Below, in pieces: positions 1 through 64,000 of a DNA stretch of 64,000 nucleotides (its first letter is position 1; each line of letters starts with the position of its first letter). The notes below the pieces were generated by a model, which saw only the letters and a list, made by a program, of their open reading frames with translations, was not told the origin of the DNA and did no database searches. The stretch is from Rhodothermales bacterium (lineage in GTDB: Bacteria; Bacteroidota; Rhodothermia; Rhodothermales; VXPQ01), in NCBI GenBank assembly GCA_040904565.1, contig JBBDTI010000075.1:42408-106407 (forward strand), given 5' to 3'. Both the position numbers and the translations under genes were made by a program.

Positions 1-882
1 GCAGCGGTCGGACAGAGTCGTCTCATGGAGACGTGGGAGCAGCTCTTCGGACTCTACGACATCCACGTCGGACAGATGCTGATCACGCGGGCCGACGTGG
101 AGAATCGTCACCGGTTCCTCAATGCACGGGATACGCTCCAGGCACTGCTAGAGCACCGCATCATTCCCGTGATCAACGAGAACGATGCCGTTGCCACGTC
201 GGAAATCCGCGTCGGAGATAACGACAACCTCTCCGCACTGTGCGTTCTGCTGGCGGAAGCGGATCTGCTTGTCATGTTGACGGATCAGCCGGGGCTCTTT
301 ACGAAGGATCCCCGCACGAATCCGGACGCGGAGTTGATTTCCGAAGTACGCCACATCGACGACGCGCTGCACGAGGCCGCGGGAGGCAGCCGATCGGGGC
401 TGGGCGTCGGGGGAATGCGTACGAAACTGGAGGCGGCGGATGTTGCGCGACGGGCCGGGGCGGACGTGGTTATTGCGGCAGGAAGTGCACCAAACATATT
501 GCGAAGGATCGTGGCAAGGGAGCGGGTGGGTACCCGGTTTCCCGCCATCGATACGCCGCTCGAAAATCGCAAGCGATGGATCTTCGGCGGAAACGTTGCG
601 TCGGGAGTCATTACAGTTGATGCCGGCGCCGCGGAAGCGCTGGCGGTCAAGGGTGGGAGTCTGCTCCCGGCGGGCATCACCGGCGTCCGTGGATCGTTCG
701 AGCGGGGAGATGTCGTCCGAATCGTGGGAGCGGGTGGAAAGGATCTCGGTCGAGGGATTGCTCGGTACGATAGCTCGGATGCCGATCGCATCAGGGGGGT
801 GCAGTCGGAGGCGATCCATGACATACTGGGGTACGCATACGGGCCCGTGGTCGTCCATCGAGACGATCTCATTCTCATTTAG
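1..882 (+). CDS. proB: Glutamate 5-kinase, 5'-truncated by the window edge
   Basis: Frame open from base 1 ([10 protein letters not shown]...); motifs [24 protein letters not shown]; C-terminal PUA domain (GGSLLPAGI...VVHRDDL). Confidence 0.96.
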
Positions 883-908
883 TCACGAAATCTCGATTGT
901 CGGATGAC

Positions 909-2246
909 ATGCCAGTAGACGAAACGACAACACAGGATACCACGCTGGAAGGGGATACGTCTCAGGGGGTAACCCCTGTGGAAACGGTATCGCTGGTGGA
1001 GATGGGGCGCCGCGCGCTCGCGGCGAGCCGGACGCTCGCTCGCCTGAGTACGGTGGAGAAGAACGAGGCGCTGGCCGTGATAGCGGACGAGCTTGAAGCA
1101 TCTGCCTCCGATATTCTACGCGAGAATTCGCTGGACGTGGACGAGGGCAGGGAAAACGGTCTCAGCGAAGCGCTGCTCGATCGCTTGCTGCTTACGGAGG
1201 AGCGAATTCAGAGCCTTGCCGCCGACGTTCGGTCGGTCATCGACCTCTCCGATCCGGTCGGGTCCGAGTTCGGAGGGCGGAAGCTGCCGAACGGCATGCA
1301 GCTGGTCAAGCGCCGGATACCTCTCGGAGTCATCGGCGTGATCTATGAGGCGCGGCCCAACGTCACCATCGACATTGCCTCGCTCTGTCTCAAGACGGGC
1401 AACGCCGTCATCCTGCGCGGCGGAAGCGAAACGTTTCGTAGCAATATCGAGCTAATCGGGGTCATTCGACGCGCGCTTCGAAGGTGCGGCATACCGGAGG
1501 ACGCCGTTCAGTATATCGAGAATCCGGATCGTGCCCTTGTCGAAGAACTGCTGCGTCTCGACGAATACGTCGACATGATCGTCCCGCGGGGAGGTGCGGG
1601 TCTGCATCGACTGTGCCGGGAGCGAAGCACCATACCGGTCATTACGGGCGGGATCGGCATCTGTCACGTGTTCGTGGATGCGTCCGCCGATCAATCCAGA
1701 GCCGTCGACATTGTCGAAAACGCCAAGGTTCAGCGCCCGAGCGTGTGCAACGCGCTGGATACGCTGCTGGTGCACGCGGACGTAGCCGCACGCTTCTTGC
1801 CTGACGTGGCTCGTCGACTGCTTGAGAGCGGCGTGGAGTTCAGAGCGGATGACCGCGCGATGGCGATCCTGAAAGGCGTCGGCGGCCTTTCGCTTGAGCC
1901 GGCGGGTGACGACGACTTCGATCGGGAATGGCTCGGGCTTACGCTGGGTGTCCGCGTCGTCGACGACGTCGATGCGGCGATCGAGCATATTCAATCCCAC
2001 TCTACGGACCATTCCGACAGCATACTGACGAACGACTGGGACCATGCCAACGAGTTCGTCGACCGGGTGAATTCGGCGGCGGTGTACGTTAATGCGAGTA
2101 CGAGATTTACGGATGGCGGTCAGTTCGGTCTTGGTGCAGAGGTCGCCGTCAGTACGCAGAAGCTTCATGCCCGCGGGCCCATGGGACTGGAAGAGCTGAC
2201 GACGTATAAATGGATCGGATATGGGAACGGACACGTGCGCGAGTGA
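909..2246 (+). CDS. proA: Gamma-glutamyl phosphate reductase
   Basis: [65 protein letters not shown]; follows proB. Start uncertain (897 TTG or 909 ATG). Confidence 0.96.
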
Positions 2247-3163
2247 ACGATGATGATCTTCCTCCCTCTAACGATGTAATGGGCGTGCCGGACCTGTCTT
2301 TCGACCTAACTCTCAATCCACCTGCGCGGAGCGTACGCCTCGTCGAAGAGATGTGGCGAGAGGAGTCGCACCCTGAAATCCATGAGATTGTATCCCTGCT
2401 CGAGCACGATCCTGTGACGACGTTACACCTGCTGCGGCAGGTCAACTCGCCGATCTATGCACTGAAGCAGAGCGTAGCCTCCATCGATCGAGCTGCAACC
2501 ATGCTTGGATTCGACGCCGTGGCGAATACGATCTTCGTCGAGTCGCGCATTCCTAAGCCGGACGATCTGGCCACGGCGCGCGCGCAGCTTGCGTATGCGT
2601 ATCTGATCGGTTCGAGTGTTACGGCATCGTATATCGCGAGGGATCTCGCTCATGAGTTGGACATGGAACGGCCGGGAGTCATTCGAACCGCGGCACTGAT
2701 TCACCAGGTGGGTCGCATGGCCTTGCTGTCGTCGGACCCGCAGACGTATCTACCGCTCTGGACCGAGTCGACGACGCCGTCGGGAAGGGCGATAGCCGTT
2801 CCGCCCGGGATTGGCCGGGAAATCGTTCATTTTCGGACCGATTATACGCGTTATGGTGAGGACTTGGCGAAGAACTGGCACCTTCCCCCGGATCTTTCCG
2901 AGTCCATTCGCTACCATGCGGATCCGGAACGAACGGAGGACGCCGACCGCCACGTGGTCCTGGTCGTAGCGGTGTCGCAATATGCGGCACGCACGATGTT
3001 CGAGCCGGAGGAGCACCTCGATCGGGATCAATCGCGCGAACGTCTCCGAAAGGTAGCCAACGAGCTCGCGGAGGCCTATGAAGTGAGCAACAAGGCTATA
3101 GAAAACGTTCTGGAACAGTCCAAGAAGGAAGCCTATCAGGAAGCGATCGCCATGAAACTCTGA
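2243..3163 (+). CDS. HDOD-domain signal transduction protein
   Basis: [53 protein letters not shown]; GTG start overlaps proA stop (GTGA). Confidence 0.8.
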
Positions 3164-3297
3164 TCCATCCTACGAAGCACGAGAGAGCCTGGTTCGGGAA
3201 CCGGGTTCGTTGTACTTTGCAGGAGAGTGAGCCGGCCGATCTTCGTTTATGCAATAGCGCAATTCAGCTAACCATGCGTGTAGATAAGATGGTAGAT

Positions 3298-4113
3298 ATG
3301 GTAGAAAATAACACGAGCGTCCATTTCCCTCGGTTGATCGTTGCCGCGGTTTTGACGGTTGCTCTGTCCGTCGCTACCATCGGTTGCGAGTCCGACACCT
3401 CGGCGACGCAGGACGCGCCCAATGAGTCGAACGTGCTGAGCCAGGAAGAGCGTGATGCAGGGTGGGAGCTCCTCTTCGACGGTGAATCGTTTTCCGGGTG
3501 GCGAGGACTGGGGCGCGACGAGATCCCCGAGGGCCACTGGCAGATCGAGAACGGAACGATCCGGAAGGTTGCCGGCGGAGATGTGCCGACGGCGGCCGAC
3601 GGTCAACCCCTCGAAGGAGGTGACATATTGACCGAGGCGACGTTTGAAGACTTCGAGCTCGCCCTGGAGTGGCGCGTGAGTGAGGTGGCTAACAGTGGCG
3701 TCAAATATAACGTCTCCGAGGCCATGTCGACGTCATCCGAGCCGCAGCATGCGGCACTCGGCTTTGAATATCAGATTCTGGACGACGATCGGCATCCGGA
3801 TGCGCTGAACGGTCCAACCCGGACGGCCGGGGCGCTTTACGACATGATCCCGCCAAACGAAAATAAGGCACTGCAGCCCGTAGGCGAGTGGAACGAGGCG
3901 CGAATCGTGTTCGACGGATCCCGCGGCGAGCACTGGCTCAACGGAGAGCTCGTGCTCGAATACGATCTCGACTCGGAGCGATTCGCCAGCCTCCTTCAGG
4001 CAAGCAAGTACGCCGATATCGAAGGGTTTGCCGATCGGCGTACCGGTCACATCGTACTGCAGGATCACGGGGACGACGTCTGGTTTCGGGATATCAAAAT
4101 CCGGCGGTTGTGA
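3298..4113 (+). CDS. DUF1080 / 3-keto-disaccharide hydrolase family lipoprotein
   Basis: GWELLFDG, FEDFELALEWR, NSGVKY, EYQILDD, GEWN, GHIVLQDHG..VWFRDIKI; lipobox TIGC. Start could be 3274, 3289 or 3298. Confidence 0.88.
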   Translation: MVENNTSVHFPRLIVAAVLTVALSVATIGCESDTSATQDAPNESNVLSQEERDAGWELLFDGESFSGWRGLGRDEIPEGHWQIENGTIRKVAGGDVPTAADGQPLEGGDILTEATFEDFELALEWRVSEVANSGVKYNVSEAMSTSSEPQHAALGFEYQILDDDRHPDALNGPTRTAGALYDMIPPNENKALQPVGEWNEARIVFDGSRGEHWLNGELVLEYDLDSERFASLLQASKYADIEGFADRRTGHIVLQDHGDDVWFRDIKIRRL

Positions 4114-4123
4114 GCTGTACGCC

Positions 4124-4459
4124 ATGCCGGACTCAACCCATACAGGAGCTGCCGGGCATCTAACGAGCGAGCAGCTCCTATTCCTGAGCGCGTGGAGGCC
4201 TGTCGAGACGGATACGAGCCCTAGCGAAGGGGATCGGTGGACGTGCTTGAACTGCAGCGGCGACGTCGCCTATTTCCGTACGCTGGCACGGTTGGAAGGG
4301 GAGAAGGGGCAATACATGGTCCAGTGTCCTCTATGTGACCATCTTCAGGTCGTTCGACTGACGCCGGAGGAAGAACGTACCATATCCGTCGAATATGGCG
4401 GTCCGCACATCGATCGCTTTCTGACATTTCTGGATCGAAGAAATGCGGGCCACGATTGA
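4124..4459 (+). CDS. Hypothetical small protein with two CxxC pairs (zinc-ribbon-like)
   Basis: ATG 11 nt after the previous stop; WTCLNCSG...VQCPLCDH. Confidence 0.6.
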   Translation: MPDSTHTGAAGHLTSEQLLFLSAWRPVETDTSPSEGDRWTCLNCSGDVAYFRTLARLEGEKGQYMVQCPLCDHLQVVRLTPEEERTISVEYGGPHIDRFLTFLDRRNAGHD

Positions 4460-4607
4460 GTCGGTCGTGTGGAACGAGTCGGCTGGACCAATTGGGTCGT
4501 GCGGAACGTGCCGGGCGGCGGCTGGACGAAAGCGGCTGATTTAAGATGGCAGGGGGAGAAACCGATACTTTCGGCAAGACGCGCGTACCCCAACCCCGGC
4601 TTCTTAG

Positions 4608-4997
4608 ATGATGAAGGTCCTGATCGCTGAAGACAACGTTATCATGGCCTCCGCACTGAAGCGAATGCTTCAGCATATGGGATTCCATTACGTGCGTGAA
4701 GCAAATGACGGGGCGGAGGCTCTCAGCCTCCTCGCGCAGGAAAGCTACGATCTCGTCGTGGTGGACTGGATGCTGCCTTCGCTAAGCGGCGTCGCCATCG
4801 TTAAATGGATGCGCTCCAAGCGGCCGTACGCCACCTGCCCGGTGATTATGGTCACCATCAAGGATCAGCCCGAGGACGTGCTCCTCGCCGTGGAGTCCGG
4901 CGTCGACGAATACATGATCAAGCCCCTCGATAAGCACATCCTTCACGGAAAGGTCCAGAAGGTCATGAAGCAGCGTGCCGGCTTCGGTGCGGTTTGA
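4608..4997 (+). CDS. Single-domain (CheY-like) response regulator
   Basis: KVLIAEDN, VVDWMLP (phospho-Asp), IMVT, YMIKP. Confidence 0.9.
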   Translation: MMKVLIAEDNVIMASALKRMLQHMGFHYVREANDGAEALSLLAQESYDLVVVDWMLPSLSGVAIVKWMRSKRPYATCPVIMVTIKDQPEDVLLAVESGVDEYMIKPLDKHILHGKVQKVMKQRAGFGAV

Positions 4998-5006
4998 CGT
5001 AACGTC

Positions 5007-5435
5007 TCAGCCGGCTTGCAGCGTGGCATCTACGCTGATTTCCGCGCTTTTCTTGAAGAGCTGCGATACGGGACACGCATTCTTTGCGGCCTCTGCCGTT
5101 TTCTGAAAGGTATCCTCGTCGATTCCCGGTACGTCGGCGACGGTGACCAGACGAATTTCATTGATGGATGGGCCGTCGTCCGTCATGTTCAGATGGACGT
5201 GAGCCGTCGTATTCACGCTGTTGGGCGTATGTCCTGCTTTGGCCAATTCATTAGAAAACGCCATGGAGAAACATCCGGCATGTGCGGCCGCGAGCAACTC
5301 TTCAGGATTCGTCCCATCTCCTTCTTCGAATCGGGACACGAAGGAATAAGGCCCTTCCCAGCCGGCCATCTTCATGGTTCCCTTCCCACTTTTCAGGTCT
5401 CCTTTCCAACGTGCTTCCGCTTTACGAACAGGCAT
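5007..5435 (-). CDS. osmC: OsmC family peroxiredoxin
   Basis: RKAEARWKGDLKSGKG, TNPEELLAAAHAGCFSMA, AKNACPVS. Confidence 0.93.
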   Translation of the reverse strand: MPVRKAEARWKGDLKSGKGTMKMAGWEGPYSFVSRFEEGDGTNPEELLAAAHAGCFSMAFSNELAKAGHTPNSVNTTAHVHLNMTDDGPSINEIRLVTVADVPGIDEDTFQKTAEAAKNACPVSQLFKKSAEISVDATLQAG

Positions 5436-5727
5436 AATGGTATCGATCTCTTCTGGTTGGTGGAACTGGCTTAGGCGTGCACGGTGAGGCGACAATGGAT
5501 TCGGTCTCACCTGCTCCGTCCATTTTAGGGCATCTGTGGAAAACAAATGTTGTCGTCACGTGATTTCTACACTCTTCCTGCCCGATGATTGCCGTCGAAT
5601 GAGTCGGTGCGTCGTATTCGACGGAACTCCATCGGAGATTCATGCGAGGCATCGCCTAATGGAACGATTAGGTGGTCTCACGTCGTATAAGGATAACTGA
5701 TAATGCAACCAGAACGGACGCGAATAC

Positions 5728-6141
5728 GTGGCTACGAAGAGTTCACTTTCGATACCCGTCGAAGAAATGTCGCTCGATGCCCTTTCCGAGCGCGTTCAGA
5801 TCTCTAAACAGACGCTCGTACGCTGGGTTGATCGACATCTGATCGACGCCAAGCTTGGATGGGCTCTTTCATCGGACAATAATGAGATTCGCGTGATCGA
5901 GCTGTCGGAAGACACGCTCGACTTTCTTGCGTCGTTTGCTGAGGACTATCGAGAAGATACGGTCACGCGGACGGAGGCGAGGCGTATTCTCAAGAAGATC
6001 GATCGCAAGAAGATTAAGAAGATGATTCGCGCGGACGACATCCTCGCCGTGGAGGTAGATGACGAGGTGAAGATCGTCGTCGGCAGTATTGAAGACTATC
6101 TCATCGATCAGGAAAGGGACGAGGAAGAGGAAGAAGAATAG
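5728..6141 (+). CDS. Hypothetical protein, possible HTH DNA-binding
   Basis: GTG start; SLDALSERVQISKQTLVRWV resembles a MerR/excisionase-type HTH; acidic C-terminal tail. Confidence 0.6.
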   Translation: MATKSSLSIPVEEMSLDALSERVQISKQTLVRWVDRHLIDAKLGWALSSDNNEIRVIELSEDTLDFLASFAEDYREDTVTRTEARRILKKIDRKKIKKMIRADDILAVEVDDEVKIVVGSIEDYLIDQERDEEEEEE

Positions 6142-6290
6142 GCGTTCTTCGGCAACCACATCAAAGCGGGGAAGCCGGGTCTGCGTTTATTTTATATCGC
6201 CTCGTCGCCCGTTCCGGCCGCATCTCTCGGGCACGGCATCCGTTCATGCATCCCCTGGGCACCCTTCACATCATGTTACGTGAGTAAGCT

Positions 6291-8087
6291 ATGTCGAACG
6301 AGCACTCCGGTGCGCAAGCCGTCCGTTGGAATCTAACCGATCTGTATGCCTCGAATGAGGCGCTCGAGGCGGATCTCGCGACGGCGCACGAAGCGGCCGG
6401 TGAGTTCGCAGCGAGATATCGAGGAAATGTAGGTGCCCTTCCGCCCGACGAGCTGGCTGATGCGTTACGCCGTTTCGAGGAGATTCAGGATCGGCTCGGG
6501 CGGGCGTATACCTACGCATACCTCTACTGGTCGACGGATACGAACGACGAAGCGCGCGGGGCCCTTCTTCAGCATGTACGGGAGTCGTATACCAGGACGA
6601 GCCAGCAGCTCATCTTCTTTGAAGTCGAATGGGCAAAGCTCGACGACGATCGAGCATCGGATCTGCTCGCTGCCGACGCGCTGTCGCACTACCGCCACTA
6701 CCTTGAGCTCGAGCGGGTGCGAAAGGACCATCTATTGTCGGAACCGGAAGAACGCGTGCTCTCCGAAAAGTCCGTTACGGGGCGCAGCGCCTGGAATAGA
6801 TTCTTCGACGAGACGCTGGGAGCAGCCCGGTTTTATGTGGATGGGGAGGAGCTGACGGAGCAGGAGACGCTTTCAAGACTTCACGATCCGGGTCGCGAGA
6901 CGAGGCGCAAAGCCGCGCTGGCGCTGACGGACGGGCTGCAGTCGCACAGCCGGCCCCTCACATATATTTTTAACACGATCCTGGCCGACAAAGCCTCCGA
7001 CGATCGACTGCGCGGATATCCCTCGTGGTTGTCGTCGCGAAACATGTCAAATGAGGTAGTGGATGAGACGGTCGAAGCGCTCGTGGACGCCGTTACCTCC
7101 CGCTACGACATCGTGGCTCGCTACTACCGGCTGAAGCGGAACCTGCTTGGGTACGACGAGCTATTCGACTACGACCGTTACGCTCCACTGGGTGACGCGG
7201 ACACGCGGTATACGTGGGATGAGGCACGTGAGATCGTCACGGACGCTTATGCATCGTTCCATCCCCGGATGGCAGAGATCACGAGACTCTTTTTCGAGGA
7301 GCGCTGGATCGATGCGCCGGTACAGCCGGGAAAGCGGGGAGGGGCGTTCAGTCACGGTGCCGTGCCGAGTGCCCATCCGTACATCCTGCTCAATTATACG
7401 GGCAAACCGCGCGACGTCCAGACGCTGGCGCACGAGCTCGGCCATGGCGTCCACCAATATCTGTCGCGAAAGCAGGGTGTGCTGCAAGCCGACACGCCGC
7501 TCACAACGGCCGAGATGGCGTCCGTGTTCGGCGAGATGATCGTCTTCCAGCGATTGATTCGTCGTGAAGAGAGTGCGACCAATCGGCTCGCCATGCTGAT
7601 CGGCAAAATCGACGATACGATCGCGACCGTATTCCGGCAGATCGCCATGAATCGGTTCGAGGATCGGATACATACGACGCGGCGCCAAGCGGGCGAGCTG
7701 ACGGCGAAACAGTATGCCGAGCACTGGATGCACACGCAGCGTGACATGTTCGGAGGGAGTGTCACGCTCGGGGAGCATTACAGGCATTGGTGGAGCTACA
7801 TCCCGCACTTCCTCCACAGTCCGGGTTACGTATACGCCTACGCTTTTGGGGAACTGCTCGTGCTGGCGATGTACACGCGATATAAGGATAATCCGTCTTC
7901 GTTTCCCGCGGCCTATCTCGATCTGCTGGAGGCGGGAGGATCGGACTGGCCTCACGTGCTCGTCGGTAAGGTCGGCGTGGATATGCAGGACCCGGACTTC
8001 TGGGCCAGGGGACTCGTGGCGATAGAAGACCTCGTCGACGAGGCGGAAACACTGGCGGAGCAGGTCCAGGATGCCCGTCGCGAATAG
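6291..8087 (+). CDS. pepF: M3 family oligoendopeptidase F
   Basis: RWNLTDLY, GKRGGAFS, HPYILLNY, TLAHELGHGVH, AEMASVFGE, YVYAYAFG. Confidence 0.93.
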   Translation: MSNEHSGAQAVRWNLTDLYASNEALEADLATAHEAAGEFAARYRGNVGALPPDELADALRRFEEIQDRLGRAYTYAYLYWSTDTNDEARGALLQHVRESYTRTSQQLIFFEVEWAKLDDDRASDLLAADALSHYRHYLELERVRKDHLLSEPEERVLSEKSVTGRSAWNRFFDETLGAARFYVDGEELTEQETLSRLHDPGRETRRKAALALTDGLQSHSRPLTYIFNTILADKASDDRLRGYPSWLSSRNMSNEVVDETVEALVDAVTSRYDIVARYYRLKRNLLGYDELFDYDRYAPLGDADTRYTWDEAREIVTDAYASFHPRMAEITRLFFEERWIDAPVQPGKRGGAFSHGAVPSAHPYILLNYTGKPRDVQTLAHELGHGVHQYLSRKQGVLQADTPLTTAEMASVFGEMIVFQRLIRREESATNRLAMLIGKIDDTIATVFRQIAMNRFEDRIHTTRRQAGELTAKQYAEHWMHTQRDMFGGSVTLGEHYRHWWSYIPHFLHSPGYVYAYAFGELLVLAMYTRYKDNPSSFPAAYLDLLEAGGSDWPHVLVGKVGVDMQDPDFWARGLVAIEDLVDEAETLAEQVQDARRE

Positions 8088-8121
8088 CGGATAGGCGTTT
8101 CCGACTGGCTTGCCGGCACCT

Positions 8122-8820
8122 CTATTCGTCGACGTCACTCGGATCGATATCCATTACGCCGTGGCGCCAGGCCCATGTGACGAGAGCGGGGCGCCATTTT
8201 TCTTCGGTAAGGGCTCGAAGCTTGTCCACGTGGTTCCGCACCGTATGTTCGGATCGATCGAGCTCTTTGGCGATTTCCTTGTTGTTCAGGCCTCTGGCCA
8301 CGTAATGGAGGACCTCGAGAAGCGTGCTGTTGATTCCCAGGTCGATGAGTTCACGGCGCATACGCTCCTCGCGCGACGCTTCTTCTCGCTGCTGTCTTTT
8401 CTCATCGACGATGTCTACAGCGACGCGCGGGCTTACGTAGACACCACCCTCTGCGACGGTCCGTATGGCGGTGACGATATCTTCCAGCGATTCGTCCTTC
8501 GTCATGTATCCCGCGGCACCGGATTCGAGCAGGGCGAAGACATATTCCGGATCACGGAAACCGCTCAGCGGAAGAATCAGCACGTCGATCTTCTCGTTTT
8601 CTAGTTGGTGGGCTACCTCGACGCCCGTCATGTCGGGCATTTCCATGTCCAACAGCAACACGCAGGGGCGCTTCTCGCGTGCGAGCTTGATCGCCTCGGA
8701 TCCGCTTCCGGCCTCACCAACCACCTCAATATCCGGTTCTCGATCCAGCTCCGTGCGAACGCCGGCTCGAAAGCCCGGGTGGTCATCGGCCAGAACGATT
8801 CGAATCGTAGAATTTTCCAT
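8122..8820 (-). CDS. NarL/LuxR family response regulator
   Basis: IVLADDHP, LLLDMEMP, GAAGYMTK; C-terminal GLNNKEIAKELDRSEHTVRNHV HTH. Confidence 0.92.
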   Translation of the reverse strand: MENSTIRIVLADDHPGFRAGVRTELDREPDIEVVGEAGSGSEAIKLAREKRPCVLLLDMEMPDMTGVEVAHQLENEKIDVLILPLSGFRDPEYVFALLESGAAGYMTKDESLEDIVTAIRTVAEGGVYVSPRVAVDIVDEKRQQREEASREERMRRELIDLGINSTLLEVLHYVARGLNNKEIAKELDRSEHTVRNHVDKLRALTEEKWRPALVTWAWRHGVMDIDPSDVDE

Positions 8821-8879
8821 ACGGTCCCGTTAGCTGCCGTCTTGTTACGTGCCGCGCTGTCGCATTGGGTGCTGTTGGA

Positions 8880-11800
8880 TCACGCGTCCTGGTGTACCGG
8901 GCGTGGGGCCAGCACACGCACCGTAGTGCCGTCGCCCGGAGTGGATTCGAGGGTGAGGTTGGCTTCAATCGCCTCCGCCCATTCGGAGATGCCCAGCAGT
9001 CCGAAATGCTGACTTCGTGCCAGCGTCAACAGGCTCTTAGGAACGTTGAATCCGCGCCCGTCATCGGTGATTTCAAGGAGCACGCCGGAATCATCCAGCT
9101 CGAAGCGCACGAGCACGTTAGATGCGTCGGCGTGCCGGATGACATTCGTGATTGCACTTTGATATATACGAAACAGGGAATGACGGAGATGCTCGTTCAG
9201 CTCCTGTCTGTCAGGCGCGAGATCAAGCGTAGCGTTCATGTTCGGCTGCGACCTCATGATCGTCCGCATATGAGCACGGATGGCTTTCTCCAGGCCGAAT
9301 GGACCGAGAGAAGGCGGGCGAAGTTCGCCGCAGAGGATGCGCAGGTCTTCGGCCGTCTGCTGGACGACGCCATGGAGGTCTTCGAGCATCTTCTCGCGTT
9401 CAGAGTCGGCCGGGTCGCGAGCCAGGACCTCGATCTTGTGCCGAATCGAATAGAGATTCTGGAGCGGGCTGTCGTGCAGCTCGCGAGCGAGATAATGCCG
9501 TTCTCGTTCTCGACCTTCCGTGAGAAGTCGTAGTGTTTCTGACTTTACGCGCTGCTCGCGATTATATCGGTACATGGCAACGGATCCTCCGACGAGTCCG
9601 ATCGCCAGAATGGCCGAAACCCGGAACCAGAGCGTCTGCCACCACGGCGGGATGATGCGCAGCCGGAGCCATACCGTGTTCCACGCGCCCTGGCTGTTTG
9701 CCGCGCGCACGCGGAAGATATACTCATCCTGCCGCGGTCTGAAGTTCGCGTAAGAAGCCCTTCCCAGGGATCCCGACATGTGCTGCCAGCCCGCGTCGTA
9801 GCCCTCCAGCCTGTACTGATACTGATGCATCGACGGATTCGTGAAGTCGAGGACGGCAAATTCGAGCGTGAAGAACCGGTCTGAGTACGAGAGGGATACG
9901 GTCTGCTCGGACGGGATTTCCCAATCGACGACCTCATCCATTTTCTTAAGCGTCGTGAATACGACGGGCGGCTGCCGGTCCTGATCGTATTCCGGCAGTG
10001 GAGGGCGGAAGTGACTGAAGCCGTTGCGGCCGCCGATGACGATCGAGCCGGTATGCGTAAGGAGGAGGGCGCCGGAACTGTACTGATTCGGACTCAGTCC
10101 GTTGCGATCGTTGAAATGGCGCACCGTTGCCGTTTCCGGATCGAAATAAGTGAGTCGATTAGCAGCTGTGATCCAGAGGGCGCCATTTCCGTCGCCCGTA
10201 ATGGAGAAATACGGTTCCGGTGTGAAGCCCTCGTCGATTGTGTAGCGGGTCACCTGTTCACTGGCCGGATCGAATCGATTCAGGCCACCGTAGGTGCCGA
10301 GCCAGAGGATGCCGTCCGCGTCCTCGTAGATCGAAGCGATCCGGTCGTGGCTCAGGGAGGCGTCGTTCCGGGGAGCGTGTCGGTACGTCGTAAACGTTTC
10401 CGTTGCCCTGTCGAACCGGTTGAGTCCACCACCGACCGTGCCGATCCACAGCGTCCCTTTGCGGTCCTCATAAATGACCTGGACGCTGTTGTCGCTCAGC
10501 GTCGTCGGATCGTACGGGTCGTTCCGATATCTCGTGAACGTTCCTTTGACGGGATCGAGCCTGCTGAGCCCGCCCCCATCCGTTGCAGCCCAGACGTAAC
10601 CAGACGCTGCGACGTGAACGTCCAGTATCGCATTGGAGCCGATCGAGGACGGATCATCAGGTGCATAGCCGTAGTGGGTCGTTCGGCCCGTCGCGTGATC
10701 GTAGGAGAAGAGACCGTCACCGTTCGTACCTATCCAGAGGTTGCCGCCGAGGTCTTCGTCGATCCCCGTGACGACGCTGTTGTGGAACCACGCGGCCGAA
10801 TTCGGTGCTTCGATACGGCGAAACGTTTCCGTCCGGAGGTCAAAGCAATCGATGCCACCTCCATCCGTACCGATCCAGAGCACATTCGGCTGGTTCGCAC
10901 CGCGGTGCAGCGCGAGCACGTCGTCGTTAGAGAGAGAGTTGGGATCACCTTCCACGTGGGTATAATGTTGATGGCGTTCCTGCGCGAGGTTGTAGATGGA
11001 AAGGCCGCGGCTGCTGCCTACCCATAGATTGCCGGCTCTATCCTCGTACAGTTCGGTGACGATATTGCTTGCGATGCTGGAAGGATCGCTCTCGTCATAC
11101 ATGAATCGTCGGAATTGCCGGGTGGCTCGGTCGTAGCGTGCGAGTCCACCATCGTAGGTTCCGACCCACAGAACGCCTCGAGAATCCTGTAGAATGCTCC
11201 AGACCTTGTTGTCGCCGATCGTGCCGGGATCATCCGGGGCGTGGGTGAAGGCTTCGAAGGACGTCATGGATGCATCGAGGCGGTTGAGTCCACCTCCGGA
11301 GATACCGATCCATACGTCGCCGAACTGATCGGATTCGATGGCGCGAATCCGGTTACCCGTCAGATGCGGCGTGTCGACCTGGTCTGCCGTGAACCGTGTG
11401 ACGGTACGCGATACGGGATCGAGTCGATTTAGTCCGCCGTCCCAGGTGCCCACCAGCAGGTTTCCCTCAGCATCCTCCCCGAGGCACCAGATCTTATCGT
11501 GGCTGAGGCTTCGCGGATTGCCGGGTTCGTGGCGGAAATGTTCGAAGCGGCCGCTCTCCCTATCGAGGCGTGCGAGCCCCTCTAAGGTTCCGATCCAGAT
11601 CCTGCCGGATGCATCTTCGTGGAGCGACGTTACGACGGCGCTGTTCAGCCCGTCAGGCCGATTGCACGGCTCGACGCCGCAGTCGTAGACCGGATAGCGG
11701 ATGAACGCGTTCCGTTCTCGATCGAAGCGATTGAGTCCACCCCAGCGCGTGGCAATCCAGATGTTGCCCTCCTCGTCTTCAAGCAGGTCCTCGACACGAC

Positions 11801-12170
11801 TATCTGCCAGGGAGAGCGTGTCGTCCGACTCATGTTCGTAGACCGTAAAGCTGTTTCCGTCGTACTTGTTCAGCCCGCTCTCCGTGCCGATCCACATGAA
11901 TCCGTAGCGATCCTGGAGGATCGCATACACCACGTTATTAGAAAGTCCATCCTGAGCAGAGAGCCGCGTAAACCGGTAGCGCGTCTCATCGATCGGCTCG
12001 GAGAACGCCGACCCTGCGAGCACAATCGTGCCACTCAACAAGATCAACAAATGTACGAGCCTGTCCGTGCACCACGTCGTCACGCTACGATGTGAAGGAT
12101 AAACGGGAGGCATCTGCGGTGATGGTCCGGGAGGTTTTGACGAGGTCTCGGAGGCAGCACCCCTCCGCAT
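8880..12170 (-). CDS. Sensor histidine kinase: regulator-propeller repeats + Y_Y_Y + TM + HisKA_3/HATPase
   Basis: Many SLSxxxV...D..G.LWIGT..GGLNRFD repeats; YQYRLEGYD (Y_Y_Y); PPWWQTLWF TM; ERERHYLARELHD, ELRPPSL, ITDDGRGF, HFGLLG. Start uncertain. Confidence 0.92.
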   Translation of the reverse strand: MRRGAASETSSKPPGPSPQMPPVYPSHRSVTTWCTDRLVHLLILLSGTIVLAGSAFSEPIDETRYRFTRLSAQDGLSNNVVYAILQDRYGFMWIGTESGLNKYDGNSFTVYEHESDDTLSLADSRVEDLLEDEEGNIWIATRWGGLNRFDRERNAFIRYPVYDCGVEPCNRPDGLNSAVVTSLHEDASGRIWIGTLEGLARLDRESGRFEHFRHEPGNPRSLSHDKIWCLGEDAEGNLLVGTWDGGLNRLDPVSRTVTRFTADQVDTPHLTGNRIRAIESDQFGDVWIGISGGGLNRLDASMTSFEAFTHAPDDPGTIGDNKVWSILQDSRGVLWVGTYDGGLARYDRATRQFRRFMYDESDPSSIASNIVTELYEDRAGNLWVGSSRGLSIYNLAQERHQHYTHVEGDPNSLSNDDVLALHRGANQPNVLWIGTDGGGIDCFDLRTETFRRIEAPNSAAWFHNSVVTGIDEDLGGNLWIGTNGDGLFSYDHATGRTTHYGYAPDDPSSIGSNAILDVHVAASGYVWAATDGGGLSRLDPVKGTFTRYRNDPYDPTTLSDNSVQVIYEDRKGTLWIGTVGGGLNRFDRATETFTTYRHAPRNDASLSHDRIASIYEDADGILWLGTYGGLNRFDPASEQVTRYTIDEGFTPEPYFSITGDGNGALWITAANRLTYFDPETATVRHFNDRNGLSPNQYSSGALLLTHTGSIVIGGRNGFSHFRPPLPEYDQDRQPPVVFTTLKKMDEVVDWEIPSEQTVSLSYSDRFFTLEFAVLDFTNPSMHQYQYRLEGYDAGWQHMSGSLGRASYANFRPRQDEYIFRVRAANSQGAWNTVWLRLRIIPPWWQTLWFRVSAILAIGLVGGSVAMYRYNREQRVKSETLRLLTEGRERERHYLARELHDSPLQNLYSIRHKIEVLARDPADSEREKMLEDLHGVVQQTAEDLRILCGELRPPSLGPFGLEKAIRAHMRTIMRSQPNMNATLDLAPDRQELNEHLRHSLFRIYQSAITNVIRHADASNVLVRFELDDSGVLLEITDDGRGFNVPKSLLTLARSQHFGLLGISEWAEAIEANLTLESTPGDGTTVRVLAPRPVHQDA

Positions 12171-12432
12171 GCTACCGTGCCACGCCGGCTCTGTCCATCA
12201 CGGCGAGCGGAAGCGGGCCGTGTTGTGCAGTGACGTGCGGTACGGCCTCATGCTGGGTTGCACGATGCCGTGTGGTGCTGCGTTGTTTCTGGCGTGTCGC
12301 GCTGCGTTGTTTCGGGCGCCGTGCGCCATGCTGCTTCGATGGCGTAAGATACTATGTTTCAGACTGTTGTAAAGGGGGCATATCCCCGCGCCGACGGAAT
12401 TGGTGCGGCTCATTGCTGGCGCACGCCTGATT

Positions 12433-12484
12433 CGTAGTGTCGCAGTGTCACGACCGTAGTGTGAGAGTGCCTGCTGCGTAGTGT
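12433..12484. promoter_or_regulatory. Three CGTAGTGT direct repeats phased at 22 bp, putative regulator binding sites
   Basis: Exact 8-mers at 12433, 12455 and 12477. Confidence 0.55.
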
Positions 12485-12754
12485 CTGACCGCCACTCATT
12501 CAGGTAGAGATTGCCACCGGAATGGCAGTCTCAACTCATGACAATATCAACGGATACCGCGTACTTGTCTCCAGATCGTGCAGGGGCCGGTTCAATGCAG
12601 GGACTGGACTCATACAGCGCCCCGTCCCATGGACGGTCCCATATTCGGTCACATACAGCGTTCGGTGCAAGAATGCCGGTGCAAAAATGATCGAACGACG
12701 GCGGACTCCGTCGGACCACCCTCACTGTCCTACTGACTGAATTCGTAAGATGCC

Positions 12755-12928
12755 ATGAAACAATTTGTTTCCATCTTTCTCTCCGCCGTTTTCGCCTCCG
12801 CCATCTTGATCGGATGTGGATTTGTCGATAGCAATACGAGCCGTGTCGAATCCGAGGAGCCGACGACCATCGAGAGAACCAATATCGGAGCCTTTGCTAC
12901 GGCCGATACCACGGGATTCGAGGGATAG
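12755..12928 (+). CDS. 57-aa small lipoprotein, absent from the ORF track
   Basis: Manual translation MKQFVSIFLSAVFASAILIGCGFVDSNTSRVESEEPTTIERTNIGAFATADTTGFEG*; basic N-terminus, hydrophobic core, lipobox LIG-C. Confidence 0.72.
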   Translation: MKQFVSIFLSAVFASAILIGCGFVDSNTSRVESEEPTTIERTNIGAFATADTTGFEG

Positions 12929-13104
12929 TGTGAAGGGCTGTCTCTTGTGAACACAACGTCGGAAGACGTACGACAATCCGTGCCTCGTTGCACATCTAAT
13001 GCTGCAGGGAGTAAGGGGATGACTCCCTTGCGGCCGCGAGACGGCGTCACGCAACGTGATGCCTGCACGGAACGGCGAAGTCTGACAACGGACTTCGTAT
13101 AAGG

Positions 13105-13150
13105 ATCCGCGCCACCCGCAGCTCTCTCCGGGTGGCGCGGATTTTTTTTT
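13105..13150 (+). terminator. Rho-independent terminator
   Basis: 14-bp stem ATCCGCGCCACCCG/CGGGTGGCGCGGAT followed by a T run ending at 13150. Confidence 0.88.
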
Positions 13151-13194
13151 GCTTCCTCGGTGCCGGTGCCGGTGCCTCAGGAGTAACCGGTGCC

Positions 13195-14337
13195 TCAGAC
13201 GTAATCGGGGGCGCTCTGCACGTCCACCAGTTTTCTTGAGATGGTGCTGATCGACTCGGCGCCGTTGTTCGTGACGACGACATCGTCTTCGATGCGGGCA
13301 CCTCCAAGCTGTGGGATGTAGATGCCCGGCTCGATCGTAAACGTCATACCTTCCTCCAGAACCACGTCGTTGTTTGCTCGGATGTAAGGCGGCTCGTGGA
13401 CGTCGAGGCCGAGGCCGTGTCCCGTTCGATGGATAAACCGGGACCCGAATCCGGCGTTCTCTACGACGGCGCGTGCGGCACGATCGACCTGGCCTGCCGT
13501 TCTTCCCGGGGCGGCCGCGTCGCGCGCTGCGCTATTGGCCTCCCTCACGATGTGGACGATGCGATGCAGATCGTCCGGTACCGGGCCGTAGCTAAACATT
13601 CGTGTCAGGTCGGAGAAATAGCCTTCGGCATTCGCCCCCCAGTCTACCAGCAAAAGATCGCCTTCAGCGAGTGGCCGGTCTCCCGGGACTGCGTGCGGGT
13701 TGGCGGTCGAGGAGCCAAAGGCCACGATTGGAGAGAAGGGCAGCCGGGGCGCGCTGCCGCCTTCAAGGAGGTAGGCAGTCAGACGGGATGCCAGCTCTCT
13801 CTCCGTGATGCCGGGCGTGACGTGCGACAGTACGCGCTCGAGCGCCTTCTCGGCGATGTGTACGGCCCGGCGAATACGTGCCACTTCGTCGGCATCCTTA
13901 CGGGCGCGCAGGACCGACAGCGCCTCGGCACCATCCACAAACGCGGCTCGTGGTGCCGCGTGCTCGAAATAGCGAAGCTCCAGTACGCGGAATCGTTCCG
14001 GTTCGAGTCCGATCGTGGCAAAGTCGAGCCGTGCCTCGTCCGACGCCCGCTGAAACGCCCGCTGCCATGTCGTTGTGTCCTCGCCATATGCATGGATCTG
14101 TGCATCAAAGCCGATGTTCGAAGTTTTCTCTGTCTCGAGCTCGGGCAGGACCAACAGCGGAACCCCGTCCTTGCGGAAAATACCGACGACAGGACGTTCG
14201 CTGAGGTGGAACGAGAGCCCCGTCAAATACGTCATTGATGAACCCGCATTCAGAAGCAGCGCGTCCAGCCCCAGTCTATCGAATTGTTCGCCCAGTCGTC
14301 GCTGTCGATCTTCGAGCTGATTGTTCGGTTTGGTCAT
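13195..14337 (-). CDS. Xaa-Pro aminopeptidase (M24)
   Basis: PHAVPG, DWGA..GYFSDLTR, HRTGHGLGLDVHEPP, TIEPGIY, GARIEDDV. Confidence 0.92.
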   Translation of the reverse strand: MTKPNNQLEDRQRRLGEQFDRLGLDALLLNAGSSMTYLTGLSFHLSERPVVGIFRKDGVPLLVLPELETEKTSNIGFDAQIHAYGEDTTTWQRAFQRASDEARLDFATIGLEPERFRVLELRYFEHAAPRAAFVDGAEALSVLRARKDADEVARIRRAVHIAEKALERVLSHVTPGITERELASRLTAYLLEGGSAPRLPFSPIVAFGSSTANPHAVPGDRPLAEGDLLLVDWGANAEGYFSDLTRMFSYGPVPDDLHRIVHIVREANSAARDAAAPGRTAGQVDRAARAVVENAGFGSRFIHRTGHGLGLDVHEPPYIRANNDVVLEEGMTFTIEPGIYIPQLGGARIEDDVVVTNNGAESISTISRKLVDVQSAPDYV

Positions 14338-14520
14338 GCGCCATATGCGAGATATTCTGAAGTAGTGGTCGACTTTTGCGTAAGTTGCTCGGCGTGGATA
14401 GATTTGGAAGCGGATTCATGGGGATCGTTTCCGTTCATTTATTCTTCACTACGACAGGAAAACACCCGTACTCCGCGCGCAGTAAGCTCCGCGTAGACCT
14501 ATTCGCGACGTTCATCCGTA

Positions 14521-15963
14521 ATGACCTTTTTTGCATTCGGTGTAAATCACCTCAGAGCTCCGGTCGACGTACGTGAAGCTTTTGCGCTCGACGAAGAGGG
14601 CAAACGTGGCTTGTATCGTCAGCTCGAACTCGGGCCATCCTCCGAACTTCTGCTGCTTTCTACGTGCAATCGTACCGAAGCGTATCTATATGGTACGGAG
14701 CCGGACGTCGAGGTGGTAAGGGGGGCCCTGAGTGATGCGGCCGGGACGACGTGGCCTGAAGAGAGTGCCTTCTTCTTTCAGGACGAGGCAGCGATCCAGC
14801 ACGTTCTCGAGGTAGCGGCCGGACTCAAATCGCTCGTACTCGGGGATGCGCAGATTTTTTCACAACTGAAGGAGGGATACCGGATCGCCGTCGAGGAGCA
14901 GCGGATGGATACGACGATGCACCGCCTCCTTCATACTGCTTTTCGCACGGCGAAGCGCGTCATCAACGAGACGGATCTGTCGACCGGTGCCGCGTCGATA
15001 CCGCATCAGGCCGTCGAGGCCGCAAAGGCGCATGTTCGATCTCACCGCGGACAGGCGCTCGATGCGCTGAGCGCGCTCGTCGTGGGGTCGGGGAGCATGG
15101 GACTCATTGCGGCGGAGGCGCTCTGTCTGGAACGCATTCGCAGTCTGTCCTTTACGAACCGGTCGGAGGAGCGTGGACGTGCGGCCTCATCGAAGTATCA
15201 CGCGACATTCGTTCCATGGAGCGACCGATATCAGGCGGCGGCGGCGGCGGATGTAGTCATCGTAGCGACGTCGGCGGAAGAGCCTGTGCTGTTCTTCGAG
15301 CCGTTTCGCGACGCGGGCGTGTCCGACGGCCTGCTTATCATCGACATCTCCGTGCCGCGGAACGTGGAGCGAGGTATCGAAGAGCTGCCGGGCATCCACG
15401 TAATCAACGTGGACCAGCTCATAGAGGTCGCGGAAGGGACGCAGGAGGTACGGGCATCGGCCGTACCCGATGCCCGCCGCATCGTTGACGAGATGCTCGG
15501 GGAATTCGTGTCCTGGGTATTTCACCATCAAGCCTTGCAGCCGGCGATTCGAGCCATCGGGGAGACGTTCGAGGCGATTCGCGTACAGGAGGTCAACCGG
15601 CACCATCAGCGCTTCTCAGAGGCGGACCGAGCCGAGCTCGACCGGATTACGCGATCGATCATCCAGAAGCTGCTCGCCGTACCGATCGTCCGTCTCAAGA
15701 GCGTCGACCCGGAGAGCATTAATTTTGCGCACGGTATTCGCCTGCTGCATGCGCTGTTCGAGCGACAGGAGTGTGAAGACGATCGAGTCGGCACGTCGAG
15801 CGATGCGCCGCCATTGGATTCGCGATCCGAAGCGCTTAGAGAAGACTGTCCGATCGAGCCGCAGCTGCCCGGCGCTCCCTTTGCCGACGAAGAGCTGGAG
15901 ATGGATCTCAGAGATATTCTCCGCTCCTTTCCCGGCCGGGATGAAGGAACGACGGCGTCATGA
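14521..15963 (+). CDS. hemA: Glutamyl-tRNA reductase
   Basis: GVNHLRAPVDVRE, LSTCNRTE, GLKSLVLGDAQI, DISVPRNV; upstream of hemC. Confidence 0.93.
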   Translation: MTFFAFGVNHLRAPVDVREAFALDEEGKRGLYRQLELGPSSELLLLSTCNRTEAYLYGTEPDVEVVRGALSDAAGTTWPEESAFFFQDEAAIQHVLEVAAGLKSLVLGDAQIFSQLKEGYRIAVEEQRMDTTMHRLLHTAFRTAKRVINETDLSTGAASIPHQAVEAAKAHVRSHRGQALDALSALVVGSGSMGLIAAEALCLERIRSLSFTNRSEERGRAASSKYHATFVPWSDRYQAAAAADVVIVATSAEEPVLFFEPFRDAGVSDGLLIIDISVPRNVERGIEELPGIHVINVDQLIEVAEGTQEVRASAVPDARRIVDEMLGEFVSWVFHHQALQPAIRAIGETFEAIRVQEVNRHHQRFSEADRAELDRITRSIIQKLLAVPIVRLKSVDPESINFAHGIRLLHALFERQECEDDRVGTSSDAPPLDSRSEALREDCPIEPQLPGAPFADEELEMDLRDILRSFPGRDEGTTAS

Positions 15964-16898
15964 GCGCCGATTCGCTCGTTCTGGGAACGAGAGGGAGTGC
16001 GCTCGCGCTTCGACAGGCCCGACTCGTGCAACAACAGCTCGACGACCTGGGATACGAGGTCGAGCTCCGCATCATCAAGACCACGGGCGATCGGATTCTC
16101 GACGTACCGTTATCCGACATCGGCGATAAGGGCCTGTTTACGAAGGAACTCGATCTCGCGCTCCTGGAGGGTTCGATTCAGCTCGCCGTACATTCATTGA
16201 AGGATCTGCCGACGCGGCTTCCGGACGGGCTGGTTATCGCCGCCGTGACGGAGCGTGAGGATCCTCGAGACGCCTTTGTGGCCCATCCCGCTTTTAGTGG
16301 GGCGCTCGTGGACGTTCCTGAGGGAGCGATGATCGCGACGGCGTCCCTGCGCCGGCGCGCTCAGCTGAAGGCCTGGCGCAGCGATCTACGCATCGAGCCC
16401 GTCCGTGGCAACGTCGACACGCGTCTGCAAAAGCTCGACGGAGGAGACTGGACGGGCATCGTGCTTGCCGCTGCCGGACTCCTGCGCCTCGGCATGGAGG
16501 AGCGCATCACGGAGGCCATCGATCCTGCGTTCATGCTGCCCGCCGTCGGACAGGGTGCGCTGGCTATCGTGTGTGCGGAATCCGACATGCCCACGCAAGA
16601 TCTACTTCGATCCGTCCTCCACCATTCCGATACAGCTAATGCCGTTATTGCAGAAAGGGCACTCCTCCATCGACTCCAGGGTGGGTGCTCCATACCCGTG
16701 GGCTGTTACGCTACGGTACACCAGGATCGTCTGGTGATGGAGGGATGCGTGGCGGATCTGGAAGGCCGGCGTGTCGTTCGCGGCAGCATAGAAGGCGTCG
16801 TTTCGGATGCGGAAGTGATGGGGCGCGAACTGGGAGACGAACTCATAGCGCGGGGGGCCGGCGCCATCCTGGATGAGATTCGTAACGCGTCGTCATGA
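15960..16898 (+). CDS. hemC: Hydroxymethylbilane synthase
   Basis: GTRGSALAL, KGLFTKEL, AVHSLKDLP, ASLRRRAQ, RGNVDTRL, GGCSIPVG. Confidence 0.97.
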   Translation: MSADSLVLGTRGSALALRQARLVQQQLDDLGYEVELRIIKTTGDRILDVPLSDIGDKGLFTKELDLALLEGSIQLAVHSLKDLPTRLPDGLVIAAVTEREDPRDAFVAHPAFSGALVDVPEGAMIATASLRRRAQLKAWRSDLRIEPVRGNVDTRLQKLDGGDWTGIVLAAAGLLRLGMEERITEAIDPAFMLPAVGQGALAIVCAESDMPTQDLLRSVLHHSDTANAVIAERALLHRLQGGCSIPVGCYATVHQDRLVMEGCVADLEGRRVVRGSIEGVVSDAEVMGRELGDELIARGAGAILDEIRNASS

Positions 16899-17632
16899 TG
16901 AGCCCGCTGGCCGTACTGCTTCGATCTGGTGATGAGGACGATCCGTACGAAGCGGCGTTCTCGGAGCAGGGATTTGATGTTCGTTCGATTCCGGTGCTCG
17001 CGTTTAAACTCGTCAATCTGGACAAGCTTCGTGACCTCATCAGTCGCCCCGACGAGTACTCGGGATTGATGCTAACGAGTCCACGTGCCGTCGACGCGCT
17101 CGGTGAGGTGCTCCTGCGGGGATCGGTTTTCCTTGAGCGATGGCGCGGCAAACCAGTCTTCGTCGTCGGGTCGCGGACGGCGGACGGCGTCCGAGCGCTC
17201 GGCCTTGATCCGGTGGGGGAGGGGTCCGGTTCTGCTCAAGTCCTGGCTCGGCTCATTCTGAGCGAGCCCATTCACAACCAGCTGCTATTCCTTTCCGGAG
17301 ATCGGCGGCTGGACGAGCTTCCGTCGACCTTGCGAGACGCGGGGACGCCGTTCGCTGAGCTCTGCGTCTACGAGACCCGTCTGCGTCCGGAGATAGACTG
17401 GCCCGTGGATCGACCCGTCGACTGGATCGTCTTTTTCAGCCCGTCAGGCATCGAGGCCGTCGAAGGTACGGATCCTGGACTACTGGAAGCGGTCCACGTC
17501 GCTGCGATCGGGGAGACGACGGCTACGGCGTTGCGTGATCGCGGCGTCGAGGTGGATGCTGTAGCGACCGAGCCGAATGCGCAAGCTTTAAGTGAGGCCG
17601 TCCGTGCGGCCTACGACCGTATCCGCTCCTGA
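16895..17632 (+). CDS. hemD: Uroporphyrinogen-III synthase
   Basis: LTSPRAV, VGSRTA, VYET, FFSPSG, AIGETTA; overlaps hemC stop. Confidence 0.88.
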   Translation: MMSPLAVLLRSGDEDDPYEAAFSEQGFDVRSIPVLAFKLVNLDKLRDLISRPDEYSGLMLTSPRAVDALGEVLLRGSVFLERWRGKPVFVVGSRTADGVRALGLDPVGEGSGSAQVLARLILSEPIHNQLLFLSGDRRLDELPSTLRDAGTPFAELCVYETRLRPEIDWPVDRPVDWIVFFSPSGIEAVEGTDPGLLEAVHVAAIGETTATALRDRGVEVDAVATEPNAQALSEAVRAAYDRIRS

Positions 17633-18259
17633 CGCTGCGTCGAGGGCTGCACGAATGTCCGCCGCGGCTCGAACGGGATTTGCGGCGAGCGTGATGGCGG
17701 TCATCACGGCGATCCCATGTGCACCGGCATTCATGACCGATTCGACGCGTTCCGCCGTGACGCCGGCAATCGCGATGACGGGAACGCCGACGGCTTCGCA
17801 CACCCTGGTCAGCGTCGCAAGGCCCTTCACCGAGGCCGGATTTCGTTTGCTGGCCGTCTTGAAGACGGGTCCAAACCCGACATAATCGGCCCCGTCGTCT
17901 TCGATCCGAAGAGCCTGTTCGAGTGTCGTCGCCGTTCCACCGATCAATGCCTCTGGACCGAGCACGCGCCGGGCGGCCGGAATCGGAAAATCGGACTGCC
18001 CGAGGTGGACGCCATCAGCCGATACGGCCTGCGCAACATCGATCCGATCATCGACCACGAACACCGCCGATTGCCGGCGACAGACTTCGGCGGTTTCAGC
18101 GGCTTCCTTCAGTACATGCCGGATGCCGCTGTGTTTTTCTCGGAACTGAATCGTATCCGCACCGCCCTCGATGGCGAGGCGTGCTATTTCCGCGTGGGAA
18201 TAGCGCTGTTGGAAGTGATAGTCCGTGAGGACGTGAAATCGTCCGATTGTACGCTGCAT
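17588..18259 (-). CDS. thiE: Thiamine-phosphate synthase
   Basis: IQFREK, VDDRIDVA, GVHLGQSD, DYVGFGPVFKTASK, PVIAIAG. Confidence 0.92.
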   Translation of the reverse strand: MQRTIGRFHVLTDYHFQQRYSHAEIARLAIEGGADTIQFREKHSGIRHVLKEAAETAEVCRRQSAVFVVDDRIDVAQAVSADGVHLGQSDFPIPAARRVLGPEALIGGTATTLEQALRIEDDGADYVGFGPVFKTASKRNPASVKGLATLTRVCEAVGVPVIAIAGVTAERVESVMNAGAHGIAVMTAITLAANPVRAAADIRAALDAASGADTVVGRTDGLT

Positions 18260-18309
18260 GTTGGCGACTGGAAGAGGAAACCTGAGGAATGTGTTAGTAT
18301 GAGATCGGT

Positions 18310-18756
18310 CTACTCGTGCCTCGATGCACCCAGTGACGTGACAAGGTCGTCGTAGCGCGGCCAAGCGTCCCGATCCAGCTCGTAGGACGTAAGACCAATG
18401 GTCACGTCCGCCCAGGACCCGTAGTCACGAACGTCCAGCACGCGATGGGCAGAATCCATCCGGTTCGCGGCCACGTCGGCGACCGACCGGATACGCACCC
18501 ACGGCCCCCGAACGTGTATCTCCGCGATACGTCGCCGGAGATTGAAGCTCGTCCATGCGGAAGCCAGAAGGATGGCCCCGGCAGCAGCCCAGAATGCATA
18601 TGGAACGATGGACAGCTCTTCAAGAACGGCGACCAGCGTAGCGATCATCACGGGAAGCAAGAACGCAGCCAGGGACGGGACGAGGGCCCGTGAGTAGACC
18701 GCGGTTCGGTGTAGATCACCCGGGTGATTCCTGCTCTTAAACTGCCGATCCGTCAA
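18310..18756 (-). CDS. Hypothetical membrane protein (2 TM + PH-like soluble part)
   Basis: Two hydrophobic segments; start overlaps the stop of the upstream gene. Confidence 0.65.
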   Translation of the reverse strand: MTDRQFKSRNHPGDLHRTAVYSRALVPSLAAFLLPVMIATLVAVLEELSIVPYAFWAAAGAILLASAWTSFNLRRRIAEIHVRGPWVRIRSVADVAANRMDSAHRVLDVRDYGSWADVTIGLTSYELDRDAWPRYDDLVTSLGASRHE

Positions 18757-19823
18757 CCGAAATGCCCCCTTTCGGCCGCTGAACGTTGCTGGTCGACGAG
18801 TGCGGAAGCGACGGCTCTCGGCACGGGAAGATCCATCATCGTTCTGAGTCCGGCAGCCGCCTGTACGATGGCCGGGATCGTGTTAACGACCATCGCAACC
18901 GTGGCTGTATCGCCGAAGATGCCGTTTTGAACCACCAGATTGATCGGGGGCGTACCGTCGATGCGAATGACGTCTCGTGAATCGGTTGCACCCACGTACA
19001 TCAGAAGATCCAGCGAAAGCACCTCCGCCGTTCCGTGGAACCCCTTCATGGTGTGATGGATGCCGGCCACCTCACCGCGACCGACGCGCAGATGGTCTGT
19101 CTGGACGTCCTGCTCGGCGATGACCGGTTCGAGATGTTCGTCGATCCGCTCGATCACCCATCCGAGTCCGGCGGCCAGAAGACTCAGGGATTCGCGCAGA
19201 CCGATATGTCCGAATCTTCCGGTCGACTTTCGCTCCGCGAACGCGTCGACGTTCAATCCGGCTCCGATCTTCTGCTGCAGCGGCATCCGTCGGCTGCCGG
19301 CGTTAACAATGCGCTGTACGTGAACGGATCGCACGTCCGTACAGACGGCGGTAGCCATAAGCGGCAGCAGATCCATGGCATATCCTGGATTTACGCCGGT
19401 CCCGACGACAGCCACGCCGTGCTCGCGTGCGAGGTCGTCCAATGCCTGACTGCGGTTTTTATGGCGCTCGAACGGAAAAGCAAGTTCTTCGGTTGACGAG
19501 ATGACGTGGGCGCCGTGTCGGATGCAGCCCTCAATCTGCGGGTAGACGTCTTCCAGAAAGGATGTTGTCGTGTGCAGCACGACGTCCGGTCGCGTCCGAT
19601 GCAAGGCCTCCTCTGCATCCCGTTCGATGGTTATGCCGGTATCCTCGTCAAGCCCGAGCAACTCGCCGACGTCGCGTCTCGCTTTCTTCGGGTCTACGTC
19701 CACGGCAGCCACGAGCTCAAAGGTGTGCGAGCACTGCTGTGTACGGAGTACGGTTCGCACACATTCGAGGCCTATGGGACCTACGCCATACTGCATCACT
19801 CGCACGGGTTGCTCTTCTCGCAT
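18753..19823 (-). CDS. NAD(P)-dependent oxidoreductase, 2,4-diaminopentanoate dehydrogenase (Ord)/DapB-like family
   Basis: QYGVGPIG, VISSTEEL.FP, GTGVNPGYAMD, RRMPLQQKIGAG, GHIGLRES, GDTATVA. Confidence 0.8.
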   Translation of the reverse strand: MREEQPVRVMQYGVGPIGLECVRTVLRTQQCSHTFELVAAVDVDPKKARRDVGELLGLDEDTGITIERDAEEALHRTRPDVVLHTTTSFLEDVYPQIEGCIRHGAHVISSTEELAFPFERHKNRSQALDDLAREHGVAVVGTGVNPGYAMDLLPLMATAVCTDVRSVHVQRIVNAGSRRMPLQQKIGAGLNVDAFAERKSTGRFGHIGLRESLSLLAAGLGWVIERIDEHLEPVIAEQDVQTDHLRVGRGEVAGIHHTMKGFHGTAEVLSLDLLMYVGATDSRDVIRIDGTPPINLVVQNGIFGDTATVAMVVNTIPAIVQAAAGLRTMMDLPVPRAVASALVDQQRSAAERGHFG

Positions 19824-19839
19824 ACGTGATTTTCGATCC

Positions 19840-21474
19840 TTAACGGTCAGGCTGTAGAAACGGATAGGCGTAATGGCGCGCCGGATTAAACGTCTCCTTT
19901 ATCGCCCGTGCCGACACCCATCGCATGAGATTAAGCGGGGAACCGGCTTTATCGTTCGTCCCCGAGCCGCGGGCACCGCCGAACGGCTGCTGTCCGACCA
20001 CGGCACCGGTTGGCTTATCGTTGATGTAAAAATTACCGGCGTTGTCGACGAGCCTTTCCATCGTGCTGCGCACGACCGCGCGGTCCCTTGCGAAAACAGC
20101 ACCCGTAAGGGCGTAGGGCGAGGTATCGTCCAGCAGATCGAGCATCTTCTCATACCGCTCGTCTTCATATACGAACACGGATACGATCGGACCGAAAATC
20201 TCCTCACGCATCGTCTGATGCCTGGGATCGTCGACCTTCAGGACGGTCGGACGGATAAAGTAGCCGCGGCTATCGTCGTACGTACCGCCGTGGACTATCT
20301 CCACCTGGCTGTCCGAGCGTGCCGCTTCAATATGTTCTACGATCCGTCGGTAGGATGAACGGTCGATCACGGCGTTGATGAAGTTGGTGAAGTCATCTAC
20401 GGAGCCCATCGCGATCTCGTCCAACTGCCCGGTTATCTCACGGCGAATCTCGGGCCAGCGTGACGCCGGAAGGTACACCCTGGAAGCAGCCGAACATTTC
20501 TGCCCCTGATATTCGAATCCGCCTCGAACGATGGCCGTAGCAACCGCCGCGTCCTCCGCCGACGCGTGCGCTACGATGAAATCCTTCCCGCCCGTTTCGC
20601 CGACGACGCGTGGATACGACCGATACGTATCGATCTGCGATCCGATCGTACGCCACATATGTTTGAAGGTCTGGGTCGATCCCGTAAAGTGGAGTCCGGC
20701 CAGGTGCCTGGATGCAAACACCGGATCGCCCACGTCCGGTCCATGCCCGGGAAGCATGTTGATCACGCCGTCCGGCAATCCGGCTTCTTGCAGGAGCTTG
20801 TATGTGTAATAAGCAGAGAAGAGGGACGTGGTCGACGGTTTCCACAAAACCGTATTGCCCATCAGGGCCGGCGCCGTCGGAAGATTGCCCTGAATGGAGG
20901 TAAAATTAAATGGCGTCACGGCGAATACAAACCCTTCCAGGGCCCGATATTGCATCTGATTCCACGTTCCTGTCGGGGAGTAGGGCTGCCGTTCATAGAG
21001 TTCCTCCGCGTACTTCGCGTTGAACCGCCAGAAGTCGATCAGCTCACAGGCCGCATCTATCTCTGCCTGGAAGACATTCTTACTCTGGCCGAGCATGGTC
21101 GACGCGTTCAGCGTATCGCGCCAGGACGTAGAGAGCAGTTCCGCCGCCTTCAAGAAGACGGCGGTGCGATCCGTCCAGTGCATGCGGGCCCATTCGTTGC
21201 GTGCTTCGAGAGCGGCGTCTATGGCTTCGGCAACCTCGGTTTCGCCGCAGAGATGCACGTCAGCCAGCACCTGTCCGTGATCGTGGGGGGCCGTGACGGT
21301 CACCATATTTCCGGTACGAACCTCACGTCCACCGATGAATGCGGGGATCTCGAGCCGCTCGTTCTTGAGAACGTCTAGCTGACGCTGCACGCTACGACGC
21401 TCCGGTGATCCCGGTTTGTAGGACAGCGTCGGTTCGTTGACTGGTTCCGGAGCCGTGCGTATCGCGTTGCTCAT
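19840..21474 (-). CDS. pruA: Delta-1-pyrroline-5-carboxylate dehydrogenase
   Basis: NEPTLSY, QAEIDAACELIDF, ETGGKDF, FEYQGQKCSA, NDKPTGAVVGQQPFGG. Confidence 0.95.
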   Translation of the reverse strand: MSNAIRTAPEPVNEPTLSYKPGSPERRSVQRQLDVLKNERLEIPAFIGGREVRTGNMVTVTAPHDHGQVLADVHLCGETEVAEAIDAALEARNEWARMHWTDRTAVFLKAAELLSTSWRDTLNASTMLGQSKNVFQAEIDAACELIDFWRFNAKYAEELYERQPYSPTGTWNQMQYRALEGFVFAVTPFNFTSIQGNLPTAPALMGNTVLWKPSTTSLFSAYYTYKLLQEAGLPDGVINMLPGHGPDVGDPVFASRHLAGLHFTGSTQTFKHMWRTIGSQIDTYRSYPRVVGETGGKDFIVAHASAEDAAVATAIVRGGFEYQGQKCSAASRVYLPASRWPEIRREITGQLDEIAMGSVDDFTNFINAVIDRSSYRRIVEHIEAARSDSQVEIVHGGTYDDSRGYFIRPTVLKVDDPRHQTMREEIFGPIVSVFVYEDERYEKMLDLLDDTSPYALTGAVFARDRAVVRSTMERLVDNAGNFYINDKPTGAVVGQQPFGGARGSGTNDKAGSPLNLMRWVSARAIKETFNPARHYAYPFLQPDR

Positions 21475-21787
21475 AATCGATTCGAAATCTGGATACCTTG
21501 CATGGCGATGGACTGCCGGGCGTTGCCTGACGTCAGTCGGCCCGTACCGGGCGCGCTCTCGCGAGCACATCCTCAGGACGGATTGTGACCATGACGGGTT
21601 ATGACGCCACAGCTGCGCCTCTTGAGGTACTTACGGCCGACGGGTCGATTTTGATGCCGGTCGGTCCGACTTCCTGCGGTGGTATCGCCTCAGCCGGGCG
21701 TCGCCGAACGTCCAGGGTCAACAAGGAGAACCGCTGCCGATCGGTGCAGTTAGCATGATTCTCAGAGACGAGTGATGCCGGACTACC

Positions 21788-23041
21788 ATGCCCTCCCGCT
21801 TCGAACGATTCATGGCCGTGCGCTATTTCCGCTCCGCAAGGGGCCGGGAAGAGGGGCGCCGGTTCATCCGCTTCATTACGTACGTAGCGGTCGGGGGTGT
21901 CGCGCTGGGTACGGCCGCACTGCTCCTCGCCCTATCGATCGTACGAGGATTCAGTACCGAGATTGAGGCGAAGATCGTCGGGTTTGGTGCACACGTTCAG
22001 GTAGAGACGTTGCGGGATGCACCGATCGACGACGCGTCGGCTCTCGAACTCGATCTGTCGCGGCGCGATGGTGTACGCAGCGTCGCTCCCGTCATACAGG
22101 AATTTGCGCTCCTCCGACGATCGGCATCCCAGATCGACGGTGCGGCTATCTGGGGTACGAACCGGCCTCCTGATTACGTGCGTGAGCACGTGGTCGAAGG
22201 CACGTTCGATACGTCGAGGGGTGACGACGGTCTTGCCGGCATCGTTCTCGGAACGGCGTTGGCCGATCTGCTTGGCGTCGAGGTAGGAGACCGGGTAACC
22301 GCCTTTTCCATGCGTTCCGGCGGCGGCGCATCCGACCTGATGTCGGGTCTCTCTCCACCGCGCGTCAAGGCGTTTCGAGTTACAGCCTTCTACGAGACGT
22401 CGCTGGCGAATTTCGACGAGACGTACGCGTTTACCTCCATGGAGGTGGCGCGCGACCTGCTCGGATACGGCGCCGATCAGGTTACGCGCTTCGATCTAAC
22501 GCTGGCGGACGTAAGCCGCGCGGAGGAGACCGCGCGCTCCATCGAAAAGGATCTGGGATTCCCGCTCATGGCCCGGAGCATTTACGAGGTATACAGCGGA
22601 CTCTTCGCCTGGGTCAACTTGCAGGAGGGTATCATACCGATCGTTATCAGCGTCATCGTCATCGTGGCCGCGTTCAATATCGTCGGCACGCTGCTGATGA
22701 TGATTCTGGAAAAGACGAGAGAGATCGGCATTCTGGAGAGTATGGGGGCTTCCCGGCAGTCCCTTCGAAAGTTGTTCCTGTGGATCGGTTTGCTCATCGG
22801 TGTCGCCGGGACGGTGATCGGTGAGGGTCTCGCGCTCGGATTCGGCATGTTGCAGGCGAAGTACGGCATCATCCCACTGCCGGAGGAGGCCTACTACATG
22901 AACACGGCTCCCATCGAACTCCATCCACTCGATTTCGTAATCGTAGCTGCTGCCACGATGCTGCTCTGTATGCTGGCGGCCTACGTGCCGGCTCGCGTCG
23001 CGGCACGCATCGAGCCCATACGCGCCATACATTTTCGGTGA
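21788..23041 (+). CDS. LolC/E-family ABC transporter permease
   Basis: FERFMAVRYF, GVALG, VAAFNIVGTL..EKTREIGILESMGA, PARVAARIEP. Confidence 0.88.
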   Translation: MPSRFERFMAVRYFRSARGREEGRRFIRFITYVAVGGVALGTAALLLALSIVRGFSTEIEAKIVGFGAHVQVETLRDAPIDDASALELDLSRRDGVRSVAPVIQEFALLRRSASQIDGAAIWGTNRPPDYVREHVVEGTFDTSRGDDGLAGIVLGTALADLLGVEVGDRVTAFSMRSGGGASDLMSGLSPPRVKAFRVTAFYETSLANFDETYAFTSMEVARDLLGYGADQVTRFDLTLADVSRAEETARSIEKDLGFPLMARSIYEVYSGLFAWVNLQEGIIPIVISVIVIVAAFNIVGTLLMMILEKTREIGILESMGASRQSLRKLFLWIGLLIGVAGTVIGEGLALGFGMLQAKYGIIPLPEEAYYMNTAPIELHPLDFVIVAAATMLLCMLAAYVPARVAARIEPIRAIHFR

Positions 23042-23045
23042 CCTC

Positions 23046-23315
23046 ATGAAAGACGTAGATAGCTCACCGCCCGCAATCGACGTCCGTCTCTTCAGCTCTC
23101 TCAGGGAGCAGGTAGGATGCGGGTCGGTTGCGGTGATCGTAGAGGGACCGATGACGGTCGACGAGCTGCTCCGGCGGCTGGCCGACGAACATCGGGCCGT
23201 ACAGGCGTTTCTATCGTGTATCCGGGTGGCGGTGAATCAGGAATACGTCGGAGAATCACATGTCGTCGGTCCGGGCGACGAGGTGGCCTTGATCACGCCC
23301 GTAAGCGGAGGCTGA
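23046..23315 (+). CDS. moaD: Molybdopterin synthase sulfur carrier subunit
   Basis: VRLFSSLRE, VAVNQEY, C-terminal PVSGG. Confidence 0.9.
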   Translation: MKDVDSSPPAIDVRLFSSLREQVGCGSVAVIVEGPMTVDELLRRLADEHRAVQAFLSCIRVAVNQEYVGESHVVGPGDEVALITPVSGG

Positions 23316-23317
23316 TA

Positions 23318-23776
23318 ATGGAGGAACTCAGGACGGACCGACGATGGATCCGTATTCAAGAGGCCCCTCTAGACGTCGCCCCGGCGTCTGACTTTCTTCG
23401 GGTCGAGGAAGCCGGCGGCATCGACCTTTTTCTAGGGACGACACGGCGCTGGACGGATGGACGAGAAACGGTACAGCTCGAATATGAATGCTACGAATCG
23501 ATGGCCGTGTCGGAGCTCGATCGCTTGTTGGATGAGGCGGCGGATCGCTGGCCCTTGAGCAGAGCGTGCATCCTTCATCGCACGGGTGCGGTACCCTTGC
23601 GCGAGATCAGCGTCGTCGTTGGCGTTTCGACGCCCCATCGTGACGCCGCCTTCGGGGCGTGTCGGTACCTGATCGATGAGCTCAAGCGGCGGGTACCCAT
23701 CTGGAAGAAGGAGCGGTTTGCCGACGGCACCACGGACTGGGTCGAAGGGGAGCGCCCGCCGCTGACGGACGGCTGA
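23318..23776 (+). CDS. moaE: Molybdopterin synthase catalytic subunit
   Basis: FLGTTR, LEYECYESMA, HRTG, STPHRDAAF, KRRVPIWKKE. Confidence 0.93.
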   Translation: MEELRTDRRWIRIQEAPLDVAPASDFLRVEEAGGIDLFLGTTRRWTDGRETVQLEYECYESMAVSELDRLLDEAADRWPLSRACILHRTGAVPLREISVVVGVSTPHRDAAFGACRYLIDELKRRVPIWKKERFADGTTDWVEGERPPLTDG

Positions 23777-23794
23777 CCGCCCGGGCCGGCCGTA

Positions 23795-24763
23795 TTAGGT
23801 TCCGAAATAATCGGAGAGGGCTTCTCGAATCCGCTGCTTGGGGTCCGGATGCGTTTCAGGTACGAATTCGCGTCCGGTGACGGCCTCATAGAGCTCGACG
23901 TACCGCCTCGCCACCTCCACACGGAACGAATCGGGCAGATCGGGCAGGGTCTGTCCCTCTTTACCCTGGAAGTCGTGATCCATCAGCCACTCGCGCACGA
24001 ATTCCTTAGAAAGTTGCTGCTGCGGCTCGTCGTTGCGCAGCCGCTCCTCGTAGCCGTCCGCGTAATAAAACCGGGAGGAGTCCGGTGTATGTACTTCGTC
24101 GATCACGACGAACGCACCATCAGATCGCCGCCCGAATTCATACTTTGTGTCGACCAGCAGGAGGCCCCGTTCAGCCGACATGCGGGTCCCGCGATCGAAC
24201 AGCCGCAGGGAGATCGATTCAAGCTCGTCGAATTCATCGCGGGACAGGATGCCGCGTTCGACAATTTCCTCTCCTGATATGTCCTCGTCGTGGCCTTCGT
24301 CGGCCTTGGTGGCCGGCGTCAAAATGGGAGCGGGCAGCCGGCTGCTCTCTTTGAGTCCACCCGGGAGCGCCACACCGGAGACCTGGCGGCGACCGTCGCG
24401 ATACTCGCGCCATGCGTGCCCGGCCAGATATCCCCGTACTACAAATTCTACGGGTACCGGCTCGCAGCGCACGGCGACCGTAACGTTCGGATCCGGGACG
24501 GCAATGAGATGATTGGGCGCGATGTCGCGTGATTTCTCCAAAAAGTACGCGGCCGTCTGATTCAGGACCTGGCCCTTGAAGGGGATCTGCTGCCGAAGTA
24601 CGTGATCGAATGCAGAAATTCGATCCGTCGTGACGAGGATCAGCACGTCCTCACGTCTATACGTATCCCGAACTTTTCCGCGGTATCGCTTCCCGAACTC
24701 GTCAAAATCGGTCGCGTCGATCGTTCGGTCGAGGTGCTGCTCGAGAATGTCTGTGGATGTCAT
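23795..24763 (-). CDS. purC: SAICAR synthetase
   Basis: YRGKVRDTY, TDRISAFD, EFVVRGYLAG, DTKYEFG, DEVHTPDSSR, SKEFVREWL. Confidence 0.96.
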   Translation of the reverse strand: MTSTDILEQHLDRTIDATDFDEFGKRYRGKVRDTYRREDVLILVTTDRISAFDHVLRQQIPFKGQVLNQTAAYFLEKSRDIAPNHLIAVPDPNVTVAVRCEPVPVEFVVRGYLAGHAWREYRDGRRQVSGVALPGGLKESSRLPAPILTPATKADEGHDEDISGEEIVERGILSRDEFDELESISLRLFDRGTRMSAERGLLLVDTKYEFGRRSDGAFVVIDEVHTPDSSRFYYADGYEERLRNDEPQQQLSKEFVREWLMDHDFQGKEGQTLPDLPDSFRVEVARRYVELYEAVTGREFVPETHPDPKQRIREALSDYFGT

Positions 24764-24800
24764 GGCGTTATAACTACCTGGATGGCCAACGGCGTGCGAT

Positions 24801-25823
24801 TCAACCGGGTGCTGACGAGCTGCGCGCGATGAGTTCGGGGACGATTACGCGGTCCAGCGGCTTTCCCTCATCGTCCCCTTCCATGCGCATCAGCAGCAGG
24901 CGCGTAGCTTCTTCACCTACCCAGTGCATCCGCTGATCGACGCTGGAAAGTCCAATGTAGTAGCTCGACTTGATGTCGTCGTATCCCACGATAGCCACAT
25001 CGCCGGGTACGTCGCGACCGGCGTCGCGTACCGCCTTCCACGCGCCGATCGCCTGGACGTCGCTCATGGCGAAAACGGCCGTGATCTCCGGCGCCTCGGT
25101 AAGAATGCGTTCCATGGCCTCATATCCGGCCTCTTCGCTAAATCCGGCATGCTTCTCCGTCTGTCCCGTAAAGACGTGCGTCCGTCCAAACGGGAGTCCG
25201 GCGCGCTTCATGGCCGTTTCGACGCCATCGATTCGTTCGTCCTGCACGGTGCTCTCGGTGTGCGAAGCGATGACGCCGATATGCTCGTGACCGAGTGCGA
25301 CGAGATGATCGATCGCCGCCGTGGCTCCGGTCCGATCGTCCCAGTGAAACGAGTCGAAATCGGGATGGACCGAACCCACTAGGACGACGGGCGCGTGCAG
25401 CGCACGAAGCTCGTGAACCAGGCGATCTTCTACCGGCACTCCGACGAGCAGGAGTCCGTCTACCGCCCCTCGGCTTAGGAAGTTGAGCAGCGTCTGCTCG
25501 GGCGAGGTGGAACCCAGGTCACAGAGCAGGAGATCGATGTCCTGATTCCTGAGGCGGAAGCGGATGCCCTTGAGCAATTCCGTGTGAAAGGGCATCGTAA
25601 ACGTTGGAATCGCCACCGCAAACGACTTCGTCGCCTTCTGTGCGAGGGATTTGGCCGTTCTGTCGGGTCGAAACTCCAGTTCTTGAATGGCCTTGAGGAC
25701 CCGAACGCGCGTCGGTTCGGACACATCCGACGAGGCGTTCAGTACGCGCGATACCGTGGAAATCGCGACGCCGGCGTGGTCGGCCACGTCATAGATCGTG
25801 ACTTTGGACTTTTCTTGCGACAT
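24801..25823 (-). CDS. LacI family transcriptional regulator
   Basis: TIYDVADHAGVAISTVSRVLN HTH; sugar-binding domain with VGYDD. Confidence 0.95.
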   Translation of the reverse strand: MSQEKSKVTIYDVADHAGVAISTVSRVLNASSDVSEPTRVRVLKAIQELEFRPDRTAKSLAQKATKSFAVAIPTFTMPFHTELLKGIRFRLRNQDIDLLLCDLGSTSPEQTLLNFLSRGAVDGLLLVGVPVEDRLVHELRALHAPVVLVGSVHPDFDSFHWDDRTGATAAIDHLVALGHEHIGVIASHTESTVQDERIDGVETAMKRAGLPFGRTHVFTGQTEKHAGFSEEAGYEAMERILTEAPEITAVFAMSDVQAIGAWKAVRDAGRDVPGDVAIVGYDDIKSSYYIGLSSVDQRMHWVGEEATRLLLMRMEGDDEGKPLDRVIVPELIARSSSAPG

Positions 25824-26122
25824 GGAGGGATGAAACTATCGGGCTTTGCTCGTCGGTAGAATACGTTTTATTCTGTTCGTCTGAGGCGTACCTTAACGTT
25901 AATTTTGAAGAAAAGCTTCGGGTGTTCCTCACGAACGTGCTCTGGAGTCCCTTCGCCGTCTACCGCCTTCAGCGTTCACAGGCAACGCGTTCACGAGGCG
26001 CCAACATTCTCCGGATTACGGCCATCCTCAATCGGAATCCGAAACCGTTCTCGGGTGGCCGGCGCCAGCGGGTGGCCGTGAGGAGGACGATGTGCGGAAC
26101 GATATGTGACGTGCGGAACGAT

Positions 26123-26149
26123 ATATAGGGTACCAGGGTATGGTATAAT
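26123..26149 (+). promoter_or_regulatory. Putative CsoR operator overlapping an extended -10 box (TGgTATAAT)
   Basis: ATATAGGGTACCAGGGTATGGTATAAT upstream of copZ-csoR-copA; resembles the TACC...GGGTATGG CsoR boxes of Firmicutes. Confidence 0.6.
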
Positions 26150-26307
26150 TCACGTTTATGGGTTCGAATGTGATAGCGGCCAGAGCTCGGGAGACCGATG
26201 CGCCGCCAGGCGTCTCCGGAATGGCGCCGCGCATCGTATGTGGCCAGTTCGCAGGTCGGGCCTGCACGGGTGCTAGGCATGTTCTACTAAAAAGGGTGCG
26301 ACGCAGC

Positions 26308-26517
26308 ATGGAACGCAAGATTACGATCGAAGGGATGGGATGCGATCACTGCATCGTCAGCGTACGAGAGGCGCTCGAGGGTATCGAGGGCGTAACGGTG
26401 AACGACGTGGAGATCGGGCGCGCGCGCGTTACGGTATCCGAGGGCGTCGACGCCGACGCTATCGACGAGGCCATTCACAGCGCGGGATACGAACCGACGG
26501 GGCAGGAGGAGGCCTAG
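26308..26517 (+). CDS. copZ: Copper chaperone
   Basis: IEGMGCDHC HMA motif, 69 aa. Confidence 0.9.
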   Translation: MERKITIEGMGCDHCIVSVREALEGIEGVTVNDVEIGRARVTVSEGVDADAIDEAIHSAGYEPTGQEEA

Positions 26518-26523
26518 GCATCG

Positions 26524-26805
26524 ATGCGACTTCCCGAAGCTGAGGAGAAGGACGTCACGCAGCGGCTGCGTCGGATTGAGGGGCAGGTGCGCGGATTGCA
26601 GCGCATGGTCGAAGAGGGCCGCTACTGTGGAGACGTGCTCACGCAGATCACGTCCGTCCAGCGCGCACTGCGCGCCGTGGGCGAGCGCATCACGCGCAAC
26701 CACCTCGAGACGTGCGTTACGGAGGCGCTGCGGTCGGGAGATCGCGAGGCCGCCCAAGAAACGTACGACGAAATCATGAATCTGCTCTACAAGCAGCTCA
26801 GATAG
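26524..26805 (+). CDS. csoR: Cu-sensing repressor
   Basis: [29 protein letters not shown]...NHLETCV (C-H-C ligands). Confidence 0.93.
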
Positions 26806-26809
26806 GCCG

Positions 26810-29131
26810 ATGGCAATGCAGGCGACAAAGGATGACGAGAATAGGTCCGGAGACGGTTCCGTTGATTTCGGCGTGCGCGGCATGACGTGCGCCGCGTGCG
26901 TACGGCGCGTAGAGCAAGCCCTGAGCGGCGTCGACGGCGTGGAAGATGTCGAGGTCAATCTCGCGATGGAGCGGGCGCGTGTTCGCTATGCAGGCGACGG
27001 GCATGCTCCGGAGACCTTTTACCGGGTCGTTCGCGATGCCGGCTATGACGTAATCGAGGCCACGGGTGACGCACAGGAGCAGGCGGCGGCCGAAGAGGTT
27101 GCTCGTGAAGCGGAACGCAGAGAGCTGCTTCGCCGTGTCGTCGTCGCGGGTGCCCTGACGGTACCGATCGTCATGATGCAGATGGTGCCCATGGCATGGG
27201 CGGGCGCTGCCCAGCTGCTGTATGGGATGATTCCCCAAAGCCGGCTGAACTACCTGCTTTTCGTGCTGGCGAGTGTCGTGCAGTTCGGTCCCGGCCTGCG
27301 TTTTTACGTGCTGGGATGGAAGGCGACGCGCGCGATGAGTCCGGATATGAACACGCTCGTCATGCTGGGCACGAGTGCCGCGTATGGATACTCGGTCGTG
27401 GCCACGTTCGTGCCGCGCGTACTGCCGGCCGGGACGGTTCACGTCTATTACGAGGCCTCGGCGGCGATCATCGCGCTCATCCTGCTTGGCAAATACATGG
27501 AGGCGCGGGCGAAAGGCCGAACGAGCGAAGCGATGAAAACGCTGCTCGAGCTGCGTCCGAGTACGGCGCTCGTGGTCCGAGATGGAGAAGAAAGGGAAAT
27601 CGCTGTAGACGCCGTACAGCCGGGCGATCTCGTGCTGGTTCGACCAGGTGACCGCATTCCGGTCGACGGGGTGCTGGAAGAGGGCTCCACGTACGTGGAC
27701 GAATCCATGATCAGTGGCGAGCCCGTGCCCGTAGCGAAAGCGGCGGGCGACGAGGTCGTCGGCGGCACGGTCAATGAACGCGGGAGCTTCACGTTTCGCG
27801 CTACGCGTGTCGGACGCGACACGGTGCTTGCACACATCATTCGCATGGTCGAGGAAGCGCAGAGTTCCAAGCCGCAGATCCAGGCTCTCGCCGATCGCGT
27901 CGTGGCCGTATTCGTACCCGTCGTCCTGGCGATAGCAACCGTTACGTTTGTCGGATGGATGATATGGGGCCCGACCCCGGCGCTCACGTTTGCGCTCGTC
28001 GCGGCCGTGTCCGTGCTCATCATCGCGTGTCCGTGTGCGATGGGTTTGGCCACACCCACGTCGGTGATGGTGGGAACGGGCAAGGCGGCCGAAATGGGCG
28101 TCCTCTTCCGTCGCGGTTCAGCGCTGGAAACGCTCGCGGAGGCAGACACCATCGTACTCGACAAGACGGGTACGCTTACGGAAGGGCGGCCGCGGTTGAC
28201 GGACGTGCATCCGGCCCCCGCGTTCAGCCGAACGGAGGTGCTCCGCCTGGCGGCCGCCGTAGAAAAACGTTCCGAACACCCGATCGGACAGGCTATCGTC
28301 GACGCCGCGCAGGAAGAGGGGGTGGACGTGCCGGACGTATCCAGGGCCTCGGCGGAAGCCGGACTGGGTATTCGGGCGGACGTCGAGGGTGCCTCCGTGC
28401 TGATCGGATCCGAACGATTTCTGACGTCGGAGGGCATCGACGCGGGCTCGCTATCCCGAACGGCCACGGATCTGGCGGAGGGCGGCCGGACGACCGTATT
28501 CCTGGCCGTCGACGGATCCGTGGCCGGCGTATTTGCCGTGTCCGATCCGTTGAAGGACAGCTCCGTGGCGACGGTGGCCGAGTTGAAGCGACTCGGATAC
28601 CGGGTCGCGATGATCACCGGCGATGCGCGCGGCACCGCCGAGACCATCGCGGAGCGGCTCGGCATAGACGAGGTGGTGGCGCAGGTCCTGCCCGACCAGA
28701 AAGCCGATGCCGTCCGCCGTTTCCAGGAGGAGGGGCGACGCGTCGTCTTCGTAGGCGACGGGATCAACGACGCACCTGCTCTGGCGCAGGCGGACGTCGG
28801 CGTGGCCATCGGAACGGGCACCGACGTAGCCATCGAGGCGGGTGATGTGATCCTGATGTCGGGAGACCCGCGCGGTCTGGTCAATGCGCTGGCGCTCTCA
28901 CGTCAGACGCTCCGCAATATCAAGCAGAATCTTTTCTGGGCCTTCGCCTACAACGTGGCCCTAATTCCCGTAGCGGCGGGGGCCCTGTATCCCGTATTCG
29001 AGCAGCTGCTCTCGCCCGTTTTCGCCGCCGCCGCCATGGGCGTGTCCAGCATCTTCGTGCTGTCGAACGCCCTGCGTCTGAAGCGTTTCCGTCCGGTCAT
29101 GCCGCCTCGTCCGTCTCCGACGGCGGCCTGA
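26810..29131 (+). CDS. copA: Cu(I)-translocating P1B ATPase
   Basis: [43 protein letters not shown]. Confidence 0.96.
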
Positions 29132-29216
29132 GTCCATGGCTGCCGTGACGGCACGGTGCCTGCTTCCCGTTCGCCGGCCGATGCTCCCGGTCACGTTTTT
29201 CGCCGGTCAGGTTCTC

Positions 29217-29774
29217 TCAGGCATTTTTCAGGACGTTCACCAGCGAAAACTCACTGATGAGCGCCTCGCTGAAGGCTCCGAGATCGGCGGGCGTACGGCT
29301 CGTGATGAGACCGTCGTCGACGACCACGGCCTGATCCACCCAATCTGCTCCCGCGTTCACCAGGTCCCTTCGGATAGCGGGATAGGAGGTAAGACGCCGG
29401 CTGCGCACGACGTCGGCATCGATAAGGATTTGCGGCCCGTGGCAGATGGCAGCTACGGGTTTCCCGTCCCCGAAAAACGTGCGTACGAAATCTACGGCGT
29501 GCTCGTTCATGCGAAGCGTATCGGGATTCATGACGCCGCCCGGCAGCAGCAGCGCGTCGAAATCATCCGACTCGGCCTCGGCGAGCGTCAGGTCGACCTC
29601 CACGTCGTCTCCCCAGTTCGACCGATCCCATCCAGTGATCGCATCCGAAGTTGGAGCGACAACGACCGGCTCCGCGCCGGCTGCTTCCAGCGCATTCCGG
29701 GGTTCGATGAGTTCCACCTGCTCAAAACCATCCGTGGCGAGAACGGCGACGCGGATTCCATCCAGATTCGGCAT
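29217..29774 (-). CDS. PfpI/DJ-1 family protein (YhbO-like)
   Basis: VAVLATDGFEQVEL, LLPGGVMNPD, AAICHGP, LITSRTPAD. Confidence 0.93.
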   Translation of the reverse strand: MPNLDGIRVAVLATDGFEQVELIEPRNALEAAGAEPVVVAPTSDAITGWDRSNWGDDVEVDLTLAEAESDDFDALLLPGGVMNPDTLRMNEHAVDFVRTFFGDGKPVAAICHGPQILIDADVVRSRRLTSYPAIRRDLVNAGADWVDQAVVVDDGLITSRTPADLGAFSEALISEFSLVNVLKNA

Positions 29775-30107
29775 GTGTGCGGTTTATCTCTCGAAAAGGT
29801 TGATCCGATATTTTCGCCCGTCGTCCGGCGATGCGGGGATACCGTACTGCAGTCGTTCGAACGCACGGCTCGTGATCGATCGCATAACGCATGTACGGAC
29901 GCGAACCGATCATTACATGGGTCGCTCTCCGGGCGTGTTCCACAAGAGCGGCGTGCCGAAAGCAACGACGGCGTGACATCTGGCCGTCACGCGCGGCGCG
30001 CGATGAATGTGTGCCGTACGTACGGTTGATTCCGGTGAACCGTGCGTATCTATTACGCGGCCGGCCATACGCCGAGGTATGGCGAGAAGGAGCAGAATCA
30101 CCGAACG

Positions 30108-30365
30108 CGCGATACGAGTACCGACGTCGAGCTCTATTATGATGGATTCGGTGACAGCTCCATTAACTTCGTCGTACGCTTCTGGATCGACTACAGGAAC
30201 CACAGTGACTACCTTGGGGCACGCAGCGACGCCATCAAGCGAATCAAGAAGGCCTTCGACGAGAACGGTATCACGATTCCATTTCCGATACGTACGCTCG
30301 ATTTCGGCGTGGTCGGCGGTGTGAACCTGGATGAGGTGCCGGCGAAAGGAAACGGAGGACTCTAG
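30108..30365 (+). pseudogene. C-terminal fragment of a small-conductance mechanosensitive channel (MscS)
   Basis: GFGDSSINFVVRFW...IKKAFDENGITIPFPIRTL; no TM or beta domain seen upstream in the + frames. Confidence 0.7.
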
Positions 30366-31309
30366 ACGTCGAGATAATTAGACGAGGAGTCATCCGGTTT
30401 GGCGTGCGTGTAGCGACTGGTGGTGGCGAGCGATTTATGACCGAGCGTTTCCTTTACGAGATGCACGGGCGCGCCTTCATCCAGCGAATGTGATGCGTGA
30501 GCATGTCTGAGCCAATGCGGTGACACCGCGTCTGAAAGTCCGGCCGCTCTCGCAGCCTCCTTGACGATTCTCCAGATCTGCTGCCTGGACAAAACACCTC
30601 CTTTTCTCGAGCGAAATACGGGATCTTCCGAGCCGCCAAATCCGCTGCTCCGTTCGGCCTCGCGCAGCCTCGTGAGCGCATTCCACGTTGGAGGCGAAAG
30701 GAGAATACTTCGATTCTTGTCTCCTTTCCCGCGAACCATGATCTGCCCCGTCGATTCACCGGAGGAAGACTTGCGTGGTGTGGCGGACCGCCACCGGAGA
30801 GCATTCAGTTCAGAAACACGGCCGCCGGACGCATAAAAGAGGCGTATCAGTACGCGATCTCGCTGCTTGTCGACCGCCTCCAGTAGCCGTTGCACGGCCT
30901 CCTGGTCGAGTATTCGTTCAGCCAGGTCGTCGGCAACAGTGGGCGTCTTGATGGCGGCCCCAACGTTGAAGACGAAGTATCCAATCTTTTGACCGAAGGA
31001 AAACAGGCTCTTTACAGTGGACAGTTTGCGAGCGATCGTAGCTTGCGCCAACCCACGATCGAACAACTCATCGGACCAGTCCTGAAGGTCCCGCAGCGTT
31101 ACGTCGGAAAGATCTGCGTCGTTAAGAGCTTCGTCGACGAATGAGAGGAATTGCGTCAGATCTCGCTCGTAGGCCTCTTGTGTACTGTCGCTTTTCCCAT
31201 GAAGCCAGAGGCGGATCAGTTGTTCGTCGTCGTCCGCCTCATTGCGATGTCGAACGCTACGATCTCGAACGACTATCTCCGTATCTTTATGACTCGAAAG
31301 AGATTTCAT
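30362..31309 (-). CDS. Tyrosine recombinase (Xer/integrase family)
   Basis: Complete catalytic set: SGGRVSEL (R), GKGDK (K), HWLRH (HxxR), LGH, SRY (Y); N-terminal core-binding domain; GAGGA upstream of ATG 31309. Confidence 0.93.
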   Translation of the reverse strand: MKSLSSHKDTEIVVRDRSVRHRNEADDDEQLIRLWLHGKSDSTQEAYERDLTQFLSFVDEALNDADLSDVTLRDLQDWSDELFDRGLAQATIARKLSTVKSLFSFGQKIGYFVFNVGAAIKTPTVADDLAERILDQEAVQRLLEAVDKQRDRVLIRLFYASGGRVSELNALRWRSATPRKSSSGESTGQIMVRGKGDKNRSILLSPPTWNALTRLREAERSSGFGGSEDPVFRSRKGGVLSRQQIWRIVKEAARAAGLSDAVSPHWLRHAHASHSLDEGAPVHLVKETLGHKSLATTSRYTHAKPDDSSSNYLDV

Positions 31310-31360
31310 GGCATCCTCAAATAGAACCGGCAATCCGGGGTACGTCGCGCCCCGTTCTGA

Positions 31361-31388
31361 ATGTAACATAATTAGTGTTATGTTACAT
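31361..31388. other. Symmetric dif-like recombination site (11-6-11)
   Basis: ATGTAACATAA-TTAGTG-TTATGTTACAT, perfect inverted arms; right arm matches the E. coli XerD arm TTATGTTAAAT at 10/11. Confidence 0.8.
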
Positions 31389-31731
31389 AAGCAAGCCGGA
31401 GTGGCCTAAATAAGGCCTGCACAACGGGTTCGGGCCATCGCCTATATGGTACCGGTCACTCATCGTCACTATACGCGACGCATCGTCACTCTTCGTGAAG
31501 CGTCCTCCGGCATAGCGAACGCTCGGCACCATGTACCGTGGTACAACCGGCCCGGGTGTATCGGCACCTGCGAGGCCACGTTGTGTTGGGTCTAATTGGG
31601 TCCGGCTGGGCCTGGCTGGACGGAGCCGAATTGAACCACGCCGTACGGAGCACGCGAAAAGGTGCGCTCCAGGTGCGATCCGGCGGCCGGCTCGGGCAGA
31701 CCGTTCTATTGCGATGACCTCACGTTCTACG

Positions 31732-32937
31732 TTAAGTGCCCTTCGCGTCCGCTGCAGCCACGTCCGCCGGATAGCGGAAGCTGGCGGCGAGGCTCCGGTT
31801 CGTCGGCATCGTATCGGATATCAGGGCGTGGACCGTTCCGCCATGCTTTACCGTGTGCACGGCGGCGAGATCGAGCAGGTCTTCATCACCTGTTTTATGC
31901 TCGTCGTGCAGCTCGACGGAGTTGTTGTCGGCATCGTAAAATCCCCATAGATGCGAACCCATTTCGACAAACAACGTGTCGATGCGTCCGTAGACGGCCG
32001 CGGGGATTACTTCACGGATGTCATCGGACGCAAGTCGATCGCCGTTTCCAAGAAGCTGCATGAATCTGTCGAGTGCAGCACGCTGCGTCTCCATGAACCG
32101 CGGCTCAACGATGTCCCACGCTTTCGCGTGCATTTCCTTCGGTTTCAGGTGATCGGGATTTCCGGCGACGATCGAATCGTCGACGAGATTGCCGTATCCG
32201 TTCACTACCCGGTAGATCGGCAGATAATATTCTACCCCTGCCAGTACGAGCGGCGCCGAGTTCTCTCGCAGCACGTTACGCACTCCTTCATCCACGCCAT
32301 GAAAGAAGCGGATCAATTGATCGTGCGGACGATGCGGTTCGTCGTCGGAGTTGACCCCGTGGCCGTGAAATATGGCATCCTGCCTACCACCGGCCACGTT
32401 GGCAGTACGGTTCTGAAGCGACCGCTGGAATTCCTCCTTGGCGAGGACGTCGACCAGACTCTCCGGAAGCTCCTTTGATTCGATTTCGCTCATGCTGTAA
32501 TGCGTACCTTGAAAGAGACGCACCTTGTTCTGACTGAGTGCAAGCAGATAGAACTCATTGTTCGCTGCCAGAAGCGGAAAGAGCGGCTTGATGTGAAATC
32601 GCTTGCCCGTAAAGACAAATTCGTCGAAGTCGACGGGCAGGCGGTAGAACCGGGCCTCATCGGGCGTCATGAAGGCCGCAAAGCCGTCACTCTGATCGAG
32701 CCAAAACGAAGGGCGCTCCGTTAACGTAGCCAGCGGCTCGAGCAAGGCATCGATCTCCGCATCGCGATAGCCCTGCTCGGCTAGCTCTCGCCGGGCTGTC
32801 TTGAGCAGATTCTTTAACCGAATCGGATTCTGTGACAGCTCGGATTCGACGTGATACGTAGGCATGTAAATCGAAACGCAGGGCTCGCCTTTGAGGGCCG
32901 CCAGTTCCGTGAGTTGCTCCTTACTAAAGAGATCCAT
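31732..32937 (-). CDS. Bacterial archaeo-eukaryotic release factor family (baeRF3/7-like) protein
   Basis: PCVSIYMPT, PIRLKNLL, RFHIKPL, FYLLALSQNKVRLF, PLVLAGV, AVYGRIDTLF, DLLDLAAVHT..GG.V. Confidence 0.75.
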   Translation of the reverse strand: MDLFSKEQLTELAALKGEPCVSIYMPTYHVESELSQNPIRLKNLLKTARRELAEQGYRDAEIDALLEPLATLTERPSFWLDQSDGFAAFMTPDEARFYRLPVDFDEFVFTGKRFHIKPLFPLLAANNEFYLLALSQNKVRLFQGTHYSMSEIESKELPESLVDVLAKEEFQRSLQNRTANVAGGRQDAIFHGHGVNSDDEPHRPHDQLIRFFHGVDEGVRNVLRENSAPLVLAGVEYYLPIYRVVNGYGNLVDDSIVAGNPDHLKPKEMHAKAWDIVEPRFMETQRAALDRFMQLLGNGDRLASDDIREVIPAAVYGRIDTLFVEMGSHLWGFYDADNNSVELHDEHKTGDEDLLDLAAVHTVKHGGTVHALISDTMPTNRSLAASFRYPADVAAADAKGT

Positions 32938-33223
32938 ATGCGTACACGGTTTGAGATAAATACCGGCAAAGCTACATGGGTTAATATGCAATTCCGCGGA
33001 TTAGGTTTGATCGGGCCGTGTGACGTTGATGTGAGACTCGACCGCTTCGGTCCGCACTCTCGCGGTGTCCCGGACCCGGCTACAGTCAGGATGCGGCATC
33101 CCGCACAGCTGGAATGGAAGCGGCCGGACCGCCAGGCGGCTGCGGGCGTATCGATTGCGGGGATACCCTACATTTTCTTACACGACGTCGCCGCTTCGAA
33201 GTAGCTTTTCGCGCTCTAATCGC

Positions 33224-33925
33224 ATGGAAGACCTAACACAGTGGGTACAGTATTCCGACCATCTGTTCGAGCACGCCGTGCGTATCGCCGTCGCCCTGGT
33301 GTGTGGGCTCATGCTCGGTATCGAGCGCGAGCGCAAGGATAAACCTGCCGGAATGCGAACGATTCTTCTGATTACGCTCGGAGCGGCGCTGTTCATGATC
33401 ATGAGCAACATCGTCACCGTGGCGTACGAATGGCCGGTCGAGACGCGGGTCGACCCATCCCGTATTGCCGCAGGGGTCGTGACCGGCATCGGTTTTCTGG
33501 GTGCCGGCACGATCATCCAGGCGCGCGGCTCGGTCCACGGTCTTACGACGGCTGCCGTCATATGGGTGTCGGCAGGCATCGGAATGTGCGCCGGCATGGG
33601 CTACGCGGCCATGGCTTTTTTCTTCACGGCGATCGTCCTGCTGACGCTCATCGCCATGGATCCGCTGCGTCACCGGCTTGCTCGCTTGGGCAACCGGTAT
33701 GAGTTGCTCGTGATTGCACCGAATGATTCGCTCGTGCTCGAACGGATCCGCTACGTTCTCCTCGGCCACGACGTACACGACGACGACGTTGAACTCCGCG
33801 TCATCCCCGAAGACGAGCTCGAGATCGCCTTCGTGTATTTCGGATATGGCGGCGCCGCCCTGCGTCTTCTGGAGGCGCTCGCCCGTATCGAAGGCGTACA
33901 CGGCAGGCGCACAACCAGCGAATAA
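33224..33925 (+). CDS. MgtC/SapB family membrane protein
   Basis: GIERERKDKPAGMRT, DPSRIAAGVVTGIGFLGAG, GLTTAAVIW. Confidence 0.92.
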   Translation: MEDLTQWVQYSDHLFEHAVRIAVALVCGLMLGIERERKDKPAGMRTILLITLGAALFMIMSNIVTVAYEWPVETRVDPSRIAAGVVTGIGFLGAGTIIQARGSVHGLTTAAVIWVSAGIGMCAGMGYAAMAFFFTAIVLLTLIAMDPLRHRLARLGNRYELLVIAPNDSLVLERIRYVLLGHDVHDDDVELRVIPEDELEIAFVYFGYGGAALRLLEALARIEGVHGRRTTSE

Positions 33926-33970
33926 CGAGTTTAACCCGCGCGCGCATTCGATCGCCAATCAACTCTTCTG

Positions 33971-34909
33971 ATGGAGCCGTTCCTCATTCTCACCGGACCA
34001 ACCGCCGTCGGCAAGACGGCATTGAGCATGCAGCTGGCCGCCGAGCTCGACGCTGAGATCATCTCAGCCGACAGCCGCCAGGTGTACCGTGAGCTCAATG
34101 TCGGGACCGCCAAGCCGGATGAACAAGACCTGCAAAGGGTGCGACATCACTTTATTAACGAACGGTTCCTGGGCGAAGCCTTCACAGCAGGGATCTTCCA
34201 GCGTGAGGCCTACGCACGAATCGAGGACGTGCTCGATCGCGGCCGAACGCCCCTCATCGTGGGCGGATCGACGCTGTACCTGAAGGCGCTCAAGCACGGG
34301 CTGGCGAACATCCCCGACATCCCGGAGGACGTGCGCGCCGACATCCGGAAGCGGCTGGACGACGAAGGACCCGAAACGCTCTACGCCGCGCTGCAGTCCG
34401 TCGACCCCCAAGCCGCCGAGACCATGGATCCGACAAAGTCACAGCGCATCGCTCGAGCCCTCGAGGTCTATGAGGCCACAGGTACACCCATCACGGCGTA
34501 TCACGACGAGCAGCCTCCTCCCCCCTATGCCTTCCTGACTGTCGTTCTGCATCGAGATCGACGCCAGCTCTACGACCGCATCAACCGCCGCGTCGACCGT
34601 ATGCTTGACGACGGTCTCATCGAGGAGGTCCGGCAGCTTCTCGACGCCGGGCACGACCTCTCGATCAACCTCCTCCGGACCATCGGCTACAAGGAGCCGG
34701 TCGCGTACCTGCGCGGTGAGATCTCCCACGACGAAATGGTTCGGCGCATCAAGCGGAACACCCGCAGATATGCCAAGCGGCAGCTTACGTGGTTCCGCCG
34801 GGACGAGGACAACGTGTGGGTCGACGCCGCGGCCGATTCCAACGATCTCCGATCGGACATCCGTCAGCTGCTCGCACAGGCATCCGACGTCAGCTCGCCC
34901 GCCTCGTAG
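33971..34909 (+). CDS. miaA: tRNA dimethylallyltransferase
   Basis: GPTAVGKT, SADSRQVY, GTAKP, VGGSTLY, TIGYKE, RYAKRQLTWF. Confidence 0.97.
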   Translation: MEPFLILTGPTAVGKTALSMQLAAELDAEIISADSRQVYRELNVGTAKPDEQDLQRVRHHFINERFLGEAFTAGIFQREAYARIEDVLDRGRTPLIVGGSTLYLKALKHGLANIPDIPEDVRADIRKRLDDEGPETLYAALQSVDPQAAETMDPTKSQRIARALEVYEATGTPITAYHDEQPPPPYAFLTVVLHRDRRQLYDRINRRVDRMLDDGLIEEVRQLLDAGHDLSINLLRTIGYKEPVAYLRGEISHDEMVRRIKRNTRRYAKRQLTWFRRDEDNVWVDAAADSNDLRSDIRQLLAQASDVSSPAS

Positions 34910-35075
34910 AGCCGGATGCGAGGTGCACAACTCCATCTCCCGGCTGGATCACGACCGTCACGTCGTAATCGACATTCACGTTCGACATTCGGGTAATCCG
35001 TACGACCGTCACGTCCACCTTCCGCCCCTGCTGCCGCCTCGAACGGTTCACCCGCCGCGTCGATTTTGACTTCGT

Positions 35076-35192
35076 AAGACCGATCGGTATACTACAGGCC
35101 GAGCCCACTATACCGATCTGTATAGGACAACGCTGCCGTAGCTATACAGATCGGTATTACCCTCGAGAAAACGAGCTATACAGATCGGTATC
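35076..35192. promoter_or_regulatory. Array of four quasi-palindromic TetR-type operators (TATAC(A/C)GATC(G/T)GTAT)
   Basis: Copies at 35076, 35109, 35143 and 35177, directly upstream of the TetR gene. Confidence 0.75.
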
Positions 35193-35210
35193 ATCAGACG
35201 GTCACGCCCC

Positions 35211-35933
35211 ATGAATGAGATGACGAATGAAACGACCGGAAGTGGAGGCGGCACCGATGAAAGAGGTGGCGGAGCGGGTGACGGCCGCGGAGCCCACGTG
35301 GAAGACGCCGCGCGCAACGCGTCGGAATATTTCCAGGGCGACGATGCCGGGGCACCGCGTGAGCGTATCGTTAGTGCGGCGTCGCATTTATTCCGACGCT
35401 TCGGATTTCGTGCCGTCGGCGTCGATTTGATCGCCAAAGAGTCCGACGTTGCGAAAATGACGATGTACCGCTATTTCGATTCGAAAGACGACCTGATTGT
35501 GGAGTTCTTGCAGCGCGAGGACCGAAGCCTGCGAAGCTGGTTGCATGACGTCACGTGTCAGGTTGATGGATCGGGACCAGCACTCAAGGCGTTTTTCCGG
35601 GCGCTCGAGTCCAGGACGCTCGACCCGAAGTGCTTCGGATGTCCTTTTCAGATCGCCGCCACGGAATTTCCCGATGCCGATCATCCCGCTAATCGGCAGG
35701 CGCGCAGGCACAAGGCATGGATGCGGGAAGTGATTTCGGAGTGGGTCCGGCAGACGGGGCGGCGCAACGTCGAGGAAACGACGGAGCAGCTGTACGTTCT
35801 CGTGGAGGGGGCCTGGGCGCGAGCGAGAATGAACCTCGGCTCTCCGACTCGAGGATACCTTGTGGAGGGGGCCCTTCTCCTCCTCGAGGGCGGGCGCTTT
35901 CTCGAGGCTATCGCGCGCTCAACGCCGGACTGA
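35211..35933 (+). CDS. TetR/AcrR family regulator
   Basis: RERIVSAASHLF..GFRAVGVDLIAKESDVAKMTMYRYFDSKDDL; GCPF motif. Confidence 0.92.
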   Translation: MNEMTNETTGSGGGTDERGGGAGDGRGAHVEDAARNASEYFQGDDAGAPRERIVSAASHLFRRFGFRAVGVDLIAKESDVAKMTMYRYFDSKDDLIVEFLQREDRSLRSWLHDVTCQVDGSGPALKAFFRALESRTLDPKCFGCPFQIAATEFPDADHPANRQARRHKAWMREVISEWVRQTGRRNVEETTEQLYVLVEGAWARARMNLGSPTRGYLVEGALLLLEGGRFLEAIARSTPD

Positions 35934-37742
35934 GAGCACGAAGAGTGACCGATGGTGAATGAATCCTCCCAGATCTTCAGCTGACTCGACGTCGAGACCC
36001 AGTCGTTTGAATGTTGCCAGCCACTCGTAGTGCGTCCGGTACGCGTACTGCTGAGCGCGCATGGATCCGTCGGATCGTACCTCGTTCGCCATCCTATCCA
36101 GCCAGCGAAGGGGTCTCCGCTCCCACCGATGGCGGTACGTCGATTCGAGGACGACTACGTGTCGCCGGACTACACGCACGCTCTCCAGAAGCAGCCGCTC
36201 CGGATCCTCGGCATGGTGCAAGACGAACACAATGACGGCGGCGTCGAACGAGTTATCCGCGTAGGGGAGCTCCCTCCCGTCGTATACGCGGTACGGTAGA
36301 TCCGTCCGGTTCATATCGACGACATCAACGAGATGTACATCGATCCCGAATGTACGGGCAAGTGACGCAGCGACGTACCCTTCTCCGGCGCCTACATCGA
36401 CGATCGACTCATCGTCCACGAGCACGTTATGCAACAGATCGACCTTGGCCGCGGCCCGGGCGCGGACGATCGGATCGAACAGGCGGCGGCGGTACCGGTA
36501 CGCCCCCAGGAGGGCCCATCCCCCCCAGCCGAGGATCACCCAGATCCAGTAAGGGCCATCGACGTAAAGCAGATACGTTCCGAGCGACAGCACGCCGAGC
36601 CAGATCCAGTGCCAGGACGGACGCTGCGCGGGCGCCACGAGCACGAGAATGCCGAGCAGGTACCAGGGATGCACCGTTGTCGCCAGGACGAAGAAGAGTC
36701 CGATCGTGAGGGCGAAAGCCCTGCGTGGACTCCAATCCAGTTTCCAATCGAGCACATAGAGTGCCGGCAACAGTACGAGATACAGGACCTGGAACGCCGG
36801 ACCTAATTGCTTCGACCAGTCGAGTCCGGTAGCCGCGCGGAAGATCTCCTTGACGGCATAATACGGTCCGGCATTGAATTCGAACAATCTCACATACAGG
36901 TCGAGCGACTGCCGTACGTTTCCGAGCACGTCGGCGTGGAGATACGGAGATGCCAGCAGCACCGCCGTTCCGACCCCGGTGACGACGGATCGCCAGCCAT
37001 ATCTACGCCAGACGAACGGCAGGAGCACGAACGGATACAATTTCACCCATCCCGCACAGGCGATGCTCGCCGCCGCCCATCCGCCCCACTTCTTCTTGTG
37101 CAAGGCCACGATGGCAACGCTGAGAAAGAAGACGGCCGCCGCCTCTCCGTGTGCCTGTCCGGCACCGGCAATCAATACGAGCGGATTCCAAGCATACAGA
37201 AGGAGCCGCCGTGGCCGGAGGATACGAGACAGAACCAGCACGGCGGCCAGTTCGAAAAGAGCCAGGATACCCTTGATGACGAAGTACGAGACCTGCCATC
37301 CCTGATCGTAGAAGATCGCGCCGACGCGGAAGATGAGCTGAGAGACAGGGGGATAAACGGTATAGTAGTGCGCCGAGTTGAGGCGCTCGAAGATCGGCTC
37401 GTCGCGAAAGACAGCCATCTCGTCGTCGGACGGCACGTGCAGGTAGGGATTGTATCCCTCTAGCTGGACGACACCGTCCCACACGTACCTGAAAGCGTCG
37501 TCGGAAAGAATGGGAGGAAGCCAAACGACGGCGAGGCGCAGGACCACGGCGACAGTCAGCACGTGGACCATGGAGACGTCGTTTCGCCGCCAGACGAGGA
37601 CGGTGAGCACGCCGACGGCGCATGCCGCGGCTACGAAGACGGACCAGGTCTCCGGAGACGCAGCGAACCAGCCCATGCCTGCGGTCGCGAAGACGAGCAG
37701 GACGAGCAGCATCCACGTTCCGCGTGACGGCCTATCCGGCAT
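35919..37742 (-). CDS. GT87/DUF2029-like membrane glycosyltransferase fused to a class I SAM methyltransferase
   Basis: LSDDAFRYVWDG, YNPY, TVYPP, YAWNPL, HPWY; C-terminal IVDVGAGEG, LPYADNSFD, VLHH. Confidence 0.82.
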   Translation of the reverse strand: MPDRPSRGTWMLLVLLVFATAGMGWFAASPETWSVFVAAACAVGVLTVLVWRRNDVSMVHVLTVAVVLRLAVVWLPPILSDDAFRYVWDGVVQLEGYNPYLHVPSDDEMAVFRDEPIFERLNSAHYYTVYPPVSQLIFRVGAIFYDQGWQVSYFVIKGILALFELAAVLVLSRILRPRRLLLYAWNPLVLIAGAGQAHGEAAAVFFLSVAIVALHKKKWGGWAAASIACAGWVKLYPFVLLPFVWRRYGWRSVVTGVGTAVLLASPYLHADVLGNVRQSLDLYVRLFEFNAGPYYAVKEIFRAATGLDWSKQLGPAFQVLYLVLLPALYVLDWKLDWSPRRAFALTIGLFFVLATTVHPWYLLGILVLVAPAQRPSWHWIWLGVLSLGTYLLYVDGPYWIWVILGWGGWALLGAYRYRRRLFDPIVRARAAAKVDLLHNVLVDDESIVDVGAGEGYVAASLARTFGIDVHLVDVVDMNRTDLPYRVYDGRELPYADNSFDAAVIVFVLHHAEDPERLLLESVRVVRRHVVVLESTYRHRWERRPLRWLDRMANEVRSDGSMRAQQYAYRTHYEWLATFKRLGLDVESAEDLGGFIHHRSLFVLSVRR

Positions 37743-38154
37743 AGAAGATCAATCGGACCCTTCTGCCTCCGTTTTCGAAATTGACCTCGTCGGCCATCGA
37801 CTGCATGAACAGAATTCCCCTTCCCCCTTCACGAAGCAAATTTTCAGAGGCGCGCGGATCTTTGGTCATCGCTGGATCGAACCCCGTACCTTCGTCTTCC
37901 ACGACAATCTCTACCTGTTCGCCGTCGGCTTCGATCCGAAAATAGACGTTTTTTTCGGCGTCGAATTTGTTGCCATGCTCGATGGCGTTCGTTACGGCTT
38001 CCGTGGCAAGAAGAACGATCCGGTAGGCCAGATCGTCGTCGGACACCCTCGGCCCAAGAAATGCTTCCGTACGATCGACGACCCTTTGGATGCTCTTCAG
38101 GTCGCTTTTTAATACTAACTCCATCGTACCGGAAGGGAAGGGCTCGTTCGTCAT
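37732..38154 (-). CDS. Anti-sigma factor Ser kinase (RsbW-like, HATPase_c_2)
   Basis: EAVTNAIEHGN, VEDEGTGFD, GGRGILFM; GGAGG upstream of ATG 38154. Confidence 0.9.
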   Translation of the reverse strand: MTNEPFPSGTMELVLKSDLKSIQRVVDRTEAFLGPRVSDDDLAYRIVLLATEAVTNAIEHGNKFDAEKNVYFRIEADGEQVEIVVEDEGTGFDPAMTKDPRASENLLREGGRGILFMQSMADEVNFENGGRRVRLIFYAG

Positions 38155-38202
38155 AAGACCTCCGGAGAGGATGAAGAGAATACTCACGTATTTAGCTCAA
38201 GT

Positions 38203-39600
38203 TCACCCAGCGTCCTGACGTGTGGGCTGCCGTGGCGTTATCCGCTGACCTACGACGCCATCGAACAGGCGCGCGAGACGACGCGTCAGGCGTCTTCGAT
38301 CGAACTGCTCGACATACGCACGGTCCGGCTCGGGCAACCGGCCCTCTGACCACATCCCGTACAGCTGCTCGATGCCTGCGCTAATCTCGGATATCGCCTC
38401 CGGGTCCGCTATGGTCGCTGCGCCGTAGCGATGCAGCGCAGTGCGGGCGGCGCCCAGCGGGACGAGGCCAAGGACAGGCTTCCTCGCTCCAAAATACTCG
38501 TACAGTTTGCTTGTCGAAATAGTATCGGCTCCTTCCGTCCGACCGACCGTCATCCACAGCACGTCGGCAGCCCGTAGACACGCAACAGCTTCCGGGTGCG
38601 ATAGATAGCCCGTATGGTGGATCACGTCGGAGATACCGAGCTCGCCGGCGAGCTTCTTTGCGGATTCCGAGAGCAGGCCGACGAAGACAGCCTTCACGCT
38701 GGATTTCAGCTCCGTACGGCGCGTAAGCACGTCGGACAGTGCGCGCATGAAGGGCTCGGGCGACTGTGCGTCGTAGAACACACCACTGTAGAGCATCGTG
38801 AACGTGCTCGGATCGGGATCCAGCCCGGGAATGCACGGATCCACCTCAAGATCGTCCGGATCGTAGCCCTGCGGGATAACCACGACATCCTCTAGAAATC
38901 CGGCATCGGGATTCCGAGCTGTCAGGTTTCGGCGGATCACGTCGTTGATGACTACCGACCTGTCGCCGCGCTCCAGAACCCGGCGCTCCATGCGCGCGGA
39001 AAGTCCGCGATGCACCGGAGTGGGATAAGAATGACGCGGATTCCCGACCCAGTCGTCGCGAAAATCGAGAACGAGGGGCACACCGGTCGTTTTCGACAGA
39101 CCGGCGGCTACCAGCAACGACGTGTAGGGAGGTGCCGACGCGAAGATCAGATCATACGCGCCACCTTGAAGCAGCTCAAGCCCCTTTTTGCGGGCGGGTC
39201 GCCACCATCCCAACTTGTTGTCAGGCACAAAAAGTAATTGGCTCAGACGTGAAAACGCACGGCGCGTCGATTCGTCGGGAAACCGTACGACGGTTCGGCT
39301 TCCGAACAACCGGGTCGGATCCCAGGATGCCGTTCGATGAACGGCCACGCCCGAATCCTCGATCTCCGCGAGCAGCGATTCGTCATACGCGAAATATCCT
39401 CGAGGCTTGCAGGTGAGTACCGTCGGCTGCCAGCCAAACTCAGGTAGGTACTTCACGAACTTTGCGGTTCGCTGCACGCCGCTCAGTCCCATCGGGGGAA
39501 AGTAGTAGGCGATCACGAGCACACGCCGCTCGTCCGCCCGGTTCACCGCCGAGTCGGGTATCACAGATACGGCCTCCTTCACGTCGCCAGCCACCGGCAC
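38203..39600 (-). CDS. GT4 family glycosyltransferase
   Basis: VLVIAYYFPP..GVQRTAKFVKYL, DFRDDW, SKLYEY. Start uncertain. Confidence 0.9.
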   Translation of the reverse strand: MPVAGDVKEAVSVIPDSAVNRADERRVLVIAYYFPPMGLSGVQRTAKFVKYLPEFGWQPTVLTCKPRGYFAYDESLLAEIEDSGVAVHRTASWDPTRLFGSRTVVRFPDESTRRAFSRLSQLLFVPDNKLGWWRPARKKGLELLQGGAYDLIFASAPPYTSLLVAAGLSKTTGVPLVLDFRDDWVGNPRHSYPTPVHRGLSARMERRVLERGDRSVVINDVIRRNLTARNPDAGFLEDVVVIPQGYDPDDLEVDPCIPGLDPDPSTFTMLYSGVFYDAQSPEPFMRALSDVLTRRTELKSSVKAVFVGLLSESAKKLAGELGISDVIHHTGYLSHPEAVACLRAADVLWMTVGRTEGADTISTSKLYEYFGARKPVLGLVPLGAARTALHRYGAATIADPEAISEISAGIEQLYGMWSEGRLPEPDRAYVEQFDRRRLTRRLARLFDGVVGQRITPRQPTRQDAG

Positions 39601-40536
39601 TTATTCGGGAAGTTGCCAGATCTCGACGAGGTTTCTTGCGATATAGGGTACGGCGACGCGATGTCGCTGTGCGTCGTACCCTATGTCTGCAGGTCTACCC
39701 TCCAGACGCGCGACGATACGATCGGTACCGTTCGAAATCACGTGCAGGCTCGAATCCGCCTGGCTGGAGATCACCAGGTCTCCGCCTCTTACGACCTCTA
39801 CGCCGTCAAGCTGCGCCCCCGACACCGATCCTTCCGTCGTCAGGCTGGGATCTTCCATCGTCCATACGAAATAGTGCTGCGAACCTCCGTACGGTACGAC
39901 CATGAACCGATCGCGCTCAGGATCCCACGTTATGCCGTTCGGGCTGTCCAGAAGCGAATCCTGATGAACGGTCGAAATGGCTCCTCCGGCAATTCGGTAC
40001 ACGGCATCGCGGCCGGTATCCGTTACGTAGAGCGCCCCATCCGGACCGGGAGTGATGTCGTTCAGAAACCCCGTATCCATCTCCGAGAAGTCGATGGTTG
40101 CCAGCGGTGCTCCGGTATGCCGGTCGAATCCGCGAACCGCGTTTACGTCACACGCCCACAGCGTGTCTCCCGTAATGGCCATACCGCGAGGCGCGTGCAG
40201 CGTCACCTCTCCTTCCCCTCCTTGAATGAACTCGAGATTTTCGACCGTACCATCGATATTCATACGGCTTATAAAGCCGTTGTTGTCGGCATCCATCCCG
40301 CCACCATTGAAGTTGCCGACGAAGTAGATGTCTTGATCGGGATCGTACCGCACGGCTTCCGGTCCCAGAAACCCCGTTGCCTCAGCAACCAGCGTAGCAA
40401 CCCCTTCACCGTCACCCTCATCGGCCGGCTGATCGCCGCACGCACCGAGGAAGAACAGGCTCACGATCAGGAGCGATCCGACTACGCATCCGCCGAATAT
40501 CTTTCCTGGAGAACTATTTGACTCACGGACGCTCAT
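39601..40536 (-). CDS. SMP-30/gluconolactonase-like beta-propeller lipoprotein
   Basis: Lipobox LGAC; PEAVRYD, APRGMAI, FLNDI, YVTDTG, PNGI, PADIG. Confidence 0.82.
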   Translation of the reverse strand: MSVRESNSSPGKIFGGCVVGSLLIVSLFFLGACGDQPADEGDGEGVATLVAEATGFLGPEAVRYDPDQDIYFVGNFNGGGMDADNNGFISRMNIDGTVENLEFIQGGEGEVTLHAPRGMAITGDTLWACDVNAVRGFDRHTGAPLATIDFSEMDTGFLNDITPGPDGALYVTDTGRDAVYRIAGGAISTVHQDSLLDSPNGITWDPERDRFMVVPYGGSQHYFVWTMEDPSLTTEGSVSGAQLDGVEVVRGGDLVISSQADSSLHVISNGTDRIVARLEGRPADIGYDAQRHRVAVPYIARNLVEIWQLPE

Positions 40537-40737
40537 GTCTGACTCGCTCTATTCGTAGTGGGAATTCGTATCCTGGTATGCCGTGCGTCACGCGTTGCTC
40601 CCAGGATCGTTTGAACCTGGCGCTGCCCGCACTGCATCTCCTCTACTTCCAGTATACTGTGCGGACCCGACAGTAGTCAACGTGATGACCGTCCACCCTC
40701 CGTGCGGATAGCGAATGCACGCTGTACGGAGAGCTGC

Positions 40738-41241
40738 TCAGGACGATACGTTCGCCTGGGCACGCCGAACCCACGCATCGAGATGAGGGCGCATGAGGTC
40801 CTCCAGTTCCGCGTTCATCCCGTCTTGATTCTCCGAGGAAACGAGGGAGGCCTCTCGCAGCATCCATCCGTCGTTCCTCTCGAACTCGAGTAGGACGGGC
40901 ACCGCAGTCGGATATGAGGGTGAGCGAGCCAGAAACGTTAGGGAAGCGGATCTCGTGCCGTTCGTCGTATCGACGCGAAACCGATATCGACCCATGACGA
41001 CATGCTCGCCGGCCATCACGTTCAAATCGCCGAAAAGACCCAGCTCCAGGGCCAGCGAGTCGCCGATCGGCGTACGATCCAGCTCCGTGAAGAGTGCCCG
41101 CGCGTAGGTTCCAAAATCCGACGCCGTCGTCGCATCCGGATGGTCCGGTGCATTGCACGCCGCCGGCGCCAGCAGCAGCAACGCGATGACCAAGACCGCG
41201 TACGGGGAGGACCGGTCGCCATCGGATGACGTGTTGGGCAT
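40738..41241 (-). CDS. Hypothetical lipoprotein
   Basis: Hydrophobic stretch ending PAAC; start uncertain. Confidence 0.55.
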   Translation of the reverse strand: MPNTSSDGDRSSPYAVLVIALLLLAPAACNAPDHPDATTASDFGTYARALFTELDRTPIGDSLALELGLFGDLNVMAGEHVVMGRYRFRVDTTNGTRSASLTFLARSPSYPTAVPVLLEFERNDGWMLREASLVSSENQDGMNAELEDLMRPHLDAWVRRAQANVSS

Positions 41242-41626
41242 GAAGCCGCCGCTTCCATCCGCGAGGTCGAACGTCAGGGATGTCAAGCGGCGCAGCGCCA
41301 GGGCGAGTCGTCTCAGCATGGAGTTCATGGCTACGGCTATGTAAAGGTGTCGGGTGCTCACGCTAAGAAAATAGTACCTAAAGCATCGTGCTCAGAAGAT
41401 TGTGTTCAGCGAATGCTACCGGGCACGTTCTGCTCGGTACGATCTCGGAGTCGCGGCAGTACAACATAGTCAACCGAAGAGACTCCTGGCGAATGGATTG
41501 CACGCTGGGTCCGATGATTCGGGGTGCGTCGGGAGGCAACGCCGTGCTGGGACCTTTTACGTGCGGTCGCGTTGAAAAGGGCCCTCAAAAAACGGCAGGA
41601 ATAGCCCCCACTACGTCATCACGAAC

Positions 41627-43975
<2,349 letters not shown>

Positions 43976-44186
43976 TCCAGGTCGAACGCGCTGGGTGGAA
44001 CGCCTTCGCCCGTGCCCGCTCTCGGTCCCGCGCATTCGGTCGAACTCGCTCTGCCGTTCTTTGACGTACGTGCCTGCGAGCGTGTTCGCTTGTGGCAGCG
44101 AGCATGGTGGAGCCTCGGGCCCGTGAACGGCGTATATCGTATGTCGTACGTGCTGGAGAATCGGCAACAAACGGGAACCTGCCACG

Positions 44187-44687
44187 ATGCGCCGCGACCT
44201 TGCCACGTTGTCCGCGATCGCCGCCGTTATCGGCGTCGCACTCTCTCTTGTACTCGGTGGATGCGGGCCCACCGACTGTCTGCCTGAGCCCGAAATGGAT
44301 GCGACCCCGCCGGAGGTCAATGTCACCGTAACCGTTACGTCGTCGAACGGAACCACGCGTACCATCGAACACGCAGCGGGTGACGCTCCGCTTAGCGTCG
44401 ACATCTCCTCCGGGAGTTCCGTATCCGTCACCTATTCGACCGTCGATTCTTCCGGACTCCGATCGCTTTCGCCCGGCATGACGATCCATGAGACGGTTGG
44501 AGTAGGCGTAGAGCGTCGTTCGGTAAGGATCGAACCTGTTCGGTCGGAATGCCCCGTTGCATCCCTCTCGCTTCGCCGTGAGGTTCGCGGCGTCAGGCCG
44601 GGAGAGTCCGTCGTCGTCACGATGGTAGCGGAAAACTGGGTCGGAGATATCGGCACGCTGGAGTCGGCCACCCTCCGATACAGGTAA
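44187..44687 (+). CDS. Hypothetical lipoprotein (Ig-like)
   Basis: Signal peptide with LGGC lipobox; DATPPEV. Confidence 0.6.
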   Translation: MRRDLATLSAIAAVIGVALSLVLGGCGPTDCLPEPEMDATPPEVNVTVTVTSSNGTTRTIEHAAGDAPLSVDISSGSSVSVTYSTVDSSGLRSLSPGMTIHETVGVGVERRSVRIEPVRSECPVASLSLRREVRGVRPGESVVVTMVAENWVGDIGTLESATLRYR

Positions 44688-44690
44688 GCG

Positions 44691-45209
44691 TTATCGCTGA
44701 TATGCGTCGGAACGGAAATAGGCTATCATATCGGTAGAGACCGGCTCGCCGTCGAGCTGTCGTATCATCGTCGTAACCTGGCCACGATGGTACGAGGCAT
44801 GATTGGCCGTATGGCACATCAGCTCCCATAGCGGCTGTTCGAATGCTTCATTCCTGCTGTTACGATAGGCAAGCGGCCTTTGAAGATCATCGTCCGTCAG
44901 CTCGCCGACGAACACCGTACGCCTGGCTGCAAGGGCCTCCCAGCGAGAGCGTACGGCATCCAGATCCGTCGGCGAATCGGCGTCCTCCATCCCGGCGGGC
45001 GAGGTTCCCGTCCACCTGGCCATCCAGATCCATTCGGACGAGACCATGTGCACCAGCGTATCGTGCATGGACGGGAAACTGCTTCCCATATCGCGGTGCC
45101 GCCGATCGGGCGGGACGCGATCGACGGCCGAAAGCATTCTCGTGTTGGCCCAGTCCGTATACGCGTACAGCGTCCGTATGTAGTCTACCGTTATCATCGT
45201 GAAGAACAC
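44691..45209 (-). CDS. DinB family protein
   Basis: YTDWANTR, SMHDTLVH, HTANHASYHRGQ. Confidence 0.9.
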   Translation of the reverse strand: MFFTMITVDYIRTLYAYTDWANTRMLSAVDRVPPDRRHRDMGSSFPSMHDTLVHMVSSEWIWMARWTGTSPAGMEDADSPTDLDAVRSRWEALAARRTVFVGELTDDDLQRPLAYRNSRNEAFEQPLWELMCHTANHASYHRGQVTTMIRQLDGEPVSTDMIAYFRSDAYQR

Positions 45210-46081
45210 CTCTCAGATTGTTCTAATGCGTGCGTCACGTGGTACGGTGCTTCCTCTGCTACAAAATGGCCGACCTCGCCGAGCGTGGTCACGTGTGCGT
45301 CGGACAGTGCGGATCGCCATCTGTCGAGATGTGAAGTTCGAAATACCGGATCCTTCATGCCCCACATGATGTGAGTAGGAATGGCCTTAAGGTTGGATCG
45401 ACGCGCCCAGAGCCCATCCAGAAACGGCGCGGACTGCAGAAAGGCACCCGGAAGCGCCGCTGAGGCGGCCGCATCGTCGCGTAGCGGCTCAATATACTGC
45501 CTATGGACGGTTGATGGGAAGGCCTTTCGGTCCCCTATCCCGAACGGCATGAGCCGGGCAAGGACATTCGCACGCCGGGTGGCCACGCTCCCCACGCTGC
45601 TGCCGAACGTGCGTGCGAAGATCCCTAATCGGCTCCACGACGCGATCGGCCACATGATCGTATTCAGGATGACGCAGCAGCGGATGGCGCAGCCACTCCG
45701 AAATGCGGCGTCCAATCCGATCGGTCCGCCCCAGTCATGGACGACGATCGCTATCTCGTCCAGATCGAGCTCGTCCAACAGCCTCCGCAGGCACGCCGCC
45801 TGATCTTCGGGTGAATAGCTCCAGCCTGCGGGCCGGTCGGACAGTCCGAAGCCGACGAGATCGGGCGCGATGCAGCGCCGTGAGGCGCTCATGCGCAAGA
45901 TGCATCTCCTGTACATGAACGACCACGTCGGATTGCCGTGAACGAAAAGAACGGTCGGGCCCGAGCCTTCATCGACGAAGTGCATTCGGCCAGGTCCAAC
46001 GTCGATGTAGTTCCGTTCGAAGGGATAGGCCTTCCGATCCAGCCACGCAGGCTCCCTGGCGCGGCGCCCCGACGAGCTCAT
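45194..46081 (-). CDS. Alpha/beta hydrolase (haloalkane dehalogenase/OleB-like)
   Basis: HGNPTWSF, APDLVGFGLSD, VHDWGGPIG, WGMKD, GHFVAE. Confidence 0.88.
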   Translation of the reverse strand: MSSSGRRAREPAWLDRKAYPFERNYIDVGPGRMHFVDEGSGPTVLFVHGNPTWSFMYRRCILRMSASRRCIAPDLVGFGLSDRPAGWSYSPEDQAACLRRLLDELDLDEIAIVVHDWGGPIGLDAAFRSGCAIRCCVILNTIMWPIASWSRLGIFARTFGSSVGSVATRRANVLARLMPFGIGDRKAFPSTVHRQYIEPLRDDAAASAALPGAFLQSAPFLDGLWARRSNLKAIPTHIMWGMKDPVFRTSHLDRWRSALSDAHVTTLGEVGHFVAEEAPYHVTHALEQSERCSSR

Positions 46082-46124
46082 GACGGATAGGTGATGGGAG
46101 TCTTGCGGTACGGCGGGTTGATGG

Positions 46125-47159
46125 TCATCGGGCTGTCGGACGTTCCGCCTCGGCATAGAGATAGGCCATCGGCTCCAGCCGTGCACCCTCCTCGTTCGCG
46201 ACGGCGAATCTACCTCCCTCATACATCGTCGCCGCACCGTATCGTCCATCTCGGTGTGCGGCGTAGAAGCTCAAGCCGAAGTACGGTCGTCCATCTTCAT
46301 CGAGGAGGCGCTCCTGGGTAAAGCGAACGGCCCGCCGCAGCGCTTCAAGACATGCCTCCTCGGGCTCCAATCCCGTGCGCATCAGCTCGACGACGAGAAA
46401 GGCACCGCACACCTTGATGGCAGCCTCGCCGCGCCCGGTCGCCCCGGCAGCCCCAACCTCGTTATCGCAGTACTGTCCGGCTCCGACAATCGGACTGTCA
46501 CCAATGCGTCCCGGAATCTTCCACGCGAGTCCGCTCGTCGTCGTAACGGATCCGACGTTGCCCGCCGCGTTCACGGCGCATATATTAATGGTTCCGGTCG
46601 TGTTCTTCGTGGCCTCGTCTGTCCACTCGAGCCAGTTGTCGTTCTCGTTGAGTCGGCTTTTCCACGTCAGCCAATCCGTCCGGCTCTGCTCCGTAAGCAG
46701 GTTTTGCGGTTCGAATCCCATCTTGATGGCGAAGTCGCGTGCCCCTTTGCCGACTAGCATGATATGGTCCGTATGATCCATTACGGCTTTTGCTACGCGG
46801 GCCGCCGTCGGAATGTCTTCCAGCGCGGCGACGGATCCGGCGCGGCGCGTCGGACCGTCCATCACGGAGGCGTCCAGCGTTACGACGCCGTCTTCGTTCG
46901 GCAGTCCGCCGAGGCCGACGCTCTGGTCCTCGGGATCGAGCTCCTGAATCTCAACACCGGCAATGGCCGCGTCGAGCGGATCAACTCCATCCGTCGTCAT
47001 CATCTCATACGCGCGCTGGACGCCGGGGAGTCCATTCCCCGAGGCGACGACGACGGGTGCGCTCTGGGCCGGCCGGGCTTCGACCGGTCCGATGCCGGTT
47101 GCGGACGCCAGGGCTGCTGCCCCGGATACGTGCAGGAAATCGCGCCTAGATATGCTCAT
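46125..47159 (-). CDS. Tat-exported N4-(beta-GlcNAc)-asparaginase family protein
   Basis: SRRDFL; SVGLGGLP, LDASVMDG, TTTSGLAWKIPGRIGDSPI, ATGRGE. Confidence 0.9.
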   Translation of the reverse strand: MSISRRDFLHVSGAAALASATGIGPVEARPAQSAPVVVASGNGLPGVQRAYEMMTTDGVDPLDAAIAGVEIQELDPEDQSVGLGGLPNEDGVVTLDASVMDGPTRRAGSVAALEDIPTAARVAKAVMDHTDHIMLVGKGARDFAIKMGFEPQNLLTEQSRTDWLTWKSRLNENDNWLEWTDEATKNTTGTINICAVNAAGNVGSVTTTSGLAWKIPGRIGDSPIVGAGQYCDNEVGAAGATGRGEAAIKVCGAFLVVELMRTGLEPEEACLEALRRAVRFTQERLLDEDGRPYFGLSFYAAHRDGRYGAATMYEGGRFAVANEEGARLEPMAYLYAEAERPTAR

Positions 47160-47409
47160 AGGAAGGCTTATAGCAAAGGTCGATCGTGAGACGTAGCGTG
47201 AACCATACAGTATCGCCATTAACGCGCGTCTTTACAAAAACGGGTGTCGTCCCACCGCAGCGCCGTATCGCTTAATGAATGGATAACGATTCAGTGCGCG
47301 GTCCATGGTATACTTCCTCGTATATTTGTGACATTCACGGTGGAGGCAGAGACCGCGCGGCGTGAATGGACCATCATCTACGTGTAAACAGGACAGCCCG
47401 ACCAGGACC

Positions 47410-48879
47410 ATGACCTACCTATCGAGAAGATCCTTCCTCAAGCAAGCAGCCAGTACGGGTGGCGCATTGATGCTGACGGGGCGTTCCTGGGCGCGGCCGT
47501 CGCGCCCTGCCGTCGTCCACGTTACAGGTCGAGTTCTGAGCGGTGGACGCCCCGTTGCGGACGTACCCGTTTCGGATGGACTGACGGTGGTAGGCACCGA
47601 CGAGTCCGGTGCGTTTGAGTTCATCTCGCGCTCCAGGCAGCCGTTCGTGTTCCTCTCCGTTCCATCGGCGTTCCGCGTTCCCGTCAGCGAGGTTGGGACG
47701 GCCGCTTTCTACCAGCCGCTCGCAGTAGGTGCCGACGGCCGAGCCGACGTTCGTTTTGAGCTCGAGGCGGCAAACGGTTCGACGGAGGAGCACGCCTTCG
47801 TCGTCCTTGCCGATCCGCAGACACAGACGCCGGAGGAGATAGACCTGCTCCACGCACAGACGGTGCCGGACGTGATCGAGACCGTATCCGGATTCCCATC
47901 GTCGTCCATCTTTGGCGTCGCCTGCGGCGACATCATGTTCGACGATCTCGAGCTGTATCCTGACTACGAGCGGGCGGTTGCGCGAATGGGCGTTCCCTTT
48001 TTCCAGGCGGTAGGAAATCACGACCTCGATTTCGACGCGCTGGTGGATTCCACGTCTACTCGCACGTTCCAGCATCATTTCGGACCGCGCTATTATTCGT
48101 TCGACCGTGGCCGCGCGCACTACGTCGTTCTCGACGACGTATTCTGGAATCACGCCGACTATGTTGGCTATCTGGATGAGGATCAGCTCTCATGGTTGGA
48201 GGCCGACCTGGCACGGGTCGCGCCTGGACGGCTCGTCGTCGTATTCACGCACATACCCGCCCACTCGACCCGGTATCGGCGTGAAGATGAGGACCGCCCG
48301 CGTGCGACCGGCTCCATCTCGAATCGGCGAGCGCTCTACGATCTGCTGTCCCCGTTCGATGCCCACGTCATCTCCGGACATACGCACGAGAACGAGCACG
48401 TATTCGAAGGCGGCGTCCACGAGCACATCCTGGGTGCTACGTGCGGTGCCTGGTGGAGCGGCCCGATCTGTCACGACGGGACGCCGAATGGATACGGGGT
48501 CTTCGAGGTGGATGGGGATGAGATACGGTGGCGATACAAGGCGACGGGCCGGCCGGCGGACTATCAGCTTCGAGCCTACCCGATCGGATCGGATGCATCG
48601 GCGCCGGATGAGATCGTAGCCAACGTGTGGGACTGGGATCCGGAATGGACGGTTACGTGGTACGAGGATGGTGTGCGCCGAGGGCTGATGGCCCGCCGTA
48701 CGGGTACGGATCCGCATTCCGTCGAACTACACAGCGGGGAAGCATTTCCTGAGCATCGGCCATGGGTCGATCCGGTCCTTACCGACCACCTGTTCTACGC
48801 TCCCGTCTCACCGGACGCGCAGCGCGTCGTCGTCGAGGCGACGAATCGATGGGGGGAATCGTTCACCGCAGCCCTATAA
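47410..48879 (+). CDS. Tat-exported calcineurin-like metallophosphoesterase
   Basis: SRRSFL; ADPQ, GDI, GNHD, HIP, SGHTH, DGTPNGY. Confidence 0.9.
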   Translation: MTYLSRRSFLKQAASTGGALMLTGRSWARPSRPAVVHVTGRVLSGGRPVADVPVSDGLTVVGTDESGAFEFISRSRQPFVFLSVPSAFRVPVSEVGTAAFYQPLAVGADGRADVRFELEAANGSTEEHAFVVLADPQTQTPEEIDLLHAQTVPDVIETVSGFPSSSIFGVACGDIMFDDLELYPDYERAVARMGVPFFQAVGNHDLDFDALVDSTSTRTFQHHFGPRYYSFDRGRAHYVVLDDVFWNHADYVGYLDEDQLSWLEADLARVAPGRLVVVFTHIPAHSTRYRREDEDRPRATGSISNRRALYDLLSPFDAHVISGHTHENEHVFEGGVHEHILGATCGAWWSGPICHDGTPNGYGVFEVDGDEIRWRYKATGRPADYQLRAYPIGSDASAPDEIVANVWDWDPEWTVTWYEDGVRRGLMARRTGTDPHSVELHSGEAFPEHRPWVDPVLTDHLFYAPVSPDAQRVVVEATNRWGESFTAAL

Positions 48880-48934
48880 CGCCCCCTACAAAAGGTACGG
48901 GAAACGGCGGGCAAGGGTCGTACGGGCTTATCTA

Positions 48935-50218
48935 CTACGGATCTTGCAGATGGAGATCGGCAAAGTCGAGATAGCGCTGCCAGTCGTACAGCGTCAGATC
49001 GTGTTCTCCGGTCCGCACGTGATAGCCGATCCTACCCATGACCGGACGCAGCACGTCCGGCATCTCGGTCGCGGGAAGTCCGTCCGTTCCCAGGAGGCGA
49101 TACACCGGGTCTGCGTTGAGGGCCGAGAGAAACTCTCCTCGCGGATCCGCCCACAGATCCTCCGCAGCGCTGGCCACGTAGAGCGGACGGGGGGCGACGA
49201 GCGACAGCAGCATGTGCTGATCTACGGGCAGCTCGGCCTCGTTATCGGAGTAGTTGTTGAAGTTATCGGCGAACCAGTGGGGAAACGCCGTATTGATGCG
49301 GCCCACCGTTTCACCGAATCGCCGCCTGGAGAGCGCGGCTCCGCCGCATCCAGAAGCATTGGAGATCACGAGGCCGAAGCGCTCGTCGCGCGCGCCTGCC
49401 CACAGAGATGCCTTACCGAGGCGAGAGTGTCCGATGACGGCGACACGGGCCGCATCGACGTCTGAATCCGTTTCGAGGTAATCGAGACCGCGGCTGAGTC
49501 CCCAAGCCCACGCTGCGATCGCCCCCCATTCGTCCGCCTCCGGCGAGGTTTGTCCGGCCGCGTAGAACAGCGGCTGGACGCCATTTCGAAATCCGTCGTC
49601 GTAATCCGGATCCAGATCGCCGTAATAGGCCGTAACGAGGGCATATCCCCGGTCGATGATCGCGCTCACGGGCCAGCGATGCACGCGTTTTCCGCGACCC
49701 GCCTCAGTGGCACGGTGATCAGATACGCCCATGCTCTCGTTATCCATCATCCACTGATCGGATATGGAAATATCCTCGTCCGAGTACACGGTGTGGTTTC
49801 CATAAAAGCTGAGCCCAAGGAACGCTGGAGCGGGCCCCTCACGGTCATTCGGAACGAAAATTAGCAGGTCCATGCGGGGCCGATCGTTCTCGCTGAAATA
49901 GATCGACACCTCTTTCCGCGTCGCGGCTCCGCCGAGTGCGTAGGGCTCGGAGGACGTCACCTCGAACCGCATCGCGGCAGGCGCAGCGGGCGCGCGTCCA
50001 TATACTTCCGATTCGAATAGGGCCAGCAGTTCGGGTCGACGATCGTTTGTCCACGCGTCGGATGAACCTACCTCCGATCCATCCGAGAATCTCAGCGGAT
50101 CCGGCAGCTCGTAATCCGGAACCTCTGCCTCGTCGTAATTGAAACCTGCGGGCTGCGCCGCGGCGACGGCTACCCAGAAAAGGCCGGCCGTCAAGATCAA
50201 CGCTATCTGGTACGTCAT
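48935..50218 (-). CDS. CE15 glucuronoyl-esterase-like secreted esterase
   Basis: [44 protein letters not shown]. Confidence 0.87.
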
Positions 50219-50384
50219 CGTGTCTTCCATCATCAGATCATTCCTCTTTCTGCTATCCCCAATCCAGTTCCTCGGCGCCGAACCCTGCTTTGGCGAAATA
50301 GCACGGTTCGTTGTCGAATCCATCGTCATTCCCTCCCGTTTCGCTCCACAAGTATCATCCGGCCCTGCTCCGTCGATCCGGCGT

Positions 50385-51137
50385 TCAATCCGACGCCAGC
50401 AAAAGATTATAGTACGGCCAGAGCTGCTTCATGGACAACAGCGCCTCGCGGAGGAGCCCACCACCCAGCCGAACGACATCCCGGGACGGTATGAACCGGT
50501 AGAGTCCGAATGAAGCAGCCGACGCGAAATCCTCAGGCATCACATCGATAGGCTCTGTAAAGTCCGTCTGCTCTCCCGCCCGCGAGCGGATATAAAAACC
50601 ACCCTCAGCCTCAGCAAGCTGTCCGTTTATCACGTCGAGAACTCGTGCGGATCGATCTTGGTGCGCATCGAGAGCGTGTGTGAATGTTTGTAATGCGGCT
50701 CTTCTTGCAATAACGGCAATACGAAATCCCGATGGTCGAATGCTGTGTGCAAGCTGCAGATCGGTCAGGCGGGTACGCGCCGGCCGATAGAAGGACATCC
50801 ACATGTGATGGTGACATCCTCCCGCTCCAAAATCGTTTTTCAGCAGGCGGGAGAACACATTGCGCTCCGTTTCCAGGCGCAGTCCATTCGGCAGCACGGC
50901 ATTCACGACGAGGTCGTCGCGATACGACGTGAAAGGCCGCTTGAGATGTGCGCGGATCGCCGGTTTGTCAGCCTGATACTGCTCGATATGCGGTCGAGCC
51001 CGGAGGCGCTCGAGGATCGAGAACGCTTCTTTCGTGAATCCCGGGAACGTGATGGACGGCTCATCCGGAACGACGAGCCGTTCAACGACGGCCGGATCTA
51101 CGGCATCCGTAACCGGAGGAGGCGGTTGGGAAGACAC
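50385..51137 (-). CDS. Hypothetical protein (DUF2461-like)
   Basis: FPGFT.EAF..L, weak resemblance only. Confidence 0.55.
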
Positions 51138-51191
51138 GGTGTACGATCGCGGAAGGTGAATCGGGTGGCGATAGGTACGCTCGAGCCACGA

Positions 51192-51710
51192 TCATCCGCT
51201 CCAGGGCGGCGTCACGTCGTTCATCCGAGCATAGGCGATGAGCTGGCCGAGATGTTCTGAGGTATGTTCCGCGAGGCCGATCATCAAATGGCGGGTCGAT
51301 CGCTGAGAGCCGTCAAACCATTCTACGGGCGCCTCGAGGTCCCCCTCCGAGAGTCCGCCTACCTCCGAGACGATATGCTCCCTGGCCGCGCGAATGAACG
51401 CGATGACGTCGTCCTTCTGCGTGAGGTTCTCTTCGGCACCCTGAAGATTAAGCTCTTCAGGCATCGAGATTCCGCCCATGTTACCGAAGAAATAGGCAGC
51501 CGAGGATACGTGAACGAAGGCCTCGCTGATCGACCGAACGCCTTCCGCCGGACGCCAATCGTACCGGTCTGCCGGTACGGCTTCGGCGAGTTGTACCAGC
51601 TTGTCGAACGCCGCGTCGAGGTCGGCGCTCACCTCGTCCGCGACGGATTGAGCGGTAGCGGGGACGGACATCACCGCTGCCAGGAGTGCGGTTAGTAGAA
51701 GGCTGCGCAT
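51192..51710 (-). CDS. Secreted DinB-family protein
   Basis: Signal peptide; LAEAVP...WRPAEGVRS..E.FVH; HTSEHLGQLIAYAR..VTPPWS. Confidence 0.85.
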   Translation of the reverse strand: MRSLLLTALLAAVMSVPATAQSVADEVSADLDAAFDKLVQLAEAVPADRYDWRPAEGVRSISEAFVHVSSAAYFFGNMGGISMPEELNLQGAEENLTQKDDVIAFIRAAREHIVSEVGGLSEGDLEAPVEWFDGSQRSTRHLMIGLAEHTSEHLGQLIAYARMNDVTPPWSG

Positions 51711-52001
51711 GACGTTCGCGTAATTGATTGGAATGCGGAGGACGATGCGTCGGAGGACGCCTGAATGCAACGTGAGCCGCAGATCACCCGTTCAAATCTC
51801 GATTCGACCGCGCGCTCCACGCCGTGAATGACAGTGTACGGACAGAGGCAGCATTCTGGCAAGCCCTCCCGCCGCCGGCATGGCCGCCGTACGCCTCTGC
51901 TGGAACAAGAGGCGGACTATTCGGTCACGTCTACGGCACACGACGCAACACGGTGCAGCACACCGCGCCGCCCGGATTCCTCACCATCCTTCGACGCCGC
52001 C

Positions 52002-52304
52002 ATCTCCTCCCTTACCTCAAAACAGCGCGCCCACCTGCGCTCGCTCGCCCATCCGCTCAAGCCACTGGTGCACGTCGGGAAAGACGGGGTCACCGAGTCG
52101 ACCGTTCGTGCCGCCGGCGAAGCGTTCAACACCCGCGAGCTGCTCAAAGTGCGCGTCCTGGACGCAGCACCGCTCGACGCGGGTGAGACGGCGCGCAAGC
52201 TTCTCGACCAGATCGAGAACGCCGTTCTCGTGCAGGTTATCGGACACGTCTTCGTGCTGTACCGGCCTTTCCCCGACACCCCGGACATTCGCCTGCCCGC
52301 CTGA
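52002..52304 (+). CDS. yhbY: YhbY/CRM RNA-binding protein
   Basis: LTSKQRAHLRSLAHPLKP..VGKDG, ELLKVRV, VQVIGHVFVLYR; start codon unclear (ATC at 52002, or ATG at 51828). Confidence 0.88.
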   Translation: MSSLTSKQRAHLRSLAHPLKPLVHVGKDGVTESTVRAAGEAFNTRELLKVRVLDAAPLDAGETARKLLDQIENAVLVQVIGHVFVLYRPFPDTPDIRLPA

Positions 52305-52312
52305 CGCACCGT

Positions 52313-52972
52313 CTACTTCGCTGTAGACGCAACGAGGCGTGCGGTGGCGGCTTCAAGCCTGGCCTCGACGTCGTCGGATTCGGAGACGGAAAATCCAAGA
52401 TCCTGCAGCAGGCCGTCGGTCAGACTGTAGAGCCACCCGTGAACGGACAGCCTCTGTCCACGTGCCCAGGCTTGCTGAAGGATGGTCGTCCGGCACACAT
52501 TGGCCGCCTGCTCGATGGCGTTTAGCTCACAGAGGCGGTCTGCTACCTCATCGTGCGTGGTGAGGTGGTCGAGCTCGTCGGCGTGGCGGCTCTTAACGTC
52601 GCGGATGACGCGGAGCCAGTTATCGATCAGTCCGAGATTCGTTTCACCCAGGGCGGCACGCACGCCGCCACAGCCGTAGTGTCCGCATACGATGATGTGT
52701 TTCACCTGCAATACATCGACGGCATACTGGATGACCGATAGGCAATTCATGTCCGTGTGAATCACCAGGTTCGCGATATTGCGGTGGACGAACATGTCAC
52801 CCGGTGAGAGATCGACGATCTGATTGGCCGGTACCCGGCTGTCCGCGCACCCGATCCACAGGTACTTCGGTGCCTGGTCCCTGGACAATTCAGCGAAGAA
52901 CCCAGGTGTCTCTTCCTCGACGCGCTGCGCCCAATCTCTATTTTTGGCGAAAAGTTCCGGTAAGATACGCAC
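52313..52972 (-). CDS. can: Beta-carbonic anhydrase
   Basis: WIGCADSRV, HRNIAN, CGHYGCGG. Confidence 0.95.
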   Translation of the reverse strand: MRILPELFAKNRDWAQRVEEETPGFFAELSRDQAPKYLWIGCADSRVPANQIVDLSPGDMFVHRNIANLVIHTDMNCLSVIQYAVDVLQVKHIIVCGHYGCGGVRAALGETNLGLIDNWLRVIRDVKSRHADELDHLTTHDEVADRLCELNAIEQAANVCRTTILQQAWARGQRLSVHGWLYSLTDGLLQDLGFSVSESDDVEARLEAATARLVASTAK

Positions 52973-53000
52973 GAGCCTGTACTCAGGATGGATGGTTATT

Positions 53001-53522
53001 CTACTGCGCTTGGTCGACCCCGTCCGATCGAGCCGTGCTCGAGCCGAATTTCGTGGCGCTTACCACGAGAACGACGGCCCCGGTCACGATAAGGATATCA
53101 GCAAGGTTGAACACGATGGTACTGAGTCCGCCGACGTGCACGACGACGAAATCCACCACCTGACCGTTGTTCATCATTCGGTCTATCAGATTGCTGGCCC
53201 CGCCTGCCATAATCAGGGTTAAGCCACCGAGGAAGAACGGACCGCGCTCGCGCCGCCGATAGGCGACAAAAGCGATCACCAGCAGGACGGCGACGATACC
53301 GACGCCGAACAGCCAGAATCGTACCACGTGCGACCATTCTCCTCCTATCCCGAATGCAATACCTGAGTTCTCGGTATAGGCAAGGTGAACGACGTCTTCG
53401 ACGAGCGTGATCTGGGCGCCGTAAAGCAAATGGTCGCGGGCGTACTCCTTCGTTATCTGATCGCAGCCGATGCAGGTCAGCGTCATCAGAAAGATCAATA
53501 ACGGCAGCGTAGCTTTTCGCAT
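53001..53522 (-). CDS. lspA: Signal peptidase II
   Basis: DQITK, NSGIAFG, GASNLIDR, VVDF, FNLAD. Confidence 0.92.
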   Translation of the reverse strand: MRKATLPLLIFLMTLTCIGCDQITKEYARDHLLYGAQITLVEDVVHLAYTENSGIAFGIGGEWSHVVRFWLFGVGIVAVLLVIAFVAYRRRERGPFFLGGLTLIMAGGASNLIDRMMNNGQVVDFVVVHVGGLSTIVFNLADILIVTGAVVLVVSATKFGSSTARSDGVDQAQ

Positions 53523-53665
53523 GTTCTCACGTGAATGAACCCATTACTTCCCGCCGGCCTCTTGATGGCGGACGTACGAACGGGACGGCACGACCGGTGC
53601 GACGTCGAATGCCCGGTCCCCGCCTTTGAAGACAATCTAACGCCCGACGGCATCGGAGGATCGCC

Positions 53666-54730
53666 TCACAGGATCGTCCACGCTTTTGAGGCGCGGGTGA
53701 GGTTCTCGCAGCCTGTGTTGCGTACCGCGACGACGTCTTCGATCCGTACACCAAACCGTCCGGGCAGGTAGACGCCCGGCTCGATCGTCACGACGCAGTC
53801 TTCCGGAATCGCGTACTCCGCAGCGTAGGTGACGCGGGGCCATTCATGCACCTGTAGTCCGAGTCCATGACCCAGGCTGTGAACGAACGCGTCACCATAG
53901 CCCGCGTCCCGTATAACATCCCTGGCGAGAGCATCTACCTCACGAGAAGCCATACCGGCCCGAACGCCGTCCAGGGCCCTCTGCTGTGCTTCGATAACCA
54001 GGTCGTACACCGTTCGCGCCTCGGGGTCGGACTCACCCAGGGATACGACGCGCGTCATGTCGGAAGCATAGCCGTCGAGGATGCAGCCGAAGTCCAGCAG
54101 CAATAGATCCCCTCGTTCTATTCGGCGGCCGGTCGGACGAGCGTGCGGCAGCGCGCTGTTGGGACCGCTCGCAACAATAGGATCGAAAGCCATGCGCTCG
54201 GCCCCTCCCTTAAGGTGCCGGCAGACGATTTCCGCCGCGACGGACTTCTCGCTTTGCCCGGGACGAATCCAGCTCAAGAGGCTTTCGTAGACGTCCTCGG
54301 TCAGCCGCTGCGCAGCCCGTATACGATCTATTTCATCCGACGTCTTGACCGCCACGAGGGGCGCCAGAACGTCCGTTCGTCCCTCCCAATCGATATGCGG
54401 AAGACGATCCCTCAGTTTCGCGTGTGCATCCACCGTGAGGTGGTCGGACTGACAGATGACGTGTCGGGCGCCGTCGAGCAGGCCGGCGTCGGCCACGTGC
54501 CCGATCAGATCGTAGCCGGGAGCGTGCACGACAGCCCCTTCCACCTCGTCGGCCGCCTGGGCCCGATATCGGCCATCCGTTATTAAATCTGCGGCGTCCA
54601 CCCGCACGAGGAGCACGCCGTTCGAGCCGGTAAATCCGCAGGCCCACCGGATATCGGGGATGGACGAGATGTACAGCGCGTCGCCCCCAAGTCGTTCACA
54701 GAGGCGCTTGAGCCGTTCTATACGATGCAT
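53666..54730 (-). CDS. Xaa-Pro peptidase (M24, YqhT-like)
   Basis: GFTGS, TDGRY, SGPNSALPH, GYASDMTR, HSLGHGLG..VHE.P, GVRIED. Confidence 0.92.
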   Translation of the reverse strand: MHRIERLKRLCERLGGDALYISSIPDIRWACGFTGSNGVLLVRVDAADLITDGRYRAQAADEVEGAVVHAPGYDLIGHVADAGLLDGARHVICQSDHLTVDAHAKLRDRLPHIDWEGRTDVLAPLVAVKTSDEIDRIRAAQRLTEDVYESLLSWIRPGQSEKSVAAEIVCRHLKGGAERMAFDPIVASGPNSALPHARPTGRRIERGDLLLLDFGCILDGYASDMTRVVSLGESDPEARTVYDLVIEAQQRALDGVRAGMASREVDALARDVIRDAGYGDAFVHSLGHGLGLQVHEWPRVTYAAEYAIPEDCVVTIEPGVYLPGRFGVRIEDVVAVRNTGCENLTRASKAWTIL

Positions 54731-54752
54731 GCGGACTCCGATCGTGCGCGGG

Positions 54753-56243
54753 TCAGGTCCGCGTGCTGTAGTTGGGCGCCTCCTTCGTGATGAAGACGTC
54801 GTGCGGATGGCTTTCTCGCTGTCCGGCCCCGGTCACACGAATGAACTGCGCGGTTTCCTGCAGGTCCTTCAGCGAAGCGGCACCGCAATAGCCCATGGCG
54901 GCACGAAGTCCGCCCGTCATCTGAAACATGACCTCACTGAGCGAACCGCTATACGGCACACGGCCTTCGATACCCTCGGGCACGAGCTTCTTGATGTCGT
55001 CTTCCGCATCCTGGAAGTAGCGATCCTTCGAGCCGGATTCCATGGCGCCGACGGAGCCCATACCACGATACGTCTTATATTTCCGGCCTTCATACAGGAT
55101 GGTCTCGCCCGGACTCTCTTCCACGCGCGCGAAGAGTCCACCTATCATGACGGCATCGGCACCCGCGGCAATCGCTTTCGGAATGTCTCCCGTCTGCTTG
55201 ATACCGCCGTCGGCGATCGCCGGAATGCCGTACGCGTGGGCGACGGAGGCGCAGTCCATGATAGCGGTAAGCTGCGGCATGCCGACGCCCGCGACGACGC
55301 GCGTCGTACAGATGGATCCCGGACCGATACCGATCTTGACGGCGTCGGCGCCTGCTCGGATGATATCTTCCGTTGCGGCGGCCGTACCTACGTTACCGGC
55401 AATGACGTCGATCCGCTCAGACGCCTCCTTCACCCGTTCGATGGTCCGCAGCACGCCCTCCGAATGTCCGTGCGCCGTATCGACGACGATAAAATCGACG
55501 CCGGCTTCCTCCAGCGCAGTGACCCGATCCAGCACGTCGGGCGTGACCCCGACCGCGGCTCCGGTTCGGAGCCTCCCATGCTCGTCTTTGCACGCGTTCG
55601 GATGCTTTCTCTTTTTTTCCAGGTCCTTAAACGTGATGAGCCCTTTAAGGTAACCCTCGTCATCGACAACAGGCAGCTTTTCGATCTTATGCTCCTGAAG
55701 CAGCGCTTCCGCCTCGTCGAGGGTTGTTCCGATGGGGGCTGTGACGAGGTGATCCTTCGTCATCATCGAGCGAAGCTTCTCCCGGCCTTCGTGCGTAAAT
55801 CGGAGGTCACGGTTGGTGACGATACCTACGAGCCGGTCCTCCGCATCAACGACGGGAATACCTCCAATATGAAAGCGAGCCATCAGTGCGCGGGCATCGG
55901 CGACGGTATCCTCGGGATGAAGCGTAATCGGATCGAGGATCATGCCGCTTTCGGATCGCTTGACGCGCCGCACCTCTGCAGCCTGCATCTCGATCGACAT
56001 ATTCTTGTGCAGCACGCCGACGCCCCCCTCCCGGGCGATGGCGATGGCCATGCTCGATTCCGTAACCGTATCCATGGCCGCCGACATGAGCGGAACGTTC
56101 AATGTGATACGCGCCGTCAACTGCGTCACCGTCGATACGTCGCGAGGCATAACGGACGAGCGCTGTGGAACGAGCAGCACGTCGTCGTAGGTCAGTCCGT
56201 CTGCCCGAACACGCTCAAGAACCTTCTCTTCATTAATGATCAT
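54753..56243 (-). CDS. guaB: IMP dehydrogenase
   Basis: LTYDDVLLVP, SAAMDTV, CBS pair, GIGPGSICTTR, YRGMGS, VPEGIEG. Confidence 0.97.
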   Translation of the reverse strand: MIINEEKVLERVRADGLTYDDVLLVPQRSSVMPRDVSTVTQLTARITLNVPLMSAAMDTVTESSMAIAIAREGGVGVLHKNMSIEMQAAEVRRVKRSESGMILDPITLHPEDTVADARALMARFHIGGIPVVDAEDRLVGIVTNRDLRFTHEGREKLRSMMTKDHLVTAPIGTTLDEAEALLQEHKIEKLPVVDDEGYLKGLITFKDLEKKRKHPNACKDEHGRLRTGAAVGVTPDVLDRVTALEEAGVDFIVVDTAHGHSEGVLRTIERVKEASERIDVIAGNVGTAAATEDIIRAGADAVKIGIGPGSICTTRVVAGVGMPQLTAIMDCASVAHAYGIPAIADGGIKQTGDIPKAIAAGADAVMIGGLFARVEESPGETILYEGRKYKTYRGMGSVGAMESGSKDRYFQDAEDDIKKLVPEGIEGRVPYSGSLSEVMFQMTGGLRAAMGYCGAASLKDLQETAQFIRVTGAGQRESHPHDVFITKEAPNYSTRT

Positions 56244-56343
56244 AGCACTTGTCGTTCTTCGGTTTCGTTGCACGCTTAGCCGGAGACGTTCCCGCTTCCC
56301 CGATACAAAAAACCGCCCCGACAAACGTCACGGCGGAGCACGA

Positions 56344-57174
56344 TCAATTTAGATTCACCAGGCGTTTCAGGCGCTTAACCTCGAAGGGTACGAGGCGTCT
56401 CCACTTGCCGGGCCGAACCCCCTCGGTCGTGAGTCCTCCATAGTTCACGCGCTCGAGATGCTCGATGTCGTGCCCCAGCACCTCAAACATGCGACGGATC
56501 TGACGATTTCTGCCTTCGTGGAGACGCAATCCGACCTGATGCCGATCCGGCAGTGCCACGTAGGCGGCCTCGTCCGCGGCGGCGACGCCGTCGTCGAGCT
56601 CGATGCCCGATTTGAGCAGATCGATCTCATGCGGCTTCACCGCTTCACTGGTCCGTACGAGGTAGAGCTTATCCACTTCGAAGCTAGGATGCATCAGTCG
56701 ATGCGCCAGAATGCCGTCGTTCGTTACGAGCAGTACGCCCGTCGTATCACGATCGAGTCGCCCGACAGGAAAAAGGCTCCCCTTCTCTTCGTCGGGAAGG
56801 CGCAGGAGATCCATCACCGTACGCCTGCCGCTGGGATCGTCTTTCGTCGCGATGGTGTCCGTCGGCTTATTCACGAGGATATACATATGGCGCGTCGGCG
56901 AGATCAACGAGCCGTTGGCTTCGACCTCGTCGTCATCGCTCACGTACGTCGAAAATTCGGTTACGACTTTACCATTTACCTTAACGCGTCCGGCCTCAAT
57001 CAGCTTGTCGGCATCCCGGCGTGAGCACACGCCGGCGCGGGCGATGTAGCGATTCAGACGCATGCCTTCCCGGCGCGTCGAGGAGTCGTGCGGATTCCCC
57101 GCTGCACCTCCTTCGGATCCGGGTTGGGGACCGCTCGGAGGAGCATCACTACCTTTGCGACGGGGTTTCGGCAT
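56344..57174 (-). CDS. rluB: rRNA pseudouridine synthase (RluB/RsuA family)
   Basis: S4 domain RLNRYIARAGVCSRR; VGRLDRDTTG; EGRNRQIRRM. Confidence 0.88.
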   Translation of the reverse strand: MPKPRRKGSDAPPSGPQPGSEGGAAGNPHDSSTRREGMRLNRYIARAGVCSRRDADKLIEAGRVKVNGKVVTEFSTYVSDDDEVEANGSLISPTRHMYILVNKPTDTIATKDDPSGRRTVMDLLRLPDEEKGSLFPVGRLDRDTTGVLLVTNDGILAHRLMHPSFEVDKLYLVRTSEAVKPHEIDLLKSGIELDDGVAAADEAAYVALPDRHQVGLRLHEGRNRQIRRMFEVLGHDIEHLERVNYGGLTTEGVRPGKWRRLVPFEVKRLKRLVNLN

Positions 57175-57322
57175 CAGGAAGGAGGAGGTCGGAAATTTAC
57201 ACGGAGAACGCGACGGGGTCGAAGTTGGCTCGGCTCGCCAAAATTGTTGGTGGGATGAACGAATGAGGTGCCGGTGTGTTCTCCTGCCGCCTGGATTTGT
57301 ATTGCCGATGGCAGTTGCCTGC

Positions 57323-57520
57323 CTACCGCTTGTCCATCTCTCTCTTCCGACGAGCGTAGAGGGCCACGATGATGGCGAGGGCGCCTAGGGGGAGGAGTAC
57401 GTCGCTCCCAAGAGACGCCGATGGGTCTGCTGCAATAAACACTTCGTAGGATCCGAGCAGCGTGGCGATGACCGCCAGCGCGATGCCGCCGGCGTAGACG
57501 AATTTGAGATAGCGGGGCAT
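57323..57520 (-). CDS. Small 2-TM membrane protein
   Basis: 65 aa, two hydrophobic helices, basic C-terminal tail; co-oriented inside the scpAB-rluB run. Confidence 0.65.
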   Translation of the reverse strand: MPRYLKFVYAGGIALAVIATLLGSYEVFIAADPSASLGSDVLLPLGALAIIVALYARRKREMDKR

Positions 57521-57541
57521 ATGTTCGTGCTTTCCGGATTG

Positions 57542-58384
57542 TTACGGCTTCATGTCATCCTGTTCGTCGCCTGTGGGCTGGGAATCCGGAGGGTTCCGGG
57601 TCGCGTCTACCGGTTTAACGACCTCGTCCGCGACGGCCTGGCTGTCCGTCGAGCCGGGGGCATCCGATTCGCGGTCGGCCGAGCCCGCTGCATCTGGTTC
57701 ACTGCCGGCCATGTCTGTCGATGATTCCTGGTCCGGATCTTCGGCGGACGTCTCTTCACCCGACCGTCCTTCTTCTTGAAGTTGCAGAAGCTCCGCCCGC
57801 TCGCGATTGAAAGCCGGATCGTCGAGGATGTCTTCGATCTCCCGCAGGTCCGGCAGCTCGTCGACATTCTTCAGTCCGAACTGTTCGAGGAAGAAACTCG
57901 TCGTTCCATAGATCAGCGGGCGCCCCAGCGAATCGCTTCGCCCGACGACGTCGATCAACCCTTTCTCGAGCAGTTTGTTGACCGCATAGCCGGAATCTAC
58001 GCCGCGGACAAAGTCGATCTCCGGCTTCGTGACCGGTTGGCGATAGGCCACGATAGCCAGCGTTTCCATAAGTGAACGTGATAGCCGCTGGTCCTGCTCC
58101 CTGCTAAAGTATAACTTGAGGAAGGGGGCGACACCCGGAACGGTCGCCATCCGGTATCCTTCCGCCCACAACTCGATCCGGAAGACGCGATCTGCCTCCT
58201 CGTAGGTCTCATTGAGCCGCTCGACGGCGTCGGCGACCTGTCGATCGGACGGACGCTCTTCTCCCGTAACGTCTGCATACACGTCAGCGATCTCGCCGGC
58301 CGGTACGGGTGTATCCGCCGCGAACACGAGTGCTTCCGTTGCGCGCTGCAGGCCGCTTTCTAAGTGCTCGTGTATCGATGCCAC
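57542..58384 (-). CDS. scpB: SMC-Scp complex subunit B
   Basis: EALVFA, LSRSLMETLAIVAYRQPVT..EID.VRGVD, GRPLIYGTT..FL..FGL. Confidence 0.95.
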   Translation of the reverse strand: MASIHEHLESGLQRATEALVFAADTPVPAGEIADVYADVTGEERPSDRQVADAVERLNETYEEADRVFRIELWAEGYRMATVPGVAPFLKLYFSREQDQRLSRSLMETLAIVAYRQPVTKPEIDFVRGVDSGYAVNKLLEKGLIDVVGRSDSLGRPLIYGTTSFFLEQFGLKNVDELPDLREIEDILDDPAFNRERAELLQLQEEGRSGEETSAEDPDQESSTDMAGSEPDAAGSADRESDAPGSTDSQAVADEVVKPVDATRNPPDSQPTGDEQDDMKP

Positions 58385-58441
58385 GCTAACTGTAATGCAT
58401 TGCTCGTCATACTGCGATCGTGATTCGTCGTCCGGTCCTCT

Positions 58442-59251
58442 TTAGCCGGCATCGCGGCTCGACCTGGACATTTCGGCGGCACCCCCGTCCTCGTCCGGCT
58501 CCTCCTTTTCCGCACTACCCTCCGAGCCGTCGTCCGCCTCGTCCCGACGGACGAGATAAAAATCGAGCGGCTCATCTTCGGGTACGTAGATGCTCACACG
58601 CTGCTGGCGTGCGAGTTCGAGCACCCCCAGAAACGTGGTAATGATAAACGGTTTCGATCGGCCGCGCATGGTCCGCGCGAAGGAAATCTTTTCGGCCCGA
58701 TCCAGATGATCGAGAATAAATACCTGCTGCTCCTCAATGGTATACTCCTCTCGCGCGACGGCATGCGTCGGTTCTTCCGGAGCCTCCGTGAGGATCTTCT
58801 TCAGTGCCGTAATCAGGTCGAACACGGACGCGTCGTAGGAGACGTCCGTACGGTCTTCCCATGTTTTGCGCTCCGACGCTGCGTGTCCGCGCGTGAACCG
58901 CTCGGCGCGTTCCGCCTCCAGCTCGGTTAGATTGGAAGAGGCTTCCTTAAAGCGAACATATTCCAGCAGACGTTCGACGAGCTCGCGTCTGGGATCGATG
59001 GGTTCTCCGTCTTCGTCGAGCTCCTCCTTTGGCAGCAGCATCCGCGCCTTGATGTTGATCAGGAGCGCGGCCATGTACAGAAAATCGCCGACGCTGTCGA
59101 GATCGATCTGCTCGAGAAGACGAACGTACTCCAGGTACTCATCCGCGATCTGGGCGATCGGAATGTTAAACACGTCCAGCTCGTCTCTCCGGATAAAGAA
59201 GAGAAGCAGATCGAGCGGACCCTCGAAGTCCTGCAGGCTGATTCTATACAT
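58442..59251 (-). CDS. scpA: Segregation and condensation protein A
   Basis: FEGPLDLLL, IKARMLLP, DPRRELVERLLEY, TFLGVLEL. Confidence 0.95.
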   Translation of the reverse strand: MYRISLQDFEGPLDLLLFFIRRDELDVFNIPIAQIADEYLEYVRLLEQIDLDSVGDFLYMAALLINIKARMLLPKEELDEDGEPIDPRRELVERLLEYVRFKEASSNLTELEAERAERFTRGHAASERKTWEDRTDVSYDASVFDLITALKKILTEAPEEPTHAVAREEYTIEEQQVFILDHLDRAEKISFARTMRGRSKPFIITTFLGVLELARQQRVSIYVPEDEPLDFYLVRRDEADDGSEGSAEKEEPDEDGGAAEMSRSSRDAG

Positions 59252-59288
59252 AGGTGATCGACGCCGCGGGCTGGGAAGCCCGACGCCG

Positions 59289-60206
59289 TCAGCGCCTCCT
59301 AAACCATTCCACTGTCTCGTCGAGGCCGCGCTCGAGCGTATAGTCGGGTACCCACCCAAGCGAATTCCTCGCGTGCCCGTAATCAAGGACGCTCCGCCGC
59401 TGTTCACCGGGCCGTCCCTCCTCGTGCACCTCGGTCACGTCCGGGTCGACACGCCGGCGGACCGCCCGAAAGAGCGTATTGACGGACGTTTCCACGCCCG
59501 TCCCGACGTTGAATGTACCTGACGAGGTGTACTCCAGCGCACGCAGGTTCGCGCGCACGACGTCGCCTACGTACACGTAGTCCCGCGTCTGGCTTCCGTC
59601 CCCGTAGATAACCGCCTTACGTCCTTCGAGCATGCGTTCCGTAAAGATCGCCACGACGCCGGCCTCGCCGTGCGGGTTCTGGCGGGGACCGTACACGTTC
59701 GCATAGCGCAGTGCGACGTACTGCATACCGTACTGCTGCTGATAATAATAGAGGTACCGCTCGGTACAGAGTTTCGTGATGCCGTACGGAGAAATCGGAC
59801 GCAGCGGGTGCGCTTCATCCTGCGGCACATAGTCCGGCTCACCGTAGATGGCCCCTCCCGTGGAGGCGAAGATGACTTTCTGCAGCCCATGCTCCTTGCC
59901 GGCCTCCATGATATTCAGAAAGCCCAGAAGGTTCACGTCGGCGTCGTATCGGGGGTCGGCAACGGATCGTCGCACGTCCATTTGGGCGGCATGATGGACG
60001 ATGACGGGAAAGGCCTCCCTCGCGATGAGCCGGGCCGCCGCGTGGGAACGAACGTCCTCTTCGTGAAAGACGGCTTTGGCTGGAACGCTTTCCTTCCGGC
60101 CGCCGGAGAGATCGTCGAGCACGTGCACGTCGTGTCCCGCCGCGAGCAGAGCATCCGCTACGTGCGATCCGATAAATCCGGCGCCGCCGGTCACAAGTAC
60201 TTTCAT
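59289..60206 (-). CDS. NAD-dependent epimerase (UDP-glucose 4-epimerase-like)
   Basis: VTGGAGFIGSH, STGGAIYG, YGITK, RYANVYGPRQ. Confidence 0.92.
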   Translation of the reverse strand: MKVLVTGGAGFIGSHVADALLAAGHDVHVLDDLSGGRKESVPAKAVFHEEDVRSHAAARLIAREAFPVIVHHAAQMDVRRSVADPRYDADVNLLGFLNIMEAGKEHGLQKVIFASTGGAIYGEPDYVPQDEAHPLRPISPYGITKLCTERYLYYYQQQYGMQYVALRYANVYGPRQNPHGEAGVVAIFTERMLEGRKAVIYGDGSQTRDYVYVGDVVRANLRALEYTSSGTFNVGTGVETSVNTLFRAVRRRVDPDVTEVHEEGRPGEQRRSVLDYGHARNSLGWVPDYTLERGLDETVEWFRRR

Positions 60207-60370
60207 AAACGGATTGACGGAGTTGCGCACTTCAGAGTCACGGCCACGATGTTACGGCCGTGAGGCACGGCCGTAACGTACGGAATTCAGACGGACGCGG
60301 CACGTGTTGGAATACCGGGCGGGATACCAGGCGCACGTACGATATCGCCGCCGCGCATCCCTGTTGTCCG

Positions 60371-61627
60371 CTACGCCGTGGGCAGCAGGATAACGGACGA
60401 GAAGCGGCCCTCCTCAAACATCTTCTCAGCAACCCGCTGCACGTCGTCGGCCGAAACGGCTTCCACGTCGGCGTTTATCTCGTCCAGTGAAATATACCGC
60501 TCGAAGTATAGCTCCTGCCGTCCGATCCGCATCATCCGGTTGCTCATGCTTTCGAGTCCCAGCATGACCGATCCGCGGACCTGGTTCTTAGCTTGATTCA
60601 TCATCCGGCTGCTGACGGGTACATCCACAAGTTTCTGGAGCTCCCTCATGATCAGCTGCATAGCGCGGTCGACCTTCTGGACATCTGTTCCGATATAGAC
60701 ACCGAAATCTCCCGAATCCGAATGCATGTTCATGAAGGAGTATACGTTATAGCAGAATCCGTACTTCTCGCGGATGTTCTGATTGAGTCGGCTCGACATC
60801 CCACCTCCCAGGATGGTATTGAGCACTGTGAGGGCCACGCGATCCTCGTCGTGTACGTCGAGTCCGCGCGTCCCGAGCGCCGCGTGGGCCTGCTGAATGG
60901 GGCGGTACTCCTCCACGCTTCTCGCGCTGTACCCGTTTAGTGGCGTACGGATCGGAGCTCTCGTGGCGCGGGACAGTTCCGCGAGCGACGTCCGCGCGAA
61001 TCGAACGACTTGATCGTGATCGACGTTGCCTGCGGCCGCGAGTACGATCCGGTCCGGCGCGTAGGTGCGGTCGACGTACGAGCGCAGCTGCTCTCTGTCG
61101 AGTGACATCACCGTCTCGGGATATCCGATAACGGGGCGACCCAGTTCGTGGTCCTCGTATACGACGGATTCGAACCGGTCGAAGATGAGGTCCTCCGGAC
61201 TGTCCTCATACATCTTCATTTCTTCCAGCACGACATCTTTCTCTTTGGAAATCTCCTTTTCGGGGAAATTCGGTGAGAGAACGAGGTCGCACAGCGTATC
61301 CACGGCACGTTCGAGGTGCTCGTCGAGAGCCCGGGCGAAGTAGCAGGTGTATTCCTTGCTCGTAAAGGCATTGAGATAGCCGCCAACCGCCTCCATCCGT
61401 TGGGCGATGTGGTGCATTCGGCGCTTCTTGGTGCCCTTGAACACCATGTGTTCTATAAAATGGCTGATGCCCGCTTGATGAACCTCCTCATCGCGGCTCC
61501 CCGCCAAGATCCAGATCCCTACTGAAACGGAGCGCACGGATGGAATGCGTTCGGAGATTACCCGCACGCCGTTATCCAGCGTCGTCTTCGCGAAACTCGC
61601 CGGGCTGTCGTTCTGTGTATGATTCAT
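60371..61627 (-). CDS. M16 family zinc peptidase
   Basis: HFIEH (HxxEH), LNAFTSKE, LGGGMSSRL; downstream of pnp as is common. Confidence 0.92.
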   Translation of the reverse strand: MNHTQNDSPASFAKTTLDNGVRVISERIPSVRSVSVGIWILAGSRDEEVHQAGISHFIEHMVFKGTKKRRMHHIAQRMEAVGGYLNAFTSKEYTCYFARALDEHLERAVDTLCDLVLSPNFPEKEISKEKDVVLEEMKMYEDSPEDLIFDRFESVVYEDHELGRPVIGYPETVMSLDREQLRSYVDRTYAPDRIVLAAAGNVDHDQVVRFARTSLAELSRATRAPIRTPLNGYSARSVEEYRPIQQAHAALGTRGLDVHDEDRVALTVLNTILGGGMSSRLNQNIREKYGFCYNVYSFMNMHSDSGDFGVYIGTDVQKVDRAMQLIMRELQKLVDVPVSSRMMNQAKNQVRGSVMLGLESMSNRMMRIGRQELYFERYISLDEINADVEAVSADDVQRVAEKMFEEGRFSSVILLPTA

Positions 61628-61762
61628 GGGCTTTCGGTGGGTACAAATAGAAAACGGAGGACGGCGAACGGCGAGACGTGAACGGTGCGGCGCGTACGAC
61701 GCCCGTCCACGTTTCCCTGTCCGCCACCCTCCGCGAACTACATCAGGCACTGCGGCGACGGC

Positions 61763-63946
61763 CTATCGGCGGCCTCCGCTCCGGTCATCCTGACCGTTCC
61801 CCTTCGGCTCTACGAATGCCTTCCGGCTCAATCGCAGTTTGCCGTCGTTGCGGACTTCGATGAGCTCCACCTTCACCTTATCGCCCACCTGGAGGTAATC
61901 CTCCACGTTTTCGACGTAGCCGTGATCGAGTTCGGAGATGTGAAGCAATCCTTCCTTGCCGGGAAGGATCTCAATGATCGCCCCGAAGCCGAGAATATTC
62001 TTCACCGTACCCTCGTAGATCTCACCCGGCTCCGGAACGGCGACGATACCCTTAACAATATCGATGGCGGCCTGCGCGTCGGCCTGATTCGTCGCCGCGA
62101 TGGTGATGTAGCCCTTCCCATCACGCTCTTCGAGCTCGAGCGACGTGTTGGTGTCGCGCTGGATACCCTGAATGATCTTGCCACCCGGACCGATAACCGC
62201 ACCGATGAATTCGGCGTCGATGGCAATCTGCGTAAGGCGGGGCGCATAGGGAGACAGCTCCGGACTGGGCTCGGAAATCGTCTCTTCCATCACATTGAGA
62301 ATGTGAGACCGCGCATCGCGGGCCTGGGCCAGGGCGCGGCGCAGCACCTCTCGGTCGAGGCCGGCGATCTTGATGTCCATCTGGCAGGCGGTCACGCCGT
62401 CTCGCGTACCCGTCAGCTTGAAGTCCATATCACCGAGGTGATCCTCCGTCCCGAGGATATCCGTCAGGATGGCCGTACGCTCGCCCTCGCTGACGAGCCC
62501 CATGGCAATGCCTGCGACGGGTTTGCGGAGGGGAACACCTGCATCCATGAGTGCCATAGAGCCCGAACAAACGGACGCCATGGAGGACGAACCGTTCGAC
62601 TCCAGTACGTCCGCGTTGATACGGATCGTATAGGGGAACTCTTCTTCCGTCGGAAGAACGTACTGCAGGGCCCGCTCCGCGAGCATGCCGTGTCCGATCT
62701 CACGGCGGCTCGCGCCGCGGAGAAACTTCGCCTCCCCCGTACAGAACGGCGGGAAATTATAGTGCAGGTAGAAGCGCTTGTCCTCCGTATCGAAGACCTG
62801 GTCCACGGCCTGCACGTCACGGCCGGTTCCGAGCGTGATCGATGCAAGGACCTGCGTTTCTCCGCGCGTGAAGATCGCTGAACCGTGGACGCGCGGCAGA
62901 TAGCCGGTCTCCGTCCAGATGTCGCGTACCTCGTCCAGGCGGCGCCCGTCGAGGCGGCGGCCTTCATCGAGGATCATCTCACGCATATCCTGTTTCTCGG
63001 CCACGCTCACCGCTTGACGGATCTGTGACTCGGTATAGCCCTCTTCCGTCGCATCGGCACGCGTCCGCCCGCTTTCCGGATCGTCCTCTCCGAGAAATTC
63101 CGAAACGACCGATTCCTTGATCTCGCTGATTCCGTCGTAAAAGGTGTTCTTGTCGTACGGTTTGCGGAGGTGATCCTTGATCCGACCGCCGAGCGCTTCC
63201 CTCACGCGCTCCACGATACCGTCCGGCAGCGTAACGAGATCGGGCTCGAACGGGGTAGTCCGCCCATATTCTTCCACGAGCTCGTGCTGGGCGCGGCACA
63301 GCGTCTTGATGGCTGCGTGCGCCACGTCGAGGGCTTCGAGCAGCTCATCCTCGCTGATCTCTTCCATCTCGCCTTCGACCATCATGATGGCGTCTTCCTT
63401 TCCGGCGACGACGAGATCGATGTCGCCTTCCTCGGTCTGTTCCATCGTCGGGTTAACGACGAACCGGCCGTCGACGCGTCCGACGCGAACTTCCGCGATG
63501 GGTCCGTCGAAGGGCGCACCGCCGATCATCAGGGCTGCCGAGGCTCCGACGCCTGCCAGCACATCCGCGTCGTACTCATCGTCGGCCGAAATGACGTACG
63601 CGATGATCTGCGTCTCGTGGAGGAAGCCGTCCGGAAAGAGCGGCCGGATGGCGCGGTCGATCAGACGGCAGGAGAGCACCTCTTTATCCGTCGGCCGCCC
63701 CTCCCGCTTGATAAACCCGCCGGGAATCTTGCCTCCGGCAGAAAACTTCTCCCGATAGTCTACGGTGAGTGGAAACCAGCTCTGGCCTGTCTTTACGTTC
63801 TTCGACATGACGGCGGTGCACAGCACCATCGTCTCACCCTGACGCACGACGACGGCACCGTCGGCCTGTTTGGCAAGACGTCCCGTTTCCAACGTGATCG
63901 TCTTACCGGGTGCGATTTCAATCTCCTTCCGAATTGCTTCTTCCAT
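61763..63946 (-). CDS. pnp: Polyribonucleotide nucleotidyltransferase
   Basis: ETGRLAKQADG, GGFIKREG, FTRGETQ, RREIGHG, SNGSSSMASVC, GDMDFK; KH and S1 domains. Confidence 0.98.
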   Translation of the reverse strand: MEEAIRKEIEIAPGKTITLETGRLAKQADGAVVVRQGETMVLCTAVMSKNVKTGQSWFPLTVDYREKFSAGGKIPGGFIKREGRPTDKEVLSCRLIDRAIRPLFPDGFLHETQIIAYVISADDEYDADVLAGVGASAALMIGGAPFDGPIAEVRVGRVDGRFVVNPTMEQTEEGDIDLVVAGKEDAIMMVEGEMEEISEDELLEALDVAHAAIKTLCRAQHELVEEYGRTTPFEPDLVTLPDGIVERVREALGGRIKDHLRKPYDKNTFYDGISEIKESVVSEFLGEDDPESGRTRADATEEGYTESQIRQAVSVAEKQDMREMILDEGRRLDGRRLDEVRDIWTETGYLPRVHGSAIFTRGETQVLASITLGTGRDVQAVDQVFDTEDKRFYLHYNFPPFCTGEAKFLRGASRREIGHGMLAERALQYVLPTEEEFPYTIRINADVLESNGSSSMASVCSGSMALMDAGVPLRKPVAGIAMGLVSEGERTAILTDILGTEDHLGDMDFKLTGTRDGVTACQMDIKIAGLDREVLRRALAQARDARSHILNVMEETISEPSPELSPYAPRLTQIAIDAEFIGAVIGPGGKIIQGIQRDTNTSLELEERDGKGYITIAATNQADAQAAIDIVKGIVAVPEPGEIYEGTVKNILGFGAIIEILPGKEGLLHISELDHGYVENVEDYLQVGDKVKVELIEVRNDGKLRLSRKAFVEPKGNGQDDRSGGRR

Positions 63947-64000
63947 CTTCCTTTCGCTCTCCGTAATCGTCTTTTGATATTTACCTGTCTGTCGACCTGT

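Follow-up and report, generated by a model that had tools for sequence, protein, structure and literature searches.

The closest described counterparts of the locus analyzed here are the Xer/dif systems of bacteria and archaea. The E. coli K12 dif site is printed in PMC2731167 as GGTGCGCATAATGTATATTATGTTAAAT. The difSL site of the recombinase XerS is described as atypical, with a length of 31 bp and an 11-bp central region (PMC5357621). The xerL gene and dif site of L. pneumophila are reported to lie more than 400 kb apart (PMC9765430), and some archaea, according to PMC5357621, keep xerA and dif as a single module, with XerA reportedly being independent of FtsK. Here, we analyzed a 64,000-nucleotide stretch of a Rhodothermales draft genome (the window; contig JBBDTI010000075.1, positions 42,408 to 106,407), in which a short palindrome stands beside a gene for a Xer-like tyrosine recombinase. 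Judged from its sequence features, the palindrome is probably the dif site of the chromosome and the adjacent gene the source of its recombinase, the two forming a Xer/dif cassette with a single catalytic recombinase at the Rhodothermales terminus. Such a cassette would be a one-enzyme form of the known Xer/dif system and is apparently not yet described for Rhodothermales; the dif predictions for 19 Bacteroidetes in PMC3025954 may include Rhodothermus or Salinibacter. The original prediction, made from the window, had proposed a single-recombinase system that either resolves chromosome dimers or acts as a resolvase/att module, and the dimer-resolution reading was supported by every sequence-based test that we ran (terminus position, uniqueness, conservation and co-variation, the lack of canonical XerC and XerD, and the FtsK gamma domain).

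The palindrome, ATGTAACATAA-TTAGTG-TTATGTTACAT, occupies positions 31361–31388 of the window and is an 11-6-11 inverted repeat whose arms are complementary at 11 of 11 positions. It is intergenic and has a G+C content of 6/28 (21%), versus 61% for the contig. Its sequence, uniqueness, perfect symmetry, conservation and co-variation mark it as a 28-bp dif-type site, with a left arm at 31361–31371 (where one monomer of the recombinase is predicted to bind, columns 1–11 of the site co-varying with columns 18–28), a central spacer at 31372–31377 (the predicted region of strand exchange) and a right arm at 31378–31388. Each arm agrees with the XerD arm of E. coli in 10 of its 11 bases, a count that is correct against the dif sequence printed in PMC2731167. 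Since the spacer TTAGTG is asymmetric, the palindrome has polarity. Even with up to three mismatches allowed, there was one copy in the window (0 of 100 shuffles), and the palindrome is present once in the whole 4.02-Mb draft genome, so that the further dif copies which it had been proposed to look for were not found there beyond 31361–31388. The exact 11-bp arm occurs nowhere in that genome except in the palindrome, and one-mismatch half-sites elsewhere were restricted to three isolated instances (six matches versus 13 for a reversed-pattern control).

The adjacent gene, which we term P-type, lies on the minus strand at 30362–31309 and encodes a protein of 315 residues (plus stop), identified as a Xer-like tyrosine recombinase by its open reading frame, Pfam matches (Phage_integrase, 1e-30, and Phage_int_SAM_1), catalytic residues and position in a tree. 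The full R-K-H-R-H/W-Y set is present, as R164, K195, H265, R268, H291 and Y300, and is invariant in all five P-type orthologs compared. The ATG at 31309 is 51 bp from the palindrome; the start codon is not certain, with in-frame alternatives at TTG 31333 and at ATG 31369, the latter inside the left arm and giving a 335-residue frame. The flanking genes encode a P-type ATPase, an MscS fragment, a baeRF-family protein, MgtC, MiaA and a TetR regulator, and none of the nine frames scanned around the recombinase belongs to a phage, transposase or conjugation family. Thus the main elements of the original prediction, namely a perfect and AT-rich inverted repeat with XerD-like arms, a recombinase with all its catalytic residues 51 bp away (if ATG 31309 is the start) and an absence of mobile-element genes nearby, were borne out.

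The P-type protein scored below the cut-off of each Xer-related family model to which it was compared: XerC TIGR02224 (194.6 bits, cut-off 335.15), XerD TIGR02225 (193.7 bits, cut-off 329.6), XerS NF003462 (62.5 bits, cut-off 267), archaeal XerA NF040815 (163.7 bits, cut-off 220) and integron integrase TIGR02249 (79.7 bits, cut-off 265). The closest solved structure is that of E. coli XerD (99.4 bits), while the score to the XerH chain 5jjv (48.4 bits) was below those to XerD and XerA. In the tree, P-type proteins form a clade apart from the three canonical XerC/XerD sequences (support 100/99).

The palindrome is held within a plus-to-minus GC-skew switch of the replication-terminus type (30001–34000), which is seen in the skew of the window and of the 248-kb contig. 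Along the contig (247,658 bp), skew is positive in 14 of the 15 bins through that of the palindrome and negative in all 34 bins rightward, and the 5-kb bin with the palindrome is also that of the cumulative maximum. The same relationship was found in each of the three other Rhodothermales genomes tested (4/4 in total). In the complete 5.9-Mb chromosome G031 the site is in the 10-kb bin of the cumulative maximum, in G038 (3.55 Mb, likewise complete) the maximum is at the bin ending 2,300,000 and the core of the site at 2,300,002, with the P-type gene 29.5 kb from the site, and in G082, for which only ±40 kb was read, the site at 127,187 is close to the maximum, which is reached in the bin ending 127,000. 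An FtsK gamma domain (PF09397, 98.6 bits) is encoded in an 876-residue frame at 21238–21423 of the contig, 52 kb from the palindrome. A search for polar words that could orient FtsK found none that was strongly polarized; the best were GGGAGGG at 77% (96:28) and GGAGCAGG at 76% (78:24), and in three genomes the best polar 7- and 8-mers were G-rich and merely 70–83% polarized.

By analogy with XerS, XerH, XerA and XerL, one recombinase monomer would bind each of the identical 11-bp arms, and the two sister sites of a chromosome dimer would then synapse as a homotetramer. Strand exchange across the 6-bp spacer would convert the dimer to two monomers. The reaction is probably controlled at the septum by FtsK, given that a gamma-domain FtsK is encoded at a distance of 52 kb. 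A dimer-resolution phenotype for the palindrome and its recombinase is what we infer from these analogous systems.

The site is conserved in relatives. All ten of the complete Rhodothermales chromosomes with a P-type gene contain a single exact match to the core AACATAA-N6-TTATGTT (14 specified bases), in every case upstream of that gene. The original prediction had asked if orthologs keep the palindrome, and the four orthologs that 30 relatives yielded at 50% identity or more all have an 11-6-11 site directly upstream. Among the best 80 loci of 529 relatives, a recognized site was within 450 bp upstream in 52, with another eight sites at 0.7–3.2 kb and another five at 5–30 kb. The spacers of the relatives are mainly TTAACC or TTATCC, or the reverse complements of these. 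Ten of the 11 arm pairs had changed on both sides, and 55 cells were changed on both sides, a number that none of 500 shuffles reached (mean of the shuffles, 17.7); this measure is inflated because the sites counted were chosen partly by their symmetry. Pairing held in register in 89% of cells versus 25–52% in slid registers. It had also been suggested that the recombinase may autoregulate through a site embedded in its promoter, but this arrangement is not conserved, as the distance from site to gene ranges from 4 bp to 29.5 kb in orthologous loci.

Neither a second full site nor a clear half-site, as might mark hitchhiking (IMEX-type) elements, was found beside the gene at the 21 Rhodothermales loci in which the site is separated from the gene or was not seen. 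The site–gene interval of G038 was considered as a hitchhiker and rejected; the ten largest frames of its first 20 kb are ordinary genes (including an MFS transporter, an oxidoreductase, an aldehyde dehydrogenase, aminotransferases and type IX secretion cargo). The core was also found in at least 116 viral stretches, with 101 of the matches listed coming from DNA of about 20–40% G+C, and no recombinase relative was found in the viral stretches fetched among the matches listed (tblastn, E ≤ 1e-5); these matches are uninformative as to phage copies of the site.

No match to the XerD family above cut-off was found in the Rhodothermales draft genome or any of the 31 genomes searched, and the search for canonical XerC and XerD that had been called for found no such pair in the draft genome or 30 relatives. 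The best XerD-model match in the draft genome was the P-type protein itself (193.5 bits versus 329.6); this genome is a 95-contig assembly with 94.9% completeness, from which a xer gene could be missing. In the complete chromosome G031, the Xer-like set consists of P-type plus a truncated, dead paralog only. Canonical XerCD accompanied by an asymmetric dif at the skew switch, the finding that had been set in advance against the single-recombinase reading, was looked for and did not emerge. The draft genome further holds a recombinase trio, phage-type integrases and a decayed second P-type copy that adjoins a phage-type integrase.

The description of the recombinase as a lone one was nevertheless overstated, as the draft genome has a conserved Xer-like paralog, which we term B-type (contig C72, 92114–93196), that is without either catalytic arginine. 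The Arg I and Arg II positions read GG-LSE and HSLTHT, respectively, while the His and Tyr are kept. B-type is present in all 11 Rhodothermales genomes examined, whichever cassette they carry, with a truncated twelfth copy in G031. It forms its own clade in the tree (support 100/99) and has Xer-like scores (XerC 121.6 and XerD 106.4 bits for the copy in G008; XerD 116.3 bits for that in the draft genome). The presence of this paralog means that "single" may be wrong in a structural sense. Potentially, the system has two proteins, with P-type as the one active enzyme and B-type as a non-catalytic partner, such as an FtsK-contacting or regulatory one, in an arrangement resembling that of XerC and XerD. 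The conservation of B-type in its dead state implies a retained role in DNA or protein binding, as this explanation would expect. However, we consider it rather unlikely. The sites of both cassettes found in the order are perfectly symmetric, leaving no separate arm for a second protein, the B-type gene is unlinked to the site (on a different contig in the draft genome), and G031 keeps its site at the skew switch even though its B-type frame is cut short ahead of the His/Tyr region. A dif site served by one catalytic recombinase remains our preferred reading.

The P-type cassette family is not special to this lineage, since it was found in at least eight phyla at 45–55% identity. P-type stands alongside canonical XerC and XerD in Planctomycetes, Acidobacteria, Armatimonadota and one delta-proteobacterium, and XerCD accompanies it in five of ten non-Rhodothermales or comparison genomes (G032, G033, G034, G301 and G302). 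The cassette is multi-copy in G033, a Bryobacterales genome has three copies of the family, and four Rhodothermales genomes, G082 among them, have two copies. Across the families of the order the distribution of P-type is patchy. The Planctomycetes cassette is away from any skew switch (as in G032), and that of Botrimarina lies within 400 kb of uniformly negative skew. Therefore, a terminus role cannot be assumed family-wide, and the coexistence with XerCD, the multiple copies and the skew around the Botrimarina cassette together indicate that the family is not tied to dimer resolution. The P-type family looks to be horizontally mobile.

This breadth, the coexistence with XerCD, the multiple copies in G033 and the off-switch position in G032, as well as the patchiness within the order and the decayed copy beside a phage-type integrase, could be expected of a selfish or accessory cassette, that is, a mobile integration or resolution module which sits at the terminus by chance while dimers are resolved by another route. 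For Rhodothermales this is improbable. There, the exact position of the skew switch is kept by the site rather than by the gene, even with 29.5 kb of ordinary metabolic genes between the two, the draft genome and G031 yielded no further Xer candidate capable of catalysis, and P-type is single-copy and near-universal in whole families (36/38 genomes of family f15). In addition, P-type excludes a second cassette, whose site is also in the terminus region in G008. This cassette, carried by relatives without P-type, consists of an A-type gene and its own palindrome, ACTTCCGATAA-N6-TTATCGGAAGT. Among 285 genomes of the order (P-type counted as full-length matches with E ≤ 1e-80, A-type with E ≤ 1e-40), 62 have P-type, 57 of which are without A-type by counts read from two tables, and five have both. 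By counts likewise read from tables, A-type is in 0/38 genomes of f15, and family f4 has P-type in 3/3 and A-type in 0/3. The two cassettes are thus largely mutually exclusive, and in G167 the P-type gene and site stand directly before the A-type gene. A separate candidate in G008 at 1,612,579, considered as an asymmetric dif (ACATAA-N6-TTATGT, one mismatch), was rejected, as the 400 kb around it has no terminus-type switch and its sole switch is an origin-type minimum near 1.69 Mb.

It is very improbable that the palindrome is a mere operator, bound by a dimeric transcription factor or by the recombinase in repressing its own gene. It lies 51 bp before the start codon here and 4–100 bp upstream in many orthologs, but at 13 Rhodothermales loci the site is 0.7–30 kb from the gene yet intact and unique, it shares with dif sites both the 11-6-11 geometry and the inner ATAA/TTAT, and it follows the skew switch. 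Moreover, no sigma-70-type promoter or terminator was found at 31200–31800, in a scan that covers sigma-70-type and not Bacteroidota-type promoters.

Beyond the dif reading of the palindrome, we tentatively propose a broader picture, to which, as a whole, we give a less than even chance. P-type would be a self-contained, horizontally mobile dif cassette of at least eight phyla that is able to take over dimer resolution. In Rhodothermales it would have displaced A-type, an older resident, with G167 apparently caught midway, and B-type would serve both cassettes of the order as a conserved component without catalytic activity. In Planctomycetes and Acidobacteria, P-type would persist beside XerCD in a different role. 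In some members of the cyanobacteria, a phylum in which dif prediction failed according to PMC3025954 and for which a separate "Cyan" recombinase group has been noted (PMC8138268), P-type may be the dif/Xer system missed by profile searches. This last suggestion arises because the P-type family provides the best or only Xer-like protein in the two cyanobacterial genomes examined, which thereby gain a concrete candidate site.

For Rhodothermales, the palindrome would mark the terminus precisely and offer a dimer-resolution system amenable to testing, with a recombinase in a clade of its own. The swapping of two alternative gene-plus-site cassettes within one order is direct comparative evidence for module acquisition, an idea raised in papers on XerS, XerH and XerL. 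Potentially, a fully symmetric 28-bp site paired with a small recombinase could also find use as a simple orthogonal tool for recombination.

Each of the known systems shares part of its design with this locus. XerS/difSL of streptococci and lactococci is described as having a single recombinase whose gene adjoins the terminus site in one module (PMC5357621, PMC2731167), although the site here differs in its length of 28 bp and in having identical arms around a 6-bp spacer, and the XerS-model score is far below its cut-off. XerH/difH of Helicobacter and Campylobacter likewise has a single recombinase, with its gene linked to the site in most species and located at the terminus, as described in PMC3325230 and PMC2731167, whereas here the site is fully symmetric and P-type is only weakly similar to XerH. 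XerL/dif of Legionellales, in the account of PMC9765430, has a single recombinase and an AT-rich, non-coding site that is close to the maximum of the cumulative GC skew and whose inverted-repeat arms are long and uninterrupted; XerL is likened here by its published description, and in contrast to that system the P-type gene and site are ancestrally adjacent. Archaeal XerA/dif has a single recombinase and two 11-bp inverted repeats around a 6-bp center (PMC5357621), but the host here is a bacterium with an FtsK gamma domain, and the protein scores under the XerA cut-off. Finally, the E. coli XerC/XerD system shares the 28-bp, 11-6-11 geometry and the XerD-like arm sequence, with the difference that two paralogs act there on two different arms, whereas this locus has one active enzyme and identical arms.

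The 28-bp site beside the Xer-like tyrosine recombinase gene (window 31361-31388) reads directly as ATGTAACATAA TTAGTG TTATGTTACAT, a perfect 11-bp inverted repeat with a 6-bp spacer whose arms are complementary at 11/11 positions, and it has 21% G+C as against 61% for its contig, so that the symmetry and AT-richness described in the original prediction both stand. We consider it very probable that this site is the dif of the chromosome of the source genome (G000) and that the neighbouring gene, here called P-type, encodes its recombinase. Only one copy was found in the window at up to three mismatches, a threshold at which none of 100 shuffled windows gave a match, and in a search of the whole 4.02-Mb draft (95 contigs) the exact arm turned up at this site alone. 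Three one-mismatch half-sites occur elsewhere in G000, all isolated and fewer than with a reversed-pattern control. The spacer, which was compared with those of loci L031 and L032 from relatives, is asymmetric; sister genera differ in the direction it takes with respect to the recombinase gene (TTATTG in G004, CAATAA in G001), and in family f15 it is mostly TTAACC or TTATCC. Two tandem 20-nt direct repeats, ACTCATCGTCACTATACGCG and ACGCATCGTCACTCTTCGTG, lie 70 bp past the site (window 31458-31497), inside a 340-bp intergenic region.

The P-type gene adjoins the site on the minus strand (window 30362-31309) and encodes a 315-aa protein with Phage_integrase and SAM-like domains. Its catalytic set is complete, as had been claimed, with R164, K195, H265, R268, H291 and Y300 invariant in 5/5 orthologues. 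The start codon is uncertain because further in-frame starts are present at 31333 and 31369, the latter within the site itself. The nine adjacent frames scanned include a P-type ATPase, an MscS fragment, a baeRF protein, MgtC, MiaA, a TetR regulator and a methyltransferase, and none of the nine belongs to a phage, transposase or conjugation family, which agrees with the neighbourhood free of mobile-element genes described in the original prediction. The recombinase gene is adjoined downstream (window 29136-30365) by a 297-aa frame without a Pfam hit and then a 107-aa frame matching only the MscS C-terminal domain; together they may represent a mechanosensitive channel gene that is split or frameshifted.

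A change of GC skew from plus to minus is of the terminus type, regardless of contig orientation. On the 248-kb contig C75, where the window occupies positions 42408-106407, skew is positive in 14/15 bins left of and including the 5-kb bin with the site, on which the cumulative maximum falls; each of the 34 bins further right is negative. Three related chromosomes (G031, G038 and G082) were tested for skew at the site. In G031 (5.9 Mb) the site shares a 10-kb bin with the cumulative maximum, and in G038 (3.55 Mb) the bin with the maximum ends at 2,300,000 and the site core begins at 2,300,002. The recombinase gene of G038 lies 29.5 kb beyond the site, and the switch there is marked by the site, not by the gene. 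G082 has two cassette copies (gene plus site), whose skew was read over +/-40 kb only: the site of the closer orthologue (127,187) is at a plus-to-minus change, and the second copy (1,558,255) has outer flanks that are both negative.

Conservation of the palindrome upstream of orthologues, put forward as a check in the original prediction, was borne out: among 30 relatives, all four orthologues at 50% identity or more keep an 11-6-11 site just upstream, and arm changes are symmetric, as in AGGTAACATAA...TTATGTTACCT of G001 and ATGCAACATAA...TTATGTTGCAT of G021. A wider survey, with each species represented by one genome, yielded 529 relatives, and family-type sites at the best 80 of the 529 loci were classed by eye. 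The site was at most 450 bp upstream of the gene at 52 of these loci, 0.7-3.2 kb upstream at eight and, via a genome-wide pattern search, 5-30 kb upstream at five; none was seen in the upstream DNA examined at 15, two of which had less than 210 bp of it. The pattern AACATAA-N6-TTATGTT (14 specified bases) has exactly one exact match in each of 10/10 complete Rhodothermales chromosomes with a P-type gene. Among 59 aligned sites (56 distinct; those from outside Rhodothermales were chosen partly for symmetry), 10 of the 11 pairs of arm positions vary on both sides, with 55 both-side-change cells versus a shuffled mean of 17.7, a value equalled in 0/500 shuffles, and 89% of cells paired in register versus 25-52% in slid registers. 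Scattered along the Rhodothermales chromosome G035 (contig C1) are nine places that match the site core with one mismatch (e.g., 508805, 761309 and 3575541); several are of the form AACATA-CTGATC-TTTATGTT, and the matches may be ends of a repeated element.

A canonical XerCD together with an asymmetric dif elsewhere at the skew switch had been named as grounds for reading the site as that of a mobile-element resolvase. The XerD model finds nine frames in G000, none of them above its cut-off and the P-type protein the best, and no match above cut-off was obtained in any of the 31 genomes searched. The P-type protein scores 194.6 bits with the XerC model (cut-off 335) and 193.7 bits with the XerD model (cut-off 330), both well below threshold. 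The description "lone" recombinase goes too far, since eight other XerD-model frames are present in G000, three phage-type integrases among them. An Xer-like paralogue (B-type, G000:C72:92114-93196, outside the window) lacks both catalytic arginines (GG-LSE versus G-L-R-x-S-E; HSLTHT versus HxLRH) and keeps the His and Tyr; these features are identical in 11/11 Rhodothermales genomes examined, with either dif cassette, and a further copy, in G031, is truncated. The protein may serve as a partner or regulator without catalytic activity of its own. A decayed second P-type copy (G000:C94:13449-14228; 51% identity, an in-frame TAG and an altered C-terminus) has only the half-site-like ATGTAACAC upstream and adjoins a phage-type integrase (C94:11664-12989). 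Three tandem tyrosine recombinase genes on the 5,530-bp contig C52 (about 1781-5008) look like a recombinase-in-trio mobile element.

Relatives without the P-type gene have an alternative Xer-like protein (A-type) with intact catalytic residues and, upstream of its gene, its own perfect palindrome, ACTTCCGATAA CAGTTC TTATCGGAAGT (L197:409-436, equal to G008:C1:146408-146435), at distances of 155 bp to 1.7 kb. This palindrome is unique in G007, G008, G010 and G013, with a degenerate second copy 390 bp off in G013. In G008 this A-type site (146.4 kb) falls between the end of the strongly positive skew at 140 kb and the cumulative maximum at 200 kb, which puts it in the terminus region, though less exactly. 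Across the 285 genomes of the order, P-type was found in 87 (E <= 1e-50) and A-type in 161 (E <= 1e-40), the respective counts being 36/38 and 0/38 in family f15, 3/3 and 0/3 in f4, and 2/18 and 15/18 in f1 without G000. Tables read by hand list 25 of the 285 genomes under both types; 21 of these belong to family f27, where matches are weaker and partial and the two genes are in tandem in 5/5 genomes with both coordinates listed. Full-length P-type matches at E <= 1e-80 occur in 62 genomes, and 57 of these have no A-type. The P-type cassette may have displaced the A-type module on entering Rhodothermales. At one f27 locus (L265, G237:C2:70471-72562), tandem A-like and P-like genes lie on either side of a site with slight asymmetry, ATGAAATCTAA-TAAGCG-TTATGTTTCAT, a layout shared with G204, G250, G255 and G256 (one f27 genus) that may be a two-recombinase cassette variant. 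In G167 (L256, G167:C131:12980-15489), a P-type gene and its site (13925) sit next to an A-type gene, with divergent transcription, possibly an intermediate of cassette replacement.

Outside Rhodothermales, P-type relatives with 45-55% identity were found in Planctomycetota, Chloroflexota, Cyanobacteriota, Armatimonadota, Acidobacteriota, two delta-proteobacterial/Myxococcota MAGs and Orenia, and most of them have an 11-6-11 site of their own. XerD above cut-off (343-377 bits) accompanies P-type in Botrimarina, a Planctomycetaceae MAG, a Bryobacterales genome (with three P-type copies), an Armatimonadota MAG and a delta-proteobacterial MAG, each with a second canonical-type match of 266-336 bits. 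The Botrimarina cassette is within 400 kb of uniformly negative skew, and skew in the Planctomycetaceae MAG is too weak for reading. In two cyanobacterial MAGs, P-type is the best XerD-family match, and in one the sole match. Given the co-occurrence with XerCD, the off-switch Botrimarina copy and these lineage differences, the P-type family has no fixed tie to the terminus, and its role there is confined to lineages that lack XerCD.

By analogy with known systems, a P-type homotetramer would assemble on two sister sites and exchange strands over the 6-bp spacer, probably under FtsK control; G000 encodes a gamma-domain FtsK (C75:21238-21423). The original prediction knew of no such system for this lineage, and full-text literature searches, which reached few subscription journals, likewise gave no paper on the P-type family or on a Rhodothermales Xer/dif system. 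Prediction of dif is reported to have succeeded in 19/19 Bacteroidetes but not in Cyanobacteria or Planctomycetes (PMC3025954), and a separate 'Cyan' recombinase subgroup is distinguished (PMC8138268). Known single-recombinase modules include XerS/difSL, XerH/difH and XerA (PMC5357621, PMC2731167) and a further one, XerL, with difSL and difH always near their own xer gene (PMC9765430). The suggested phylogeny was realised in part, with XerC/XerD as its reference Xer families: among 45 sequences, P, A and B form three separate clades (100/99 each) and P stands apart from three canonical XerC/XerD sequences; 11 of the 12 Rhodothermales P-type sequences cluster together with weak support (91/52). 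Compared with the known proteins directly, the P-type recombinase scores 163.7 with the XerA model and 62.5 with the XerS model, and of the solved chains E. coli XerD is the nearest, with 99 bits; the XerH chain reaches 48 bits.
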